Shown here: one piece after another, positions 1-64,000 of the stretch | Numbering within the stretch: the first letter of the stretch is position 1 | Layout of the letters: each line of letters begins with the position of its first letter | Assembly: GCA_000004985.1 (NCBI GenBank) | Contig: GG738845.1 | DNA: 64,000 bases | Direction: 5' to 3' (one strand) | DNA from: Naegleria gruberi | Taxonomy: Eukaryota | The notes under the pieces: generated by a model | Database searches by the model: none | Told to the model about the DNA's origin: nothing | The model's input: only the letters and a program-made list of their open reading frames with translations | Made by a program: the position numbers and the translations under genes

Positions 1-296
1 GTCATCATGGAAACTGTATGCATTATATTGTTTTTACAGAGATGAGAATATTTAACGAGAAGAAAGATGTTAATAACCTATATGCCTACCCTGTCAGATG
101 TTTCCAGGCAAAGCCAAAGAGAAGGAAATGTGGTGTATGTGAAATTTATCAAGCCAAATGGGTAACATTTAGAGACAAGTTCACATCAGATGATCCCTCA
201 TTCTTTTGTGATTCATGTTACAGACAATTTCACTATGACCATGATGGTACACTATTATATAATGATTTTAATGTATTTAAATATTATTGCGAGTAA
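1..296 (+). CDS. 3' end of a gene running in from upstream: C-terminal Cys/His zinc-finger-like segment resembling the C-terminus of snRNA-activating protein complex subunit 3 (SNAPC3/SNAP50)
   Basis: The frame is open from nt 3 with no stop before the first ATG, so the CDS is probably 5'-truncated by the window edge. The spacing C-x2-C...W...P-FFCD-C-R-HYD matches what I recall of the SNAP50 C-terminus. Recognition is from memory only. Confidence 0.35.
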   Translation, partial: HHGNCMHYIVFTEMRIFNEKKDVNNLYAYPVRCFQAKPKRRKCGVCEIYQAKWVTFRDKFTSDDPSFFCDSCYRQFHYDHDGTLLYNDFNVFKYYCE

Positions 297-325
297 AATT
301 TATTAAATAATTTCTTAATTAAAAA

Positions 326-1621
326 ATGAAGCAACAAGATGAAACAAACATCACACCACCACGAGAAACTAGAGAAATCACTACTCGGATAGAACAATTA
401 TCTAATCAAATATTGAAAGAGAAAAAAATATGTAATTTTGAAGACTTGAAAAAACAATATCAGTCCCTTCCTAGACTTTCTAAAAAACAGTTTGAACAAT
501 TACCAAAAGAACAACGACAAGAATATATTAAAGTGTTGGAAACCATTACTAGCAAACTTTCTGCTAACATTTTATCTATTAATCAAGACATTGAATTTTT
601 ATTAAAGGAGAGTCAACATTCAAATCAAGATTTATCATTTATCACATTACAAGCCATGCAAATTGCGATTGATAAGAGAAAATTGATTGAAAGGGAAAGA
701 TTTGATAAAATTAGATCAGAATTGGAGCTGAAAAAACCTTTGGATGTGCTTTTTAAACGAATTAATTTCAAATTGAAATGCTATAAAATGGAGAAAGATT
801 TTTTATTAATGGAGATGGAAAAGAAACATTTCAAAGAAAATCAAATGAAAAAATTTGAAGTAATTCCTTTCATATCGAATAATTTTTCTACTTATGTGTG
901 GATTAAAATGATTGTTTTTTTGAAATATTATGACGATGATTGGTTAGACCTTTGTGATACTCGAATTTTATTAGAAAATGGGAATTACTTGAGTGAGGCA
1001 AATTGCGTTTTCATAAATTACAAACTCGAGGAATGTCTACTATTCTTAATATGCAATGGAAATGAAAAGGAATATGGAAATATTAAAAGAAGCGAATATG
1101 GAATAGATATGGAAATGGAAGGTTTGAGAAAAAAAACAGCAGAACAAGAAAATAGAATCTCTCTATTTAATAAGAATTTACAAGATAATTGGAGCAGTTT
1201 AACTGACTTGGAAAAAATTAAATTATACTTAAGAGAGAACGCTAGACAAGATTATGCTGAAATTTTAAAGAAAGCCAAAATTCTGGGATTGGAAGATGAG
1301 GAAATAATTGAGCTATTCATTGAAAAAGGGTACGAGCTTTTTTTACCCTCATTCAAGCCTGAAACATTCAGATCAAATATTCCTTTTGCTACTCTGGATC
1401 CCATTCTTGAAAATGGATTCCACAATCAAAGTTTGAAATTAGCAAAGAAATGGAACGTTCCAGAGGTAATTATTACTGAGCTGTACAAAAATAAGGCAGA
1501 CATGGAAAAGAGTATTGTGCATTTATTAGATATATCACACTTTAAGGTTATGTTCTATTCTGAATTGAATATTGAAAGAAGCATGGGATCAACAATTCTA
1601 ACCCCACTACCAAAATTGTAA
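326..1621 (+). CDS. hypothetical protein (431 aa), no recognisable domain
   Basis: Long uninterrupted ORF with codon usage like its neighbours and an A-rich sequence upstream of the ATG. No motif recognised. Confidence 0.4.
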   Translation: MKQQDETNITPPRETREITTRIEQLSNQILKEKKICNFEDLKKQYQSLPRLSKKQFEQLPKEQRQEYIKVLETITSKLSANILSINQDIEFLLKESQHSNQDLSFITLQAMQIAIDKRKLIERERFDKIRSELELKKPLDVLFKRINFKLKCYKMEKDFLLMEMEKKHFKENQMKKFEVIPFISNNFSTYVWIKMIVFLKYYDDDWLDLCDTRILLENGNYLSEANCVFINYKLEECLLFLICNGNEKEYGNIKRSEYGIDMEMEGLRKKTAEQENRISLFNKNLQDNWSSLTDLEKIKLYLRENARQDYAEILKKAKILGLEDEEIIELFIEKGYELFLPSFKPETFRSNIPFATLDPILENGFHNQSLKLAKKWNVPEVIITELYKNKADMEKSIVHLLDISHFKVMFYSELNIERSMGSTILTPLPKL

Positions 1622-1624
1622 AGT

Positions 1625-2551
1625 CTAAATAGTCATAGAAATGGAGCATTTTGAACAATTCAAACCAGAGAGTGTCTTACTCAACTCTTGAGTCTTTTCA
1701 GCAGTTTTTTCGAACTTTACCTCCAAAGCGCTTGCCATTCCATCCTCCTCTGCCAGTCTCTCTCGTATTACCAACAATTTGGATTTTTCCTCCAAGAAGG
1801 ATGAGACCACATTTTGTGATACTTGATCTGAAAAGTTTGCTTCTACCAACAAGGAATAGTCAATATTCATATCTTGCTCAGTGCGAGCAGCCACTTTTTC
1901 TGCACATTGTCTTAACTCTCCTGATAGCAGATCTAATTCCATCTTTTTTTGCTCAATCAGGTCAGCCTTGGAAGAAAGCACAACATCAAAGTCTGCCTCT
2001 TCTTTTTCCATGCAAGAGATAGAGCTGGATAACCTTTCTAATTCCTCAATTGGTTCAAATTTCTTTTTCAATTCTTCCCTTCTTTTCAATTCTGTGAACT
2101 TCTTCTTTAAAGTTTCTACTTGCTTGATGACATTTCCCAAAGAATTCTCCTTGATCTTTGCTGCAAACCTAATATTGATTTCATAAATTTTTGTTGCCAC
2201 TTCTCCTCTAATACCCTCTACTTCTCCTTTTCTTTGCTCTAGTTGATTTTGCATATGTCTGAGTCTCTTTTCCGAGTTATCTACAAATACAGAATTACTT
2301 ACCAGCTTTGATTCCTTCAATAAGAGTTTGACATCATTATTTTGTTGTCTTGTTCCATCCAAATTTACATCAAATTGGAAGATTGATTCACACAAGGCTT
2401 GATTCCTTTTCTCCAATTCGTCCATCTCTATCAATACTCTCTCTTTAGCTCTTGAGGATTCATGATGATTACATCTTTCTTGTTCTATCTTTTCCTCTTC
2501 TCTTTTATTTAGGCTTTCCAGCTCTTGTATTTGTTGTATGATATGTTCCAT
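1625..2551 (-). CDS. hypothetical coiled-coil protein (308 aa)
   Basis: Long ORF rich in E/K/L heptad-like sequence. Two plus-strand ORFs inside it (1651-2022, 1881-2186) are low-complexity antisense frames. Confidence 0.4.
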   Translation of the reverse strand: MEHIIQQIQELESLNKREEEKIEQERCNHHESSRAKERVLIEMDELEKRNQALCESIFQFDVNLDGTRQQNNDVKLLLKESKLVSNSVFVDNSEKRLRHMQNQLEQRKGEVEGIRGEVATKIYEINIRFAAKIKENSLGNVIKQVETLKKKFTELKRREELKKKFEPIEELERLSSSISCMEKEEADFDVVLSSKADLIEQKKMELDLLSGELRQCAEKVAARTEQDMNIDYSLLVEANFSDQVSQNVVSSFLEEKSKLLVIRERLAEEDGMASALEVKFEKTAEKTQELSKTLSGLNCSKCSISMTI

Positions 2552-2630
2552 TTTGATGTTATTGAGGTTGACTAAAGTTGTTTTTTTTTGATTTATTTTT
2601 AAATTGTTTGAGGCAATTTATTCGAAGGCT

Positions 2631-5600
2631 TTAAATGATGATTATATTTTGAATTTCATATTTGATAAATTTGGTTACGGAAAGAGCAATTTCTGAATAC
2701 ACATAGCTTGGATAAACCTTTTCGAAATTTACAACTATTAGAGTTTCATTATTTTCCCTCTTCAACTCAATATTGAATCCTACTGTACTAGCACTCAAGG
2801 TTGATTGCACTAAATCTACATACTTGATGAGAGATTGAGCAAGATTTTGGTTACTGATATCAAGTACTTCGAAATTCATTGGAATTATCAACTTTTTAGT
2901 GAACGGATTATAGTTATAATTATTAGTTGATTTTTCTTGTGGAGATTGTTGGTATTGTTCATTCTTTAGTGTGACTGGATTAAAGGAGGCCAGCAAAGAC
3001 ATCAATGAACCGGCGCTATTAGTATTTGTTTTTGTCATGTTTGTGATGGCTGCTGCAGAACTAGCAACACTTTTACCAATTTCTAGTCCAACATGAACAA
3101 GTAAACTAGGAAGCCAAAAGAATGGCAAATTCTTGTCCTTGAATCGTAATACTTGGGCTTCAATAGCTAATTCTAAAGAATTGGAAAGAGCTGATTTAGA
3201 AATAAATTGACCATTGTGCATTAGATCAATATCTTCGACCCATAAAAGAAATCCTTCAAAAAATCTAATTATATGGCTTACTGGATCAAAATTGACTTGC
3301 TCTGATTTCCAATCATTCACATAATTGAAAGTGGCTGTAAAATTATCCAAATTACATTTACAGAAAATATAACTATAAACAGTAGTGACATCATCAGCAC
3401 CAACTTGGAAATCTTCACATTTCTTTTCCAATTCAGGAGTCCACCATGCTTCCTTTGAAAGGTTTTGCAACTTATCCAAATCAAAAACTTCATTTGTAGC
3501 TGTATAGTTGATATATGCTTCTCTTCTTTTGTGAGCTCTTCTGTATTTTTTAATTGTTTTGATTGTACTAGATCTAACTTTGGATAATGTTTCTATTTTA
3601 GCTATTACAGACTTGGCATGTTTGATTTGATCCAATATTTTGATGGTTTGTTCGTAGGGAACATCACTAAAATTACCTTCATAAAATAATGGATTCATAT
3701 CGGATGGAGGAAGTGGCACATATTCTGGAGGTATTCCAAACATTTCAGTGGTGCTACCTTGGAGAGATCTTATTCTTTGATTCATTAATAAATCTCTATC
3801 ACGATAGTGATAATTATATAATTCAAAAACTGTTGAAAACTTTACCATGATTATAAAAAAAATTAAAATAATAAAACATACTAGTTTCTCATGAACAATA
3901 TTGGACGTGAGGTTTTTGCAAAGTGGATAAAATTCCTTTTCAATCTCTATGAGTAATTGTTCATTTTGATTGTCACTTGCCGATCCTAAAGCAGGAGAAA
4001 AAACATCTCTCATGAAAAAATCCCATATAATCTTATCGCTTAAAAACATAATAAAGCTCTTAATATCATCAATAGCATGATAAATCAGTGTAGCTTGATA
4101 TTTTCTAATTGATGCCTTTGCTGAGCTTGAATTATTTGCAAAGTAGTAGGTTCCACAAAAAATGCTAATGAAAAATGAAATAAAATTAGATATGAATTTG
4201 AAGTTTGGGTCTGAGGTTGAGGAAGAAATATCAGAAAAAGTACCAGTTAACAATTGACCGACTATTGCAGTAAAATTATTTCTGACTATATCAAATTGTT
4301 TCCTTGGGTTTGAGGAACCCAATAATTCCAGTTTTGAAGATGATTTGCTCATAAACTTCTTGGCCAGAGCATGTCTTTCTTTTCTCCAATCCTCTTTGTA
4401 CATTACAATATATTGAGTCCATTTCAAGTCAGAAGCAGGCTTTACACACTCGGGATCATACATACTCATGGCTAATTCGTCCATATGACCCATATTTTCA
4501 TATAATTTGATAGATTCTTGTATTTGTGATTCTAACATGTGCAAATTGGTGAGATGTACGTTTTTACATGTTCCCTTGTAATATGTACAACCTTCTACTT
4601 TACTATCCCCATACCAAAATCCTTCTAGGATATCTCCATTAGGTAAGTATAGTTTGCCCTTTCCTTTTCTTTGACCTTTTTTATACATTCCTTGGAAATA
4701 AGTACCATCCTTATAGTGATAGGTACCAAAGTAATGATACATATCATGTTTCCAACCGCCACAATATCTTTCTCCTATACTAGGGTAAATTTCAACTCCA
4801 AATCCATACTTTTGATTATGTTTAAACGATCCAAAATATTTTGTGTTTGTCACACTACAATACAATTCTCCTTCTTGGGTTCTTTCAAAATCTATTTTAA
4901 TAGTCAATAAATAAATGAAATATGTAACATACCATCCAATGTCAGCATAGTTTTTCCTACACTTTTTGTTTTAAGTCTGACGTATCCCCAATATTCCATT
5001 TCTTCACCATCATATGAAATTTTCCATGGAATCTCTCCGGATGGTACATCATTTTTCCACTGTCCAATTGCAATAGTGTCAGGTTTTTTTAGTGTTGAAG
5101 ATGGGAAAATCATTTTGCCAAAGCCATGTTTTTTTCCTCTATCAAAATCACCTTCATAAATTGTCTTGTTAGGATAAAGTAATTCACCTCTACCATGTAA
5201 TTCATTAGTGGAAGGCAAGACTGTTCCGACATAACGAAACTCTTTTCCTTCTTCATCTGTAAACTTGAATGATTTGTAAATTGGAACTTCATTATCAACA
5301 ATGTTTGTTATCGAGTTCAAAATCTTAGACTTGCTGATAGACTTAGTAAGAGGTGGCTTTTTTACTTCAGTCTTGTCAGAGTTTGAATCAACACTAACAG
5401 TTCGTTTGTGTCTTACAGGTGTTTTTACAGTTTCTATGGCTTTAGCTGGCTCGTTATAGGCAGATCCATGTATTTTTGTTGTCATACCAGTGTTTGTTTC
5501 AATATTGTAAACAGTTTCATCTAAACTCATTCTTCTATCAACTTCAGAGTTTGATGCTGGAATTATTACTGATGATGTCGGTTCAATGAATTGATCCAAC

Positions 5601-6361
5601 ATTGAAGCTAAACTTCTTGCGCTCATAGGAGTTCCTGGCGTAGGTTTTGGAATAATTTGATGAAGATTAATGGTCAAATCGCCATTTGCTCTAATAGATT
5701 TCCTAAAAGGAGGAATACGAAGAGAGGAAGGAGAATCGTCTTGTTGATCCTCTTGTTCACCAAAATTTGTTGTAGCAAGTTTCATTGCATGTTTTGTAGC
5801 TGTTGTAGAAGTTAGGGAATCTCTTCTATTTGTTCGTGGAGTGGTTACTTCCTCTTCTTCATCACTTTCCGAATCAAAATAATTAATAGATTCCAAAGTA
5901 CTAATTGTGTTTGTTGTATCATTCAAGTTTTGCTCATTCGGTATTGAATCAATAAGAGAAGAAAGAGAATTATGTCTATGATGATGTGATGATAAGTGTA
6001 ACATAGTAGATCCTCTTTCTGTTAGTAGAATATGAGAAGCTGCTGATGGAGAATCCTTGTTGAGTGCAAGTGAAATTCTTCGTTTTAGATCGTTTGGTGT
6101 TGGTGAATCCAAATTGGGTCCAATAATTGGGCTAATAATTCCTGTCGGAGAAGCTAACCGTGAAGGTGTTGTTGTGGAAGTGAGTGCCGAAGAGTCAATA
6201 TCATTATGTGATGTGTTATTATACAACCTTGTAGAAGGAGAGGTAGATGCTATTGTATTGAGTGGGGTAGGTGTATTAGGAACAGAGCTGGATGAGTCAT
6301 TTAAATTAAAACTCTGTTCTTTTTTAGCATCGGAAGAAGAGCTAAAAAACCGTTTAAACAT
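2631..6361 (-). CDS. MORN-repeat protein of about 1229 aa, 2 exons, with a Ser/Thr-rich N-terminus, a block of MORN repeats and a large C-terminal domain (possible divergent VPS9/alsin-like region, speculative)
   Basis: Exon 1 is 4933-6361 (ATG at 6359-6361) and exon 2 is 2631-4891. The 41-nt intron 4892-4932 reads GTATGT...AATAG on the minus strand, is phase 1 and regenerates an Asp codon. MORN motifs (YxGxWxxGxxHGxG) lie on both sides of the intron, so the two adjacent ORFs are one gene. The downstream ORF 'start' is a TTG called by the ORF track. Confidence 0.6.
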
Positions 6362-6671
6362 TTTTTTAATTATTTAATCTATTATTATTATTAATACTTG
6401 GCGAGAGAATGATTGAGTGTTATTTCACTTTCAAATAAAATAATTCATTACAAAGATTGGTTAAATTCTCTCCATTGTCAAAATCTTTGAAATCTTTAAT
6501 AACGTCCAACACATTCCAAACATTATGATAAACAAAGTCACAATATTCTGGTATTAAAAACCAATTTTCCGTTTTCAACCTTGTCTGATTGATAATTAAC
6601 AGTGTTTGATGTTCTCCTTTGCGCCAAAAATTTCCCTCCCTTTTTCTATTTAAAAATAATTTCTAAATAAA

Positions 6672-7477
6672 ATGCCAAAACCTAAAAGCTCAACTGCCCT
6701 TACTCAACTTAACGTTCTTGATGAAGTTAAGGAAGAGAAGGCCATCGATCGGATTTTAAAAATTATTGATAATGCACCTAGTTTAGGATACATAAACAAA
6801 ACGCAATTCTATACAATGGTTCACTTTTTGGAAAAGGAAGCTTCTGTAAAGGATAAGCAGCTAAAACTAAAAGTGGAGGAAACAAAAGCATGCAGAGAAA
6901 TAATACAAAAATTAAAGAACAATTTAAAACAAAATGAAACTGACATTAAAATGATTAATAATAACAGATCGAGGATTCAAATTGCGATAGAAATGTTAAA
7001 AGTAAAAACAGAAGAAATACGGAGGGAAAGCGACGTTGTCATGGAATCAATTCTTGATTATCGTAGAGTAAGTGTTTGAATATCAAACAGTATGACAAAA
7101 GCAAATATTAGAATATTTTGGATTTGGAAAACTATTCAAAACAACAAGCAGAATTTATCAAGGAAACTCAAAAAGAGACTAAAAATTATATTAAAACCAA
7201 TCAAGAACTTGATCAAATTAAGAATACAGCACTAAAGGAACGATTCATCAAGGCAGTAAGTTGAATTATTTTCTCTAACCTAATTGTTTCAAAGAATGAA
7301 AAGGAAAAGTCCCTCAACAGATTTCTAAGACATATCACAATAGTGAGAAAGAACCTAACGCATGACCCTTATCAATTCTTTGGCTCCGATCAATCGGAAA
7401 GAGATGACATTGTTTTTGGTAATAATTTTGGAGCTAATGCAAAGGAAAAATTCAAGAGAAGGAATTCTGTCTATTGA
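6672..7477 (+). CDS. hypothetical coiled-coil protein of about 244 aa, 3 exons
   Basis: Exons are 6672-7067, 7112-7255 and 7295-7477. Introns 7068-7111 and 7256-7294 both start GTAAGT and end AG, and both are phase 0. The frame stays open across all three exons and ends at a TGA. The ORF track shows only exon 1. Confidence 0.5.
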
Positions 7478-7974
7478 TCAATATTATATTCTTCAAATTA
7501 TAGACCAACTTCACTCTTCAATGTGATTTGTAATTGAAATTAAAGAACGAGATACTCTACAACTCAGGTTTTAATTTTTCATAAGGTTGGAATACGAAGA
7601 AAAGCAATTCTTTTTTCAGAACTTGTAAAGTCAGGCAATTCCCGCCAGTTCTTGTTTATTAATTCTAAAAAAAAATTTCCAACAACACAATTTGCACCTG
7701 CCTGGCTGGTAAACTATCAACCAATTTGTTATTAAACAAGAGGAGGAAAATTCATCAACAATACACCAATTAAAAAAACAATAGTTGTGTGGTCCATCAA
7801 TAATTTAACATCATCCAAAGGCCACTAAACAGCAGGATACTTTTTCAAAAATTCTACCATAGTATTCATCATTATTATTTGGTGTAAAATTTTCTTGCAA
7901 AAAAACAGATCGGATCTTGCACGCTAATTTTACATAGTAAAAATATAACAAGTTTTATCAGTAAATATTAGAAA

Positions 7975-10900
7975 ATGATGTCCCAAGAAGATCTTGCTCG
8001 TTTTGAAACACTTTGTCAATCTATTTACGGACAAAAGGAGGAAGCAAGAAAGGATGCTGAAAGACAACTTTTCATGTTCCAAAAATTAGAAAGCTATCCT
8101 AAGTTGGTGCTAATCTTTGATAAGAGCAAAGACCCACATGCTTTATTCTTTGCATCCCAACAAATAACCAAGCTATTGACAAGTCATTGGAATAGTTTTT
8201 CTAATGATAAAAAGACAGATCTTCGTAAGTTAACATTTTATTCTAAAATTATTAACTGGTTTAAAGGAAATTATCTTTTGAATTATTTAGCTAGTTGTGG
8301 GTTTGAACTTCCAAAGTTTGTATCTTCTGATTTATTTAAACTTGTTGGTAGATTGACCAAATTAGGATGGTTGGAAGACCAACAGAATCGTGATCTACCA
8401 GAATTAATTAAGAAGTACTTTATTACTGTTGCAAACCCTCAACTTTCTGTTGTTGGTATTAGGATTCTCGGAAATATTATTGAAGAAATGAATACACTCA
8501 CTACAAGAAAAAGCTTGACACAACATCGTAAAATTGCTGTTTCATTCAGAGATTTAGCTTTGAGAGGAATTTTTGAAACTGCCATTTTTACTTTGAAAGA
8601 CGTTTTAAGAGCTCTTGGAGGTGGAGGTTTAAATATTGGGGTTATGAATAATAATAAGGCAGCAAACGAAGCACTTTGTCAAGAGGCTTTAGAACTTTCA
8701 TTAAGTTGTTTAAAGTTTGATTTTGTTGGTATATTCCCTGATGAATCTTCAGAAGACATAGGCACTATTCAAATACCTGCTGCTTGGAGACCTCTGTTCG
8801 AAGAATCTGACACCTTAGAATTATTTTGGAATTTATATACTACATTAACAAATGCCAAGTTAAGGAAGGACGTTCTGCAAATTCTTGTTTTATTGTGCAG
8901 TGTAAGGCGATCACTCTTTACAGGAGATGATGAACGAAAACAATTTTTATCCAAGTTTTTTGAGGGAATGTGTACTATCTTACAATCACGATATGGTCTT
9001 GACGATCAAGATACCTACCATGAGTTTTGTAGACTTTTAGCGCGTATCAAGTCAAATTTCCAACTTAATGAATTTGTTGCATGCAAAGGTTATGTACAGT
9101 GGCTAGATTTATGTGCCAATTTTTCAATTGAAAGTTTCACCTCTCTTGAGTGGTCGAATCAATCAGTTTATTATATTTTAAATTTATGGTCAAGACTTGT
9201 TGCTTCAAAGCCTTACTTAAAGTCTGAAAATGAAAGTTATCTAGAAAAATACGTACCAGAAATATGTAAAAAGTATACAATTTCCAGATTAGAATATGCT
9301 AGACTTTGTGCACATGATGAATGTGATGACAACCCATTAGACCACAAAGAAAATTTAGATGAGCAATTAGATGCTATACCCCAACTTGTTCATTTTGATT
9401 ACAAAACAGCTGGACAACATTTAACCGATCTTTTCGACCCTGTTTTGCAGTTATACTTGGAATCTGTTAACAATAAGGTACATATGAAAAATTTGAACGA
9501 ACTAGAACAAAAATTGACATGGCTCACTTACATAGTTGGTTCTGTTATTGGTAAAAGATATGTTAGCTCGCTATCTGTTGATGAAGCTGAACTATTGGAC
9601 GGCACATTATCTGCCAGAATTTTGAGATTAATTCCTTTAATAGATATTAGAATTAAGAATTATTCATTTTCTAACCATCTTAAAGATGAATCATTACAAC
9701 ATCTGGAATATGCTTTGTTATATTTTATGAAAAATTTTAAGAAATCATACCTTGGTGATTCATCAACCTCTGTTGGTAATGGTAACAATCCAAAGATTTT
9801 TGTACGACTAGCCGAACTTTTAAATATTGGTGAACAACTTCAGGTATTGAATATTTTTATTGGAAAGATAGCAAGTAATTTGAAAGTATGGGCTAAAGTT
9901 GATAATATAGTTACTGAAACTATGGGACTCTTTGATGAAATAGCTTCAGGCTACAATAGTGCTAAACTGGCATCAAAGCTTGAAACAACTCAATATCTTT
10001 TGTTGAATCATGGTCCTGAAAATTTCCCATTTTTGAATGAAATTACAAATCTTAGACAAAGAACAGCTTTTTACAAGACGCTATGTAAACTCCTTTTTTT
10101 ACAAAATTATACAGAAGATGATTTTACATCATTTATCAAACCATTGGAATCAGTTAGTGACAGATTAAACTCTATAGATAATCCAGAAATTTTCAAACAG
10201 GAAGGTGTTAAAAACGCTCTAATAGGATGGTGTCGTGACCTTCGAGGAATAGTATTTGGTTGTAATAATAAGAGAACTTATACATTCTTTTTTGAATGGT
10301 TTTTTGACAAGTACAGTGGAATTTTGGAAAAGGCTGCTCAAGTCTGGTATGCTGATCAATTTGTTATGAATTCATTGTTGAAATTTTTAGCAGATTTTGT
10401 ATTGAACAAGAATCAAAGAATTGCTTTTAGTTATAGCTCACCTCATGGTATTTTAATATTCAAAAAGACAAGCTCTATTTTGACAAACTATGGTCAAAGA
10501 CTCCATAACGTGCCAATCAAAAAGGAAGCGTACGCTGAAAAATATAAGGGTATTTGCACTAGTATGAATATTTTATCCAGATGTTTGGCTGGTAAATATT
10601 GTAACTTTGGCGTTTTTGATTTGTACAAAGATCCTGCCCTCAATGAAGTTTTGAATACTGTTATTCGTCTTGCACTTAGTATTCCATACTCGGATATAAT
10701 GGCATATCCAAAATTATGCAGAGCATACTATGGATTGATGGAAACCCTTTTCCAAGAACATACCCATACAATTATTAGATTTGAAACATCCATTTTCTTA
10801 CAAATATTGAGCTCTCTTGAAGAAGGTGTTTCCATTGAAGAATTGAGCTTATCTTCTCAAGTTTGTGCTGCTTTGGATAACCTTTTTACTTTTTATTATA

Positions 10901-11265
10901 CTCAAGCTAAGAAAAATACTCCAGATGCTCAAGTTTTAGCAAATCACTTAAAACAGAACGATAATTTGATTCCAAATATGTTAACTCAATTCTTTAGAAT
11001 AATTATTTTGGAAGAATGTGGCAATCAGTGGAGTCTATCAAGGACCATGTTGGTATTGATAGTACTTAACCCTTCATTCTATGAAAATTTGAAACAAGTA
11101 ATTATCAATTCTGTTGCTGGAGATGATGTTGAACGAGCATCCAAAGTGAGGGAGGCTTTCGATAAGCTAATGGATGGTGTTGAAATTAATTTAGAACCAA
11201 AGAATCGTGACAAATTTACTGGGAATCTAATAACGTTCAGACAAGATGTACGAAATGTAATTTAA
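7975..11265 (+). CDS. xpo7: exportin-7 (RanBP16) family nuclear export receptor, 1096 aa
   Basis: Single long ORF. The N-terminal importin-beta-like region and the 'TKLGW' motif match exportin-7. Length matches the roughly 1090-aa animal proteins. No introns needed. Confidence 0.85.
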   Translation: MMSQEDLARFETLCQSIYGQKEEARKDAERQLFMFQKLESYPKLVLIFDKSKDPHALFFASQQITKLLTSHWNSFSNDKKTDLRKLTFYSKIINWFKGNYLLNYLASCGFELPKFVSSDLFKLVGRLTKLGWLEDQQNRDLPELIKKYFITVANPQLSVVGIRILGNIIEEMNTLTTRKSLTQHRKIAVSFRDLALRGIFETAIFTLKDVLRALGGGGLNIGVMNNNKAANEALCQEALELSLSCLKFDFVGIFPDESSEDIGTIQIPAAWRPLFEESDTLELFWNLYTTLTNAKLRKDVLQILVLLCSVRRSLFTGDDERKQFLSKFFEGMCTILQSRYGLDDQDTYHEFCRLLARIKSNFQLNEFVACKGYVQWLDLCANFSIESFTSLEWSNQSVYYILNLWSRLVASKPYLKSENESYLEKYVPEICKKYTISRLEYARLCAHDECDDNPLDHKENLDEQLDAIPQLVHFDYKTAGQHLTDLFDPVLQLYLESVNNKVHMKNLNELEQKLTWLTYIVGSVIGKRYVSSLSVDEAELLDGTLSARILRLIPLIDIRIKNYSFSNHLKDESLQHLEYALLYFMKNFKKSYLGDSSTSVGNGNNPKIFVRLAELLNIGEQLQVLNIFIGKIASNLKVWAKVDNIVTETMGLFDEIASGYNSAKLASKLETTQYLLLNHGPENFPFLNEITNLRQRTAFYKTLCKLLFLQNYTEDDFTSFIKPLESVSDRLNSIDNPEIFKQEGVKNALIGWCRDLRGIVFGCNNKRTYTFFFEWFFDKYSGILEKAAQVWYADQFVMNSLLKFLADFVLNKNQRIAFSYSSPHGILIFKKTSSILTNYGQRLHNVPIKKEAYAEKYKGICTSMNILSRCLAGKYCNFGVFDLYKDPALNEVLNTVIRLALSIPYSDIMAYPKLCRAYYGLMETLFQEHTHTIIRFETSIFLQILSSLEEGVSIEELSLSSQVCAALDNLFTFYYTQAKKNTPDAQVLANHLKQNDNLIPNMLTQFFRIIILEECGNQWSLSRTMLVLIVLNPSFYENLKQVIINSVAGDDVERASKVREAFDKLMDGVEINLEPKNRDKFTGNLITFRQDVRNVI

Positions 11266-11320
11266 ATTGGCTGTAATTAAAATTATTTAATTAAATTTCA
11301 AATTTTAAAAAGAATAAAAA

Positions 11321-12175
11321 ATGCACAAACAATACTCAACAGACAATCTGCATGGAATTATTGAGAATTTCAACAATAACACAGAAAAAATAATTTCTAA
11401 ATTCGGAATATTTGATTTATTGTGGAATAAAGTTAAGAATCAAATATCGGAGCCATCAGAATCGTTTGAACAATTTTATAATAATTCGTTTAACATTATG
11501 GATAATCATCCCGAGAAGAGTAGAAATATTGAAGATTTAAGAAGCGTATTCACTGAAAAAAACACCAACCCAATTGATTCTAATGATGGAGACTTTGATT
11601 TACTGAATAATTTAACCTCTCTGCTATCTCACTCATCTCTAAAAAGAGAAGAAATTATTAGAAAAGAATTACATTTGCTATTGGAAGAAAATAGTAAATT
11701 CATGAAAGAGTTGATGAAAATTTATTCTGTTTGTTCTATGACTTTATCCTTGGATGAATTTATAGAAAATGTTTTGGAAAAGCTTTATGACAACGGACTT
11801 GAAAGGGAGAAATTGAGATTAAAACAACTCAATAGACTACAAATCCAAAGTCTAAACAGACAAATTGACACTCCACGCCCAACCACTCTTGAAATATCTA
11901 ATAACTCTTCACAATCATTTTCTTATAATATGGAGAGAAAGTATGAGTTCTCTAAACAAGTGATGAAAGTTTTTGATTCTAATGAAAGAAAAATATTTAA
12001 TGATAACCCTATGGGTTTACATTATTTGGATCCTTCCATTGAGCCATATCATCCTTTGTCATTTAACAACATTATATTTAATAATGATAAAACTAAGAAG
12101 AAAGCAGATTCAAATCAATCAGAAATACCATTGATTCCAAAGAAGAGAAGAACCAATAGAAGAAGAAAATCCTAA
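11321..12175 (+). CDS. hypothetical protein (284 aa) with a basic C-terminus (KKRRTNRRRKS, NLS-like)
   Basis: ORF with gene-like codon usage. No domain recognised. Confidence 0.35.
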   Translation: MHKQYSTDNLHGIIENFNNNTEKIISKFGIFDLLWNKVKNQISEPSESFEQFYNNSFNIMDNHPEKSRNIEDLRSVFTEKNTNPIDSNDGDFDLLNNLTSLLSHSSLKREEIIRKELHLLLEENSKFMKELMKIYSVCSMTLSLDEFIENVLEKLYDNGLEREKLRLKQLNRLQIQSLNRQIDTPRPTTLEISNNSSQSFSYNMERKYEFSKQVMKVFDSNERKIFNDNPMGLHYLDPSIEPYHPLSFNNIIFNNDKTKKKADSNQSEIPLIPKKRRTNRRRKS

Positions 12176-12260
12176 TTTAAGAAGGTGCTTTTTTTGTTGC
12201 TGTCCAAGAGTAAGGTTTGATGGAGATAAGAGTTCCTTTTAAAAAATACCTCAACCAACA

Positions 12261-14150
12261 ATGATTAGCAATACCTCGACTGGTTTTCAACTTGATACTA
12301 GTACATTTAGTTTTGATGAGGATGAGGGACCATCATTGTTCCAAAATTGTGGAACACTATTGCGGGATAGACAGTTGTATGATCCTATTGGTTTACCTTC
12401 ATTTAATGTTAGCGGAATGGAAGAAAATGCTTCTTGTTTTAGGACCTATGGTTCTTCTTCAAACTCTCCCAATGCAAAAAAGAGGCCATTTTCCATGAAC
12501 TTATCCACCCCTTCTACTATGCCTTTATTGCCTGCCTTTTTTTATAAGAATAATTCTTCAGTACTTACTCTGGATTGCTCAAAGTTGTCATTGGAAAGAA
12601 ATGACAAGTTGAATACCAAATATTTATTGGAATGGCTGAATACATTTCCATGTTTTAGATCACATATTGAGATTGACACTAATTCTCTTCTCTTAAACGA
12701 TTTTTCATTGTGGAAAATGTTATGTGAGATAGACGAGAATCATTATTCCTCTCTTGGAAATTATATTAACATGGATACTTGTGGTAAAAATACCAAGCTT
12801 TTATCTATTACATTTTTGTACAGATCAATTCAGTATTTGATTCTTTTCTTCCAAATGAAATATGAAATGAGAATCGATTTAATAGATATTATCAAAAACC
12901 CTCTTGCAATACTAGAGGATAGTCAATCTCAAACAGATTTGAAAGAGCAATTCTTTCTCTTTTTAAAATATTTACTAGCAACAATATTTACTTCTCAAAA
13001 CTCTCAAAATCTAGTTCAAAGATTACTAATATTAGAACCTTTATCACAAAATACTTTAGCCTCCATAGTCAAAGAAATTATGGATCAACACTCAAAATCA
13101 TCAGCGTGTGTTTTCCATTCTGAGGAGGATTTACACTTCTTATTTGAAATGACAATTCATTTTCTAAATATGGGTTCATCACTTCAACAAAAAATATCCT
13201 ATCTGGATAAGCATGTTATTGAGGAGCAAAGAAATGATTCAAGAAAACTCTATTTGGAAAATGGCACTTTGAAAACAAAAAACCAAGAGTTAGCTACACA
13301 AATAGATGACATGGTAGTAATACATTGTTCAGAAAGATGTCAATTGTATGAACAAATTAACAAGCTGGAAATTGAGTTATCAGAACTTAACACACACAAA
13401 AAGAAGATTGAAAAACAAGAATTATTAATAGAGGAAAATGTAAATTTAAGAGAAAAACTTCTAATACTTGAAAATGTTTCACAATCATTGAGAGATGAAA
13501 ATATTCATCTACAACAAACAATTCATAACCATTGCAACACGAATGTGCTTCAAAATATGAATGACACTTTAAATTGTGACGAAGTCTCAAATCGAGTTAA
13601 TGAATACGTTGCTGAACGAGAGTTATTACTAGAAGAAATTCAACACTTAAATTTGGAAATTGGTTTAAGAAATAGGAAAATTGATTCATTACTAAATGAA
13701 AACTCAATCTTAAGACAAGGAAAGCAACTAGAACAAGCATCTTTGGAAAAATCAATGAATCTGTACGAAGATTTGAAGAATAGCGTAAGAGTACAAACTT
13801 TATCAAAACATCCTACAGAAATCCAGAAATCGCCATCATTCTCAATCCAAACTCAAACTCCAAATACAGTGTCAAATGATGTGAGTTGTGAAACTGAAAG
13901 ACAACAAACAATCTCAACAAGTACTCAGACAGATCTGTTCCCAAACAAACAAGTCGAACAAGAAAAACCAAAACTCTCCCTAACCCCCTCAAAAACCAAC
14001 ATATCTCCAAAAATATTTAGTCCAAAACAATCACCCAAACTCCTCAAACTTGAAAAGACTTCGGCCAGCAAATCAAGAAATAAGAAAGAAGGAGCCTCCA
14101 CAGAGAAGAGTCCATATCGATTTTTCTTGCAAGGACACGATTTTAAGTAA
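12261..14150 (+). CDS. hypothetical coiled-coil protein (629 aa)
   Basis: Long ORF. The central region is strongly heptad-like (ELSELNTHKKKIEKQELLIEENVNLREKLLILENV...). The Ser/Thr/Pro-rich tail overlaps the start of the next ORF in another frame. Confidence 0.4.
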   Translation: MISNTSTGFQLDTSTFSFDEDEGPSLFQNCGTLLRDRQLYDPIGLPSFNVSGMEENASCFRTYGSSSNSPNAKKRPFSMNLSTPSTMPLLPAFFYKNNSSVLTLDCSKLSLERNDKLNTKYLLEWLNTFPCFRSHIEIDTNSLLLNDFSLWKMLCEIDENHYSSLGNYINMDTCGKNTKLLSITFLYRSIQYLILFFQMKYEMRIDLIDIIKNPLAILEDSQSQTDLKEQFFLFLKYLLATIFTSQNSQNLVQRLLILEPLSQNTLASIVKEIMDQHSKSSACVFHSEEDLHFLFEMTIHFLNMGSSLQQKISYLDKHVIEEQRNDSRKLYLENGTLKTKNQELATQIDDMVVIHCSERCQLYEQINKLEIELSELNTHKKKIEKQELLIEENVNLREKLLILENVSQSLRDENIHLQQTIHNHCNTNVLQNMNDTLNCDEVSNRVNEYVAERELLLEEIQHLNLEIGLRNRKIDSLLNENSILRQGKQLEQASLEKSMNLYEDLKNSVRVQTLSKHPTEIQKSPSFSIQTQTPNTVSNDVSCETERQQTISTSTQTDLFPNKQVEQEKPKLSLTPSKTNISPKIFSPKQSPKLLKLEKTSASKSRNKKEGASTEKSPYRFFLQGHDFK

Positions 14151-14157
14151 TAAAAAA

Positions 14158-15336
14158 ATGGGAAAATTGTTTGCAAAGAGGAAAAAAGAGGAAGTAATTT
14201 CATCGTCTTCTGAATCAACATCATCGGACAGTGATAGTAGTAAAATAGTATCAAAGGCATATCTAATCACAACCTCCGATGAGGAAGAGATATCAAAGTT
14301 GAAATCTTCTCCAAACCCAATCAACATTGAAATAGTTTTCGACTTGAGAAATTCAAAAAGGCTGATACGGTGTATTCAAGATATTGATGATCATAGGAAT
14401 TTGGGACAGGATCATTTTATTGAAATGCTAAAAGATAAATTAATTTTAATTATTTTGGGCCACGTGAAGGAACTAATGAGTAACGATTTTGATGAAGAAT
14501 TATTTGACAAGTTTTTTAGTTTTTTAAATAGACGGTTAATTTATAGATCCATGAATAGTGTATCTCAGTTTTATATTACCAAGAGTGACAAATCAACTGA
14601 TGATGTTGACCCAACCGATTTTCTATTTTTTGAGTGTTTGGAAGAGATTATAATAACCAAGAAATGGTCACGATATGGTTTGGAAGGTGTTATGAATGAA
14701 CCCATTCAATGTATTTTAATTAACAATAAGGGAGATCGTTCTTGTGAATTCGAATCAGCCTTCATAATAATTTATGCCAGGGAGCAACCACGTGGTGAAT
14801 TCAAATTCTTGATTTGTAAAGTTGAAAATGATGTTTGGAGTTTTCCTGGTGGTAAGAAAATGTTTCCTTCCGAATCTTTTGAAAACTGTATCACTAGAGA
14901 AGTGAGAGAAGAGCTGTACGGTTTTTCCATCAGCTCTATAGAATCTAGTATAGGACTGGGACCACTATTCTCTTTTGGGGGAAGCTCTGTTTTTGTGCAC
15001 GAAGTGGAATGGGGTAAAACTGGAGAAATTGTTAATAATTTAATTAAGAATTATCAGTCTCTTAAAAAGGAAAATCAATTATTTGATTTTGATACTGAAA
15101 AAACATCCAAATTTATCAAGGAGGATGAGGAATATTTGGATAATTTACTAGAAATCTCTAAAAAATTTAAGTTTGTAGAAGAAATTGTGGATTACCAGTT
15201 TATTTCAGCAGACGAAATAGAGAAAATGCAGGGTGGAAGATCTTTCTTTTTGAAACAACTACATAATTCATTTCAAAAAAATATTGTACGACGATCCATG
15301 CAAACAAGTAAAAGAAGTAAAAAATTTAAACAATAA
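14158..15336 (+). CDS. Nudix hydrolase domain protein with an acidic Ser/Asp-rich N-terminus
   Basis: The Nudix box E-x7-REVREEL-x-G sits within 'PGGKKMFPSESFENCITREVREELYGF'. I place the start at ATG 14158 (MGKLFAKRKK) rather than the ORF-track start 14050, which overlaps the upstream gene. Confidence 0.45.
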   Translation: MGKLFAKRKKEEVISSSSESTSSDSDSSKIVSKAYLITTSDEEEISKLKSSPNPINIEIVFDLRNSKRLIRCIQDIDDHRNLGQDHFIEMLKDKLILIILGHVKELMSNDFDEELFDKFFSFLNRRLIYRSMNSVSQFYITKSDKSTDDVDPTDFLFFECLEEIIITKKWSRYGLEGVMNEPIQCILINNKGDRSCEFESAFIIIYAREQPRGEFKFLICKVENDVWSFPGGKKMFPSESFENCITREVREELYGFSISSIESSIGLGPLFSFGGSSVFVHEVEWGKTGEIVNNLIKNYQSLKKENQLFDFDTEKTSKFIKEDEEYLDNLLEISKKFKFVEEIVDYQFISADEIEKMQGGRSFFLKQLHNSFQKNIVRRSMQTSKRSKKFKQ

Positions 15337-15373
15337 ATATTCTAATTTAATTTCTATTTTGGGAAATAATGTG

Positions 15374-18011
15374 TTATTGTTGAGCAGCAACAATTTCCTT
15401 CATAACCTCTTTCTTGTAATCATAGAAATCGCCTGGATATTTGGAAATTGATTTACCAGTACAAACCCAAATTTCGTCACAAACAGAAGTGATTAAGTAT
15501 TCGTCGTGACTGACCATCAAAATACCTCCATTGTATTCGTTGAGGGCAGCAATCAGTGCATCTACTGTATCAATATCCAAGTGATTGCTAGGTTCGTCCA
15601 AAAGAAGCAAGTGAGGCTTTCTGAATGTGATTTCTGCAAAAACAACTCTTGACTTTTGACCACCAGATAAAGTATAAATTGGTTGGAGTGCCAAATCACC
15701 TGTAATACCCAATTTTGCAAGTTGGGCTCTTAATCCAGGTTCTTTTTCATTGGTAAAGATGCTTGCCATGTGTTCAAGAGGAGTCATTTGTGCATTCAAG
15801 TGTTCCATATGGTGCTGACTGAACTTGGCAATTCTGATCTTTCTATTAATATTGACATGACCTTCAAGTGTTTTTAATTCTTCTGCCAAAATATTCAAAA
15901 ATGTTGATTTACCTGTTCCGTTCTAATGAATGTTAAAAATAAATCGTAAATATTAAAGTACATACTGGACCAACAAGAGCAATACGGGAATCCATGTCAA
16001 GATTGAAGTTCAACTTTTTGAAAAGGATCTTTTCTCTTGAATACCCAAAAGTGACGTCTACAGCTTGGAGATATGGTGGATTCTCAGCATCAGGTGAATC
16101 GAATGTAAAGCTAAATGTTGGATCTTCAACAACTGCAGGAGTAAAATCCATTTTTTCCAAAACCTTAATACGGGATTGAGCCATTTTGGCTGTAGCTGCC
16201 TTATATCTGAATCTGTCGATAAACTTTTGAATGTGTTCTCTTTGCTTCTTTTGAGCATCGTGTGTTTTTTGTTGTTGTACCAATTGTTCCTTTCTGGTCT
16301 TTTCAAAAGTATCAAAATCACCCTTGTAATAGTGAAGCTTTTGATCTTTAGCAAGAATAATATCTGTAACTACAGCATTCAAGAATCTCTTGGCGTGAGA
16401 AACAACTACCAATGTCTTGTCATACTTCTTCAAATATTCTTCCAACCAAATGACAGCAAACAAGTCAAGATGGCTAATAATTGAAGATGAATGTTAGCAT
16501 TATTAAATACTTGTAATGAAAACTTACTTTGTAGGTTCGTCCAAAAGTAAAATATCAGGTTCAACAAACAAAGCTCTTGCCAAAGCAACTCTCATTCTCC
16601 AACCTCCAGACAAGGACTTGGTCTTCATGTGCATCATTTCAGGAGTGAATTGCAAACCCGAGAGGATAGCAGCAGCTCTTGCTTCTGCGCTGTGAGCATC
16701 AATTTCATCCAATCTTTCATAAATTTCTGATAATTTTTGACCTGAATCCTCTGATCCATCTTCTAATAATCTCTTTTCTTCCTTCAATAAAGATAATCTT
16801 TCTACATCTGTATTGAGAACAGTATCAATGGCAGAAATGTCATCACCAACAATTTCTTGTTCAATATGTAAAATTTGCAAATATGGAGGAATGCCCTTAA
16901 AGTCTCTCTCTGCAATATGTCTCAACAACGTAGTTTTACCAATACCGTTTCTACCAATCATACCATAACGACGACCATTCAAAAGTGTTACATCAGTACC
17001 AACCAAAAGAGTCTTACTTCCCACAGAAACCGTAACATCAGAGACACGAATTTCTCTTGGACCCTTAAAGTCATGAGCCGTATGGACCTTGATAACACCT
17101 CTTTGATTTGTCAAACCTCTCTTCTTTAAGAACTCTTCATACTCTTTTTGTTTTTGTTTGATGATGGCTTCTTCTTTTTCCTTCTTCTTTTTTTCTTTAT
17201 CCTTGATTGCTTTTTGTTTCCAATCCAAGTCATCATTCCAATTAGATTCGGAAAGTTGTTGATGTACTGAAGCCATACCAGTTTGAGAAATCATAGATTC
17301 TTGCTCGGCAACATCCTTTTCGAAACGTTTACCCAAGCTGATAGCTTCTTCCAATAAAACAACATGTTCCTCTTCCTTGATATCAGTTCTCAAAATACCT
17401 CTTTCCTTTAATGTTTGAATCATTACATTTACCACTGCCTTGGCGTCTTCAAGGTTATTGGATGTTTTGGTTTTAACAAGATAAGAAGATATTACATCTA
17501 CAACATCTGTTTCTTTTCTTCTTGTTACAACATCATTTTGAGATGATAAAATACTGGAAAAGTAGTTCAAAATAGGAGTATTCAAGTGTTTAGATGATGT
17601 TTCCTTTCCAATAACATCATTAGTAATAATTTCAATAATATCGGAACATTCTTTGTTGGCTTGGAAGTAAATTTTAGATGAACCAGTTGGAATTTCTTTA
17701 AAAACTGCAGATATGTTGGAGGTTGTTGAAGTTGTTGATAGTGTTGGTGAAGAAATGTCTTTTTCTGGTTGTTTTGTATTGGAGGTTGTTGCTGGGGCTT
17801 GAGTTGCAGGCTTTTGTGCTGAAGGTTTGTTTTTGTTAGTGTTATTACTTGGCTTCTTTTTTTGTTGTGCTTCCTTCTCTTTTTTTTGTTGTTCAGCTAA
17901 AGCCTTTTTTTCTGCAAGTTGTCTTTCAAGTTCTTCTTGTTTTTTCTTCTTTTCTGCCTGCATCATTTCCTCGAGGCTTACACCACGAGCAGCAGCTTTC
18001 TTTGGAGGCAT
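15374..18011 (-). CDS. ABC transporter F-family (ABCF1/ABC50-like) soluble ATPase, 846 aa, 3 exons
   Basis: Exons are 16528-18011, 15966-16473 and 15374-15922. Intron 16474-16527 is GTAAGT...TAG on the minus strand and splicing restores 'LLLDEPTNHLD' (Walker B/D-loop). Intron 15923-15965 is GTATGT...TAG and restores the Walker A motif 'GPNGTGKST'. There are two ABC cassettes, a K/E-rich N-terminus, and total exon length is divisible by 3. Confidence 0.85.
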
Positions 18012-18126
18012 TTTTTTTAAAGAGGTTCAAATTCGAAATAAATATTCTTTTGTAATAATTATTAAATTAATTAATTGTGTTTTCATTATTTTACTAAAAT
18101 TATTATGTACATAAACTAGATTTAAA

Positions 18127-18396
18127 TTATTTTTGTCTAAAGTAAACTGGATCTAAACATTCCATCATTTCAATTGAATTTCCTCTAACAACAACTGTTC
18201 CTAGATGTGTTTTTTCGTTGGTGTTTGCCTCACCCTTCGAAAAACCTGTCAAGTCATAAGCATTCTCTAATGTAATATTCATAAATGGATCAAATCCGAT
18301 CATTGTCCCTTCAACATGTCTTTTTCCATTCATCTTGACAGATAATCTTTTATTCATGTAGACTTTAAGCTCTGGATATTGATTACTTTGTACCAT
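18127..18396 (-). CDS. Sm-like protein, small nuclear ribonucleoprotein G (SmG) family
   Basis: 'PELKVYMNKRLSVKMNGKRHVEGTMIGFDPFMNITLE...VVVRGNSI' aligns with SmG Sm1/Sm2 motifs (human '[35 protein letters not shown]...VVIRGNSI'). The start is taken at the second Met (18394-18396). Confidence 0.6.
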   Translation of the reverse strand: MVQSNQYPELKVYMNKRLSVKMNGKRHVEGTMIGFDPFMNITLENAYDLTGFSKGEANTNEKTHLGTVVVRGNSIEMMECLDPVYFRQK

Positions 18397-18573
18397 TTTT
18401 TTTAATACTTGTTCAAACAATTATTTATTTTATTGTCCTTTTGTATTGGAACTTAGCAAAATTATTATTTTAACAAAATTAATGTATGATGATTAATACA
18501 CTTGTTAAATATTTTAATTTCATCTCGTTTTAATTAAACCATGACGATGAAGTCCTTATTCGTATTGTCATAA

Positions 18574-20904
18574 TTGAGTTTTCATCAAAACAGGCCCAAA
18601 AAAATGAAGCGTTTCATTCAAACTTCTGCTTGTGCAAGCCACAAATTAAATGTGCAAGCACAATTGGTCTCTCTCCGATCATCTGGTGCTAAATTAATGT
18701 ACTCACAAAAGAGATCTGATGAAATTAAAGAAATTTTCGAAACTAAATTACCAAAGGACTGGAAGGAAACAGCATCTCGTGAATTGAAGGATCAAGCAGT
18801 TGAGAGTCTCATCAGAACCACTCCCGAAGGAATTAACATTTTACCAATTTATGTCTCTCCAGCAACAATTGATGGAAAGGAACCAACCGGTGCAGGTAAT
18901 AAACCATACACTCGTGGTCCTCATGCAACCATGTATACTTCCAAGCCATGGACCATCAGACAATATGCTGGATTTTCCACTGCTAAAGAATCCAATGAAT
19001 TTTACAAACAAAATTTGGCTCAAGGACAAATGGGTCTTTCTGTTGCATTCGATTTGGCTACCCACAGAGGTTATGATTCTGATCATGACAGAGTTGTTGG
19101 TGATGTTGGTATGGCAGGTGTCGCAATTGACTCAGTTGAAGATATGAAGATTTTATTTGCAGGCATTCCATTGGATAAAATGTCAGTCAGTATGACAATG
19201 AACGGAGCTGTACTTCCAATTATGGCCATGTATATTGTTGCTGCCCAAGAACAAGGTATCACTGATTTGAATTTGCTTAGTGGTACAATTCAAAATGATA
19301 TTTTGAAAGAATTCATGGTCAGAAACACTTACATTTATCCTCCAGAACCAAGTATGAAAATTATTGGAGATATTATGCAATTTACTTCTCAAAATATGAA
19401 GAAGTTCAACTCTATCAGTATCAGTGGTTACCACATGCAAGAAGCTGGTGCTGATACTGCATTAGAATTGGCTTACACTTTAGCTGATGGTCTTGAATAT
19501 GTTAGATGTGGTACCGAATTGGGTGGATGTAAGGTTGATGAGGTTGCTCCTCGTTTTTCATTCTTCTTCGGTATTGGTATGAATTTCTATCTTGAAATTG
19601 CCAAGTTGAGAGCTGCTCGTAAATTGTGGGCTGAACTAGTTGAAGAAAAGTTCAAGCCAAAGAGTTCTAAATCACTCTTGTTGCGTACTCACTGTCAAAC
19701 AAGTGGTTATTCTTTGACTGAACAACAACCATACAATAACATTATTAGAACAACTATTGAAGCAATGGCAGCTGTCATGGGTGGTACTCAATCATTGCAC
19801 ACCAATTCATTTGATGAAGCTGTTGGTTTGCCAACCAAGTTTAGTGCTCAACTTGCTCGTAATACTCAATTAATTATTGCTAATGAGACTGGCATTACTA
19901 ATGTTGTTGATCCATGGGGAGGTAGTTACATGATGGAAGAATTGACCAATCAACTTTATACTAAAGCTAAGGAACTCATCAAGGAAGTTGAAGAATGTGG
20001 AGGTATGACTAAAGCTATTGTTACTGGTTTACCAAAGAGAAGAATCGAAGAATGTGCAACAAAGAAACAAGCTAGAATTGATTCTAAACAAGAAATTATT
20101 GTTGGTGTTAACAAATTTGCAACAAAGAATGAAGAAGCAAACTATGAAGTTCTCAAGATTGATAACACAAAGGTTAGAAAGGAACAAATTGACAGACTTA
20201 ACCAGATTAAATCTGAAAGAGATTCCAATCTTGTTTCAAACTTGTTGGCTCGTCTTGAAGATGCTGCCAAGACTGGTAAGGAAAATCTTTTGGCTGTTGC
20301 TGTTGAATGTGCCAAGGCACGTGCAACTGTTGGTGAAATTTCATCTGCACTTGAAAATGTTTGGGGCAGATATGAAGCTAAACCAGAAATTGTTAGTGGT
20401 GCTTATACTAGTACTTGGAAACAAGCTTCCCTTGAAAAATTAGATACTGAACGTGTTGAAATGAAGGTTAAGGAATTTGCTACCAAGAATGGTAGAAATC
20501 CAAGAATTCTTGTTGCCAAGATGGGTCAAGATGGTCATGATAGAGGTGCTAAGGTTATCAGTTCTGGTTTTGCTGATTTAGGATTTGATGTTGATGTTGG
20601 TCCATTGTTCCAAACTCCAAAGGAAGTTGTACGTGAAGCTATTGATAACGATGTTCACATTATTGGTGTTAGCTCTCAAGCCGCAGGACACAGAACCCTT
20701 GTTCCTGCTTTGGTTAGTGAATTGGAACAAGCTGGATTGAAAGGATCTGATAGACCAGTAATTGTTGTTGGTGGCGTCATTCCTCGTGAAGATTATCAAG
20801 AATTGTACGATGCAGGTGTTGATTTGATCTTTGGTCCTGGTACTAAAGTTACTGATGCTGCTGAATCATGTGTTGATTTGTTGATGAAAAAATCCAATCA
20901 TTAG
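18574..20904 (+). CDS. mut: methylmalonyl-CoA mutase (adenosylcobalamin-dependent), mitochondrial type, 776 aa
   Basis: Full-length match to the MCM family: a substrate-binding TIM barrel (e.g. '[28 protein letters not shown]') and a C-terminal B12-binding domain ('[19 protein letters not shown]'). A better start may be Met at 18604. Confidence 0.9.
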
Positions 20905-21121
20905 TTTGGGTGTCTTAATAAACTCAAAAAAATTAAAAACACCATTTTAGGGTTAGTGAAACAATTCCTTCATAATAATACAATAAAAGGGTTTGATTTT
21001 TAACTCTATCACAAAGGTAATTGCTGATAAGGGACAACAATTTTCACTCTCTTATGCACTGTAAAATTGTTGCGTAAGTCAAATATCAAGCCAAAATAGA
21101 ATGATATTTTTAAAATAAAAA

Positions 21122-21626
21122 ATGAGTAATATTACTTTGGAAGAATCTGTGAGGAATGGGTTGGTTGAATACTGCAAGGAGAGAGAAATGATTGGAGCAA
21201 CTATTTTCGATGAAAATGGAAATATTATTTTGAATCAAGGTTTTGAACAAACCATTCCTGCTGAACAGTTAAAGTATGATCTTTTTTTTACGATCAATAG
21301 AATATTAATTTATTTATTACAATTTTATCAGGGCTTTTACTACTATTTTCAATTCGGAAGAGGATGCATTCTCTAGTGGTATTCTTCTTTTCGACACATT
21401 GTATGATGTACATAGATTTTATGCCAATGAATCACCATCTATGGTTTACGGCAGAAAGGACGGAGACAAATCAGATTCAAGAGCTGTTGGTGTTTTGCGT
21501 GTATCGGCCTCTGATTCTGTTGTTGGCCAACCACTTTTTATTGTCACCAATTTTAAATTGCCATGTCTTACCACAAGAGCCATCACCCATGCAAGAGATT
21601 TTGCAAGACAACATTGTAAGTTTTAA
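21122..21626 (+). CDS. small 2-exon gene (about 148 aa), weakly profilin-like
   Basis: Exons are 21122-21273 and 21332-21626. The 58-nt intron 21274-21331 is GTATGA...CAG, phase 2, and regenerates a Lys codon. The pattern 'GATIFDENGNIIL...GILLFDTLYDV...SMVYGRKDGDK' loosely resembles profilin; that assignment is tentative. The second exon appears in the ORF track only as a TTG-initiated ORF (21399-21626). Confidence 0.3.
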
Positions 21627-21696
21627 ATCACAAAATTAATTTATAACATTATTAAGTGATGCAACCAAAACAATAAATTTAAATTATTATAATAAT

Positions 21697-21942
21697 TTAT
21701 TGGGTAATTTGTTTTTTAAATTGATCATATTGGATACGATTGATAACGCCTTTTTGCAGATAGTCATCTAATTGTTTAATCATTTGTTCAGTTGTACCTT
21801 TGAGCTCGATTGCTTGTTGTTTGGTGCTAGTTGAGGAGGTAGTTTTCTGGGAAGAACTCTTTCCATTGGTATCAATCCCAAACATTTCTCCCAATCCAGC
21901 ATCAACCTCTCTTGTCTTGTAAGCGTCAGAGTTGTAGCTCAT
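21697..21942 (-). CDS. hypothetical small protein (81 aa) with a Ser/Thr-rich middle and a C-terminal helix
   Basis: ORF only. It ends with a SHOCT-like 'LDDYLQKGVINRIQYDQFKKQI' motif. Confidence 0.25.
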   Translation of the reverse strand: MSYNSDAYKTREVDAGLGEMFGIDTNGKSSSQKTTSSTSTKQQAIELKGTTEQMIKQLDDYLQKGVINRIQYDQFKKQITQ

Positions 21943-22086
21943 TGTTTAATTTTTTTAATTTAATTTGATGAGTTCTTACTATCACAATTCAACACTGATT
22001 GTACATCACAGTTGTCAAGAAAGATATTTGATCTTACTGATATTATTGTTTTACAATTCTGTACTATCGATTCTCTATCTAAAAAA

Positions 22087-24103
22087 ATGCCAGAACTGGA
22101 GGTTCTTAAGGAATCTGCAAAATCTGAATTGTGTGCCGTTTTAGACTCTGTAAGTACTCATTTTAGGTGAATATTAACTATCAAAGGTTCCCGGAGACAA
22201 AGTTCTTGTTGTGGATGATCAAATAATTGGTCCCCTTGGCCTAGTTGCTCCTTCTGCTCTTCTCAAGGAACACAATGTTAGGAAAATTTTCAAACTTTCC
22301 TTAGAAAAGACTTTTGAAACAAATTACAAGAATGTGATATACATTGTTAGACCAAGAATGGCCTTAATGAAATGTATTGCCACACAAATTAAATACTGGA
22401 CGCAGCAAAAGGAAACAATTGAAAAGGAAGGGAAAACAAAAAAGATAAAAACCGTCATTGATGAAAAGGTTATTGAAGAAGACTACTACCCTCCAGAAAA
22501 TTTCTCCATATTTATGGTCCCAAGAACAAATCTTATTTGTGAGAAAATACTTAAGGATTGTGGTGTGTATGCAGATGTAAAAATTGGAGAATTTGTTTTG
22601 GATCTAATAGTATTTGATCCTCATATTCTTTCAATGGAATTATCTTCATCATTTAAAGAATGCGAATTAGATGGTGATTTTTCCTCTCTTTACAATGTTG
22701 CTAGATCTATTATGAAGCTACAATCTTTTTATGGTTTAATACCAAATGTAAAATACATTGGATCTAACGCCAGTCATGTTTGCGACATGATAATGAGAAT
22801 GAAAAAGCAGGTTGGTTCTCAGGTGTTCAGTGCTGTTCCTGAAATCAATACTTTAATCTTGCTTGATCGTAATGTTGATCTTGTTTCACCACTTCTTACT
22901 CAACTCACTTATGAAGGATTGATAGATGAAATACTTGGGGGAATTACTAATACTCTCTTCACCACTGACTGTTGTCCAGACAGTAAAATGAGTAAGAAGA
23001 AAGTTCCTCTTAACTCTTCAGACACTGTGTTTGAACGTGTTAGACATTTAAATCAGCAAAGAGTTGCTGCAAAGCTGCAGGAAAAGGCTCGTGAAGTAGA
23101 TGAAAAAGTCAAGGAGAGGGATGAATTGAAACAATCTATTGAAAAAATCAAAACTTTTACAAAATTGTTACCTCAAATACAAGAAGACAAGAGAAATCTA
23201 GAAATGCGTAAGTTTTTATTATATTTATTTAACAAGCCTGTCAAATTAGATATCAATATTATGCAACAAATCAAATCAATTATTGGTAAAATGCCTTTTA
23301 GAAAATCGATTCAAACCCAAAATGCAATTTTAACGGGAGAAGATGAAAAATCCACTCTGGAATATATAGAGGAAAATATTGACAGACAACAGCCATTTGT
23401 ACAATTATTGAGAATGTTATGTTTATATTCCGTAATTAATGGAGGATTTAAACCAAAAGTCATGGAAAAATTGAGAAGAGACATTTCTCAGAGTTATGGT
23501 ATTCAAGCGTTACTTACATTAAATAATTTGGAAAAAGTTGGGCTATTGAGAAAACAAGAAGGAAAACCATCGTCATGGAATTACCTAAAGAAGAATCTTA
23601 ATCTTTATGATGACAATGTTATGGACAGAAATGATGAGGAGGCACACTTCGATCCACACGCTGTGTATAATGGTTACTGTCCGATTTCTGTAACTCTTGT
23701 TGAGAATGCAATGAATGAGGATAAAGGATGGAAAAAAATAGAGCCAGTTTTGAATTATATTTCCACAAAGAGAGGAGAAGAAACTCAAAAAGGATCTCAA
23801 GAAACACAATTAGGAAAGAAAGTTATTCTTGTTTTCTTTATTGGAGGTGTGACTTTTGCAGAAATAAGTGCAATAACTTATCTAAATGAAAAAAGTAGTG
23901 ATTGTGAATATATTGTAGCGACAACTAAGCTCATTAATGGTTGCACTTTCATTGACTCTTTTATTGAGGATGTTGGAGAAGATGATAAATCATTCAAAAA
24001 GAGAGCAATGGAATCCAATTCTGAAGGAATTTTTTCTGACTCTAAATCCTCTATGGTTGATGCAAATGCAGTTGTAATACCCGCTACACCTGAGAATAAA
24101 TAA
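22087..24103 (+). CDS. vps33: Sec1/Munc18-family protein, Vps33 (HOPS/CORVET subunit), 2 exons
   Basis: Exon 1 is 22087-22149 (MPELEVLKESAKSELCAVLDS). The 37-nt intron 22150-22186 is GTAAGT...AAAG. Exon 2 is 22187-24103. The product aligns along its whole length with VPS33A ('IYIVRPR...LMK', 'LLDRNVDLVSPLLTQLTYEGLIDEI', 'FFIGGVTFAEISAI', 'YIVATTKLINGCTFIDS'). Confidence 0.8.
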
Positions 24104-24535
24104 AAGTAAATTTAATTTTTAAAGAATTAACAGTAATAAAAATTTAAAAAAATAAGAGGTTATGATGTTTGATTCATTGTTCTCTGTTGCTATTTTGGTT
24201 CCTCTTTCTACTCTCTGTGTTCGGCTTTTTATTGACTCCATGATGTTTCACACATCTATCACTTCCCGAATGCAGAAAATTCAAAATTTATTTAATATTA
24301 TTAACGAATTAAACTTTCGAAAAAGAGCTTTAACATTCAATAACCAAACTATATGTAGGTTGACAATGATAATTAATTTATTTTCTAACTCAAATAGATA
24401 TGATCGATGAAGAAAAAAGAACTGCCATACAATTGTGTAACAATATCCTTAGTTTTTTACAAAAAAAGAAATCCAATCTCAAATATTTACAAATCAAATT
24501 TGATGAGAAACCAACGTTAAACCTCTATTTCTAAA

Positions 24536-26644
24536 TTACATATCAAGAAACCTTTCAAAATCGTCCATAATATCTGATTCTGAAGGAGGAACAAAAGTTG
24601 ATAATGTGGGAGAACCCATCTCAGAAAATAGTGAATCACCATTTAAAATTGGAATCTCATCGAATATTTCTGATATTGTCGTTGGCTCAATCACCAATGT
24701 CTCAAAACCAGAACACTGTATTGTGGAAATACCAAGCTCATCAATAGAGTCGAGTTGTTTTTGAATTTTAAATGGGGAACCATTATAAATGATTCTTTCC
24801 TCCTCAGTGTTTTTGTCTTTGAGGGCAACTACAAACACTAATGGTTTATCATGATTAATATCTCTAAAGGAAATACTATACTCAACATGGAGAGAAACTA
24901 ACGATGCCTGAATATTAAAGTTGCAACAATTCACAACATTTGTATCAATCCACTTTTCTCCATTAAACGAGAGCTCTTGTTTGCTTTCTGCATCCAGTAT
25001 TTTAAAGCATATATCATGGTATTCTGATAATTGTGTTGGAACGTCGACATATAATAGGAAGGTTTCATTGAGGGAAAGTTCTTTTGGAAAAGCAAAGTTT
25101 GGAAATTTGGACAGATCTACATTGAGTGAATCATGAAATACTGTCACAATTATCCACTGTTTTAACAAATCAAAAGCAGATTCTTGATTGCTTTTGGTTA
25201 CATTAGACTTGGACCTCTTTCTTGTGGTGTCACTATCATCTTGTAAATCGGATTCTTGTTCATCGTCATTACCAAATAAAAGACTTTCTTTTTTTCTCTT
25301 CTTTTGAGAATGCAATTCCTCTGAGTGTTGAGCAAGATCTAACATTTCTTCATCATTACATAATGTAGGATCATTGGATTTTCCATTTTCGTTTAAATCT
25401 ATTGACATTTTCAACAACCTCTCCTGTTTACAATTTACATGAATATTGTATGATGAATCTGCCTTTGTTTTGGCTCTTTTTCTGTTGACCATAATTTCAA
25501 AAACTGCAATAGAATTGACATTGTTGTCACTATTTGAAGAGCTTGAGCAATTAGGGGATTGAATTGAATGTTTTAACTTGGTGCTGGTGGTGATATCCTT
25601 TCCTCGAATTTTAATTTCAATGGGAGGAGAAGTTGGAGAATTGGTTGTTTTCTTCTTCTTTTTCTTTCCCTCTGAGCAATCTTCTTCGAGTTGAAATTCT
25701 AAATCTGCCAAGGAATAAAGTTTACTTGGAAGAACTATTAAGAGATAATAGAAACAATCAGTACTAATCAAACACTTGTTTGTATGTACAATTTTTGTAT
25801 GGTGGTGTGAATTTGTAAACTTTGATTCCTCCTGGCCATTTGTTGTATTTGGAGAAAATTGATGTTGTATCAATAATCTATACCAATTTTGTTCAAATGT
25901 TGAACTTTTTCTTTTTGTGTTTCCCTTTTTTATAAAAATATGAGTGGAACAGCCATTATCAAAGAATTGAGGAGAGTTGACAAGTTGGTCAAAAGTTGGA
26001 CTCATTGAAGTTGTACTACAACTCAACTTTTTATCTGTATTTATAGAATTAGTTGTATTAGAAGAAATAGAATCTTGAACACTATTATTCAATAGAAAGT
26101 TAGAAAATATTTGATTCAATTGACTCATTGTAGAATTGTTCATAGTGTTATTCATTAACATGGTTAACATTTGAGTAGAATCTAAATTATCATTCACTTG
26201 ACTTAAATTTGTAGTACTGGTGGAATTGATGATAGGTTGTTGAGTATTATTTAGCAATGGATCATTTGACATCATCATTCTCATCATTTGCATGACAAGA
26301 TTTGAATCCATCACAACTCCATTATCACAAGTGTTCATTGTTGCTGATCTTTCACCAATACAATTATTCGAATTGATAGTGGTATTATTATTATTAGGCA
26401 ATGTTGTATTGATATTGTTGTTCATCATCATCGTTGTATTTTGTTGGGATGATGTCATTGGAGTGAAAGAGAAAGATTGGAGGGAGTTATTTGTAGGTAT
26501 CGGACTGTTGATGGAATTTGTATTGTGGTTGGAATGCATTTGTTTACTTGAGGAAGCTGCTTTCACTGCCTCTAATAGCATACTAGTTAGAGTTTGTTGA
26601 TGTTGTTGTTGCTGACAATTATTTTGATTCATAATAGAACACAA
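24536..26644 (-). CDS. Asn/Gln/Thr/Met-rich low-complexity protein (702 aa) with a structured ~230-aa C-terminal domain of unknown family
   Basis: Long ORF with prion-like N/Q/T tracts in the N-terminal half (e.g. 'MMMNNNINTTLPNNNNTTINSNN'). The C-terminal region (QWIIVTVFHDSL...SIDELGISTIQCSG) is non-repetitive and looks globular. It is possibly a transcription regulator, but there is no motif proof. Confidence 0.45.
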   Translation of the reverse strand: MCSIMNQNNCQQQQHQQTLTSMLLEAVKAASSSKQMHSNHNTNSINSPIPTNNSLQSFSFTPMTSSQQNTTMMMNNNINTTLPNNNNTTINSNNCIGERSATMNTCDNGVVMDSNLVMQMMRMMMSNDPLLNNTQQPIINSTSTTNLSQVNDNLDSTQMLTMLMNNTMNNSTMSQLNQIFSNFLLNNSVQDSISSNTTNSINTDKKLSCSTTSMSPTFDQLVNSPQFFDNGCSTHIFIKKGNTKRKSSTFEQNWYRLLIQHQFSPNTTNGQEESKFTNSHHHTKIVHTNKCLISTDCFYYLLIVLPSKLYSLADLEFQLEEDCSEGKKKKKKTTNSPTSPPIEIKIRGKDITTSTKLKHSIQSPNCSSSSNSDNNVNSIAVFEIMVNRKRAKTKADSSYNIHVNCKQERLLKMSIDLNENGKSNDPTLCNDEEMLDLAQHSEELHSQKKRKKESLLFGNDDEQESDLQDDSDTTRKRSKSNVTKSNQESAFDLLKQWIIVTVFHDSLNVDLSKFPNFAFPKELSLNETFLLYVDVPTQLSEYHDICFKILDAESKQELSFNGEKWIDTNVVNCCNFNIQASLVSLHVEYSISFRDINHDKPLVFVVALKDKNTEEERIIYNGSPFKIQKQLDSIDELGISTIQCSGFETLVIEPTTISEIFDEIPILNGDSLFSEMGSPTLSTFVPPSESDIMDDFERFLDM

Positions 26645-27125
26645 AGAAGAATAAAGTTGTAAAATTGTTTTTTTTGTGTTTAATTTACTGTAGGTGGATC
26701 ATTTTGACTTGTGGCAGGTAATTCCAACATACAACAAATCTTAGAATCACATTTTGTATGTTGGTATGAACTGATAAGAATAAAAATTATTATGGAAACA
26801 AGAAAGCAAATTCAATCGGGTTGACTTAAATGATACTACCAAAGACCGATTAAGAATTGATTCAAACCTCAATAAACATCAAACAACAAGTCTAAATCGA
26901 ACAATTAATTGTGTGAGAGCAAACTGTTTGACAAGTAGAACAGCCAATCACTTTTCACAAAACCGATGAGCGTTGCGTGTGTGAAGAAGACTATCAACCA
27001 TCCGTAAAAAAACTCACAGTCTTAGCACCGCGCATAAAGTAATATCAAAAGCATCTGGTGCCCAAGAGACTTTGTCTTGCTTTTTAAACTATATATTAAT
27101 TTATTTATTTATTTTAATTGGATAA

Positions 27126-30100
27126 TTGTACAAAATGTTATTAGGTTGGATAGATGAATTGGGACTTATTCAATCAGACCCAACAAAGAATATCCTCAAA
27201 ACATTTCCTTTGGATGTTAAACGAGTAGTTATTTCATCTATTGTTGATTATTTTAATAATCAAAATAATACTGCAAAGAATGGACTTAGTACCACTGCCC
27301 ATGTTGAATGGGTTATGGAAGTTGTGGGACATGCTTTCCAATTACCAATTGCCGATCATCAAACTATAGATAGAGCTATCAATGTTTATAACAAGTGGCT
27401 TTTCGAAGAAAATCAAAGACCAATTCCTCTCCAAGAAAATTTGCAATACTTTGTCCAACAAATATTTAATCACTTCTCTTTACTTTTTGAAGAGAGAGGA
27501 CCGGAATCTGGAGCTACAGGAGGTCAAGAAGAAAGAAAACACCACATTCATCTTTGCAATAGAGTTTTAGACATTTTCCTTCAAATGGGTCTTAAGGGTG
27601 ACATGTTAGAGGAAGTAACTTGGAATCACATTTTAAAGATTATTCTTGGTATTACAGATTCTACATTGAGAGGTAAGAGGGGATTGCCTGAATTATCCTA
27701 CGGTCTGTTGAAGGTTCTTTTTGAGTTATGGTTGTGTTCTTTGTCAGATGACAAGGTCATGTGGCGTCACTTACAAGAACATGGTATTTTATGGTCTAAA
27801 AACAATGCCACTATTAATCAGTGGAATAGTGTTTGTATTGGGTTGACTAGTCGTGTAATTAACTTGTTATATGGTCCAAGTGAAGGTACAAGTGTTGTCA
27901 GAATTCAATGGGAAGGTCTTAATGCAAAGAATAATCCTAATCCTAATGTTGGAAATTCTACAACAGAGCTAGATTTACCTGATGAATATGTTTATTATGC
28001 TTGGAATCAGTTCCTGCACATTATTGGTAATCCTAATAAGCTTGTGGATCCAGAAATCCATCTCAAGGCATTCCAAGGCATTGAAGTTATTACACACAGT
28101 TTAGCCTATGTTGGTACTGATCCACCAATCAAGCAGTTGAAAGAACAGAAAGTTGATTTCCGTATTCCATATGCACCTGATGCCAATTCTATTCTTGACA
28201 TTTTCGGCCCATGGTATTTTGAAGCTGTATTTAGAGAAAATGCTAGTAATTTTAATCAAGGACGTGCTGTAGCCTATAGTGCTCTGTGTAAAATATTTTG
28301 TAGAAAGGGTGGTAGTCCAATTCATACCAGATATCTTTCACTTTTCTACAAGGCTCTATGTCAAGGTTTAGAAGATGAAGATCCAATCGTTGTCATTGCC
28401 ATCTTATTGGGAAGTAAGAAGATTTTCTGTTACGAGGAATTGGTTGGTTCTCACATTCTTATAAGATACTACACCAAAGTTTGTGATAAGATTTTGGGTG
28501 GAACTGGTAATTCTGTAAAAGATAGCAGTCAAAACTCCAAGTATAATATTGAAGTTAGACAGGCTTGTATAACAATAATTGGAAGCTTGATCTGTTTCCC
28601 AAATCACTTCTCTTCTCCAAATATTCAAAAAACAACCTCCGATCAAGAAATTATCAATCAATCTACTGTTTATCAAGAGCTTAAATTCCAAATTCAAACA
28701 ATTTTACAAAAAGCACTCAAATCAGAAAGAAATCCAAAGAATCTCCAATACGTAATTTGGGCAATTGTTGTTTTAATATATGAAGAGATTGACCACAATG
28801 CAGAAATTGCAATTGTCTTTATAAGAAATATGTTAGATATTGTGAAAACCTATGCTCCAAAACCATTGAAAGAATATCCACCAGAAGTATTTATCGCAAT
28901 TTATGAAGCTTTGAGCTCCTTGACAAATTTATATCCAAAACTTGCTGAAGCCGAACCTATGATTTCACGTGAAATTGTTTTCCAACTCAGTACAATAATT
29001 CCAATGCAAGTTGCCCTCCTCAAACAAAATCAAACGAGTGCTAAACTTATTGAAGAAACATTCTACAGCATGGCTGATTGGGTTATGTGTGGACCTTCTG
29101 TAATTATTTCTAATAAGGAAAGTATTACCAAGGTAATATTTGCCATCGATCAAGGTTTAAATATTGTTAAACATGTTGGTGTACCAGGTGGTGTTAGTGC
29201 AGGTGTTGAAAGTCCAACAGCAACAGTCAATCCAAGAGCTTCTACCACTGGTCAAGCCATTACAAGCAGTAGTACAAGCTTTTCTAAAGATGATATTGAA
29301 AATATCAAAATTTCTGCTGAGTTTGTTGTATCCCACTTGATGAATCATGTCTCCCATTTCCCAATAACCAATAATAATGCTGCTCTTACAGCCACACTCT
29401 CAGAAGAATCACAATGTCTTGACGATTTAGAACCTGAAAATTCTAATTATGTCAGATTCTACATTTATGACAACCAATTTATTATCAGTTTAATTGAACA
29501 ACCTAACGAAAAGGGTGGCCCAGGTGTGACCATGATTATGAGAGATTTAACTGGTAAATATTCTTGGGATTCTCGTGTATTGTACGGCGAAGTTCCTAAG
29601 CCATACAGTGAATTAGAAGAACGTGGATGTTACACTGGTAGTAATATTGAAAATTTGTTAGGCAAAACTCAAGAAGCTGAAACAAACTCAACTTTAATGC
29701 AATACAGTATTGAAAGACCTCTTAAGGATAGAGATACTGTTTCATTATTCTCTGATCTTATAGAAGAAGAAGAGGATAATGAAAATTTATTCCTGCAAAC
29801 AATTGATAACGAATATACAGTACTTGATGTTTCCTGTAGAGAACCAAACTTGAGATACAAATATGGTGGAGATTGTAAAGCAAGCATGTCTAGATTATTA
29901 CTTTCAACAATGGGGTTGGTACATATTGCACTCACAAGTAGATTTGTTCCTCTTCAAAGCAATAGCAAGTTACTTAGAAGTTTGCGTAACTTGGATGGTA
30001 CTCAACCTCGTGAAACTCACAAAGTTGGTGTTGTTTATGTTAAGGAAGGACAAGATGATCAACAGGATCTTTTCTTGAATGCCGAAGGAAGTGAACAATA

Positions 30101-30740
30101 TACAAGCTTTGTTAAATCTCTTGGTTGGAATGTACCTCTCCAAGAACATTTAGGCTTTATGGGAGGTTTAGATAAGAATGGTTCAACTGGTACCAATGCT
30201 CCTTATTATGCCGATTATAGAACTGAACTAATGTTCCACGTTCCAACAATGATGCCTAATAATTCTAAAGATCCTCAACAAATTCACAAAAAGAGACATG
30301 TTGGCAATGATCATGTTAACATTATATGGTCTGAACATACTCGTGATTATTACAGAAATACTATTATTTCACAATTTAACTTTGTTCACATTGTGTTATA
30401 TCCTTTGAATAGAAATCACAAGGGCTTGTTGAGAGTTGATGTCATGGTCAAAGAAAGAACATATCCTGTATTTGGACCTGTTCTTGATGGTATGATTTTA
30501 AGTGAAAAAGTAGCTGGAGCTCTAATCAGAATGACTGCATTGAATGGTTCTAGAATCAGTAGATCCAAGTCAACTGGTATCATGCGACCATATTTGCAAC
30601 GTAAAAGTCTTATTGCTGAATTGGCTCAACGTTACAAGGCAACAGTTGAAACTGATAAATATTATTGCTCTTTGTTTGTCAGTAAAGAAACAAGCAACGT
30701 AATACTTGACCCACCTTCACAAAAGAAGAATATTAAATAA
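27126..30740 (+). CDS. Rap/Ran-GAP domain protein of the tuberin (TSC2)/RalGAP-alpha family, about 1200 aa
   Basis: The C-terminal region aligns closely with the tuberin Rap-GAP domain: 'HKVGVVYVKEGQ...', 'KKRHVGNDHVNIIWSEH', 'QFNFVHIVLYPL' versus human 'HKIAVLYVGEGQ', 'KKRHLGNDFVSIVYNDS', 'QFNFVHVIVTPL'. The true ATG is probably 27135 (MLLGWIDELGL); the ORF-track start is a TTG. Additional upstream exons cannot be excluded. Confidence 0.75.
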   Translation: MYKMLLGWIDELGLIQSDPTKNILKTFPLDVKRVVISSIVDYFNNQNNTAKNGLSTTAHVEWVMEVVGHAFQLPIADHQTIDRAINVYNKWLFEENQRPIPLQENLQYFVQQIFNHFSLLFEERGPESGATGGQEERKHHIHLCNRVLDIFLQMGLKGDMLEEVTWNHILKIILGITDSTLRGKRGLPELSYGLLKVLFELWLCSLSDDKVMWRHLQEHGILWSKNNATINQWNSVCIGLTSRVINLLYGPSEGTSVVRIQWEGLNAKNNPNPNVGNSTTELDLPDEYVYYAWNQFLHIIGNPNKLVDPEIHLKAFQGIEVITHSLAYVGTDPPIKQLKEQKVDFRIPYAPDANSILDIFGPWYFEAVFRENASNFNQGRAVAYSALCKIFCRKGGSPIHTRYLSLFYKALCQGLEDEDPIVVIAILLGSKKIFCYEELVGSHILIRYYTKVCDKILGGTGNSVKDSSQNSKYNIEVRQACITIIGSLICFPNHFSSPNIQKTTSDQEIINQSTVYQELKFQIQTILQKALKSERNPKNLQYVIWAIVVLIYEEIDHNAEIAIVFIRNMLDIVKTYAPKPLKEYPPEVFIAIYEALSSLTNLYPKLAEAEPMISREIVFQLSTIIPMQVALLKQNQTSAKLIEETFYSMADWVMCGPSVIISNKESITKVIFAIDQGLNIVKHVGVPGGVSAGVESPTATVNPRASTTGQAITSSSTSFSKDDIENIKISAEFVVSHLMNHVSHFPITNNNAALTATLSEESQCLDDLEPENSNYVRFYIYDNQFIISLIEQPNEKGGPGVTMIMRDLTGKYSWDSRVLYGEVPKPYSELEERGCYTGSNIENLLGKTQEAETNSTLMQYSIERPLKDRDTVSLFSDLIEEEEDNENLFLQTIDNEYTVLDVSCREPNLRYKYGGDCKASMSRLLLSTMGLVHIALTSRFVPLQSNSKLLRSLRNLDGTQPRETHKVGVVYVKEGQDDQQDLFLNAEGSEQYTSFVKSLGWNVPLQEHLGFMGGLDKNGSTGTNAPYYADYRTELMFHVPTMMPNNSKDPQQIHKKRHVGNDHVNIIWSEHTRDYYRNTIISQFNFVHIVLYPLNRNHKGLLRVDVMVKERTYPVFGPVLDGMILSEKVAGALIRMTALNGSRISRSKSTGIMRPYLQRKSLIAELAQRYKATVETDKYYCSLFVSKETSNVILDPPSQKKNIK

Positions 30741-30878
30741 ATTAAATATTAGTAAAAATTTGTTGCATTTAAAAATAAATTAATATATTTAAACTTGATG
30801 GTTTTTTTTGATTTAATTTTGGCGGGGAGTTATTTGTTATTGTAAACAACCAATACGCACCAAAAAAAATATCGCAAC

Positions 30879-31319
30879 ATGAGTTCATATATTCGTGAGC
30901 AAAAGAAGGTTTTGAGACAAACCATCAAACAATCTATCACCGAACATTGCGAAAAAGTACACAATGGACAATACACTGGTGAAGATTTGGCCAAGGAATT
31001 GAGAGAATATCGTTCCACTGAAAAGCCAAGTAACTTTATGGTTTGGAAGAGACTCCACAAGGGTACCGGTGTTTATGCCAGTTGGAAGGATGATAATATT
31101 TTCAAGTGGACTTTCAAGGAATTGACAAGAGCCAGAACCTTCCCATGGTTGGTTGCTGCTGCTTCTTGGTGGGGATTTGTTTATCTTTTGCCAAAGCCAA
31201 CAGAAGAAGACATGAAGAAATCACCAAACTACTATCCACACGGTCACCCACCAGGATCTAACATGACTCCTCACTACCAACATCTCGTTCATGAAATCGA
31301 GGCTCCACCAAAATTCTAA
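30879..31319 (+). CDS. hypothetical small single-pass membrane protein (146 aa); possibly a mitochondrial respiratory-complex accessory subunit (speculative)
   Basis: ORF with one hydrophobic helix (WLVAAASWWGFVYLL) and flanking charged regions. No family recognised. Confidence 0.35.
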   Translation: MSSYIREQKKVLRQTIKQSITEHCEKVHNGQYTGEDLAKELREYRSTEKPSNFMVWKRLHKGTGVYASWKDDNIFKWTFKELTRARTFPWLVAAASWWGFVYLLPKPTEEDMKKSPNYYPHGHPPGSNMTPHYQHLVHEIEAPPKF

Positions 31320-31538
31320 ATTATTTTTAACTTAATCATGGGTGTTTAATACAAAAACAATGTAACTATAATAGTTCTTTTGATCCGATTTTGTTGTTCA
31401 ATAAGAAAAACGACAAGATGATGAAATAAATTATCTATGTTATTTGAATAGCCAACAAGAAGTTAATATCAGATTATTATTAAAAAATTAATAAAACTTT
31501 GTAAAATTTAACTTTATTTTTTATTTTGAATTAAAAAA

Positions 31539-32360
31539 ATGCTCTTCAATTCATTTTTGCGTAGCGTCTCAAAGTCGGCATGTTTAAACAAATCGTCATC
31601 AATATATTTTAATAACATTGCCCGTTCATTCCATTCTTCCATAACACAATGTATTGAAACAAACTTTATTAGTGAAAAACCAACATTGATGAAAGAAGAT
31701 TTTAAATTATCAGACCTCGATAAAAAACCAAATGTTACTTCAAGAGAAAGAAGGAGAAGAAGAATTATTTCTATTGAAAAGAACAAGAGAGAACAAACCG
31801 GAGCTACCAGTCTCACTGATGAAATTTATAACAAGAGACCAATCATAGAATTTCCAAATCGTTACTTTGCTCTCTACATTCCTTCTGTAGTTAACAAGAC
31901 ATCAAAAGTTGTTTTCCATGTTCCTATGGATTATACAAAGCCCGAAATTAAGGAATATTTAGAAACATATTACGGTCTTAAAATTAAAGATGTAACTACA
32001 ATGATCACTCAAGGAAGACTTAAACGTAGTAGAAAAGTTAGAGGTGTCATGGAAAAGGAGCCAGATTTCAAGAAGGCTACTGTAACTTTATATGAACCAG
32101 TAGATTTGGGATTCAGTGATGAATTGAAGATTGAATTGGCAAGAAACTATGATAAGCGTTTGAATGCCAAACTCAAACAAGCCAGAGAAGCTGCCGAAAA
32201 GATGAAGTCTGAATCTGGAGTCAATAACGAAAATGAGGCCTCTGAAGAAGAGCAAATGAAACAAATGGAAGAAGCTCACAAACAAATGGAAGAAGCCAAA
32301 GCCAGAGCAAGACAAAATAAGGATCAAGCCGCTGAAGCTGTTGAAGTGAAGGATAAATAA
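31539..32360 (+). CDS. mitochondrial ribosomal protein of the uL23 (L23/L25) family with a K/E-rich C-terminal extension
   Basis: The core 'RYFALYIPSVVNKTSKVVFHVPMDYTKPEIKEYLETYYGLKIKDVTTMITQG' fits the Ribosomal_L23 domain. A targeting-peptide-like N-terminus is present. Confidence 0.55.
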   Translation: MLFNSFLRSVSKSACLNKSSSIYFNNIARSFHSSITQCIETNFISEKPTLMKEDFKLSDLDKKPNVTSRERRRRRIISIEKNKREQTGATSLTDEIYNKRPIIEFPNRYFALYIPSVVNKTSKVVFHVPMDYTKPEIKEYLETYYGLKIKDVTTMITQGRLKRSRKVRGVMEKEPDFKKATVTLYEPVDLGFSDELKIELARNYDKRLNAKLKQAREAAEKMKSESGVNNENEASEEEQMKQMEEAHKQMEEAKARARQNKDQAAEAVEVKDK

Positions 32361-32458
32361 AGGATATAGGCATTGTTACAATTTTGAAATAATTCACAAT
32401 AAATTCAGTTTAAGTATGTTAATTAGAAATATTTTGTAAGAAATGCAGAATAAATTAT

Positions 32459-32931
32459 TTAATTTGATTGATTTTCTTCGAATAATCCAATCATGTGACC
32501 ATCTGGAGATCTTAGTGCAGCAACTTTTCCATGGGATGGATATTTAATTGGTCCATCTAGAATAGCACCCATCTCTAATAATTTATAAATTGTCTTATCC
32601 ATTTCATTTACATCAAAACACAAGAATGGTGAATAGCCGGTTGTACTGGATGCTTCTCTTTTTCAAAGTTAAATCAATAATATGGACTATTGTGTACAAA
32701 CCCTTCAACTTTATTCAAACATACTTTCATATGTCCAGATTGTAATTCTGCCCAATGCTCTGTTGAATGATTTACTGTCATGCCTAATCCCTCCGAATAA
32801 AATTTTACAGATTTCGGAACATCTTTTATCAGAAGCATAACATTTTTGAGGGAAGCGATTTTTTTAGACATTTTTTTAGTATTTGATTGGTTTGTTGTAT
32901 CTGTTTGTTTAAAGATGAATCTAATTTTCAT
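32459..32931 (-). CDS. glyoxalase/VOC-family small protein, 2 exons
   Basis: Exon 1 runs 32702 to about 32871 (likely start MSKKIASLKNV). The 44-nt intron 32658-32701 is GTTTGT...AAAAAG, phase 2. Exon 2 is 32459-32657. Splicing joins '...HMKVCLNKVEG' to 'EASSTTGYSPFLCFDVNEMDK...SPDGHMIGLFEE', a typical VOC beta-alpha-beta module. The ORF track shows only the first exon. Confidence 0.5.
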
Positions 32932-33000
32932 CTTTAAGATTAAAGCTTCAATTTGATGGAAAAACCAACAAAAAATTAAAATAAATTAATATCAAAAAAA

Positions 33001-35913
33001 ATGAATAACCGTGGTGGTTCCCCATCACACCAATACAAAGAAAATAATTCGTCTGCCAAGAATTTCAATCAACAGCGAACAATGTATTCTGATAACAATG
33101 ATAACCATGATAGCAGATATTCTTCTAGTAGGAGGGATGATTCTAGAAGATTCCATGACGATCATCACAGTAGTTATCCAAACGAAAAAAGAAATAATGG
33201 ATATCCACCATCAAGTAGTAATTATAGAGGTGGAAGAGGAGGATCTAATAGTCGTTATAGTAGTAATAGCAATCGAGGTTATAATAGGGGGAAGTACAAC
33301 AATTTTGGCTCACCACAAAGATCATCCAATTATCAACACAATCAATATGATGAATTTTATCAATCATCAAACTATTCCGAACCAATGTACAATTATCCAG
33401 TGGATAGCTCTGCATATTATTCTTATCCATCAGCTTCCTCTCATTCTTATAATTCGAGTTTGTACAAACCTAACGAAACAACGCCAAAAAATGTTGACAC
33501 CAGATCTCCGAGAAAGAATGATTCAACTCATCCAGAAGATTATGTGAACACATATCATTACCTTCACTATCCTCCTTACTATCCTCCAAACTACTATCCT
33601 CCTTATTATCCTCCAAACTATCCTGTTAATAATGCACCTCCACCTCCTCCTTCATCTTATGATTCAAGAAAATCTGAAAATAGAAGAGATTGGAATGAAC
33701 AAAATCAAACTAAAAGTGACAATATGCCAACTCAAGATACAAAAGTAGAACCCAATACGAAAACTGATTTACCAAATGAAACAAAAGAAGTTGAAAAGAT
33801 AATAGAATCTAATGAAACACCCAGGGATCCAAGAATATTCCCATATTCTAAAGTTGAGACTCTAGAAAAAAATGAAATATTTTCCCAAAGCACTCTATCC
33901 ATCAAACGATCAGAATATTTTTCTCAAATCAAGAAAGTTTCCACTCTTTTAATTCCTTCACTATCCATTGACGCTAAACTCATATCTAGTGAAAGCGATT
34001 ATATTAAGAGCTTGAAAACTAAAAAACAGCCAAAAATTATAGTAACAGAAATACCAAAGGAGTATGTTTCGATTTCTCTAGAGGATGCAATTAAAACAAC
34101 AGGATCAGTTGTACAATTTGAAGCATATTTCAAAAAGGATTCTAACAAGATTGAATCTGCTTGTGTGGTCTTCTCAGATTTTGAAACATGCAAGAGATCT
34201 GTTAATGAACTAATAAGTGACTCTGATATTAAATTCAAGATTCAAAATGACTTTTATGGACTAATTCAAGAAAAATTTACTTCTAATCCTGAGTTTGAAA
34301 GTCTTAAACAAAGAGAAATGGATAAGAAAAAAAAGGAAACGAGAAAAGAGGTGAAAGAAGAGGAAAGCCAATATCAAGACTATAACAACGTGCAACAACC
34401 TTATGAATATTATCAATATCCACCTTATCACCAATACTATCAATACTACCAAATGTATACACAGCCTTTCTTCCAAATTCGAATTAAAACCAAGTACGGG
34501 GAAAAGAAGGAACAAAAACTTTATGGAGTATTTAAAGATTATTACTGCACACATTTTTACTATAGTAATGGGGAATTTCATGTGGAATTTGGTGCTGCTG
34601 AAGATATGGAAAGAGCATTTAAAAAGCTTCACAATCACGTCGTTTTAGGACATGTTATGGAGCTTGAGCGAAATTGCGAATCTTATACAACAGAGAAACC
34701 CTCACTGGTAGAACAAGCAAGTGATCGTATTAAGCTAAAACTAAGAGATCAATTAATGACAAAATTTCAAAGTATCTATGTGAAACAAGTGAAACAAATG
34801 TTAGAATATCAAAAACAACAACAGAAAACAAATGATTCCAATAAGAATATAATATTAGAAAAGGTAAAGCGAGATTTAGAGGAAAAAGAAAGGTTCGAAG
34901 AAAAGTTCATAAACTCAAACGAAGAAGATGAGGAAGAAAAGAGTGGAAAATTTAACGATGAAGATGAGGAATATAATTCAAATGATGAAATGAGTGATAC
35001 TCATGTAGAAAGTGAGCACCTTATGAGTGACTATGAAGAGCTCGAACCAACACCAAATAGTACTGAACTGCCTTCACAAGCTCACACTTCCATTGAAAGC
35101 GAGGAGGAGGAATACAAATTTGAAGACGAGGAAGATGCAACAAAAATTACCAAAAAAAGGAAGCATCAAGAAATTGAAATTCAAGAAAAAAGGAGGACGC
35201 CAATAACCAATGACACTACCAAAATTTTAACAAAGGAAGAACTTGAACTAGAAGACAAACTGTCTCAAATAACTGATGGCTGCTCAAAACTGAAAGGTCT
35301 TACATTAGAAAAAGTCAGACAAATGAAAGAGGTTAAAAAACCAGTCTCTAAGGAGGTGGTAAAATCCATGATGTACGATACTTTGAGAAAGGTAGAACTT
35401 GAGGGCACCAAAAAGATAACAAACGAAAGCAGAAAACATAGAGCAGAATCAAGAAGAAACCTTAAAAGTAATCAACTTGACACTAGAAAGAAAAATCTCA
35501 AATTTGCTAAATCTCCAATACACGATTGGGGTTTATTCGCGTTGGAAGATATTGAACAAGGCGAAATGGTGATTGAGTATGTGGGGGAGGTAATAAGAGA
35601 AGCCCTTTCAGATATTAGAGAAAAAAGATATGAACAAATAGGCATTGGTTCAAGTTATTTATTCAGGTTAGATAATGATCTTATTATTGATGCTACAAAG
35701 AGAGGAAATTTAGCAAGATTTATTAACCATTCTTGTGATCCGAATTGTTGTGCCAGAATTATTGAGGTTGACAAACAGAAGAAAGTATGCATTTATGCTC
35801 TGAGAAAGATTCTTGTAGGCGAAGAGATTACTTATGATTATAAGTTTCCAATTGAAGAATCTAAAATTCCATGCAAGTGTGGCTCTCAGAAATGCAAAAA
35901 ATGGCTTAATTAA
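33001..35913 (+). CDS. set1: SET1/MLL-type histone H3K4 methyltransferase (SET + post-SET domains), 970 aa
   Basis: The C-terminal SET domain ('[25 protein letters not shown]', '[16 protein letters not shown]', '[10 protein letters not shown]') and post-SET '[13 protein letters not shown]' are present. The N-terminus is low-complexity S/N/Y/P-rich. Confidence 0.8.
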
Positions 35914-35967
35914 ATTGATTTTTTTACAATGAATTTTATTATAGTTAGTTTTTACAAAATGTTACAA

Positions 35968-36672
35968 TTATTTGACGGAGAGAGTCTTGGCCTTTTCGAC
36001 AGCCTTCTTCTTAATATTGTTGGCAAAAAGATCAGAACCATCCTTAGATACATAACCAATGAATAATGGATATAATTCACTCTTTGCATCTGGGAACGGA
36101 TGGCTAGGATTCTTCAAGAAAGCATCAGTGGCATCTAGTTTACCACCAGCATATTTCAAAATAGAGTCCTTTCCACCAGGGTGATTCTTCAAGAATGAAG
36201 TAACATTATAAACACGATTGAAAACTATGATCCAACAATCATCAGCCTTGTCATGTTTAGCAATTTCTGTTGGAGTGAAGAACTTGCTGTGCTCTTCTTC
36301 ACGAAGGGTACCAACAATGTAATCTTCAATTTCAACAAAGGCTCTTTCTGGATGTTGAATTCCATAGAAACCACCAGTAGCATCACCACCAGAATTACGA
36401 ACAATAACATCGCCACCAGGATGAGATGGTGCAAATTTAGTCAGATCATAGACTTTGTTATCAATAATAACCCACAAATCATCCATAGAGTTGTGTTCGG
36501 CAACTTCTTTACGGGTAATTCCCATTCTATTTGTGTGTTGAATTTCATCAACTTCATTGGTTGCGCTTTCATCAGCAGCTTCCTTGAAGAAAACAAAATA
36601 AATGACAACCAAAACAAGACCAACAGTGATGCCTAGACCAATTGGAGAGGTAAGAAGAGCAAGTAAAGACAT
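35968..36672 (-). CDS. membrane-anchored protein with two tandem cytochrome b5 heme-binding domains
   Basis: There is an N-terminal TM helix, then two cyt-b5 cores with HPGG motifs ('FAPSHPGGDVIV...', 'FLKNHPGGKDSILKYAGG'). Confidence 0.7.
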   Translation of the reverse strand: MSLLALLTSPIGLGITVGLVLVVIYFVFFKEAADESATNEVDEIQHTNRMGITRKEVAEHNSMDDLWVIIDNKVYDLTKFAPSHPGGDVIVRNSGGDATGGFYGIQHPERAFVEIEDYIVGTLREEEHSKFFTPTEIAKHDKADDCWIIVFNRVYNVTSFLKNHPGGKDSILKYAGGKLDATDAFLKNPSHPFPDAKSELYPLFIGYVSKDGSDLFANNIKKKAVEKAKTLSVK

Positions 36673-36862
36673 TTTTTTTGTGTGGAGTTTTTTGATTCAA
36701 AAAGTAAATGATAAAAAGAGGAGTGCGAATATCTTTGTAAAAAGATGAGATTAGGTGAAACCATTCAGTTTCTAAGAATTTGTTAATAACAACGTAATGA
36801 CACTTATTTTTATTACTGATATTAAACAGAGAATTAGAAATTGCTGAATAGTTTGAAGTGTG

Positions 36863-36909
36863 TTTTGGCGCTAATTATCAGGATCTTGTTTGAAAAAATG
36901 GCGCCAAAA
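36863..36909. promoter_or_regulatory. two E2F-like GC boxes (TTTTGGCGC and the palindrome TTTTGGCGCCAT in reverse complement) in the divergent promoter between the cytochrome-b5 gene and the SPRY gene
   Basis: 'gttttggcgctaatt' (36863-36871) and 'aatggcgccaaaat' (36898-36909) are the only GC-rich motifs in an otherwise >75% AT intergenic region. They match the E2F consensus TTTSGCGC. This is sequence pattern only, with no functional evidence. Confidence 0.2.
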
Positions 36910-36929
36910 TACTTACATTTACAAAAAAA

Positions 36930-39285
36930 ATGAAGAAGCAACACCACGCCTACACACTGAGATGTGATGACAAATATCATCGATTGGATATTAATATTGT
37001 TATATCCCACAAATTTTTAGAACACAACAAGAAATCATGCTTGGAACACCCATTAAGGCATGAGTTTTGCATTGAAGAGGACAAATTCTTACTTTTCATG
37101 GAACACAGAGGAAGAATTAATGATGATGATGAAAAAAGATCGACTGTGTCGGAACTTATTCAAGAGTATAGAGAAGAACGTAAAAAGAATCCATCACTCT
37201 TTAACAAGGCTGATGTTGATGGTAATCTTCTGAGGGATCGATTGGCAGCTTTAAAAGAAATGGGCCTTCGATACCAAATATTATACACAGAAATTAGTGA
37301 AGAAATTGAAAAAATTGTAAGTTAAGATTGAATGTTGATATTGAACAAATCAGAAAGAAGAAATGGAAAAGGAAAAAACTGAAGAGGAGAAGTTGATTAG
37401 AATTAAAAAACAACGAGAGAAGAAGGTTGTCAATTCTAAACTTCCCATCAATCGACAACAAACCATAATCTACTCTTCAGAACAAAGAATACAATTCAGT
37501 CCAAAGGTTGAAATTACAGTATCAGGTAAAAATTTTGGACCAACTGTGCTCACCAGTAGAGAAAAATATCTAGCTGACACCTCTCCGGTGCTAATGGTAT
37601 GTTTTTCAAATCTTTTACACTAATTTTTGAAAAGAAAATATTGGAAGAAACTCTCGAAAAGCAAAACGAATCTGAAGAAAAATTTAAACAAATTTCTTTT
37701 CATGAGCTAGATAAGCAGTATAAGGATTTCAAGTTATATGATTGTTTCCATCCAGACACATTCAAGAAATTTATATTATTTGCCGAAAATCCCAACCTCA
37801 AACAAAAATACCATTCAATATTAGAAAGGCAGACAGAAGTAAACACTGAAAATGAGAACAATATTTCAGAAGCCATAAAACGATTGCAAGAGGTAAAAGA
37901 AAACCATTTAAAACGGTTCGAAGAAAACATTTCACGATATAAGAATGAATTAGAACAAACACTGGAGAAATGTAAGGAGTTTGATATGGAAAAGCTTAGA
38001 TTATTATATGAAGTTCACAAGTATAATGAGCTTGAAAAAGTTGACAGCCTATTAGAGGCAAGAAAGAAAGATATTGAGGCTTTCTTTGAGGAAGAAGAGA
38101 AGAAAACAAAAGAATTGTATGCAAAACAGCAAACTTCAAGAAGAACTCAAATATCAGGGGACTTGGTTAAATGTGAAAAACTATTGAGTGAAATTTTTCC
38201 CTCTGAAACAATTGTTCCATTATTGATTCTATCAGATATTTTGGAAGTTACAGAATTGAAAAATTATTGTATTCAAGCTGTTACTGAAAAGTTTGGGGAG
38301 CATGTTTATAAGGAGGCTCTTGGTTCGAGAATTATGGCAGAAACAATGACACAAATTTTGAGTCAATTACCTGTAGAAAAATTGAAAGAACTTAAAACTA
38401 CATATGGATTTCATTTCCAAAGATCGGCTGTTGAGAAGGAAATTGATTACAGGAAGGGAATGTTTGCAGATGAGTATAGAGAAAAATCAGTGGAGGAATT
38501 AATGCTTTTCCTTAAAAGAGGTGTAGTATTTCCAGATGTTTTAATGGCAGAGCTAGAAAAAAGAAAAGAGAAGAAACCATATGTTTCCCTCAATACTGAG
38601 CGTTGCTCCCCATTTTTGTTAATTGATGATGATTATTTGACAGTACATTTAAAAGGGCAAAAGAGATATTCTTGTGTTCATGCTTCACATTCGCTCAATT
38701 TTCAAGGGTGGGCAAAATGGTATTTTGAGGTATCAATAGAACAATTTGATGAATCATTTGGATCAAGCATTTCAATTGGGTGGGATGTTGAGAGAACTGG
38801 GTGGGATGGGCCTATTATTGGTCTCACACCTGGTTACAGATCTCAATTTGGATACAGTTGGCAGTCTGATGGGTGTAAGTAGTCATTAATTAAGTTTATA
38901 ATGAAAAATCAAAACAGTACTTCATTTCTATGGAAAGGGAATGTTTATAGGAACTAAGTTTGTTGCTGGAGATGTGATTGGATGTGGAATCAATCAAATT
39001 AAGAAAAAATTGACATTTTACAAAAATGGGGAAAAGATAACCCTAATTAAAAAAGAATCTAACAGAAGGGTTCAGGAAATCAAATATATCACTATTCAGG
39101 ATGAGAGTTACGAATTATTCCCTGCAGCATGTTTGTATTCAACAAAGAAAAATTCTGATTGTACAGTGAGATTTAACTTTACAGGACCATTCATTGGACA
39201 ACCAAAACATTATGAAGCTTATGGAAGTGAGAGACAAATCTTGAAACAACAAAAACAAATCAAACAAGCACTTCAACTTAATTAA
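36930..39285 (+). CDS. SPRY (B30.2) domain protein of about 745 aa, 4 exons, with a coiled-coil/BACK-like middle region
   Basis: Exons are 36930-37316, 37354-37596, 37635-38874 and 38918-39285. Introns 37317-37353 (GTAAGT..CAG), 37597-37634 (GTATGT..AAG) and 38875-38917 (GTAAGT..CAG) have compatible phases, and total CDS length is divisible by 3. The SPRY signature 'WYFEVSI...ISIGWD...GDVIGCGIN...LTFYKNGEKI' is split across the last intron. The ORF track shows four separate ORFs. Confidence 0.55.
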
Positions 39286-39455
39286 AAAAAAGCTTTTCTT
39301 CTTTTGAGGTTTTAAGAAGAACAGACATGAGTATTTTTCTGGCCACTTTCTTATTAAACGACTTGAGGGGCGCTGTGCTTATTCCAGCCAAAAATTTTGT
39401 AATGATGAGCCGTACTGTTGTTCTCGTTTAGTGGGATAGTTTTAAAAATATTTAT

Positions 39456-41059
39456 TTAGAGTTTTTTCCAGATGGTCTTAACTTCCATGAACAAGTCAAC
39501 TCCAAAAGTACTTAATTCAACAGCAATACCAGACTTTTTACGGGTTGGCCATGGGCATTGACAGAGACAAGGTTGAGAGGCTGTAAAAAATTATTGGAAT
39601 AATTCAATCATGTTATAATTAATAAAAACTTACAATTCAACCACAAAGAACCAACAACCAATTGACGTCCAACACGTTCTAATCTTTCATCACTTCCTGA
39701 CATGACAGCAGCGGCCAAACCATATTCAGTATTGTTGGCCATTCTAATAGCCTCTTCTTCAGTTTCAAATGGTACACCAACACTCAAAACAGGACCGAAA
39801 ATTTCTTCCTTCCAAATGGTCATATCTTCAGTAACGTTGGCAAAGATGGTTGGGGCAACAAAGAATCCCTTAGTTGGATCTTGAGCAGCAGCCTTTTCTG
39901 GTCTACCACCACCAACAAGACAAATAGCACCTTCCTTCTTGGCAGTTTCAATATAATTCATAACCTTATCATATTGAATCTTTGATACTTGAGCACCATG
40001 AGAAACAGACTTGTCAAAGAGAGAATCACCAGTAACAATCTTTCTAGTTCTTTCAACCAATTTATCCATCAAAGATTGATAGATAGACTTGTGAACTAAG
40101 AGTCTTGAAGTGGCAGAACAAATTTCACCCTTATTAGCAAAAATACCTCCAACAATGGATTCAACAGCCAAATCAATATCACAATCTTCGAAACAAATAA
40201 TTGGACTCTTACCACCCAATTCCAAATTACAACGAGTCAAATTTGGAGTACAAGAGGAAGAAACTTTCAAACCAGTTGCCAATGAACCAGTGAATGAAAC
40301 CTTCTTAATACGTGGATCACTTGTCAACAAATTACCAATCTTGTAACCATAACCAGCAACAATATTAATAACACCTGGTGGGAAGATATCCTTAATATAT
40401 TCACCCAAAACAAGAGTGGTCAAACTAGTATATTCAGATGGCTTGAAAACACATGAACAACCAGTAATCATTGCAGGACCCATCTTCCACATTAATAATA
40501 ACAATGGATAATTGAATGGCAAGATTGAAACACAAGGTCCAACAGATTCGAAAACAATACGATTGGACAAACCATGTTTTTCACTTTCATGATGTTCATT
40601 GGTGTAACCATCCAATTTCTTTTGAACATATCCAGCAAGTGATGCATAATATCTGAGAGTATTACAACACTCATCAACATCAGCTAATGATTCAAAATAT
40701 GTTTTACCATTGTTTTGAGTTTCCAAAGTGGCCAACTTTTCCATATTTTCTTGCATCTTATCGGCAAGTTTGTTCAAGCAAGCAGCTCTATTGAATATTA
40801 GGTTATCAAAATATTACACTTATTAACACACAAACCTTTCGGAAACTGGTGTATTCTTCCATCCTTCAAAAGCATTGACAGTACTTTGAACAGCAGAACG
40901 AACTTGTTCTTCAGAGGCTTGAGTGATCAAACCGATTACCTCTTCGGTGCAAGGATTGACAACAGGAATATACAATTCATCTTGACTTGTTGTTCCTTCC
41001 TCAGATTCTCTTGAAACAAATTGGTTGTTGATGAGGGAGTGATACTTTGTAAGAGACAT
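39456..41059 (-). CDS. aldehyde dehydrogenase (NAD(P)+) family, 500 aa, 3 exons
   Basis: Exons are 40836-41059, 39634-40787 and 39456-39580. Intron 40788-40835 is GTTTGT..TAG, phase 2, and splits an Arg codon. Intron 39581-39633 is GTAAGT..CAG, phase 1. The spliced product has ALDH hallmarks ('ELGGKSP', catalytic Cys region 'GEICSATSRLLVH', C-terminal 'PWPTRKKSGIAVELSTFGVDLFMEVKTI') and the canonical ~500 aa length. Confidence 0.85.
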
Positions 41060-41397
41060 TGTGATGCGTTTTTTTATTGGTGGATGAACCGGTTGGAATG
41101 GTGAGACGAGTTTAAAAAGAGGCCGAGGCGAAAATTTCACAGTGTATGATGATTGGATGCACCTAGACAGTAACTCAGAGTTACAGTTTACAAAGAGTTG
41201 TAGGTTCATTATTCATTTGCCCTAAGAACTACTACACCTTTAACTTTAACAAGAGATTAAAAAGGAATATCTCTTTAACAATTTAATTTAAAGAATCTAA
41301 TATGCAAAAACAGTCACAAACATTGGTGTTTTCTTTCACCACTAACCAATAAGGGATATTAATACAACAAAAAGATTTTTTTTAATAAATATAAAAA

Positions 41398-42518
41398 ATG
41401 ACATCACCAGTTACCAAACAATTTCCGAATCTCTTTTTTGATTTACATTCAAATGAAGAGGAACTCATTGAACAGATCAGGTTTGTAGATTTTAAATTAT
41501 CTTTAATCACCTTTACAGACATGAATTTACCACTAACTTTTTTGAAAAAGTTTCCGAGGTTAAAATCAAAAGATTAACAGGAGGAATAACAAATAGAATT
41601 TACAAAGTGGATGTCAATGATAAACAGGTTTTATGTAGAATTAATGGATTATGTACAGAAAAAATAATTGACAGAGATGTAGAACTTTTCCACATGCAAG
41701 AAATGCACAAACACGGTCAAGGCCCACAAGTCTATTGTGTTTTTAAAAATGGTTACGTTTATGATTTTATTGTTGGAGAATGTACATCTACTGCTGAATT
41801 AATGGCTGATAAAGCTGAAAAAATAGCTGAAAAGCTTGCAAATTGGCACAAGATGCAAATTGACAAGGAAGATAGAGCTCCAGTACTTTGGAAGCTTATT
41901 AACAAATGGTTAGATAATACCAAAGCTTTTGAATGGAGTGGAGAAAAGAAAGTCAATTTTGAAAAATGTAGGTTCGACATGGTTGTAGAACAATGTGAAA
42001 GGTTACAAAAAGAAATTTTTGCCAGTAAGCCTAACACTGTTTTGGATCCCAAGGATTTAAACCAAGTTTTGGATTTATTTTCTATTGGTTTTTGCCATAA
42101 TGACTTGTTAGCCCTCAATGTATTGTACAATAAGGATGATGACTCTGTACATTTCATTGATTATGAGTATTGTGGATATAGTTTCAGAGCTTTTGACATT
42201 GGAAATCATTTTGATGAATATGCAGGATTCTCATTAGATAAGAAAGACTACCCAAGCACTGAAATTCAAACTAAATTTATCAGAAAATACCTTGAAACCT
42301 TGTATGAAGGTCCTCCAAGTGATATATCTGATCACCATGTAGAAAAGTTCAGAAATGGAGTTACATTGTTTGCTTGTATTGGTCATCTCTATTGGGGTGT
42401 TTGGGCTATTAGTCAAGCATATTACTCAGATATTGATTTTGATTATTTACAGTATGCAAAAGGAAGATTTGATTGGTATTTTGAAGAAATACAAAATGTA
42501 GATTTTGCTAATTTGTAA
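41398..42518 (+). CDS. choline/ethanolamine kinase family protein (about 360 aa), 2 exons
   Basis: Exon 1 is 41398-41480. The 38-nt intron 41481-41518 is GTTTGT..ACAG, phase 2. Exon 2 is 41519-42518. The product carries 'RLTGGITNRIYKV' (ATP-binding loop) plus the Brenner motif 'FCHNDLLALNVL' and 'IDYEYCGYS' typical of choline kinases. Confidence 0.75.
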
Positions 42519-42559
42519 TATCAGAAATAATAATAAATACTAAAAAATATTATGAAAAA

Positions 42560-43300
42560 ATGAACAATAATGTTTCCTCTGTAACACTACATCGACATGA
42601 GGACGAAGAAGATGAATCCAGTAATATTTTGGAGGAAATATCAAGAGTACAACATTTTACTAACGAACCTGAGGTGGAATACGATAGGTTTCCTTCTGGT
42701 TCAAGTATTTCTCTGCCTTCTCAACATTACGGAACAAGCAACGAATTGAAACATAATTCTCTTTTAATAACGTCAAACAAATTATTTCAAGCCAATAAGC
42801 CCCATAAACTGCAAAGAAATGCTGTGATTTCCAATGCTTTTACTTGTGCCATTTCAGTTTTGTTAATAATATTATGCATTATTCTTCCGTTTATTCCTTT
42901 TTATCAATTTATTGATATTAGCACTACATATTATGTCACCTCTTTTATGATTGTATTTTTGCCAGTATGTGTTGTACTTTTTGTGACAAGTATTATTGGT
43001 ATGATAACTTTCAAAACGAGTAAGGACTACATCAAGAGCTTACATATTGGATATATTTGTTCTTTATTGTTTATTGTCTTTTTGAATTCAATCTCTATTG
43101 CAATAATGTTCATTTCAACAGAACCAAATTATCACTTTAATAGCTATTTGAGTTTATCTGTTTCTGTTGTTGTTCTGAATATTCTTATTGCTACTTGGTC
43201 AACAATAATGATAGTCATCACAATTATTAGAATGAGGAAAGAATCGTTTGAATATCAATATGGAAAACAGGCAAAGCCTCAGGTTAATCTATTAATTTGA
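42560..43300 (+). CDS. hypothetical polytopic membrane protein (246 aa, about 4 TM helices)
   Basis: ORF with an acidic N-terminus followed by four hydrophobic ~20-aa segments. It sits only 41 nt downstream of the choline kinase stop. Confidence 0.35.
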   Translation: MNNNVSSVTLHRHEDEEDESSNILEEISRVQHFTNEPEVEYDRFPSGSSISLPSQHYGTSNELKHNSLLITSNKLFQANKPHKLQRNAVISNAFTCAISVLLIILCIILPFIPFYQFIDISTTYYVTSFMIVFLPVCVVLFVTSIIGMITFKTSKDYIKSLHIGYICSLLFIVFLNSISIAIMFISTEPNYHFNSYLSLSVSVVVLNILIATWSTIMIVITIIRMRKESFEYQYGKQAKPQVNLLI

Positions 43301-43326
43301 AAAATACATAGAATTTTGGAAGTAGA

Positions 43327-45561
43327 TTAATCGCCAGGTTTTTTATGGAATACAAGAGAGAGCTCCCAAAGCTCATTGGAACGTTTAGTATTTTGTGTGC
43401 CACCAAAAAAGTAGGTTTTTGTAAGCTTTTGTAAAGAAATGTCAGCAGGCATTCTCAACATTATTGGATCGCTATTTTTGTCTTGATTTGCTGGATGCTC
43501 GTGCAAATATTTGGAAACTTGATGTTTTGCTAAGGATGATAAATGTTGCTTTTCGAAAGGCCTATAAGTATTGCAAGAAATATGAGAATAAAAATCTGAA
43601 GCAGCCATATGTTTGTATCGATGAGTTGGTAGATCAGTTGTGCTGTTCCAATTATCTGAAATATCAATCCAAACATTTGCTAATAAATCCAATAACCAAA
43701 CTCTGTCATTGATTTTTCTTGTATTTCCTTTCAATCCTCCAAATACCATTATTCTATTTCCCCAAACGGTTGCAGAATGACCATACAGAGAGCCATCCTT
43801 GAATGGTCCTTGAATTTTTGGTATTTTGATCTCTTGCCAAAAGAAAGACCGTGTGTCCAACGACCAAACAGAATCTTCAATTTCATTGGCACCGTTCATT
43901 CCTCCAATAATGATTATCTTTGAATCAATGACACTTGCTGTATGCAGAAATCTGGGTGATGGTTTTGGTAATACGGGAATAAGGGGAATCCAGAAATTTT
44001 GAGACCTACTGAAAACATACAAGTCATCTAATGCTAAAAAGTTCGACCCTTCTCCTCCATGAATAAACAATAAATCATCTTTCACTGCACACACTGAATG
44101 CATTCTAGGTGTTGGTTGACCTTTTACACCATTACTGTTCGATTTGCTTAAGCATTTCCAAATAGGAAATGGATCAGGTTTAAATATCCATAAGTCATTA
44201 TATAGTGTTCTACTATCAGAATCACCTCCTCCAAAGATGCACATAGTATTCGAATCAAAAACACCAGCACAATGCCCAAAACGTTTTTCTGGAATGCTGT
44301 GGTTATGCAATGGGTCAATCATAACCTTCATCCATTTTTGTAACCCAACCTCAAACAACCATGTCTCACTAGAAGAACCACAATTTGTAGATCCTCCAAA
44401 TAAACACAATTTTCTTTTGGAAGGAAAAGCTATTAGTGATCCCGAGTTTGTTGGAGGAGGAGATTCATTGAGCATTAAGCTATCCATTGTTTCAAATTCA
44501 TAACGTTCTCCAAATTTAGTTCCAACAGGTTTTTCAAGCGTTTTCTTTGATTCTTTCTGAATAACCTTTGACCATTTAACACTATTCATTGATGCTTCAA
44601 TAAAACTATGATTAATTTGAGTGTCATTGACACTTGGGGAGATTTTACCTTCAAGATGATTTGTTAGAGAAATTGTATGGGAAAATAAATTACGGAGGGA
44701 GTCTCTAGAAAGAGGATTGCTAGGGACATGGGAAAGAGTGGAATTTAAATTGATCTTATCCATCAAATTGGAAGAGTTAAGGTCAGTAACGGTTTTTTTT
44801 AAATCCCCTGATTCTTTTCTTTCCAATTTTTGGGTGGGCACTGCATTAGTTGTTTTTCTTGGCTCTAATTTTAATAGGGTAAATCTCCCACTATTAGATA
44901 GTGTTTCAATTTCTATTGGGACAGTATTGTCATAGGAGTTTTTTGTGGTCCATGCTTGATCTTTGAAAGACCTATTCATTGGGCTTTTAGAGATGAGAAC
45001 CACTGAAGAAGAGTTGCTTTCCGGGATTTTTATGGGTTCGGGAGCTTTTGCATGGTTATTTTTCTTTGAAAGAGAGGAAATTTCTAGCTCACTAAAAGGT
45101 TCAGTAGGTTTTTTCCTGAATGAGATTGAGTTTTCATTATTTGGCTGAAAACTAACATCCTTCTTTCTAATAGGACTGAGAGGAGTTTTCTTGATAAACG
45201 TTTCTTCCTCAATAACTAGTTGAGGTGATTTACTGGTCGATCTTCTGTTGTCACCTTTAGGTGAAGATATGGTTAAACCAAATAATCCTTTCTTTTCAAT
45301 TTTAATAGGATTTAATTTTTCATCATTTGTTTGCTTGTTTTTTTCTTCATCATTTTGAAAACTGGACCTTAATTGATTCCTTTCATTCCGATTATACTGT
45401 CCACTTTTCCTGTTGTATTCCATCTCCACCCGTTCATCATTGTTACTTGCATCCAGAAAGATATTTCCAACTTGAATTGTTGGATTTCCACTCGGAGGTC
45501 TAATATCAAAATTACCGTTGATTGAGGGATGTTTCAAACTTGATGAAGACCTCTTTCTCAT
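43327..45561 (-). CDS. Kelch-repeat (beta-propeller) protein with a long Ser/Asn-rich N-terminal region, 744 aa
   Basis: The C-terminal half has about six Kelch-like repeats with GG doublets and W/Y anchors ('LCLFGGSTNCG...WLFEV', 'MCIFGGGDSDSRTLYNDLWIF', 'LLFIHGGEGSN...LDDLYVF', 'IIIIGGMNGANEIEDSVWSLD', 'IMVFGGLKGNTRKINDRVWLLD'). Confidence 0.65.
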   Translation of the reverse strand: MRKRSSSSLKHPSINGNFDIRPPSGNPTIQVGNIFLDASNNDERVEMEYNRKSGQYNRNERNQLRSSFQNDEEKNKQTNDEKLNPIKIEKKGLFGLTISSPKGDNRRSTSKSPQLVIEEETFIKKTPLSPIRKKDVSFQPNNENSISFRKKPTEPFSELEISSLSKKNNHAKAPEPIKIPESNSSSVVLISKSPMNRSFKDQAWTTKNSYDNTVPIEIETLSNSGRFTLLKLEPRKTTNAVPTQKLERKESGDLKKTVTDLNSSNLMDKINLNSTLSHVPSNPLSRDSLRNLFSHTISLTNHLEGKISPSVNDTQINHSFIEASMNSVKWSKVIQKESKKTLEKPVGTKFGERYEFETMDSLMLNESPPPTNSGSLIAFPSKRKLCLFGGSTNCGSSSETWLFEVGLQKWMKVMIDPLHNHSIPEKRFGHCAGVFDSNTMCIFGGGDSDSRTLYNDLWIFKPDPFPIWKCLSKSNSNGVKGQPTPRMHSVCAVKDDLLFIHGGEGSNFLALDDLYVFSRSQNFWIPLIPVLPKPSPRFLHTASVIDSKIIIIGGMNGANEIEDSVWSLDTRSFFWQEIKIPKIQGPFKDGSLYGHSATVWGNRIMVFGGLKGNTRKINDRVWLLDLLANVWIDISDNWNSTTDLPTHRYKHMAASDFYSHISCNTYRPFEKQHLSSLAKHQVSKYLHEHPANQDKNSDPIMLRMPADISLQKLTKTYFFGGTQNTKRSNELWELSLVFHKKPGD

Positions 45562-45593
45562 AATTTTTTTGTTGATTTTGAAAACTGTAGATT

Positions 45594-46037
45594 TTGGCGG
45601 TTCAAAAACAAAAAATGCAACAAGATCCCAATCGTAGGAACATCACTCGTCATTACAACCCAAAGGAAACATGTTATCATCTTATCGGAGACTTTAAGTT
45701 GCTTTCTCCGTGGAATAAATTTAAAATTAATATTATTCAGCTTAGAGCAGAGTGGGGTATACTTTCCCACAATCTATCACAACAACAAACGTTACATAAT
45801 AATTATAAATTTTCTGATCCACACCACAATGTGGCTTGGAGAGAGATGTATCATCCACAAGTAGTGAAATCAATGAGAAATAGAGTCAAGACTTGGATTA
45901 AAATTACTTCTTTTTTTTCAGCAATTTCTCTCTTTGTGGTCTATCCTATTGTTGAAAAAACTTTAGAAATTGAAAGAAAGAGGAGAGATCTTTTCATTTC
46001 TCAAAGAAATACCTTCATAAAAGAGAAGTCTCTTTAA
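45594..46037 (+). CDS. questionable ORF (147 aa), hypothetical
   Basis: ORF only. It contains rare codons and starts 32 nt from the divergent Kelch gene start, so either its start or its reality is doubtful. Confidence 0.2.
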   Translation: MAVQKQKMQQDPNRRNITRHYNPKETCYHLIGDFKLLSPWNKFKINIIQLRAEWGILSHNLSQQQTLHNNYKFSDPHHNVAWREMYHPQVVKSMRNRVKTWIKITSFFSAISLFVVYPIVEKTLEIERKRRDLFISQRNTFIKEKSL

Positions 46038-46240
46038 TTTTTTAATGAAATAATCAAAATAGAAGGTGATTAGTGAAATCTCTCTTTGCACCTATGGTAA
46101 AAAACGAATTTAAATGATGTAAATTCTTCTTCAACAATAAAAAGCAAATATTGTTTCAAAAAAAAATTCGAACATTTCACCAAGAAAAAACGGAATTTGA
46201 AATCGTGACAATTGCTTTTAATATTTGAAAATATAACACA

Positions 46241-47149
46241 ATGGCTAGTGATGAATTAATATGGTCAATTTTAGACAAATCATTTTGTTCATTTAAGAAC
46301 AAGGCAACCGATAAGAATATGTGCACAAATCCTATGAATGTGGATGGTCAATGTAGAATGGTTTATTGCCCATTAGCAAATAGTAAATATTCAACAGTAG
46401 TTGAAAAGAAAGGCCGCTTGTATCTATGTATAAAAACACCGGAACGTATGCACTTACCAAGTAAAATGTGGGAAAAGATTTTAATTTCTGATAACTATCA
46501 ACAGGCACTGAAGGATATTGATTATCATTTGCAATGGTGGGATCATCAAAAGATTAACAGAGTAAAGAAAAGATTTACAAAATTGTACTTGGTACTGAGA
46601 AGAATGAGAAAACTTAGAAGCAAAGTACAACACAAGATTAAGACCGTCAATAGAACCTTGGAAAAGCGATTGGAAAAGAGAGAAAAGAGAGCTGAAGAAG
46701 TTGCCAGAATTGAACATACAATAGAAAGAGAATTGTTGGAAAGATTAAGAAATGGTGTGTATGGTGATCTCTATAAGAAGAAGATTAAACAAAATGAAAA
46801 AAAGAAGGAAGAAGAAACAGAGGAAGAATATAATATTGATTTGGTTGCTGACTCCGATGATGAAGATAATTTTGACCCAGATAATCTGAATAAGTTTGAA
46901 TTGGAAGAAGAGAATGAACAAGATATCGAGGATATGTATGCTGATTTAGAAAATAGTTACAGTGACGATGACAACACAAGTGTTGGATCTTCTGCATCTC
47001 AGGCTGATATGGAAGATTTAATGAAAGATTTACAAGACTCTGATATTAGAAAGAGAAAACGTGACAATAGCCGATCCAATTCAAAGAAAGTCAGATATGA
47101 TTATGAACGGGAATACGAACAAGTTTCAAACTCTAATTTACAACATTAA
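46241..47149 (+). CDS. mak16: MAK16 ribosome (60S) biogenesis protein, 302 aa
   Basis: The N-terminal 130 aa align with MAK16: 'IWSILDKSFCSFK', 'CPLANSKYSTVVEKKGRLYLCIKTPER', 'RFTKLYLVLRRMRKL' versus yeast 'IWDTLGNKQFCSFK', '[27 protein letters not shown]', 'RFTKITQYLIRIRKL'. The acidic C-terminal tail is typical. Confidence 0.85.
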   Translation: MASDELIWSILDKSFCSFKNKATDKNMCTNPMNVDGQCRMVYCPLANSKYSTVVEKKGRLYLCIKTPERMHLPSKMWEKILISDNYQQALKDIDYHLQWWDHQKINRVKKRFTKLYLVLRRMRKLRSKVQHKIKTVNRTLEKRLEKREKRAEEVARIEHTIERELLERLRNGVYGDLYKKKIKQNEKKKEEETEEEYNIDLVADSDDEDNFDPDNLNKFELEEENEQDIEDMYADLENSYSDDDNTSVGSSASQADMEDLMKDLQDSDIRKRKRDNSRSNSKKVRYDYEREYEQVSNSNLQH

Positions 47150-47211
47150 ATTGATTATTTTTAATTTCAAAATACATTTGTTTTCATTATTTTGTTGAAC
47201 TTAAAATTTTA

Positions 47212-50200
47212 ATGTTAAAAAAAATGGCATCTATTCAAATCGGTGGTTTTCTCTTCGATGATGAAAAACCGGAAGCAAAACAACAAACAACTGCGACTTC
47301 GAATAATTTATTAAAAAAGAGAACATTAGATTCCTTCATAAATGATAAGACGAAAAAAGAGATTGAACAAAAAGAAAAACTTTTTCTAGGTGCTTCATCT
47401 TCTTCTGTTAGACAACAGTCAACCGTTCCTGGCGGAATAGCAATGGCAATGAGAAGTAAAAATATTGGGAATGATAAAAAACATCATAATAACAACAATA
47501 ATAATATGCCAAAATCAGTAGAGGAATTAACAAAAGTTTCACAAATTCCTGCCAGAAGAACAAAAACACCAAACGAATCAATTGTTCAAGATGGAAAGGA
47601 GGAATTCTCTGCTGTTATTAATAATGATCTTTTTTGTCCGGAACCACTTTCATCATTTTCTACTCAACTATCACCAATAGTTATTTCTACTCTAACAAAT
47701 CAAATGGGAATTGAAAGGCTAACAAAAATTCAAACAAGAGCACTATCACCAATTTTAGGAAAGTCAAACGTATTGATGAAATCAGAAACAGGCAGTGGTA
47801 AAACATTGGCTTATTTGATTCCATTAATAGAAATGTTATATAGACAATCCTTGGAGAAAAAGATATCACGTGATGATGGCACATTTGCAATAATTTTAGC
47901 TCCAACAAGAGAACTTTGTGTGCAAGTTGATAAAGTTCTAAAAAAGATTACCTCCTCGCTAAATTTTATGGTATGTGGTGGAATTATGGGTGGTGAAAAA
48001 AGAAAGAGTGAGAAGGAGAGATTAAGAAAGGGTGTTAATATCCTAGTTGCAACACCTGGAAGGTTAGAAGATCACTTGAGAAGCACTCAATCATTCAAAT
48101 GTGACAAGGTAAAATACTTAATTTTGGATGAGGCTGATATTTTACTTGATTTTGGATTTGAAGAAAGAGTTAAGAATATTTATCAAATGTTAATTCAGAG
48201 AAAGTTACAAAACCCATTGATATCTCAAAATCAAACTGAAAAGACACTTTCTGAATCTATACAAAAAGTTTTAGTGAGCGCTACTCTCCATTCAAAGATT
48301 CAAACTTTGGCACAACAAATTGACGTTGTAAATGCACTTTACATTGGTCATGGAAGTGATGGAGAATTTATTGAGAAGGTTTTCAATTTAATCACTGACA
48401 AATTGCCTTCAAATATATTTACAATTCCAGCTCACTTGACTCAATATGCTATTATTGTACCTCCTCAATTTAGACTTGTAATGTTGGCTGGATTTTTGAG
48501 ATCAAAGACCATGAGTGAAAGTTTAGAGCAAGAACCAGGAAAAATAATTGTATTTTTATCATGTTGCGACTCTGTTGAATTCCACTATAATTTCTTTAAA
48601 TACTTCCAATCCAAATTTAAATTTATTAAGGAAGTCGTTCAAACAACTCAAAAGAAGCGTACTGGAGCAATGGAAACAGACTATAGCGAAGATGCTTTTA
48701 GACAAATGGTTAAATATGAGACTGACGAGCCACTTATTCACGTTCCATTATTTAAATTGCATGGAGATATTGAACAAAAAGAAAGAACCAATATCTTTAA
48801 ACAATTTAGTGATGCAAAAGAAGGTGTTTTATTTTGTACAGATGTGGCCGCACGTGGTTTGGATTTACCATGTGTAAAATGGATTGTTCAATATGATCCA
48901 CCTGGTAATCCAAAAGAATATTTACATCGTATTGGTAGAACTGCTAGAATGGGTGTTAAAGGACATGCTGTAATGTTCCTTCATCCTCATGAAGAGCTCT
49001 ATAAGAAACTATTGGAAAAGTACAAGTTAACTATTCATGAAATTAAGGGTGAAACATGTTTGGAATCGATTATTCTTTCATTCCGTAGGAAATCGATGAG
49101 AGATCCAATTGAAGCAGCTGCTTGGTTACAAAATATTTTTGAACAAGAATTGGTAAATAGTGGAAAGGAAAATACTGAATTATATTCTTTGGCTGTTAAT
49201 GCCTACTTCAGTTATATCAAATATTACAGTACCCACGGAGGTGATGTCAAGTATATTTTCCATTTGAATAACTTACATTTAGGTCATTTAGCCAAATCTT
49301 TCGCTCTTAAAGATTCTCCTTCAAAGATTAAGGAAAGACAACAGACTCTTGGTGTAAAGCCTCTCTCTGTAAAAAAACAAGAATTGGAAACTGTTTATGC
49401 AATGAAGGACAAATTGGGCAAAAAAGAATTTTTAAGAAGACTGAAAGATATTAGAGGTAGTAGCTCTATCAAGTCTAAAGACAACAAGAGAAAGAGAGAC
49501 GATGAACAAGAAGAAGAGAATAATGAACAAGCTGTAGATGAGTCAACCAAAGATGAGGGATATGAAAGCTTCTCTGATGACGATGATAATGAACAAGAAG
49601 ATATAGGAATGACTGAGAAGAGTAGCAAAAATCCACAACAACCTCCTGTATTGAAACCAAGTACTGGTCCAGTAACTCTGAGGTTCAACAAGAATACAAA
49701 TGGAGGGAATAAGGTAGTTTCATTTGGGAAGCCAAGTAATAGTGATGGCACTGAGGCTTCAACCACTGTTGGTAGCTTCTCTTCTAATTCCATTCCAACC
49801 TCAGGCTCTTCTACAAATAAGACTCAAACAGCCCAAGAAGCAAAACCAAAATTGGCTACGAATAACGGTACTACACCTGCTACAATGGGTGATAACACCT
49901 TGACACCACTTCAATTAAGACAAATGGAATTGAAAAAGAAAAAGTTGACACCAAATGAACGTATGAAGTTGTATCGTGACTATGAAAAGGGTAAAGTACA
50001 ACCATCTCGTCCAAAGATTGTAATTCCAGAAGGATTAAGAAAGAATAAGAAAAAGAATGAAAATGATTCTGGTATGGGTGTATCTTTTGATGAAAGCAAA
50101 GTTATTTCCAAACCAATCACAGAATATGACCAACTTTTAAGTAGATATGCTGGTAATGAAAGTACCAGAACGGGTAGAATGATGATGAGTTCAACCAGCG

Positions 50201-50328
50201 AATTTGATGCCTCTGTTCCAAATTCTAATAGAATGAGGTTGAATCCTGTAGATGATACCCCTAAAAGAAATAATTGGCATGGAAACAAGAAGGGAGGAAA
50301 CAATTATAATAAGAAGAGAAAATATTAA
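47212..50328 (+). CDS. DEAD-box ATP-dependent RNA helicase, DDX31/Dbp7-like nucleolar type, 1038 aa
   Basis: All helicase motifs are present: Q motif, I 'SETGSGKT', Ia 'PTRELCVQ', Ib 'TPGRL', II 'DEAD', III 'SAT', V 'TDVAARGLD', VI 'HRIGRTAR'. There is a long insert between motifs III and IV and a K/E/S-rich C-terminal extension, as in Dbp7/DDX31. Confidence 0.85.
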   Translation: MLKKMASIQIGGFLFDDEKPEAKQQTTATSNNLLKKRTLDSFINDKTKKEIEQKEKLFLGASSSSVRQQSTVPGGIAMAMRSKNIGNDKKHHNNNNNNMPKSVEELTKVSQIPARRTKTPNESIVQDGKEEFSAVINNDLFCPEPLSSFSTQLSPIVISTLTNQMGIERLTKIQTRALSPILGKSNVLMKSETGSGKTLAYLIPLIEMLYRQSLEKKISRDDGTFAIILAPTRELCVQVDKVLKKITSSLNFMVCGGIMGGEKRKSEKERLRKGVNILVATPGRLEDHLRSTQSFKCDKVKYLILDEADILLDFGFEERVKNIYQMLIQRKLQNPLISQNQTEKTLSESIQKVLVSATLHSKIQTLAQQIDVVNALYIGHGSDGEFIEKVFNLITDKLPSNIFTIPAHLTQYAIIVPPQFRLVMLAGFLRSKTMSESLEQEPGKIIVFLSCCDSVEFHYNFFKYFQSKFKFIKEVVQTTQKKRTGAMETDYSEDAFRQMVKYETDEPLIHVPLFKLHGDIEQKERTNIFKQFSDAKEGVLFCTDVAARGLDLPCVKWIVQYDPPGNPKEYLHRIGRTARMGVKGHAVMFLHPHEELYKKLLEKYKLTIHEIKGETCLESIILSFRRKSMRDPIEAAAWLQNIFEQELVNSGKENTELYSLAVNAYFSYIKYYSTHGGDVKYIFHLNNLHLGHLAKSFALKDSPSKIKERQQTLGVKPLSVKKQELETVYAMKDKLGKKEFLRRLKDIRGSSSIKSKDNKRKRDDEQEEENNEQAVDESTKDEGYESFSDDDDNEQEDIGMTEKSSKNPQQPPVLKPSTGPVTLRFNKNTNGGNKVVSFGKPSNSDGTEASTTVGSFSSNSIPTSGSSTNKTQTAQEAKPKLATNNGTTPATMGDNTLTPLQLRQMELKKKKLTPNERMKLYRDYEKGKVQPSRPKIVIPEGLRKNKKKNENDSGMGVSFDESKVISKPITEYDQLLSRYAGNESTRTGRMMMSSTSEFDASVPNSNRMRLNPVDDTPKRNNWHGNKKGGNNYNKKRKY

Positions 50329-50514
50329 ATATCAAATACTAGCATTCGAAAAACAATTTAATTTTGTATTTTAAATGTGCTCGCAAGCTGGTTGTATTTT
50401 AATAATACAAAAAGTTGTCTTCCGGATGTTGCTCGGTAGTTGTCTTCCTCTCATTAATAAAAATTAATTAAAAAAAATACAACATTCATCATCTTCCCTC
50501 TTTTTTAAAATACA

Positions 50515-52252
50515 ATGAGCGGCTTGCAATTGTTGAACCCAAATTCTGATTCTGCTAATATTTCTGAAGCTCGTCTGATAAATATTGCTGCTGCAACTTC
50601 AATTCAAAATCTTCTTAAAACCAATATTGGACCAAGAGGAACATTGAAAATGTATGTAGAAAAGTAGTAATACATTATCCGAATAATAATATTTAATAGG
50701 TTGGTCAGTGGTGCTGGTGATATCAGAATCACAAAGGATGGATCCATTCTTCTCAATGAAATGGTACGTTTTATATTATGAATTGTCATAATTAACTTAT
50801 TTATGTGGTAATTAGCAAATTCAACATCCAACAGCAGCCCTTATCGCTCGTACTGCCACAGCACAGGATGACATAACTGGAGATGGTACAACAACAACAG
50901 TTTTATTAATCGGTGAAATGTTACAACAGGCAAACAGATTCTTGATGGAAGGATTGCACCCATCTGTTCTTATTGAGGGTTTTTATTTGGCTAAAGCCGA
51001 AGCCAGAAAATTCCTCGAAACATACAAGGAAGAAATGAAAGAAAAAATCAAGATTGACCGTGAAGTTTTAATTAGTGTTGCTAGAACTGCTCTCCAAACT
51101 AAATTATATCCAGAACTCGCCAATCAAATGGCTGATATTATTGTTGATGCTATCAAATGTGTTCAAATTGATAATCGACCAATTGACTTATTCATGGTTG
51201 AACTTATGCACATGCAACACAAGATGGATCTTGAAACTAGATATGTCAATGGTTTAGTTTTGGATCATGGTGCTCGTCACCCAGATATGAAACGTGAAGC
51301 TAAGGATTGTTATATTTTAACATGCAACGTTGGTTTGGAATATGAAAAATCTGAAGTTCACTCATCTTTCCAAGTCAACAGTGCCGAAAAGAGAAAACAA
51401 CTTGTCGATGCCGAAAGAAAAGTTGTTGATGATAGAGTTCAAAGAATTATTGATTTAAAGCACCTAGTTTGTGGAGATGATCCATCTAAGAACTTTGTTG
51501 TTATTAATCAAAAAGGTATTGATCCTATCTCTCTTGAAATGTTTGCTAAGGCTGGTATTATTGCTTTGAGAAGAGCAAAGAGAAGAAATATGGAACGTTT
51601 AACTTTGGCCTGTGGTGGTGTTGCTATCAATAGCGTTGAAGAAATGGCACCTGACGTTTTGGGATATGCTGACCATGTTTATGAACAAGTTATTGGTGAA
51701 GAAAAATATACTATTGTTGAAGGTTGCAAGAATCCACACAGTTGTACAATTTTATTCAAGGGACCAAATAAGCACACTATTGCCCAAGTGAAGGATGCAG
51801 TCAGAGATGGTTTGAGAGCTGTCAAGAATGCTATTGAAGATGGTGTTGTCATTCCAGGAGCTGGTGCTTTTGAAATTGCTTTAAGTGCTCATTTATTGAA
51901 ATATGCCGACTCTGTTCAAGGTAGAGTTAAGTTGGGAGTTAAATGTTTTGCTGAAGCTCTTTTGGTTATTCCAAAATCTCTTGCTCAAAATTCTGGTCTA
52001 GATACCCAAGATATCTTGATTAAGCTTCAAGAAAAACACCAAAAGGGACAACCAGCTGGTTTGGAAATTTATTCTGGTGAAGCTATTGATCCAATTCAAG
52101 CAGGTATTTTGGATAACTTTATTGTAAAACAACAAACACTGGAAGCTGCCACATTTACTGCCACTCAACTACTCTATGTTGATGAAATTCTCAAGGCAGG
52201 TAGAGCCCAAAAACCAAAGACAGAAGAACAAGATATGGAAGATTTCGAATAA
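50515..52252 (+). CDS. cct6: T-complex protein 1 (CCT/TRiC) subunit zeta, 545 aa, 3 exons
   Basis: Exons are 50515-50651, 50700-50763 and 50816-52252. Intron 50652-50699 is GTATGT..TAG, phase 2. Intron 50764-50815 is GTACGT..TAG, phase 0. Spliced N-terminus: '...[58 protein letters not shown]' versus human CCT6A '...[58 protein letters not shown]'. The ORF track shows only exon 3. Confidence 0.9.
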
Positions 52253-52449
52253 ATTTAAATAATAAATTATTTTCTCAAACAGCCTGTTTAATGATAGAAA
52301 AACGGAAGAACTAGAAGTAACTTGTTTGAACAATTATGAAGAGATTAGGTAGTGGCACCAAGACATGTTCTGTAATATTTACCAAAAGTTCATAGAGTCG
52401 CATTGCTTAACTCTTGACTGTTTATTGTGCTTCTATCAGGAAAATGGCA

Positions 52450-53551
52450 TTAACTTTCAGCATCCTTAATTCCTTCATTTGAAATTTGATAGATTGCTTC
52501 AGCCTCTGGTAAAGAAGGTGAGTCATAAACCTTGCAAACACGTTGTTCTGCTCTTCCTTTTCTCAAATAAAGTCTAGTGGTACTAGCATGAGCAAGAATA
52601 TTACCTCCAACAGGTTTTTTGGGATCGGCTGTGAACATTGAGGCTCCAGATGGATCAGCTTGTACTTGATTTGTAATAAACACAGCAACATTGAATTCCT
52701 CAGCTAACTTCATCAAACTAGACAAGTATTGACCTAGTTTTTGTTGTCTCTCACTCAACTCTCCTCTTCCACAATAATCTACTCTAAAGAGGGCTGTAAC
52801 ACTGTCAACTATGAGTAATCTGAATGTGTCCTCAGCAAATTTCGAAGTCAATTGAGGCAACAATTGGAGCTGGTGATCGCTGGTGTAGGCTCTTGCAACA
52901 ACAATGTTTGAGAGAACATCTTCACCATTCAAGCCAAACCTTTCTGCAATTGGTCCAATTCTCTCAGGTCTAAACGTCCCTTCCGAGTCAATAACTGCAA
53001 CCTTTCCACTTCCTCCACCTTGAGATCTTGGTAATTGAGCAGTTACGCACAAAGTATGACACATTTGAGTTTTACCAGTTCTAAATTCGCCAAACACTTC
53101 TGTAATTGACATGGTTTCAATCCCACCTCCAAGTAAAGTATCTAAAACGCTTGATCCAGTAGTAATTCTAATAACCTTCTTTCTTTTTCCCATAAAATCA
53201 ATTCCTGAAACGAATCCACTAAAACTAATCTTTGATGTTGCTTCCAAAATCTTGTCAACTTTAGCTTCACTCAACCCCTTGATGGCACACAACTTTTTAC
53301 GTGTTCTCATCATGATTGATTCCACAGTGTAAATTCCAGCCTCCTTCAACTGGTTCATTATGAAAAGGCTTCGTCAATATCAAGATACTTACCTTTTTAA
53401 TATCGGCTGCACCAATTCCAACCTCTTGAAGTTTGTCGATAAGGCTCCAACTTTGCTCATCTGAATCAGCACAAGCCTCGGTTTCTTCTTCTTGATTAGT
53501 TTCTTCTTCTTCCTCTTCAACTTGAGACTCTTTCTGCTTTTGCTTTGCCAT
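52450..53551 (-). CDS. rad51: DNA repair/recombination protein Rad51 (RecA-family strand exchange ATPase), about 352 aa, 2 exons
   Basis: Exon 1 is 53393-53551 (acidic N-terminus ending in the HhH 'GIGAADIKK'). The 43-nt intron 53350-53392 is GTAAGT..CCAG, phase 0. Exon 2 is 52450-53349. Walker A 'GEFRTGKTQ' is present. The C-terminus '[39 protein letters not shown]' matches Rad51 rather than Dmc1. Confidence 0.9.
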
Positions 53552-54112
53552 ATTTTGACTAGTGTTTGGTTTGTTTTTTTTTGAAATGACTATTCTAATC
53601 AGCTACACATCTCTTTAAATAGTCCCAAAATGCGCGTAAAATTACAAAAGATTGTATTCTTTCATTGTGAAAGCCTTACTTCACACAACAAGCCTAAAAT
53701 AATTTCCCTCCAAAATGTTATCACTTTCAATGTTCTCCATTCAAACAGAACAATCTGCCATCCGAGAGTTGCTTGGAAGGTCTATTAATTGTGTCGTCCT
53801 CATTAACCCTAATAATAATTTAATAATTGCTTAAAAAATTATCTTACGAAGTTGCATGCAGTATCTCCTTATTGTTCATATATTTCAAAATATAATGAAT
53901 TATAGATTGGATAACATTAATATTTAAACGTATTTCGTACCATGAAGGTTGATCAACTAGGAACTATGCATTGCTTGTTGCACACAAAATAATTCTATTG
54001 TTTCACACTCTAACAGTGATTTTGAATCACCTTCAATAGATCAGTCAATGTGTTGGAATACTCAAATCTCTCAAATTTCAGTCAACAACTAAATTAAATC
54101 AAGCTCAAAGAA

Positions 54113-54547
54113 ATGATTTACACTGGACAAGAACTGTTTTTAAAGCAATTAAATGAGCCAGCGATATCAGATTTGATCACTAGTAGTAATATTCAAAGGT
54201 GTAAGCCTATGGTTAATTTTAAAGATCTGGAATCATTTATTGGATTAAATGAAAGTTTACAAGATAGATGTGATCCAATTTCTGTTTTCTATGAGCCCTA
54301 CTCTGAAAAACATTTATCCTTTTCATTCCCAATCCCTTATTGTTCTATTCAAGACTCTATCAAAGTTAAGAAAATCACTAATGTAAATGTATCTACCATT
54401 AATTTGAATGCAAGTAATGAAACAACAAACGATCCTAAGAAAACAAGAAAGAATTTAAATATGAAAAATCCATTGCCACCCAACTCCAATTCCATCACTT
54501 TCACGACACGTGTGTTATCCAGAAATCTCCTTCCCCAAACTCAGTAA
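54113..54547 (+). CDS. questionable ORF (144 aa), hypothetical
   Basis: ORF only, no motif recognised, located in the Rad51/Sec16-like intergenic region. Confidence 0.2.
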   Translation: MIYTGQELFLKQLNEPAISDLITSSNIQRCKPMVNFKDLESFIGLNESLQDRCDPISVFYEPYSEKHLSFSFPIPYCSIQDSIKVKKITNVNVSTINLNASNETTNDPKKTRKNLNMKNPLPPNSNSITFTTRVLSRNLLPQTQ

Positions 54548-54760
54548 CTGAGGGGAAAAACATTTTTTTACACTATCAGGACAAACACAATTTACAAACA
54601 CAACAAACAGGTAATGCAGGAACCTTATCAAAATGGAAATATAAATAAAATCTTGAATTAGGATTTACAATTAATACTATTAATAATAAAATATTATTTC
54701 AGATTTTGTAAAGTGTGCTGACGACAATAATTCGTCATCTTTTTTTAAAAAACAAAAAAA

Positions 54761-57700
54761 ATGAGCGAATTATTTGAAACCAGCAATCAAGAAGATGATT
54801 TGTTCGGGAACAGTGGTGAGGACTTCTCATCCTTTTTGCAACAACCACTTTCGAAACCAATAGGACAAAACACGGAGTTGGTTTCTGAAATGCATAGTAT
54901 TTCTTTATCCGATACTGTGGTTAACCACCCAACACACATTGAACAGGAGAATGACCAACAGGAAAACAATGATCAAATCGTGCCTTCTTATGAAACTGTC
55001 AAAGAAGAAAAAGAAGAAGAACCCCATACTACTCTTCAAGATGATGGAAAAGAATTTAATTCCGAACCGGTAAACAATGATTTAGGTTTTAATGGTGAAG
55101 ACGATTTATTCGGTGGATCAACCAGCAATGTACAGGATTTTGGTAGTATGATACTAATGCAACAAACACCTCCGATAGTTGAACCACATATTGCACCCCA
55201 AGAAATTGTTCCTCCAATTGTTCAAACTTATTTAAATCAGGAGAGTGCCATTCAACACCCTGAAAGTACCCATCCTATAATTTCATCTCCAACTATTAAT
55301 ACATCTTTTCCTCCAAATAGCGTTCCAACACTCAATCAATCCATCATTGTAAACAATAGTAGTGGTGCTACATCAAGTACTTTGAGCCCACCTCCTTTGC
55401 GTTCTACAAATAGTACCTCTTCAATTTCTTCCAGAAATAGATATGTGAATAGTTTCGGAACACAATCCAGATCTGCCTTCACTTTACCTGTTTCTAGCCC
55501 ACCAAGTGGTACTCCAACAAACATCAATCCTCAAACTCCTCCTATGGTGAATACTGAAAGAGTTGTTACAAGCACTCCCCCATATGGAAATTTAAGCAGT
55601 AGTTCTGTTATTCCTCAATATCCTCCAGTGGTTAATGCAATTAATTCAACATTGCCTCAACAAGTTCCAACTCCAACAAATGATAATCACTTTGCAAATC
55701 ACTATTCCAACAGCCAAAGCATGATTCCACTTAACAATAGATCTGCTGTTATGGAAGGATACTCTTCATCACCTCCACCTTTCCAAGGTAGACAAACACC
55801 AACCCAATTTGCAACTACAACTAATGGATTGGTAAATAACCCAATGATTAATAATGGACAAATGGTGAATAACTCATTGATGAATCCTGCTACAGTGAAC
55901 AATCAAAATATAAATCATTTGAATGGTAACTCAATGATGAGCCAATCAACTATGAGTAATATGGGGATGAATAATGGACAAATGATGAATAATTATGGAA
56001 TGATGAACTCTACAATTAACAATGCTCATCCAACTAATTTCATGCCTAACAATATGAATAATTCCATGAATATGATGAATCACCCACATTCCAACAGCCC
56101 AATGATGATGAATAACCCAATGAACCAATACATGAACCCAATGATGATGAATAATTCAATGATGCAAAGATCAATGTCTCCAAATTATCAACAAAATCAA
56201 ATAATATCTAGACAAATTTTAGATCAAGAAATTGAGTTACGTAAAACATATCCAAAACCAATATTTTGCTTTTCATTTGGTGGAAAGATTATTACATCTT
56301 TACCTACTATTAATCCACACTCGCAACCATCAAACAGCTTTGTTCACCAACAAAGAAATCAAGCTCTATACTATCAACCAGGATTATTTAAAGTGCAAAA
56401 ATTGAATCAATTAATTAATTATAGGTCCAGTATTATCAAATCATTGGAGGATTATCCAATCACCAATATTTCTCAACAATTTGATGAAAATAATTCAAAC
56501 AACATTAATATTTTGTTGGATCAATTGGTTAAATATATGAACTTGAAAATATATGAAAAGCAACAAGCCCTTATCCAAGATAATGACGAAAAGTGTATGG
56601 GAGAAAAAATGTTATGGGATTTGGTTAAAATTGTAAGCAAATATGTAAATGGCAATGTGAACATGGTAACTAGTGATATTAATTCCCTTCTTACTGTTCT
56701 AATTAATAACGTACCAACTGAATTACCAATTAATTCAGAAAATGAACAAACCTCCTTCAATGAGGCGGAACATGTTGTCAGTATTCAAAATTTGTTAATC
56801 AATGGCCAAATCAAGCAAGCTTGTCAATATGCACAAACCAACAAGATGTGGTCTCACGCTATACTTTTGAGTAGTATGATTGATAAACAGACATATCAAC
56901 AAGTAGTTTCCACTTTTGCCAAATTGACTCTCAACTTGGGTAGCCCACTTCGTACTCTGTATTGTACATTTGCTGGAAAGCCTTTGGAAGCATTTGAATC
57001 AAACAACTCTGTCAATGTTGATCAATATGGAAATCAATATACATTACAAACATCTCAAAACGAGCAACAACAATTAGAGAAAATGTCCTCTCAGTGGCTA
57101 CAAAATTTATCCATAATGTTTAATAATAGACAAGGTGCTACCAGTCAATCAGTAATTGAAAAGATAGGAGATATGTTGTGGAAGGATTGCTATCAAGTCC
57201 CTCAGTCTCACTTTTGTTACATGATAGGTGACTTGAGTGCTATTGTATCAGCATTTACGATAGCATCTAATTATCAAGCTGCAACTTCAAATCAATCATC
57301 CAAGGAAAATATTCAGCAACAATCGCAACAAGCAATGATTGCAATTTCCAATATTCTCTCCACTAGTATTGTAAATAAGAGAGTAATTTTATTAGGTGGT
57401 GATAATAAGAGAGATCTTAGACATTATATTAACGAAGAAACAATTCAATTGTCAGAGATTTTTGAATTACTTAAAGCAATTATCACTAAGAATTGCTTGA
57501 CAGCTGTCCAAGAACAAAATACCCCTCCAATATCAATGATTATTAATTCATCATTGTTAACCTACAAGTTGGTATATGCATACTGCCTTGCTGATTTTGG
57601 ATTCTTGGAAAAGGCAAATGAGTGCTGTGATTATTTGATTGAAATTGTGAAGAGAACTCAGCAATCTATGAAGTTCAATAATTATTTCAAACTCCACCTT

Positions 57701-58633
57701 CAAGAGCTCAAAAATAGAATTATTGAAAGTAATAGACTTAACAATATAGTAGTACCTCAAAGGAAACCAACCTCAGGTGCAGCTAATAATTCAGGGGTAA
57801 CGGGATGGTTCATGAAGGGTTTAGAGAGCATAATCCACGGTGGAGATAGTCCAACAACTCCAGTCGAAAGTACAACTACCCTCATTCAAACCAATACAAT
57901 CAATACCAACTCAATGATACCAAACAATAATATTCCATCCCAACAACAGCCTAATTATCACAATACCATTGGCCAGGGTATTCAAGCAAATCCAATTCGC
58001 TCATCTACACCAACTAATATGATTTCTACTCAGCCTTCTTATCAATCATCTACTCAAACCCCACCACCCTCAACTCACACACCTCAACCACCTTCCTATC
58101 AAGCAACATCTATTCAAACTCCACCACCTTCCAATAATACTCCTCCACCAACCTCCACACCTCCAGTCAACCAAGCAATTAATAATACCTATGCTGAAGA
58201 AGGAAGTGGTGTTGGTGGTTGGTTCAAGAGTTTGTGGGGAGGAGGAAGTAAAGCAAGTAAGAAAGAAGCAAACATTGGCAAGAAGAATGAATTTTATTAC
58301 GATGACATAAAAAAGAGATGGGTAAGAAGAGGTCAAGAGAACGAAGTTGAAGCACAGGTCCAAGCTCCTCCACCATCTCTCTCTGCAATCTCTTCCACAA
58401 CCCTCCAATCTGCTGCCTCACAAATGAGAGGAGGTGCTGGTAGATATGTAAACATGTTCAGTGGCCAACAACCCACAAGTAATCCACCAATGATGTCAAA
58501 TATGCCTCCACCAATGATGGGAAATATGCCTCCAAGTAACCCAATGACGGGAAATATGCCTCCACCTTCCTTTGGTACAATGCCATCATCTAATATTATG
58601 CCTCCATTCTTCAATCCTAACACCAATAATTAG
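54761..58633 (+). CDS. large low-complexity protein (1290 aa), candidate Sec16-like COPII ER-exit-site scaffold
   Basis: The architecture is an acidic N-terminus, then S/T/P/N-rich and Met/Asn-rich disordered regions, then a ~450-aa globular central domain starting with the beta-strand 'PIFCFSFGGKIITSLP' (like the Sec16/Sec31 ACE1 blade that inserts into Sec13) and containing 'WSHAILLSSMIDKQTYQQVVSTFAKL', then a Pro-rich C-terminus with MPPP repeats. The family assignment is from memory of Sec16 central conserved domain features, not a database hit. Confidence 0.4.
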   Translation: MSELFETSNQEDDLFGNSGEDFSSFLQQPLSKPIGQNTELVSEMHSISLSDTVVNHPTHIEQENDQQENNDQIVPSYETVKEEKEEEPHTTLQDDGKEFNSEPVNNDLGFNGEDDLFGGSTSNVQDFGSMILMQQTPPIVEPHIAPQEIVPPIVQTYLNQESAIQHPESTHPIISSPTINTSFPPNSVPTLNQSIIVNNSSGATSSTLSPPPLRSTNSTSSISSRNRYVNSFGTQSRSAFTLPVSSPPSGTPTNINPQTPPMVNTERVVTSTPPYGNLSSSSVIPQYPPVVNAINSTLPQQVPTPTNDNHFANHYSNSQSMIPLNNRSAVMEGYSSSPPPFQGRQTPTQFATTTNGLVNNPMINNGQMVNNSLMNPATVNNQNINHLNGNSMMSQSTMSNMGMNNGQMMNNYGMMNSTINNAHPTNFMPNNMNNSMNMMNHPHSNSPMMMNNPMNQYMNPMMMNNSMMQRSMSPNYQQNQIISRQILDQEIELRKTYPKPIFCFSFGGKIITSLPTINPHSQPSNSFVHQQRNQALYYQPGLFKVQKLNQLINYRSSIIKSLEDYPITNISQQFDENNSNNINILLDQLVKYMNLKIYEKQQALIQDNDEKCMGEKMLWDLVKIVSKYVNGNVNMVTSDINSLLTVLINNVPTELPINSENEQTSFNEAEHVVSIQNLLINGQIKQACQYAQTNKMWSHAILLSSMIDKQTYQQVVSTFAKLTLNLGSPLRTLYCTFAGKPLEAFESNNSVNVDQYGNQYTLQTSQNEQQQLEKMSSQWLQNLSIMFNNRQGATSQSVIEKIGDMLWKDCYQVPQSHFCYMIGDLSAIVSAFTIASNYQAATSNQSSKENIQQQSQQAMIAISNILSTSIVNKRVILLGGDNKRDLRHYINEETIQLSEIFELLKAIITKNCLTAVQEQNTPPISMIINSSLLTYKLVYAYCLADFGFLEKANECCDYLIEIVKRTQQSMKFNNYFKLHLQELKNRIIESNRLNNIVVPQRKPTSGAANNSGVTGWFMKGLESIIHGGDSPTTPVESTTTLIQTNTINTNSMIPNNNIPSQQQPNYHNTIGQGIQANPIRSSTPTNMISTQPSYQSSTQTPPPSTHTPQPPSYQATSIQTPPPSNNTPPPTSTPPVNQAINNTYAEEGSGVGGWFKSLWGGGSKASKKEANIGKKNEFYYDDIKKRWVRRGQENEVEAQVQAPPPSLSAISSTTLQSAASQMRGGAGRYVNMFSGQQPTSNPPMMSNMPPPMMGNMPPSNPMTGNMPPPSFGTMPSSNIMPPFFNPNTNN

Positions 58634-58695
58634 TTGGAATAAAATGCAAAAAATAATTGAATAACAAAACTTCAATCAAAAAAAATACCAGCACA

Positions 58696-59277
58696 ATGCC
58701 AAAAGTAAGAGAATTAAAACACCACGAACAAAAGCTATTAAAAAGAGTTGATTTTTTAAATTGGAAGTCGGATGGTGTCACTCCCGAATATAAGGAATAT
58801 ATCTTAAAAACCATTCAAAAATACCAATTAAAAGATCAGAAGGAATTTTTTAATTACCAGAGAATAGCAACACAAATCAACAACACATTAAATAGTATTA
58901 AAGAATTAGATGATAAAATTTATAGAGACTTTAAAGTTGATCAATTAGTGATGCTTGGTAAAAAATTATTTGATATGGGAATTTTGGATTCGGAAGCAGA
59001 AATAGAAACATTAAAAAAGATAACTGTGGGTAGATTGTGCAGGAGAAGAATCTCGTATCTTCTCAAGGTTTTACACTTCTCTGAAAGTGTAAGATTGGCT
59101 AATTTGAATATTCAACATGGCCATATTAGGATTGGACCAGAAGTTGTCAAAGATGAAGCATTCCTTGTTTCAAGAAATCTTGAAGATTTTATTACTTGGA
59201 CAAACAAATCAAGAATCAAATCAACAATTCGTAAATTTAATGAGACATTTGATGATTTTGAAGAGCTACAAGAATAA
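58696..59277 (+). CDS. imp3: U3 small nucleolar ribonucleoprotein IMP3 (ribosomal protein S4/S9 N-terminal + S4 RNA-binding domain)
   Basis: 'KVRELKHHEQKLLKRVDFLNW' and 'RRISYLLKVLHFSESVRLANLNIQHGHIRIGPEVVKDEAFLVSRNLEDFITW' align with human IMP3 ('KLKFHEQKLLKQVDFLNW', '...[30 protein letters not shown]'). The start is taken at Met 58696, not the ORF-track 58657. Confidence 0.8.
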   Translation: MPKVRELKHHEQKLLKRVDFLNWKSDGVTPEYKEYILKTIQKYQLKDQKEFFNYQRIATQINNTLNSIKELDDKIYRDFKVDQLVMLGKKLFDMGILDSEAEIETLKKITVGRLCRRRISYLLKVLHFSESVRLANLNIQHGHIRIGPEVVKDEAFLVSRNLEDFITWTNKSRIKSTIRKFNETFDDFEELQE

Positions 59278-59470
59278 AATTAATTCTACTGATTTTCCTT
59301 CTCTCAAAATATGTTATCTTCACAAGTGCTAGGAAGGTGATTAGGGTTGCTCTATTGATTTCTACCTGCATCCCTTGGAAAACCATACGGAAACTTGAAC
59401 ACACGTCTTGTAGAACAATGTTCATTTTGAATGAAGCAATATTCTGAAAACAAGGCATATTGTGATTATT

Positions 59471-60691
59471 TTATATTTTACAAGAATTCAGGTATTGTCT
59501 TAATTCAGATTCAAGATCAGAAGCAGAAGGTCTGTCATGCATGACAGGATCAACCATGGCCATTAGAATGGCTCTCAGCTCTAAACTCATGGTTGCTGTA
59601 AGTTTTGCAACAAGTGGTCCCCAATCAGAGACTTTACATTGAGGATTTCTGGATGTGGCACTTTCATAAAAATCTGTGAAAACTTTTGGATTCATCAAGT
59701 ACAAAACAGTAGCTCCAAGCGAAAAAATATCTGCCTTTTCGTCAAAATATTTACATCCATCAATTTCTGGTGGTTTGAACATGGGCTCCAAATATGGAAG
59801 ATCATGTTTCAAATACTCTTGTCCAATAACATCAAACAGGCGATAAGCCTCTCTTTTGAAATGAACACAGTATTCGAAATCCTGAAGAACAAAACAAAGA
59901 AAGTTTTGAGATAGTTTTCCTCCTCTTCTTCTTACATTAGATGGACTCACATGCAAATGACAAACATTTCTCTTGTGTAGAAATCTTAGAGCACTTGCTA
60001 TGTCTAAAATTAAAAGACATACTGTAGTTTCATCCCATATTAGATCTTGTTCAATATTTTCTAGAGACTCCATTTCACAGTATATATTGTTATTGAATAA
60101 TATGAATGGTAATTGTTTGGAATAATCAGAATGAGAAAGAAGTAGGCCAATTATGTATTTCTCATTCTTTGTCAATTGTTTTAGTATTGTATTGCTTGCA
60201 ATGGAATACATTGTAGAATTGTTATTAGATTCACCAATATATTTCAACACTTTTCTGTTGAACAAAATACTTGTTGTTTCTGTGGAAAAAGTTGATGTTA
60301 AATTGTGTTTTGTCTTTGAGTGTTGATATTCAATGGACGATTCGATGGCAAAATCTGTTTTTTCTTTTTCGTTTTGGTTGGCCTTTCTGATAGGGCTATA
60401 AAGGGCTAGTCTCGTTGAAAGAACAGATATTAACAATAAAATGGAATCTAAATCTGTAGAGCTGAATTCCTTATGATACAACCGATAATTCTTAATAAAT
60501 ACAGTGGATTCTGTTAAAGTCTCAGAGTCCTCATCTCTTCCTGGTGTGCAAGTTTTGAAGGGACATGCATCCAAGATAAGTAAATGAATTTTGGCCTTAT
60601 TTACAATTAGAGCCATATTCTTTGTTTTGTTTTCGACCTCGTCCATGGAAATATTGGAATTCATTAAATTATTTACCAAAGAACTTTTCAT
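59471..60691 (-). CDS. protein-kinase-like protein, predicted catalytically inactive (pseudokinase); probably has additional 5' exon(s)
   Basis: The C-terminal ~200 aa have kinase C-lobe landmarks in the right order, but the catalytic loop 'HRDLKPSN' reads 'HLHVSPSNV', 'DFG' reads 'DFE', and 'APE' reads 'PPE'. 'DIFSLGATVLYLM' and a terminal 'HDRPSASDL' are retained. No GxGxxG loop is recognisable in the N-terminal half. The frame stays open for 49 codons upstream of ATG 60691 (to 60838). Confidence 0.55.
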   Translation of the reverse strand: MKSSLVNNLMNSNISMDEVENKTKNMALIVNKAKIHLLILDACPFKTCTPGRDEDSETLTESTVFIKNYRLYHKEFSSTDLDSILLLISVLSTRLALYSPIRKANQNEKEKTDFAIESSIEYQHSKTKHNLTSTFSTETTSILFNRKVLKYIGESNNNSTMYSIASNTILKQLTKNEKYIIGLLLSHSDYSKQLPFILFNNNIYCEMESLENIEQDLIWDETTVCLLILDIASALRFLHKRNVCHLHVSPSNVRRRGGKLSQNFLCFVLQDFEYCVHFKREAYRLFDVIGQEYLKHDLPYLEPMFKPPEIDGCKYFDEKADIFSLGATVLYLMNPKVFTDFYESATSRNPQCKVSDWGPLVAKLTATMSLELRAILMAMVDPVMHDRPSASDLESELRQYLNSCKI

Positions 60692-60894
60692 GACTATTAA
60701 AGTTTTGAAAAGATCGGATCCTAAATTTTCCCAATCATCCTCATCATCTGATCTAACTTGAGAAAAGAAATAGTTCTTTCCAAAAGATTGAGCACAACCA
60801 TCAATTGATATGTAAAAGTTTTGGAAAGGCCATCCACCTTGGCTTGCAATTGATTTGAACTATTCTTGTATGAGACAAGTAACAGAAATAAAAC

Positions 60895-61764
60895 TTACCA
60901 ATGATATTTTGAATCAGTCATGGAGATTAAGTTTTTCATTATGGAATGAAATGAGATAGAAATGTCATTCTTTGTTGTTTCCTCATTCAAACAATCACTA
61001 ACAAACTGAAACACACTGCTCAAAACTCCAAGAAGCGATTTTTTGCTGCTACGAGGAAGGGAATCTGATATTTGTTCCAGCAAAATATCCAATGATTTGT
61101 CATTTGTAACGTTTGATGATTCCTCTTCCATTTTCGTTGCTAGTACAGACAATTGTTGAAAAATTGATTCTTCGAATAATTCATGATGTTTCAAGTTTTG
61201 ATCAAAACTTGAAAGATATATACCCAAAGCGCAACAAAAGGAATCAACCTCGGATTTTCGGAAAGGGGTTGAATCGAGGATGTGATTAAAATGTTTCTTT
61301 TCCTGCAATTGTTGACCCATGTTGGATAGGTATTGGGTTAATTGTTTGATAAGAATTTCAAATTTATCTTCATCCGATAATTCCTCACATTCGTTGACAT
61401 CATCAATAAATTTACATAGACTCTCCTCATGATGTTTACTAACCCTCTTTTTGAGCCTTAATTTGTTCAGTGTTAAGGGAGAGGGTTTTGGAGTTTGATG
61501 TAAGGATTGGATCGTATTTTGTTGTTTGGTGCTTTTTGTTGGGAATGATCCAAGCTTTTCCAAATTATCATTACTGCCACGGTTTTGAATTGGTATACCA
61601 AACATAATGGTGAATCTGTCCAAATGGTTTTTTGGTGAGTTAACAGATGTAGGTGATAGATTTGTTGAGAGTTTGTGTGAGAGTAATAATGGAGAGGTGT
61701 TCTCCCTTGTTGGAGTGTTTCCAACAAATGTCTTGGAGGTATGTTTGTGGAGACTCATCAGCAC
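60895..61764 (-). CDS. hypothetical protein (289 aa); possibly the upstream part of the kinase-like gene
   Basis: ORF with gene-like composition and a Ser/Thr/Pro-rich N-terminus. Its stop is embedded in TGGTAAGTT (donor-like). I could not find a phase-compatible acceptor to join it to the downstream kinase-like exon, so it is kept separate. Confidence 0.3.
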   Translation of the reverse strand: MLMSLHKHTSKTFVGNTPTRENTSPLLLSHKLSTNLSPTSVNSPKNHLDRFTIMFGIPIQNRGSNDNLEKLGSFPTKSTKQQNTIQSLHQTPKPSPLTLNKLRLKKRVSKHHEESLCKFIDDVNECEELSDEDKFEILIKQLTQYLSNMGQQLQEKKHFNHILDSTPFRKSEVDSFCCALGIYLSSFDQNLKHHELFEESIFQQLSVLATKMEEESSNVTNDKSLDILLEQISDSLPRSSKKSLLGVLSSVFQFVSDCLNEETTKNDISISFHSIMKNLISMTDSKYHW

Positions 61765-62120
61765 CTCCTTTTTAAACGTCTTGGAAATATTTTGTTCTTA
61801 TTATACCACAGTGCTATCAATAATGGAAGAAATTGTAACGGTTGGAGGGTAGTGTCTGTAAGGCGTTCAAATAAGGGTGTGGATTAATTTTTTAAGAATT
61901 AAAATTCATTTATCTAAAAATTAAAAAATTACATATTTTGCGCTACCCAATTAATTAATAATTTTATTTGAAAATTATTCAAGAACTGTTTGAACTTTTC
62001 CCATTTCTATTGAAAACATTCTGGTAATTCAATATTCCACTAATTTAAAAATATCGAAACTTTTTTTAGGAAATCTATTTACAAATTTATTTACATTTTT
62101 TAAATTTTCTTTTTACACCT

Positions 62121-62375
62121 CTATTTCTTCTCCTCAAAGGCTTTCATGATTTCATCAATCTTCAACTCTTCAGTGGTTGCTGATTGATGTTTTGGTTTTG
62201 AATCTCCGAGAAAATCATCCATAAAACTCATGGAGGAGGTTGTTGAGGAAGCACTTTCGCTTGGTTTAACATTATTATTGGAGCTAAAAAAATCTCCCAA
62301 CTCATCACCTAACTTATTATGTGGTTGAGTGGTTGGTGTAGAGTTTGATTGAGTGGTAAAATTGAATTCTTCCAT
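62121..62375 (-). CDS. hypothetical small acidic protein (84 aa) with repeated D-x-(L)GDFF / DDFLGD motifs
   Basis: ORF only. It has two acidic Phe-containing short linear motifs ('DELGDFFSS', 'MDDFLGDS') that resemble adaptor/clathrin-binding DxF-type motifs. This is speculative. Confidence 0.25.
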   Translation of the reverse strand: MEEFNFTTQSNSTPTTQPHNKLGDELGDFFSSNNNVKPSESASSTTSSMSFMDDFLGDSKPKHQSATTEELKIDEIMKAFEEKK

Positions 62376-62564
62376 ATCGAACAGTGTAATTGACTCTTTT
62401 TTTCTTTGCTTATTTTTTTAGTTACTTTATATTGACAGCATGACGTGATAGATACATTTTTGGTTTGAATGTTGACAAAAGTATTTCTTACTTGTATTCT
62501 TTACAAAATAAAACTTGAAATAAATATGAATCATTGAAAAATTTAAAGTTGTTGTTTATTGGAT

Positions 62565-63870
62565 TTATTTCTTATTCCAAGCATCCATAACTTGTTTCAT
62601 GGTTTCTCCGAGTCTGGCAGGAGATCTGGAGACGACAACACCAGCATCTTCCAAAGCCTTAATCTTTGATGGAGCATCACCCTTACCACCACTGATAACG
62701 GCACCAGCGTGACCCATTCTTCTACCTGGTGGAGCAGTAACACCAGCAATGAAACCAACAACTGGCTTCTTAATTGGGTGATTCTTTAAGAATTCGGCAG
62801 CATCTTCTTCAGCTTGACCACCGATCTCACCAATCATAATAATACCTTCAGTTTCAGGATCATTCAAGAACAAATCCAAAACTTGAATAAAGTTAGTACC
62901 ATTGAATGGATCACCACCAATACCAATACAAGTGGATTGTCCCAAATTGACAGCAGTAGTTTGGGAAACAGCTTCATAAGTCAAAGTACCGGAACGAGAA
63001 ACAATACCAATCTTACCCTTTCTGTGAATGTATCCAGGCATGATACCAATCTTGGATTCTTCAGGTTTAATAACACCAGGACAATTTGGACCAACCAAAC
63101 GAATGTGCAAATTGTTTCCGTATTCAGGAGCAGAAGGAACCAATTTACGGAACAATTCAAGATCTGAACCCTTTCCAAGAACAGCATTACCCTTTGAACC
63201 AAAAGATGGTTTAAAGATTTCATCAAGAGTCATTCCTTGGGCAACTTCATCAGCAACTTGACGTGGTGCACCATATTTACGGAACATTTCCAAGTTCTTT
63301 TCATTGAGAGCTTGCTTGACAATGAGCCTGTGTTGTTTCCAATCATTATCATCATAAATTTTGTTTAAAGATTATTTTGATTGAATCATCATAATTTTCC
63401 ATATTTTCCAAGTAATTTAATAAATTCCAATTAATAATAATTGCTATTACTTACATATCATGTTGAGGAATACCTTCAGTAATACAAACAATCAATGGCA
63501 TTTCGGCTTCAATACTTTCCAAAATAGCTTGGGCAGCACCAGAAGGTGGAACGTAGATAACACTGGCAGAAGCACCAACCTTTTCTCTAGCTTCCTTTAC
63601 ACTAGCAAAGATTGGAAGGTCCATGTTTGGGTGAGTTTGACCACCTTTTTGTGGGTGAACACCACCAACCATCTTGGTACCATATTCAATAGCTTGTTTG
63701 GTGTGGAAAGTACCTTGCTTACCGGTAACACCTTGGCAGATAACTCTGGTATTCTTGTTGAGGAGCAATGTTCTCTTTTGAGTATTCTTAGTTAGGAGTT
63801 GTTGAACAATGCTGGCTTGAAGAGCAGATTTCTTGTTGGTGTTTTGGAAGAGTGATTTAGAGAGAAACAT
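62565..63870 (-). CDS. suclg1: succinyl-CoA ligase (succinate--CoA ligase) alpha subunit, mitochondrial, 2 exons, with an atypical internal insertion
   Basis: Exon 1 is 63455-63870 (presequence MFLSKSL... then the CoA-binding domain '[29 protein letters not shown]...[11 protein letters not shown]'). The 127-nt intron 63328-63454 is GTAAGT..ACAG, phase 2. Exon 2 is 62565-63327 ('[11 protein letters not shown]...[45 protein letters not shown]...GDPFNGTNF...MGHAGA'). The phosphohistidine-loop region and C-terminus are conserved with pig/E. coli SCS-alpha. About 60 extra residues lie between the two conserved domains. Confidence 0.85.
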
Positions 63871-64000
63871 TTTTGGATTATTTTTTATGAGTCCTCTTTG
63901 AGACTTCTCGTTTTCCAAGATCAAAACCAGAGTCAATTATTCAGTCTTTATTCTCCATGTTTAATTAAACAAAAGCTTTTATTTGCGCCATTTCACTTGT

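Follow-up and report, generated by a model that had tools for sequence, protein, structure and literature searches.

Sec16 is a scaffold at the sites on the endoplasmic reticulum (ER) where vesicles depart, and the beta-strand of its mid-region (PF12932) inserts into Sec13. Its disordered arms are thought to use weak, multivalent and largely sequence-independent contacts, and the types of residue that bear these contacts are under study. In the Sec16 proteins that have been studied, the stretch that precedes the central conserved domain (CCD) is a weak binder of Sec24, Sec31 and possibly also Sec23, and, aided by dimerisation of the CCD, it directs Sec16 to exit sites (PMC3814151, PMC7594496). 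PPP motifs bind the gelsolin domain of Sec23 and occur in Sec16, and in yeast the disordered region of Sec16 downstream of its conserved domains binds Sec23 (PMC7594496). Regarding methionine-rich sequences, a human census lists 78 Met-rich prion-like low-complexity domains in 51 proteins, and its text mentions neither SEC16 nor any COPII term (PMC9312190). We found no Met-rich Sec16 in the literature on Sec16 or Naegleria that mentions 'methionine-rich', and a search for papers naming both Naegleria and Sec16 gave comparative-genomics papers only.

In this study, we show that both arms of Sec16 in the genus Naegleria have a Met bias that is kept genus-wide as composition, without conservation of sequence. 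The Naegleria gruberi gene lies in the window that was analysed, a stretch of 64,000 nucleotides from contig GG738845.1, on which the following features are numbered.

54761-58633, + strand: Sec16 orthologue of N. gruberi, a single uninterrupted open reading frame (ORF) of 3873 nt, 1290 aa plus stop.
55439-55456, + strand: 'RYVNSF' (aa 227-232) in the N-terminal disordered region, a second copy of RY[VI][DN]x[FL].
55772-55780, + strand: PPP motif 'SSPPPF' (aa 338-340), which immediately precedes the Met/Asn-rich tract.
55835-56176, + strand: Met/Asn-rich low-complexity tract (aa 359-472), 114 residues directly upstream of the CCD.
56087-56125 and 56126-56164, + strand: degenerate tandem duplication within the tract, 2 x 39 nt, 77% identical.
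56177-56260, + strand: conserved segment 'SPNYQQNQIISRQILDQEIELRKTYPKP' (aa 473-500), a predicted helix that joins the tract to the CCD.
56258-57838, + strand: CCD, comprising the mid-region with beta-strand 'FCFSFGGKI' (aa 500-626) and the helical TPR_Sec16 part (aa 675-1026).
58013-58165, + strand: Ser/Thr/Pro-rich linker with three PPP motifs (aa 1101, 1121 and 1128).
58208-58465, + strand: conserved C-terminal region with 'GVGGWF', 'NEFYYDDIKKRWV', 'APPP' and 'RGGAGRYVNMFSG'.
58466-58630, + strand: Met/Pro-rich C-terminal tail (aa 1236-1290), 55 residues, uncharged.
58483-58534, + strand: 24-nt tandem repeat, 2.2 copies, 92% matches, score 90 (Tandem Repeats Finder).
58607-58618, + strand: 'FFNP' (aa 1283-1286), a [FY]FxP motif, found near the C-terminus in many Sec16 proteins.

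Judged from its sequence, the ORF is a bona fide Sec16 orthologue, in agreement with the sequence-only reading, which had called the product Sec16-like. The Pfam profile for the helical, ACE1-type part of the CCD (TPR_Sec16, PF12931) matches aa 675-1026 over profile positions 1-296 of 298, with E=1e-40 and 140.8 bits (cut-off 22), and the mid-region profile scores 33 bits (cut-off 23) over aa 500-626. The 'FxFxFGGK' anchor of the mid-region is common to 91 members of the family, which was assembled from a representative protein library (882 members at E<=0.001). The best matches of the N. gruberi protein are the Sec16 proteins of Naegleria lovaniensis and Naegleria fowleri (2.6e-202 for the core, aa 480-1030, against N. 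lovaniensis in the representative library), and the Sec16-Imp3 gene order is identical in both species. The block at 58208-58465 is near-invariant across the three Naegleria proteins and contains, in 'NEFYYDDIKKRWV' and 'RYVNMF', the conserved C-terminal region of Sec16. RY[VI][DN]x[FL] occurs within the last 250 aa in 49 of 125 family members, and a copy in the N-terminal region in 3 of 125, all from Naegleria, where 'RYVNSF' is unchanged. The [FY]FxP motif is present in the last 160 aa of 41/125 members, at 15 times its density elsewhere, and Percolomonas Sec16 has 'GGFFNPNGG'. A phmmer search of PDB sequences gave only a weak match to Nup96 (E=0.008) and no Sec16 chain.

If the ORF were mis-framed, a flaw against which the sequence-only reading had itself warned, or if it crossed a missed intron, the Met-rich peptide would never be made. 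The exact 1290-aa product has no match on record in the protein collection, which does hold the neighbouring gene's product (the gene adjoining Sec16 in the window is XP_002683117.1), and it may be that the public model of the N. gruberi gene differs from ours. However, the frame proved correct: 3873 nt run uninterrupted with conserved motifs on either side of the tract, the Sec16 domains lying downstream of it within the same ORF, and stops fill the remaining two forward frames (28 and 14 across the tract). Moreover, in both N. fowleri and N. lovaniensis the Sec16 gene consists of a single exon and encodes equivalent Met-rich regions. An artefact of this kind is so improbable as to be nearly negligible. 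As regards strain polymorphism, the contig of a second N. gruberi sample has the last 539 Sec16 codons identical.

The region 55780-56200 had been said to encode over 20% Met across more than 100 residues, and this holds slightly inside those limits. In frame, the tract comprises 28 Met (24.6%) and 35 Asn (30.7%) among its 114 residues, with 10% Ser, 5% Gln, one charged residue and three aromatic residues. The other long ORFs of the window, with 16,291 aa, set a background of 2.4% Met; against it the binomial tail for this excess is 2e-20, and the strongest segment, with 25 Met over 81 aa, has P=5e-21. The tract is prion-like in composition, that is, almost uncharged, Met- and Asn-rich low-complexity sequence, and like the Met-rich prion-like domains of the human census it has at least five Met clustered beyond chance (PMC9312190). 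An AF2 model of aa 330-1040 built on an 8-sequence alignment has a mean pLDDT of 41, a quality that suits neither a fold search nor a proof of disorder. It gives the tract a pLDDT of 23-28 and no secondary structure, and it predicts the helix of aa 473-500, with low confidence, at model residues 145-167. The 'MMNN' repeat array described earlier is a compositional bias instead and no true tandem array, as Tandem Repeats Finder returned no tandem repeat from the tract down to score 30, and a head-to-tail periodic DNA array was found in the C-terminal tail and not here. The internal repeats of the tract are the one degenerate 39-nt duplication, whose copies encode 'HSNSPMMMNNPMN' and 'QYMNPMMMNNSMM', a 27-nt pair 120 nt apart and short 'ATGATGAATAAC' matches. 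Cu(I)-binding Mets motifs (MxM/MxxM, known from transporters of the Ctr1 type) typically belong to domains outside the cell or in the periplasm; since Sec16 is cytosolic, this reading of the tract was rejected.

The position of the tract is that of regions already described in other organisms. Like yeast DR1, the Pichia 'upstream conserved region' and the fly and mammalian localisation region, it lies directly N-terminal to the Sec13-binding CCD, and like them it is predicted to be disordered and is poorly conserved in sequence. It differs from them in being almost uncharged and, across the genus, 11-25% Met. The studied regions contain about 1% Met and either carry clusters of charge or abound in Gln, Pro and Ser, and they share no sequence similarity with the tract.

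At the other end of the protein, the tail contains 10 Met (18%; P=7e-7, binomial), 29% Pro and 18% Asn. The C-terminal peptide reported within 58440-58633 was located at 58487-58612 (aa 1243-1284). Its description as a degenerate (G/S)NMPP repeat stands for the DNA, in which 2.2 copies of 24 nt encode 'PPMM(S/G)NMP', but the protein is better described by its PPP motifs (PMC7594496), which lie at aa 1249 and 1267 and are accompanied by 'MPPS' and 'MPPF'. A peptide such as 'SNMPPPMMGNMPPS' exemplifies the tail. N. gruberi Sec16 has eight PPP motifs whose positions are kept in the orthologues, those of the linker as 'YTPPPTQ', 'TPPPP' and 'QTPPPP', while 'MMTPPPLMG' and 'MMTPPPVMG' align to 'SSPPPF'. 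As in the known class of Sec23 ligands, the protein is COPII-associated and the motifs lie in a disordered part of it. Like the ligands in Sec31, TANGO1/cTAGE5 and Sec16, they are multiple and stand in a disordered Pro-rich region downstream of the conserved domains, which in the case of yeast Sec16 is the place of the Sec23-binding region (PMC7594496); Sec23 binding in Naegleria is putative. In contrast to these ligands, the Naegleria tail is short (55 aa), has only two strict PPP motifs and is unusually Met-rich.

The richness in Met had also been called rare, and within the family it is: the 28 Met per 114 aa of N. gruberi are the highest maximum among 147 Sec16 representatives, for which the median is 6. 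Upstream of the CCD, the median Met content of 91 anchored sequences, the three Naegleria proteins included, is 1.3% and the 95th percentile 6.0%. In the heterolobosean Percolomonas, which made up the heterolobosean sampling beyond Naegleria, the upstream region is Gln/Ser/Pro-rich with no Met richness. Within this Sec16 sample the Met bias of the tract and tail is shown to be specific to Naegleria. The closest resemblance to the tail is in Sec16 of the dictyostelid Heterostelium album, whose C-terminal 'APPPMMGSSPMG' repeats combine Met with PPP and reach 24 Met per 114 aa; however, the repeat unit differs, the region before the CCD of that protein lacks a Met-rich tract, and these repeats are probably independent of those of Naegleria. 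Outside the family, the most Met-rich whole human protein has 13.8% Met (PMC9312190), compared with 24.6% over the 114 aa of the tract. With tract aa 340-480 as query, no match at E<=10 was obtained in a collection of 5.8 billion proteins; this null result was to be expected from composition correction and has no bearing on rarity.

It is possible, though doubtful in our judgement, that all of this reflects neutral low-complexity drift, in which ATG and AAT codons expanded in one lineage with an AT-rich genome through slippage and internal duplication. The tract would then be merely tolerated, the arm would need only disorder, and Met would have no specific role. The degenerate 39-nt duplication and the 27-nt pair in the tract, together with the recent 24-nt tandem repeat in the tail, are in keeping with such drift, as are the Met/Asn or Met/Pro runs in Sec16 tails of AT-rich amoebae from other lineages. 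A further N. gruberi ORF (24539-26698, - strand) is also Met-biased, with 17 Met in 111 aa beside Asn runs. On the other hand, Tandem Repeats Finder detected no DNA-level tandem repeat in the tract, and this ORF and Sec16 were the only genes with Met-biased segments in about 110 kb of Naegleria DNA holding about 60 neighbouring genes. As judged on these 110 kb, the Met bias is no genome-wide habit. Nevertheless, a mutational or slippage share in the composition is plausible, given the internal duplications and the one milder Met/Asn-rich ORF.

The comparison with the other two species bears most directly on this point. Whether the Met-rich tract is conserved in orthologues had been raised as a check, with its absence from close orthologues as the outcome that would refute the observation. 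That outcome did not occur, and the answer is divided: the richness is kept and the sequence is not. Over the 150 aa that precede the beta-strand of the CCD, Met amounts to 18.7% in N. gruberi, 14.7% in N. lovaniensis and 11.3% in N. fowleri, and in the tail to 13-14% in the latter two. Across both arms of the three species there is 12-25% Met, 5-9% Ile+Leu+Val, no Lys and almost no Asp or Glu. At the level of sequence, alignment of the tract to its orthologues scores no higher than alignment of shuffled sequences of matching composition (z = 1.9 to -0.2), whereas the adjoining segment, aa 473-500, exceeds its shuffles with z = 17. A three-way alignment has invariant Met columns towards the end of the tract; positional conservation was considered for them and rejected, as the shuffle test placed them at chance level. 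Given how closely N. lovaniensis and N. fowleri are related, the genus-wide conservation amounts to about two lineages. In N. fowleri, 109 nt of the upstream Met-rich arm have been copied in frame into the C-terminal tail with 96% identity, a copy which indicates that the two arms of Sec16 are interchangeable.

Conservation of composition only is what neutral, slippage-maintained low complexity would also produce, and strong conservation in Sec16 is generally limited to the CCD (PMC4419792). Against drift, however, the Met bias has survived in both arms of three species although the sequence has been randomised. Single-base changes of ATG give Ile, Leu, Val, Thr, Lys or Arg, and neutral decay would therefore be expected to fill the tract with those residues. 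These one-step residues are scarce, Ile making up 0.7-3.2% of the arms versus 7-9% of the core.

We lean, with somewhat better than even confidence, towards a different reading, in which tract and tail would be sticky arms, specific to this lineage and based on Met, that bind COPII proteins or Sec16 itself through weak multivalent contacts. The tract and the C-terminal repeats would form two disordered arms flanking the Sec13-binding central domain, both of them in Naegleria almost uncharged, made of Asn, Ser, Thr and Pro, and with Met as nearly the sole hydrophobic residue. The upstream tract probably does the COPII-binding and localising job, as it occupies the same position as the yeast, fly and mammalian region. 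It would bind COPII subunits, other Sec16 molecules or both, and thereby localise to ER exit sites, through many weak Met-based contacts that CCD dimerisation may strengthen. As PPP motifs, the 'NMPPP' units would fit onto the aromatic cleft of the gelsolin domain of Sec23, and a nearby Met may add a hydrophobic contact. Among non-Naegleria Sec16 proteins, Met is the residue most enriched within 3 aa of PPP (1.7-fold over local context), and 57 of 123 have Met beside PPP. Position and composition are the basis of what we infer about arm function.

A narrower version of these Met-based sticky arms would be a redox switch, in which the arms drive condensation of Sec16 at exit sites or in Sec-body-like stress assemblies, and oxidation of Met to the sulfoxide dissolves them, as has been reported for yeast Pbp1 and TDP-43. 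The composition resembles that of the Met-rich prion-like domains of Pbp1/ataxin-2, TDP-43 and Pab1, with clustered Met in uncharged, Asn/Gln/Ser-rich low complexity with few aromatics (PMC9312190, PMC8394241), and the hydrophobe that the arms have retained is Met, neither aromatic nor aliphatic. The Met-rich low-complexity domain of Pbp1 phase-separates and is melted by H2O2 (PMC8394241), and the formation of Sec bodies in Drosophila involves low-complexity sequences of Sec16 and Sec24 (PMC4270098). However, the analogy to Pbp1 and TDP-43 is one of composition alone, the hosts of those domains being RNA-binding proteins (PMC8394241) and that of the Naegleria domain a membrane-traffic scaffold, and Met beside PPP is found family-wide and needs no redox explanation. 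A redox switch is unlikely, and it is a shade less likely still that Met would be the sole 'sticker' in both arms, with exit-site assembly or a Sec-body-like stress store directly gated by reversible Met oxidation.

The convergence of both arms on Met as the near-sole hydrophobe amounts to a natural experiment on the residue types that bear contacts in Sec16, in which sequence has turned over while composition was held, and in which a Met-rich module moved between the arms in one species. If Met should prove dispensable, the arms would be another lineage-specific low-complexity flavour in a known protein. If it is necessary, they would be a Met-rich low-complexity domain outside RNA-binding proteins, to which the cited cases Pbp1, TDP-43 and Pab1 belong, and possibly a handle on redox control of ER export. 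Should redox gating be true, secretion in an amoeba that shifts between oxic and low-oxygen habitats would be tied to the organism's redox state, and the principle of the Met redox switch of Pbp1 and TDP-43 would reach beyond RNA-binding proteins into the secretory pathway.

In this study, we show that the Met-rich feature of Naegleria Sec16, a scaffold of ER exit sites and regulator of COPII, is real, statistically extreme, genus-wide and nearly lineage-specific. Both of its parts, a Met/Asn tract directly upstream of the central conserved domain (CCD) and a repeat-bearing C-terminal tail, lie within one uninterrupted reading frame in N. gruberi, in a window whose G+C content is about 33% throughout.

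Features of N. gruberi Sec16 (plus strand, positions in the window)
54761-58633: Sec16 ORF, 1290 aa
55439-55456 (aa 227-232): 'RYVNSF', N-terminal-arm copy
55835-56176 (aa 359-472): Met/Asn tract, 28 Met (24.6%) and 35 Asn (30.7%)
56087-56164: degenerate tandem duplication in the tract, 39 nt x 2, 77% identity (seed-and-extend search)
58442-58459 (aa 1228-1233): 'RYVNMF', C-terminal copy, the family-wide motif
58483-58534: tandem repeat in the tail, 24 nt x 2.2 copies, 92% matches (Tandem Repeats Finder)
58487-58612 (aa 1243-1284): C-terminal repeat peptide

The product matches TPR_Sec16 (PF12931; aa 675-1026, E=1e-40) and the Sec16 mid-region (PF12932; aa 500-626, 33 bits) in Pfam, and its nearest proteins are Sec16 orthologues in N. 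lovaniensis (52% identity) and N. fowleri. In each of these two relatives a single-exon Sec16 gene precedes the same Imp3-like gene, which secures the orthology and gene structure of Sec16. The corresponding N. gruberi neighbor (58696-59274, just 3' of Sec16) encodes an Imp3/S4-domain protein identical to the catalogued XP_002683117.1. The 1290-aa product itself has no exact protein record, and its homologues included none from N. gruberi; therefore, the public N. gruberi gene model may differ, be missing or be differently spliced. On the other side of Sec16, a Rad51-family gene (52450-53551, minus strand) is split over two ORFs, 53297-53551 and 52450-53358, that overlap and differ in frame, suggesting a short intron near 53300-53360. 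Next to it on the upstream side is a chaperonin TCP-1 family gene (50918-52252). Within Sec16, 'DDLFG' occurs twice in the acidic N-terminus (54794-54808, aa 12-16; 55100-55114, aa 114-118); both copies are invariant among the three Naegleria proteins and look like candidate short linear binding motifs. A conserved 'GV(T/G)GWF' is also found twice, just past the CCD (57794-57841, aa 1012-1027) and at the opening of the C-terminal conserved region (58208-58243, aa 1150-1161).

The tract contains one Arg, three aromatic residues and no Asp, Glu or Lys, and its Met count, set against the 2.4% Met of the window's other long ORFs (16,291 aa), has a binomial tail of 2e-20. The sequence-only reading had noticed this Met excess over slightly wider coordinates and had raised mis-framing as a doubt; the reading frame is upheld, as stops are abundant in the other frames. 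Its description of repeats mostly fails for the tract, where Tandem Repeats Finder returned no tandem repeat even at score 30 and the single 39-nt duplication encodes 'HSNSPMMMNNPMN' and 'QYMNPMMMNNSMM', and stands for the tail, where the 24-nt repeat is genuine and recent and the C-terminal peptide was recovered within narrower limits. The seed-and-extend search also found in the tract a 27-nt pair ('INNGQMVNN' / 'MNNGQMMNN', 93% identity, spaced 120 nt) and several 15-18-nt 'ATGATGAATAAC...' matches, the latter expected from a sequence so biased. An AF2 model of aa 330-1040, built on an 8-sequence alignment, was poor overall (mean pLDDT 41). It gave the tract pLDDT 23-28 with no secondary structure, placed a helix at aa 474-496 and showed a helical CCD (pLDDT 50-70), which is no more than compatible with disorder of the tract.

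Such Met content is rare in the family. Searched in full by HMMER with the core of Sec16, a set of 1.84 billion representatives gave 882 relatives, and Met was counted in the best 150 of these plus earlier matches (147 proteins, each 300 aa or longer). Over these proteins the highest count per 114 aa has a median of 6; N. gruberi tops the set with 28, followed by Heterostelium album (24), N. lovaniensis (22), N. fowleri (17) and one metagenomic protein (15). Among 91 sequences with an anchorable 'xFxFGG' beta-strand, the three Naegleria proteins are the only ones above 7% Met in the 150 aa upstream of it (18.7% in N. gruberi, 14.7% in N. lovaniensis, 11.3% in N. fowleri; median 1.3%, 95th percentile 6.0%). 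The same region is rich in Gln, Ser and Pro in Percolomonas, another heterolobosean, indicating that upstream Met-richness arose in the lineage leading to Naegleria. At P<1e-5, a Met-bias scan of the 64 kb and two 24-kb Naegleria loci yielded Sec16 and just one other real ORF (24539-26698, minus strand, 720 codons stop to stop, no Pfam domain), whose bias is milder (17 Met/111 aa, P=1.5e-9, including 'MQMMRMMMSN' and 'TMMMNNN'). Met-containing Asn-rich regions are thus uncommon in the DNA scanned, yet not unique to Sec16 in N. gruberi.

Absence of the tract from close orthologues had been named by the sequence-only reading as grounds for rejecting it. Its composition is present in both orthologues and its sequence is not. 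The most Met-biased segments hold 47 Met/300 aa in N. lovaniensis (P=4e-24) and 40 Met/313 aa in N. fowleri (P=1.5e-17), and the C-terminal tails contain 13% and 14% Met, against 18% in N. gruberi. Invariant Met columns toward the tract end of the three-way alignment were considered as positional conservation and rejected as such, the tract doing no better than composition-matched shuffles (proximal z=1.9 and -0.2; distal z=1.7 and 0.35); in the same test the adjoining 30-residue segment 'MSPNYQQN...KTYPKPI' gave z=17. Neutral drift could have produced such a tract, in keeping with its unconserved sequence, the duplications inside it and the existence of another Met/Asn-rich ORF, and we regard this as possible, if rather doubtful. 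Met is encoded by ATG alone, and any single-base change yields Ile, Leu, Val, Thr, Lys or Arg. In both disordered arms, upstream of the CCD and C-terminal, Met is 12-25% in all three species, Ile+Leu+Val 5-9% (21-24% in the folded core), Lys absent and Asp/Glu near zero. That Met is retained while the sequence has fully turned over, with residues one step from ATG scarce, argues in our own inference that Met content is under selection rather than merely tolerated.

The two arms also appear related. The motif RY[VI][DN]x[FL] lies within the final 250 aa in 49 of 125 Sec16 proteins, and a further copy in the N-terminal arm is peculiar to the three Naegleria proteins. Moreover, 109 nt of the N. 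fowleri upstream arm ('GGMMMSTSNNMLQPTPSNMMTNQAGFSLNNGMPP') are duplicated in frame into the tail at 96% identity, creating a new 'MPPP' at the junction:

10891-10999 and 14404-14512 of L003, the N. fowleri Sec16 locus: the two copies, 3513 nt apart

The duplication is absent from N. lovaniensis and N. gruberi, and it is a recent intragenic transfer between arms or, possibly, an assembly artefact. Judging from these sequences, Met-rich modules could evidently serve in either arm.

The 55-residue tail after 'RYVNMFSG' is uncharged, with 18% Met (P=7e-7), 29% Pro and 18% Asn. Eight triple-proline (PPP) motifs occur in N. gruberi Sec16 (aa 210, 338, 1101, 1121, 1128, 1203, 1249 and 1267), at positions kept in both orthologues. 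A four-aromatic cleft in the Sec23 gelsolin domain binds PPP motifs, which are present in Sec16, and yeast Sec16 downstream of the CCD is Sec23-binding and contains several (PMC7594496). In non-Naegleria Sec16, Met shows the strongest enrichment of any residue within 3 positions of PPP (1.7-fold over the +/-30-aa context; at least one Met in 57 of 123 proteins), even when the two most repetitive proteins are dropped, and the tail of the dictyostelid H. album has 'APPPMMGSSPMG' repeats. The 'NMPPP' units therefore amplify locally a Met-plus-PPP theme that runs through the family. The terminus, 'PPFFNPNTNN', bears a further motif, [FY]FxP ('FFNP', 58607-58618, aa 1283-1286). Sec16 proteins of widely separated lineages share it: 41 of 125 have a copy within their final 160 aa, at 15 times the density elsewhere (examples are plant-type 'KFFVP', Percolomonas 'GGFFNPNGG', 'SFFNPQ').

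The Naegleria tract occupies the same position as the Pichia Sec16 region upstream of the CCD, which binds Sec24, Sec31 and possibly Sec23, with weak exit-site affinity only, strengthened by CCD dimerization (PMC3814151). We lean toward the view that both arms are Met-based multivalent binding regions, in which the upstream arm would make weak COPII and/or self contacts and the tail would bind Sec23 by means of Met-flanked PPP motifs. A redox switch in the arms, suggested by analogy with Pbp1 and TDP-43 (PMC8394241) and with Sec bodies driven by low complexity (PMC4270098), seems improbable.

Literature searches pairing 'Sec16' or 'Naegleria' with 'methionine-rich' gave nothing on Met-rich Sec16, one pairing 'Naegleria' with 'Sec16' gave comparative-genomics papers only, and a published survey of human Met-rich prion-like proteins names neither Sec16 nor any COPII component in its text. 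The feature belongs to a well-known protein. By composition, the tract is best regarded as a putative addition to the Met-rich prion-like domains, and the Naegleria arms as a compositionally new version of the disordered arms of Sec16.

What the first reader, a model, noticed from the sequence alone, without database searches (positions are those of the whole stretch)
59471..60838. Predicted pseudokinase: kinase C-lobe with HRD->HLH, DFG->DFE, APE->PPE and no glycine loop
The fold landmarks of a eukaryotic protein kinase are retained in order (helix-E region 'ALRFLHKRNV', catalytic-loop position, activation-segment start, 'DIFSLGATVLYLM', a terminal 'HDRPSASDL'). The catalytic Asp and Lys of HRDLKPSN are replaced (HLHVSPSNV), the Mg-binding DFG Asp-Phe-Gly is DFE, and no GxGxxG/VAIK is recognisable upstream. 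This is the signature of a catalytically dead scaffold kinase rather than sequencing noise, because three independent motifs are changed while flanking structural residues are conserved. The open frame upstream of the ATG and the neighbouring 289-aa ORF suggest a larger multi-exon protein whose N-terminal part is unannotated.
Basis: partly seen in the sequence, partly recalled or inferred. Interest (0 to 1): 0.6.

Follow-up and report, generated by a model that had tools for sequence, protein, structure and literature searches.

The report
Conserved pseudokinase gene in Naegleria gruberi
This is a real two-exon Naegleria gruberi gene for a 749-residue protein whose kinase domain lost its catalytic residues long ago yet is still conserved, so it is an ordinary lineage-specific pseudokinase, missed by the annotation because the reference sequence lacks one base.

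Summary
The minus-strand ORF 59471-60691 matches Pfam Pkinase above its cut-off. HLHVSPSN, DFE and PPE sit where HRDLKPxN, DFG and APE belong, and no glycine loop exists in any frame.

The window lacks one A at 60810/60811. This base is present in a 99.9%-identical metagenome strain, and the reading frame it restores is the one used in a related species.

An exhaustive search found specific relatives only in Naegleria. Paralogues keep HRDVKPxN, DFG and APE. All four orthologues lack the catalytic Asp and Lys and carry DFE. Against the 69%-identical orthologue, nonsynonymous difference is 0.19 and synonymous difference 0.79 (saturated).

My verdict is a conserved pseudokinase, probably a non-catalytic partner of its active paralogues; that last step is inference. 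It is a new member of a known kind, of modest interest.

The parts
60899..61758 (-). Exon 1, from ATG at 61758 (about 286 codons plus 2 bases). It encodes a low-complexity N-terminus and then a helical region, roughly residues 95-286 (60901-61476), which is shared with paralogues.
   Evidence: This is the ORF 60895..61764. It is conserved in L001 and N. lovaniensis P0122 and, more weakly, in paralogues P0123, P0222 and P0224. An identical 287-aa product is called in metagenome contigs L004 and L005.
60860..60898 (-). A 39-nt spliceosomal intron (GTAAGT...AATAG, phase 2). Reading through it gives a TAA stop.
   Evidence: L001 has an intron at the same position (GTATGT...TAAAG) and so does the N. 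lovaniensis model. Coordinates were verified.
59471..60859 (-). Exon 2 including the stop codon.
   Evidence: It is 69% identical to P0001 over 95% of its length.
60810..60811 (-). Site of a one-base deletion (A) in the window, which shifts the frame between the conserved splice acceptor and the rest of exon 2.
   Evidence: L004 and L005 are 99.9% identical to the window and read ACAATATCA where the window reads ACA-TATCA. L001 uses the frame that the extra A restores, with mainly synonymous differences, including a TCC/AGC serine switch (segment 287-303).
60842..60859 (-). Segment that would be skipped if the alternative acceptor TTGCAAG|CC (exon start 60842) were used. This would restore the frame in the window allele and give a 743-residue product.
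   Evidence: This rests on a computed splice model only. No transcript evidence is available.
60386..60811 (-). Central alpha/beta domain of unknown fold class (full-length residues about 304-445). It carries the conserved motifs DWE, MKS and K(V/M)xGL...HLFxL(E/D)A.
   Evidence: It is conserved in all full-length family members. AlphaFold2 predicts strands and helices with pLDDT 64-93. No family member gives a Pfam hit here and there is no PDB sequence hit.
59474..60274 (-). Bilobal protein-kinase-like domain (full-length residues about 483-749) without a glycine-rich loop.
59936..59959 (-). Catalytic-loop remnant HLHVSPSN, in place of HRDxKxxN. Arg is changed to Leu, the catalytic Asp to His and Lys to Ser; the Asn is kept.
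59873..59881 (-). DFE in place of DFG. The Asp is kept and Gly is changed to Glu.
   Evidence: DFE is present in all four orthologues.
59765..59773 (-). PPE in place of APE, seen in N. gruberi only.
   Evidence: The 99.7%-identical strain L002 shows no difference at these positions.
60161..60253 (-). N-lobe segment holding the family-invariant K490 (60251-60253), K514 (60179-60181) and the candidate alphaC Glu E520 (60161-60163). All three are retained in the pseudokinase.
   Evidence: Family alignments, secondary structure of the model and coordinates. Which lysine is the beta3 lysine could not be settled without model coordinates.

Best explanation
The locus is one two-exon Naegleria gruberi gene (61758..59471, minus strand) encoding a protein of about 749 residues. 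The protein has three parts: a helical N-terminal region, a central alpha/beta domain of unknown type, and a C-terminal eukaryotic-protein-kinase fold.

It belongs to a family found only in Naegleria. The other members keep the catalytic-loop motif HRDVKPxN, DFG and APE. In this orthologue group the catalytic Asp and the catalytic-loop Lys were replaced before the N. gruberi and N. lovaniensis lineages split, and DFG became DFE. The protein has since stayed under purifying selection.

By the standard sequence definition it is therefore a pseudokinase. It keeps the DFG Asp, the catalytic-loop Asn, two family-invariant lysines and the candidate alphaC Glu, so it may still bind nucleotide or metal.

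The most likely mode of action is inferred, not shown. It would work non-catalytically through its conserved fold and its two N-terminal domains, which it shares with active paralogues. It could act as an allosteric or scaffolding partner of those paralogues, or as a competitor for their binding partners.

The window copy carries a one-base deletion at 60810/60811. This is either an assembly error or a strain allele, and it explains why no annotated N. gruberi protein covers the locus.
For: **Kinase fold**
- Pfam Pkinase E=6e-11, above the cut-off.
- AlphaFold2 with 71 sequences gives pLDDT 81.5 and pTM 0.70.

**Motif loss**
- Alignment to ULK1 and the family alignment place HLH, DFE and PPE at the HRD, DFG and APE positions.
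- No canonical motif occurs in any frame.

**Conservation of the loss**
- P0001/L001 has HLNVNPSN, DFE and APE.
- N. lovaniensis genomic DNA reads HRNVTP(frameshift)NN and DFE.
- L006/P0227 has HRNVNPNV, DFE and APE.

**Active-looking paralogues** are seen in N. gruberi and N. lovaniensis; N. fowleri also has a family member, but its model ends before the catalytic loop.

**Purifying selection.** Comparing the window with L001, pN is 0.19 overall and 0.16 in the kinase domain, against a saturated pS of 0.79.

**Gene structure.** The intron sits at the same position in three species.

**Frameshift.** The missing A is present in the 99.9%-identical contigs L004 and L005.

**Lineage restriction.** Only 101 of 1.84 billion representatives reach E<=1e-3. 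The 13 best, plus P0149, are Naegleria proteins or unnamed contigs resembling them.

**Annotation.** The 90%-cluster search returned no N. gruberi protein for this ORF.
Against: - No biochemical or transcript data were available. Loss of activity is inferred from sequence, and HER3 (HRN) and CASK show that such predictions can fail (my own knowledge of the literature).
- The proposed partnership with paralogues has no direct support.
- The reference allele is frameshifted, so in strain NEG-M the gene might be a null allele.
- The whole family lacks a glycine loop, so even the 'active' paralogues may not be conventional kinases. That would weaken the contrast between active and dead members.
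- dN/dS cannot be computed exactly because synonymous sites are saturated.
Confidence: 0.62

Rival explanations
1. It is an atypical but active kinase. Catalysis would proceed without the canonical catalytic base, for example through weak Asp-independent transfer of the kind reported for HER3, which has HRN, or through another residue acting as base.
For: The DFG Asp (D614), the catalytic-loop Asn (N595), two invariant lysines and the candidate alphaC Glu are all retained. The lovaniensis-clade orthologues have HRN, the same substitution as HER3 (my own knowledge). The kinase domain is the most conserved part of the protein, with pN 0.16.
Against: The residue at the base position differs between orthologues (His or Asn), and so does the catalytic-loop Lys position (Ser, Asn or Thr). 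This argues against a conserved replacement chemistry. In one orthologue the catalytic-loop Asn is also displaced (HRNVNPNV). There is no glycine loop.
Confidence: 0.15
2. In the sequenced N. gruberi strain this copy is a recently inactivated gene. The one-base deletion would be real, truncating the protein after exon 1 plus about 46 residues. The conserved pseudokinase would then exist only in other strains and species.
For: With the conserved acceptor, the window sequence runs into a stop after ...KVDGLSKTFTYQLMV...GKI*. The deletion is not in a long homopolymer: AA becomes A. No annotated N. gruberi protein covers the locus.
Against: The rest of the 1.3-kb exon 2 is an uninterrupted ORF in the window. 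A 99.9%-identical strain is intact. An alternative acceptor at 60842 would restore the frame. The N. lovaniensis assembly also has a single-base frame error in this gene, inside a C homopolymer, so assembly errors of this kind do occur. The window and the metagenome strain differ by only 2 synonymous and 2 nonsynonymous changes, which is uninformative.
Confidence: 0.2
3. It is a chance resemblance or sequencing noise in a normal active kinase.
For: None beyond the low score to Pfam PK_Tyr_Ser-Thr (E=0.018).
Confidence: 0.01

Closest known systems
Naegleria-restricted uncharacterised kinase family (N. gruberi NAEGRDRAFT_67111, _73170, _67959, _30959; N. lovaniensis C9374_001601, _007537/8; N. 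fowleri FDP41_012777)
   Same: The full-length members share the three-part architecture of helical N-region, central DWE/MKS/HLFxLEA domain and kinase domain. All members share a kinase domain without a glycine loop, the invariant lysines K490 and K514, E520, and the C-lobe landmarks. Identity is 22-29%.
   Different: These paralogues keep HRDVKPxN, APE and mostly DFG. The window gene and its orthologues (N. lovaniensis C9374_004735, P0001, P0127/P0227) have lost the catalytic Asp and Lys and carry DFE.
HER3/ErbB3 pseudokinase (HRN in place of HRD)
   Same: The catalytic Asp is replaced (Asn in three of the four orthologues) while the DFG Asp and the overall fold are kept. It is a paralogue of active kinases and could plausibly act as an allosteric partner. 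This comparison rests on my own knowledge of HER3.
   Different: There is no specific sequence relationship. HER3 is a receptor tyrosine kinase with a glycine loop, whereas this is a soluble protist protein with unrelated N-terminal domains. HER3 is not singled out among the structural hits.
Lineage-specific pairs of a pseudokinase and an active paralogue, such as Toxoplasma ROP5/ROP18 or STRADalpha/LKB1
   Different: No homology exists beyond the shared kinase fold, and no evidence was obtained here for an interaction with paralogues.
ULK1/ULK2 (Atg1 family), the best single-sequence PDB match
   Same: C-lobe similarity at E=1.5e-6.
   Different: The family profile matches GCN2, CDPKs, PAK1 and ULK1 about equally well. 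There are no ULK-type C-terminal domains. It is not a ULK family member.

Membership tests
Eukaryotic protein kinase superfamily (Pfam PF00069 Pkinase) | Significant match to the Pkinase profile, above the gathering threshold | tested here: met
   42.6 bits against a cut-off of 31.7, E=6e-11. All 13 family members match.
Eukaryotic protein kinase superfamily (Pfam PF00069 Pkinase) | Bilobal kinase fold | tested here: met
Eukaryotic protein kinase superfamily (Pfam PF00069 Pkinase) | Glycine-rich loop GxGxxG | tested here: not met
   It is absent from every frame. It is also absent from all paralogues.
Pseudokinase (sequence definition: at least one of the VAIK Lys, HRD Asp or DFG Asp is missing) | HRD catalytic Asp replaced | tested here: met
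   H590 occupies the Asp position. The three other orthologues have Asn there.
Pseudokinase (sequence definition: at least one of the VAIK Lys, HRD Asp or DFG Asp is missing) | DFG Asp replaced | tested here: not met
   D614 is retained; only Gly is changed to Glu.
Pseudokinase (sequence definition: at least one of the VAIK Lys, HRD Asp or DFG Asp is missing) | beta3 (VAIK) Lys replaced | tested here: inconclusive
   Pfam aligns K493 to profile position 30. MAFFT aligns K490 with the VAIK Lys of generic kinases. In the AlphaFold2 model K514 lies in the strand before alphaC. A lysine is probably present, but which one could not be settled.
Pseudokinase (sequence definition: at least one of the VAIK Lys, HRD Asp or DFG Asp is missing) | Lack of phosphotransfer activity | not testable with these tools
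   This needs a biochemical assay.
ULK/Atg1 kinase family | Specific best match to ULK kinases, and ULK-type C-terminal domains | tested here: not met
   The family profile hits GCN2, CDPK, COT and PAK1 as well as or better than ULK1. The kinase domain is C-terminal, leaving no room for further domains, and only kinase families are found by Pfam.
Naegleria-restricted three-domain kinase family (unnamed) | Shared central domain (DWE...MKS...KVxGL...HLFxLEA), kinase domain without a glycine loop, and N-terminal helical region | tested here: met
   Profile E-values of 1e-68 to 1e-15 to the Naegleria proteins, the family alignment and tblastn of family members onto 59480-61749.

The most novel reading that the evidence does not exclude
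The Naegleria family as a whole may be a previously undescribed kinase group. It combines a novel helical domain, a novel alpha/beta domain and a kinase domain that has no glycine-rich loop but otherwise intact catalytic motifs, which suggests an unusual way of binding nucleotide. In this reading the gene here is the family's ancient dedicated pseudokinase subunit, which regulates the active paralogues through the shared N-terminal domains.
Probability: 0.25. Interest if true: 0.5.

Novelty: new member of a known kind. Interest (0 to 1): 0.3.

Why it matters
Pseudokinases derived from active paralogues are common, at roughly a tenth of many kinomes (abstracts, e.g. PMC4718504). The kind is therefore well known and the finding is of modest general interest.

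It has local value in three ways:
- It adds an unannotated 749-residue gene to the N. gruberi reference and pinpoints a one-base frame error or allele.
- It shows that the N. lovaniensis model C9374_004735 is mis-spliced around a homopolymer error, which deletes the catalytic loop from the model.
- It defines a genus-restricted three-domain kinase family, also present in the pathogen N. fowleri. Its matched active-looking and inactive-looking members form a natural pair for studying kinase regulation in Heterolobosea.

Tried and rejected
- AlphaFold2 on the two-sequence alignment gave pLDDT 30 and was unusable.
- Pfam and PDB sequence searches of the N-terminal 492 residues found nothing, and Pfam scans of all 13 family members found only kinase families.
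- Looking up the N. gruberi contig through its CCT-zeta protein, to see the official gene calls, found nothing on record.
- Literature searches for the two sequencing projects and for Naegleria pseudokinases found nothing specific.
- JGI metagenome scans by DNA pattern and by protein found no further alleles or orthologues.
- ULK membership was considered and rejected.
- Restoration of canonical motifs by an alternative frame was considered and rejected.
- Nei-Gojobori dS could not be computed because synonymous sites are saturated.

Full report
**1. The observation**

The finding lies on the minus strand. Pfam Pkinase matches residues 150-393 to profile positions 30-257, with E=6e-11 and 42.6 bits against a gathering score of 31.7.

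A phmmer search of PDB sequences gives ULK1 as the best hit (E=1.5e-6). Its alignment puts CHLHVSPSNV on IHRDLKPQNI, QDFEY on ADFGF and MFKPPEI on MYMAPEV. The three substitutions therefore sit exactly at the HRD, DFG and APE positions. Verified coordinates are 59936-59959, 59873-59881 and 59765-59773.

No HRD, DFG or GxGxxG is encoded in any frame of this strand between 59400 and 61800. This rules out rescue by a local frameshift or a small intron.

**2. Organism and context**

The CCT-zeta ORF at 50918-52249 is 100% identical to 'predicted protein [Naegleria gruberi]'. The next named hits are Willaertia magna (82%) and Acrasis kona (75%). The window is therefore N. gruberi, a heterolobosean, and not an amoebozoan.

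The neighbours are ordinary housekeeping genes: Sec16, an IMP3-like S4 protein, Rad51, a DEAD-box helicase, Mak16 and succinyl-CoA ligase alpha.

**3. Gene structure**

The frame is open upstream of the ATG at 60691. The 289-aa ORF at 60895..61764 ends in ...KYHW*, and that stop is part of a GTAAGT donor site.

The only close homologue in the 5.8-billion-protein collection is P0001 (69% identity, Logan run ERR14653892). It lies on a syntenic contig, L001, next to IMP3-like and Sec16-like genes. In L001 the corresponding intron (GTATGT..TAAAG) joins the two ORFs in frame. The N. lovaniensis model P0122 has an intron at the same place.

In the window the equivalent splice, from exon 1 ending at 60899 across the intron 60860-60898, gives CSNQLQAKVDGLSKTF. 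This matches L001's CSKQLPAKVDGLSKTF with mainly synonymous differences, including a TCC/AGC serine switch. After that point the window runs out of frame.

Two contigs from an independent metagenome assembly (L004 and L005, ENA ERZ929261 / ERR1078381) are 99.9% identical to the window. They carry one extra A, reading ACAATATCA where the window reads ACA-TATCA at 60810/60811. This restores ...KTFTISIDGC..., parallel to L001's ...KTFEISVDGC....

With that base restored the gene encodes 749 residues. The window allele is either an assembly error or a strain-specific frameshift. An alternative acceptor at 60842 would also restore the frame, but nothing tests whether it is used. No N. gruberi protein in the collection contains this ORF, so the gene appears to be unannotated.

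**4. Family**

An exhaustive HMMER search of 1.84 billion representatives, using the two-sequence profile, found only 101 proteins at E<=1e-3. That is very few for a kinase domain. The top 13, with E-values from 1e-290 to 1e-15, carry Naegleria names or come from unnamed metagenome or Logan contigs:

- N. gruberi NAEGRDRAFT_67111, _73170, _67959 and _30959
- N. lovaniensis C9374_004735, _001601 and _007537/8
- N. fowleri FDP41_012777

The next hits are generic multi-kinase proteins from Tritrichomonas, a diatom and cyanobacteria.

The alignment shows an architecture shared by the full-length members. It consists of a helical N-terminal region, a central domain with conserved DWE, MKS and KVxGL...HLFxLEA motifs, and a kinase domain. 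None of the N-terminal parts matches Pfam or PDB sequences. No family member has a glycine loop.

**5. Motif states**

Paralogues read HRDVKPxN, APE and DFG, with DFN and DFS in one paralogue each. The orthologue group of the window gene reads as follows:

| Source | Catalytic loop | DFG position | APE position |
|---|---|---|---|
| N. gruberi (window) | HLHVSPSN | DFE | PPE |
| L001 species (P0001) | HLNVNPSN | DFE | APE |
| SRR13201268 species (L006, P0227) | HRNVNPNV | DFE | APE |
| N. lovaniensis genomic DNA (L007) | HRNVTP then NN | DFE | APE |

The N. lovaniensis sequence is interrupted by a one-base frame error in a C homopolymer. The annotated model C9374_004735 bridges that error with an artificial intron, which deletes the whole catalytic loop and DFE from the model.

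The catalytic Asp and the catalytic-loop Lys are thus absent from all four orthologues, and DFE is present in all four. The HRD Arg survives in the lovaniensis clade. PPE is private to N. gruberi.

Several residues are retained in the window protein: the DFG Asp (D614), the catalytic-loop Asn (N595), the family-invariant lysines K490 and K514, and the candidate alphaC Glu E520.

**6. Selection**

I compared the corrected window coding sequence with the spliced L001 coding sequence by the Nei-Gojobori method. Over 665 codons, pN is 0.19 and pS is 0.79, which is saturated. The kinase domain is the most conserved part, with pN 0.16. The neighbouring IMP3-like gene has pN 0.034 at the same pS. The gene has therefore been under purifying selection, at a moderately fast rate, since these species diverged.

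**7. Structure**

A two-sequence alignment gave an unusable model, with pLDDT 30. A 71-sequence alignment of family members and weak kinase hits gave pLDDT 81.5 and pTM 0.70. The model has three regions:

- an alpha/beta central domain (model residues 15-138)
- a disordered linker (145-176)
- a complete bilobal kinase domain (181-446)

**8. Interpretation**

The following points are shown:

- This is a real, conserved two-exon gene.
- It has a kinase fold.
- It has ancestrally lost the catalytic Asp and Lys, relative to paralogues that keep them.
- It belongs to a Naegleria-restricted family.
- The reference sequence is out of frame by one base.

The following points are inferred:

- It lacks phosphotransfer activity.
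- It acts through its fold and its shared N-terminal domains, as a non-catalytic partner or competitor of the active paralogues. This follows the logic of HER3, STRADalpha or ROP5, which I cite from my own knowledge.

The main rivals are residual atypical activity and a genuine null allele in the sequenced strain. Neither can be excluded without experiments.

**9. Novelty and score**

It is a new member of a known kind: a pseudokinase paralogue within a lineage-specific kinase expansion. The surrounding family, with two unassigned domains and no glycine loop, is uncharacterised and mildly interesting. I found no literature on it. Interest is 0.3.

Noticed in passing
L007 6230-6560 (N. lovaniensis PYSW02000022.1, gene C9374_004735): The annotated 912-aa model jumps from ...ASALR to LLDVRENNYL through an artificial intron. 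The genomic DNA actually encodes ALRYLHQRNIIHRNVTP, then a one-base frame error in a C run (CCCC where CCCCC is expected), then NNIKCRG...VLCDFENCSHF. The published model therefore lacks the catalytic loop and the DFE motif.
   Followed up: yes
L001 2006-2056: The related species has an extra short intron (GTAAGT...CAAAG) just after HDRPK, near the 3' end of the gene. N. gruberi lacks it, which indicates intron gain or loss between close relatives. The database protein P0001 therefore ends in a read-through tail (KVSILVKVIL*).
   Followed up: partly
window 61758-63936; L007 4001-8975; L006 142-1184: The succinyl-CoA ligase alpha gene is adjacent to the pseudokinase gene in all three species, but on different sides. 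It lies upstream of the 5' end in N. gruberi and downstream of the 3' end in N. lovaniensis and the L006 species. This points to a local rearrangement.
   Followed up: partly
window 62121-62375 (-): An 84-aa Ser/Thr/Asp-rich ORF lies between the succinyl-CoA ligase gene and the pseudokinase gene. It is also called as a gene on metagenome contig L004. It has no Pfam hit on record and its function is unknown.
   Followed up: no
window 62565-63936 (-): Succinyl-CoA ligase alpha is split into two ORFs (62565-63293 and 63451-63936). This implies an intron of roughly 150 nt, longer than the 39-nt intron of the pseudokinase gene.
   Followed up: no
window 58671; also 59294, 59296, 59390, 59982, 60175, 60238, 60484: These are differences between the reference and the metagenome N. 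gruberi strain (ERR1078381). They include a 3-nt indel in the spacer before the IMP3-like gene and four substitutions in exon 2 of the pseudokinase gene. Two of the four are synonymous and two are not (I152F and F237Y in the numbering of the 406-aa ORF; the latter gives ALRYLH, as in N. lovaniensis).
   Followed up: partly
window 59237-59458 (-): A 73-aa ORF sits in the short spacer between the convergent IMP3-like and pseudokinase genes. It is called as a gene on metagenome contigs L002 and L003. It overlaps the IMP3-like 3' end and is probably a spurious prokaryote-style call.
   Followed up: no
window 54761-58633 (+): A 1290-aa Sec16 homologue (Pfam TPR_Sec16 and Sec16 mid-region) has very long Asn/Met/Pro-rich low-complexity tracts on both sides of the conserved core.
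   Followed up: no

Follow-up and report, generated by a model that had tools for sequence, protein, structure and literature searches.

A clade-specific conserved insertion in the succinyl-CoA synthetase alpha subunit of Naegleria and Willaertia

The alpha subunit of succinyl-CoA synthetase (SCS-alpha) of Naegleria gruberi carries a genuine insertion of about 61 amino acids, far outside the normal variation in linker length for this family. Judging from the comparison of orthologous sequences, we assign a probability of roughly 0.85 to the reading that the insertion is real, is translated, is specific to one clade, and is under purifying selection in an otherwise intact enzyme. What the inserted segment does is a separate matter, for which we favor, with less certainty, a non-catalytic surface appendage. 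We present the gene and its product below, followed by the evidence on coding status, origin, and structure.

The SCS-alpha gene and the size of its insertion

The window, a 64-kb stretch of N. gruberi DNA (64,000 nucleotides), contains a two-exon SCS-alpha gene on the minus strand, running from position 63870 to 62565. Its spliced product has 392 aa and agrees exactly with the protein reading given in the earlier note on this DNA. The features of the gene are:

63455..63870, minus strand: exon 1, with its ATG at 63870-63868, coding for residues 1-138 and two bases of the Met139 codon
63328..63454, minus strand: true spliceosomal intron, 127 nt, GTAAGT...ACAG, phase 2 within the Met139 codon, GC 20%
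62565..63327, minus strand: exon 2, from the third base of codon 139 to residue 392, plus the TAA stop at 62567-62565
63111..63293, minus strand: clade-specific insertion, residues 151-211, 183 nt, ending ...PEYGNNL, where at least 95% of the other SCS-alpha sequences have a gap
63625..63630, minus strand: second small insertion, Pro81-Asn82 after His80 ('THPNMDLP' vs 'THLGLP')
62709..62711, minus strand: intact CAC codon of His345 in the MGHAGA loop

Exon 1 encodes an N-terminus that resembles a presequence, and then the CoA_binding domain with ITEGIPQHD, and its 3' end reads '..CAT GAT AT', with the intron splitting the Met139 ATG after the second base. Exon 2 encodes the canonical linker helix, the insertion, GPNCPG, the Ligase_CoA domain, and the catalytic His345. 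Pfam profiles matched residues 38-133 as CoA_binding (PF02629, 98.6 bits against a cut-off of 22.3, E = 3.7e-28) and residues 248-370 as Ligase_CoA (PF00549, 104.1 bits against a cut-off of 24.5, E = 7.9e-30). The roles of the His loop, the GPNCPG cysteine loop, and ITEGIP are established for the SCS-alpha family. His345, which is the residue that is phosphorylated in SCS-alpha (the phosphohistidine), is invariant in the 119 sequences that we aligned, and H345, G218-G223, and T131-P135 are all present and either invariant or at least 90% conserved in that set. GPNCPG, with Cys221, and GEIGG are likewise kept. The 392-aa protein thus belongs to the SCS-alpha family by all of the features tested and, as read from its residues, has its catalytic machinery and all conserved catalytic residues intact. 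No gene for the SCS beta subunit was present in the 64-kb window.

The linker from Met139 to Arg215 measures 75 aa in N. gruberi, compared with 12-14 aa in 115 of the 119 sequences of the alignment, which was built from the best database matches. It is 71 aa long in Willaertia magna and at least 62 aa long in two Naegleria exon-2 ORF fragments. When the protein was searched against PDB chains with phmmer, human SUCLG1 aligned to residues 31-146 and 214-383, and the 67 residues between them (147-213) faced just 5 residues of the human chain. The insertion lies in frame between the two Pfam domains, and its boundaries depend on the alignment to about 3 residues. The earlier note had described an insertion of about 60 residues between the CoA-binding and ligase-CoA domains, and these comparisons confirm it. 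Few enzymes of central metabolism are as constant in length as SCS-alpha, whose linker varies by only two residues in those 115 of 119 aligned sequences; the same note's view that such an insertion is unusual for a conserved enzyme agrees with its being missing from 115 other SCS-alpha sequences.

The second, smaller insertion is of a different kind. His80 and Pro86 are separated by 3 residues in 111 of 117 sequences, by 5 in N. gruberi, and by 6 in Willaertia. Although common to Naegleria and Willaertia, an insertion after His80 is not unique to them, as four unrelated sequences have other insertions at this place.

Coding status and the public gene model

We compared the N. gruberi gene with orthologous DNA from N. 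fowleri (L002), a Naegleria-like ENA contig (L005), and Willaertia (L004). All four genes have a phase-2 intron (AT/GTAAGT...AG/G) at an identical position, in the Met codon of 'QHDM'. The introns themselves share nothing in sequence and differ in length (127 nt in N. gruberi, 676 nt in N. fowleri, 109 nt in L005, and 42 nt in Willaertia). A few codons downstream, the insertion forms an uninterrupted reading frame in all four genes, and the sole difference in its length is a 12-nt (4-codon) deletion in Willaertia. Its GC content is 39%, compared with 41% for the exons and 20% for the true intron. The protein-like composition that had been remarked on before is thus upheld, the insertion being in frame with exon-like GC.

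Substitution patterns point in the same direction. By the Nei-Gojobori method, dN/dS in the insertion was 0.12-0.44 (with dS of 0.5-2.7), against 0.035-0.07 in the core for the same pairs; it was below 1 in every pair, yet several-fold (2-12x) above that of the core. Across the five sequences that carry the insertion, 29 of 62 columns are invariant and 8 are conservative. The invariant columns fall into three blocks, EM[FY]RKYGxPRQ, P.[FY]G..GNAVLG..SD..L[FY], and EY.N..H[IV]. Synonymous sites are saturated between Naegleria and Willaertia (pS 0.72-0.88), and the Willaertia insertion is identical to that of N. gruberi at 42 of 63 residues. We judge the insertion to be coding because of its open frame, the 12-nt indel, the low dN/dS, the exon-like GC, and the invariant columns. 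Together, these have the signature of a translated sequence under purifying selection, which is weaker than in the core but clear.

The public N. gruberi model for this locus (XP_002683450.1 / EFC50706.1 / UniRef100_D2UXY5) has 331 aa and is identical to our product outside of one disputed segment. It is reproduced by removing the following:

63164..63473, minus strand: 'intron' of the public model, 310 nt, G/GTATTC...TTCAG/AT

Removal of this sequence deletes an 18-residue stretch that contains GIPQHDM, together with residues 151-193, which amount to about two thirds of the insertion. The segment could be missing from the mature protein, whether spliced out as in the 331-aa model (63473-63164) or by non-canonical splicing. 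We regard this as very improbable, even though the sole public N. gruberi model omits most of the insertion, does so with GT-AG boundaries, and arrives at a product nearer the usual SCS-alpha length. Within GIPQHDM, the public intron would remove G133, I134, P135, Q136, D138, and M139, each of which is at least 90% conserved in the 119 sequences. Its acceptor AG is missing in both N. fowleri (TCT GAT) and Willaertia (TCC GAT), and the Willaertia gene model, KAL9644500.1, keeps the insertion. The exon-like GC, the purifying selection, and the frame-preserving indel also argue against splicing, whereas the real intron of this gene cannot be aligned between species.

Enumerating all GT/AG pairs led to the same result. 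The in-frame GT-AG removals all leave at least 28 residues between QHDM and GPNCPG, because the last AG of the inserted segment ends at 63164. The earlier note had held that the segment has no AG by which it could be removed as an intron. Taken literally, this was wrong, as there are nine AG dinucleotides, one of which is the acceptor of the public model, but its substance survives in that no canonical intron removes the whole insertion. A spliceosomal intron was thus rejected as an account of the insertion, with no GT-AG pair restoring the canonical linker, a GC content of 39% against 20%, and a dN/dS of 0.12-0.44.

XP_002683450.1 is probably a mis-annotation, since it deletes GIPQHDM, uses an acceptor that is not conserved, and takes 183 nt of conserved ORF for an intron. 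The reference protein for N. gruberi in RefSeq, UniProt, and EukProt would therefore be mis-spliced and have lost part of its CoA-binding motif, which affects the analyses that use it. The mis-spliced public model is also the likely reason why the insertion went unnoticed; our search of the literature on Naegleria succinyl-CoA synthetase/ligase and on SCS-alpha insertions found no description of it. Neither the spliced 392-aa N. gruberi protein nor the 395-aa N. fowleri protein had an exact copy in a collection of 15 billion proteins. The sequence TLDEIYKPSFGK is a predicted tryptic peptide of the N. fowleri SCS-alpha.

Distribution and origin of the insertion

We found the insertion in five sequences: those of N. 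gruberi, N. fowleri, and Willaertia magna (L004/P0122) and two Naegleria-like environmental sequences from ENA contigs (L005/P0129 and P0243). The best protein matches were XP_002683450.1/EFC50706.1, followed by W. magna KAL9644500.1 and N. fowleri CAG4718702.1, and a Logan contig from run ERR1078381 was 100% identical over the insertion. The dictyostelid or other amoebozoan lineage that had been supposed for this DNA was not borne out, since its best matches were N. gruberi, W. magna, and N. fowleri. The heterolobosean Acrasis kona has an SCS-alpha with neither the insertion nor the 'DM' intron, and the insertion is absent from this sequence and from the 114 other eukaryotic and bacterial sequences of the alignment. 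A search that ranked insertion-bearing sequences first separated the groups by score. The weakest full-length match bearing the insertion had 303 bits, below which came a partial sequence (P0001, 241 bits), a sequence without the insertion (P0244, 236 bits), and ordinary sequences from 188 bits.

With conserved flanks and five bearers against 115 sequences without it, the feature behaves as a clade-specific signature insertion. To the question of whether a linker of this length is normal in the lineage, which had been raised as a possible refutation, the answer is split: a long linker is normal for Naegleria and Willaertia, but the insertion is specific to them when set against all of the other sequences compared. 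On the simplest reading of this distribution, the insertion originated once, in an ancestor common to Naegleria and Willaertia (Heterolobosea), although the clade is sampled by these two genera only, which limits how closely the node of origin can be dated. The insertion of about 61 residues would have arisen in that ancestor and would then have been kept by purifying selection. It may serve as a molecular marker for Naegleria plus Willaertia.

The earlier note had also drawn attention to a nucleotide-level direct repeat within the insertion, encoding E[LM]FRK. The repeat is real and has two copies, but it is not a conserved feature of the insertion:

63275..63286, minus strand: copy 1 of the 12-nt direct repeat TGTTCCGTAAAT, encoding (M)FRK(Y)
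63143..63154, minus strand: copy 2 of the same repeat, encoding (L)FRK(L), 132 nt downstream of copy 1

Two such copies, exact and 132 nt apart, might suggest that the segment was duplicated recently, marks the footprint of a mobile element, or is a translational-bypass cassette bounded by the repeat, which would then be a target-site duplication or a pair of take-off and landing sites. Shuffled sequences gave an expectation of 0 copies in the window, and an internal repeat at the protein level was marginal in N. gruberi (24 of 2000 shuffles). We nonetheless consider any such origin extremely unlikely. The second copy reads LYSK, LYHS, or LFKK in the relatives, with no conservation at the nucleotide level in N. 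fowleri, L005, or Willaertia, and in the three other species the internal protein repeat fell short of significance (97, 1371, and 502 of 2000 shuffles). Given the codon usage of the SCS-alpha gene, identical codons for F-R-K would occur twice with a probability of about 0.16. The sequence between the repeats is under purifying selection, and neither tblastn nor blastn found a second copy of the insertion in the 64-kb window. The insertion also predates the split between Naegleria and Willaertia and is therefore not recent. From these comparisons, the 12-nt repeat is probably coincidental.

Capture of a module from another protein family, such as a TPR-like hairpin or an AHNAK-type repeat, was prompted as an explanation by two database matches, and we think it highly improbable. 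When the 67-aa segment was searched exhaustively with phmmer against 1.84 billion representative proteins, only two matches came back, both to repeat proteins. The first protein is AHNAK-like, has 6907 aa, and was matched in 13 stretches (E = 6.4e-21); the second is a TPR-kinase protein of 668 aa, matched in 3 stretches (E = 2.5e-05). Each score adds up many copies of a short motif (PSFG.KG and KGNAL..LG), a single stretch contributing about 7 and 14 bits. Within the insertion, no Pfam family, TPR or other, matched at E up to 1. We do not regard these matches as homology, because they sum weak motifs, have no Pfam match to accompany them, and fall where no helix is predicted over the motif.

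Several other identities were considered and rejected. A TPR repeat was discarded since there was no match to a TPR profile and no helix was predicted by AlphaFold2 over GNAVLG, the place expected for TPR helix A. Inteins have at least about 130 aa, begin with Cys or Ser, and end in His-Asn followed by Cys, Ser, or Thr; on inspection, the insertion has 61 aa, starts with Leu-Glu, and ends in ..NNLHI followed by Arg. An exonised ancestral intron does not fit either, as the Acrasis kona gene lacks an intron in this neighborhood, and 11 residues of canonical sequence separate the Naegleria intron from the insertion. Finally, GNAVLGKGS could be read as a Walker-A motif, but its pattern is GxxxxGKG instead of GK[ST], and the Lys is replaced by Ala in Willaertia.

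Predicted structure, possible role, and known systems

We modeled the N. gruberi protein with AlphaFold2 using the 119-sequence alignment, obtaining a mean pLDDT of 82, a pTM of 0.80, and a core above 90. Foldseek placed the model close to the alpha subunits of pig, human, and E. coli SCS, with target-normalised TM-scores of 0.88-0.94 (0.91 and E = 5.4e-42 for 1euc_A; 0.94, with an rmsd of 1.9, for E. coli 1jkj_A). A helix spans residues 136-157 (pLDDT ~75-90); it usually ends near residue 148 and is here extended through LEMFRKY by about 2-3 turns. The rest of the N. gruberi insertion contains short helices at 163-168, 173-177, and 194-201 with a pLDDT of 38-64, before the core is re-entered at a strand at 215-217. 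A separate model of the Willaertia protein showed a like pattern, with a helix at 131-152, again at a pLDDT of ~75-90, and short helices at 164-167 and 186-192 (pLDDT 32-50). Structure prediction, which had been proposed as a check on the insertion, therefore gives an extended helix at fair confidence and a remainder at low confidence (pLDDT 32-64 in the two species), where the low values do not prove disorder, as the alignment is five sequences deep over the insertion.

Based on these models and the family fold, we propose the following arrangement. The insertion would lengthen the helix that precedes it, continue as an excursion of about 50 residues containing the three conserved blocks, and re-enter the core at the RLVGPN strand. 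We take the site of insertion to be the helix-to-strand connection of the Rossmann-type CoA-binding domain, in line with the E. coli and pig SCS folds, and the C-terminal end of that strand presumably bears the GPNCPG cysteine (Cys221) at the CoA site. With Cys221 at the far end of the strand, the insertion is expected on the opposite face, and it would thus protrude from the side of the domain facing away from the CoA and phosphohistidine site. It would take no part in catalysis and would form a surface appendage, which might stabilise the enzyme by packing against it or give the clade a contact of its own with the beta subunit or some other mitochondrial protein. This non-catalytic surface appendage is the role that we favor, although we hold it with less certainty than the existence and conservation of the insertion.

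The main rival to this proposed role accepts that the insertion is translated and disputes only what it is for. It would be a neutral passenger, a flexible loop that is tolerated and has no role of its own. Low pLDDT values (32-64) over most of the insertion in two species are what such a loop would give, as are a dN/dS 2-12x that of the core, the 4-codon deletion in Willaertia, and the lack of any Pfam family or homologue in our searches. Those pLDDT values may, however, merely reflect an alignment depth of five sequences, and a passenger without constraint is harder to reconcile with a dN/dS well under 1 in every pair. It also sits poorly with 29 of 62 columns remaining invariant across the Naegleria-Willaertia split despite saturated synonymous sites (pS 0.72-0.88), and with the way these columns gather in three contiguous motif blocks, conserved hydrophobic and aromatic residues among them. 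On balance, we consider the neutral passenger unlikely, while giving it real weight.

A more ambitious version of the appendage is doubtful in our estimation. The insertion might be an ordered docking or regulatory module unique to Naegleria and Willaertia, binding the beta subunit in a new way or recruiting a mitochondrial protein. If so, an enzyme of the TCA cycle would have a lineage-specific interaction or quaternary structure, and the N. fowleri enzyme would have a surface that is missing from human SUCLG1.

Fixed in a whole clade, these 61 residues illustrate clearly how a conserved catalytic core can take up a new surface element. Among the members of this clade is N. fowleri, the lethal ('brain-eating') human pathogen. 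Since N. fowleri has the segment and human SUCLG1 does not, the insertion is a potential diagnostic epitope or selectivity handle.

Compared with known systems, the feature is a clade-specific conserved insertion, a known category, in a known enzyme. The N. gruberi protein shares both Pfam domains and the catalytic and CoA-site motifs with E. coli SucD and mammalian SUCLG1 (PDB 1SCU/2SCU, 1EUC, 6G4Q), with 52-57% identity in structural alignment and TM-scores of 0.88-0.94. It differs from them by an additional 61 residues at a place where the chain in the solved structures merely turns over about 5 residues, and by an additional 2 residues after His80. A close parallel is W. magna KAL9644500.1, a 383-aa 'hypothetical protein' with the same intron position and the same insertion as N. 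gruberi, although its insertion has four codons fewer and its intron measures 42 nt. Like conserved signature indels, the N. gruberi insertion is flanked by conserved sequence, occurs in all sampled members of its clade, and is absent outside of it. Such indels have been used for Plasmodium and Piroplasmida (PMC6678196), where the tabulated indels compared here measure 1-2 aa, one of them being a 1-aa deletion in SCS beta. Next to these indels, the Naegleria/Willaertia insertion, with 61 aa and conserved motifs of its own, is unusually large.

The public N. gruberi gene model

The reference N. gruberi protein for the succinyl-CoA synthetase alpha (SCS-alpha) gene (XP_002683450.1 / EFC50706.1 / UniRef100_D2UXY5, 331 aa) appears to be mis-spliced. 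With the intron of this model, the protein loses two thirds of the large insert as well as GIPQHDM, a near-invariant motif.

63164-63473, minus strand: intron of the public model

The word-index protein search seems to miss proteins longer than about 1.75 times the query. The 240-aa ORFs that carry the large insert were missed by a 122-aa query and recovered with longer ones.

Introns of the SCS-alpha genes

The phase-2 intron within QHDM, at the 'DM' position, spans 676 nt in N. fowleri (2287-2962 of L002, the orthologous DNA), versus 127 nt in N. gruberi (window 63328-63454), 109 nt in the Naegleria-like ENA contig L005 and 42 nt in Willaertia. Simple repeats, of the ATGATGATG type and CAACAA, lie inside the 676-nt intron.

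In a further N. fowleri-like contig, L003 (ENA ERZ2098899 NODE_828, positions 1-2851), the 99.9% match to L002 starts only about 150 nt before exon 2, and unrelated genes (NADAR, PapD-like) stand in place of SCS-alpha exon 1. This replacement of exon 1, together with the point at which the match begins, suggests either a chimeric assembly or a rearrangement within the long intron.

L006 1001-2059: Acrasis kona SCS-alpha gene

Its small introns, totaling 84 nt, fall in the N-terminal third, and none of the intron positions is common to Acrasis kona and Naegleria/Willaertia.

ORFs downstream of the N. gruberi gene

Three long ORFs lie downstream, the 406-aa one containing the kinase-like motifs HLHVSPSN and DFEY.

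59471-60691, minus strand: long ORF, 406 aa
60895-61764, minus strand: long ORF
62121-62375, minus strand: long ORF

A small insertion after His80

63625-63630, minus strand: second small SCS-alpha insertion, Pro81-Asn82

Directly following His80, this insertion is common to N. gruberi, Willaertia and N. fowleri. N. gruberi reads THPNMDLP here, compared with THLGLP in 111 of 117 SCS-alpha sequences.
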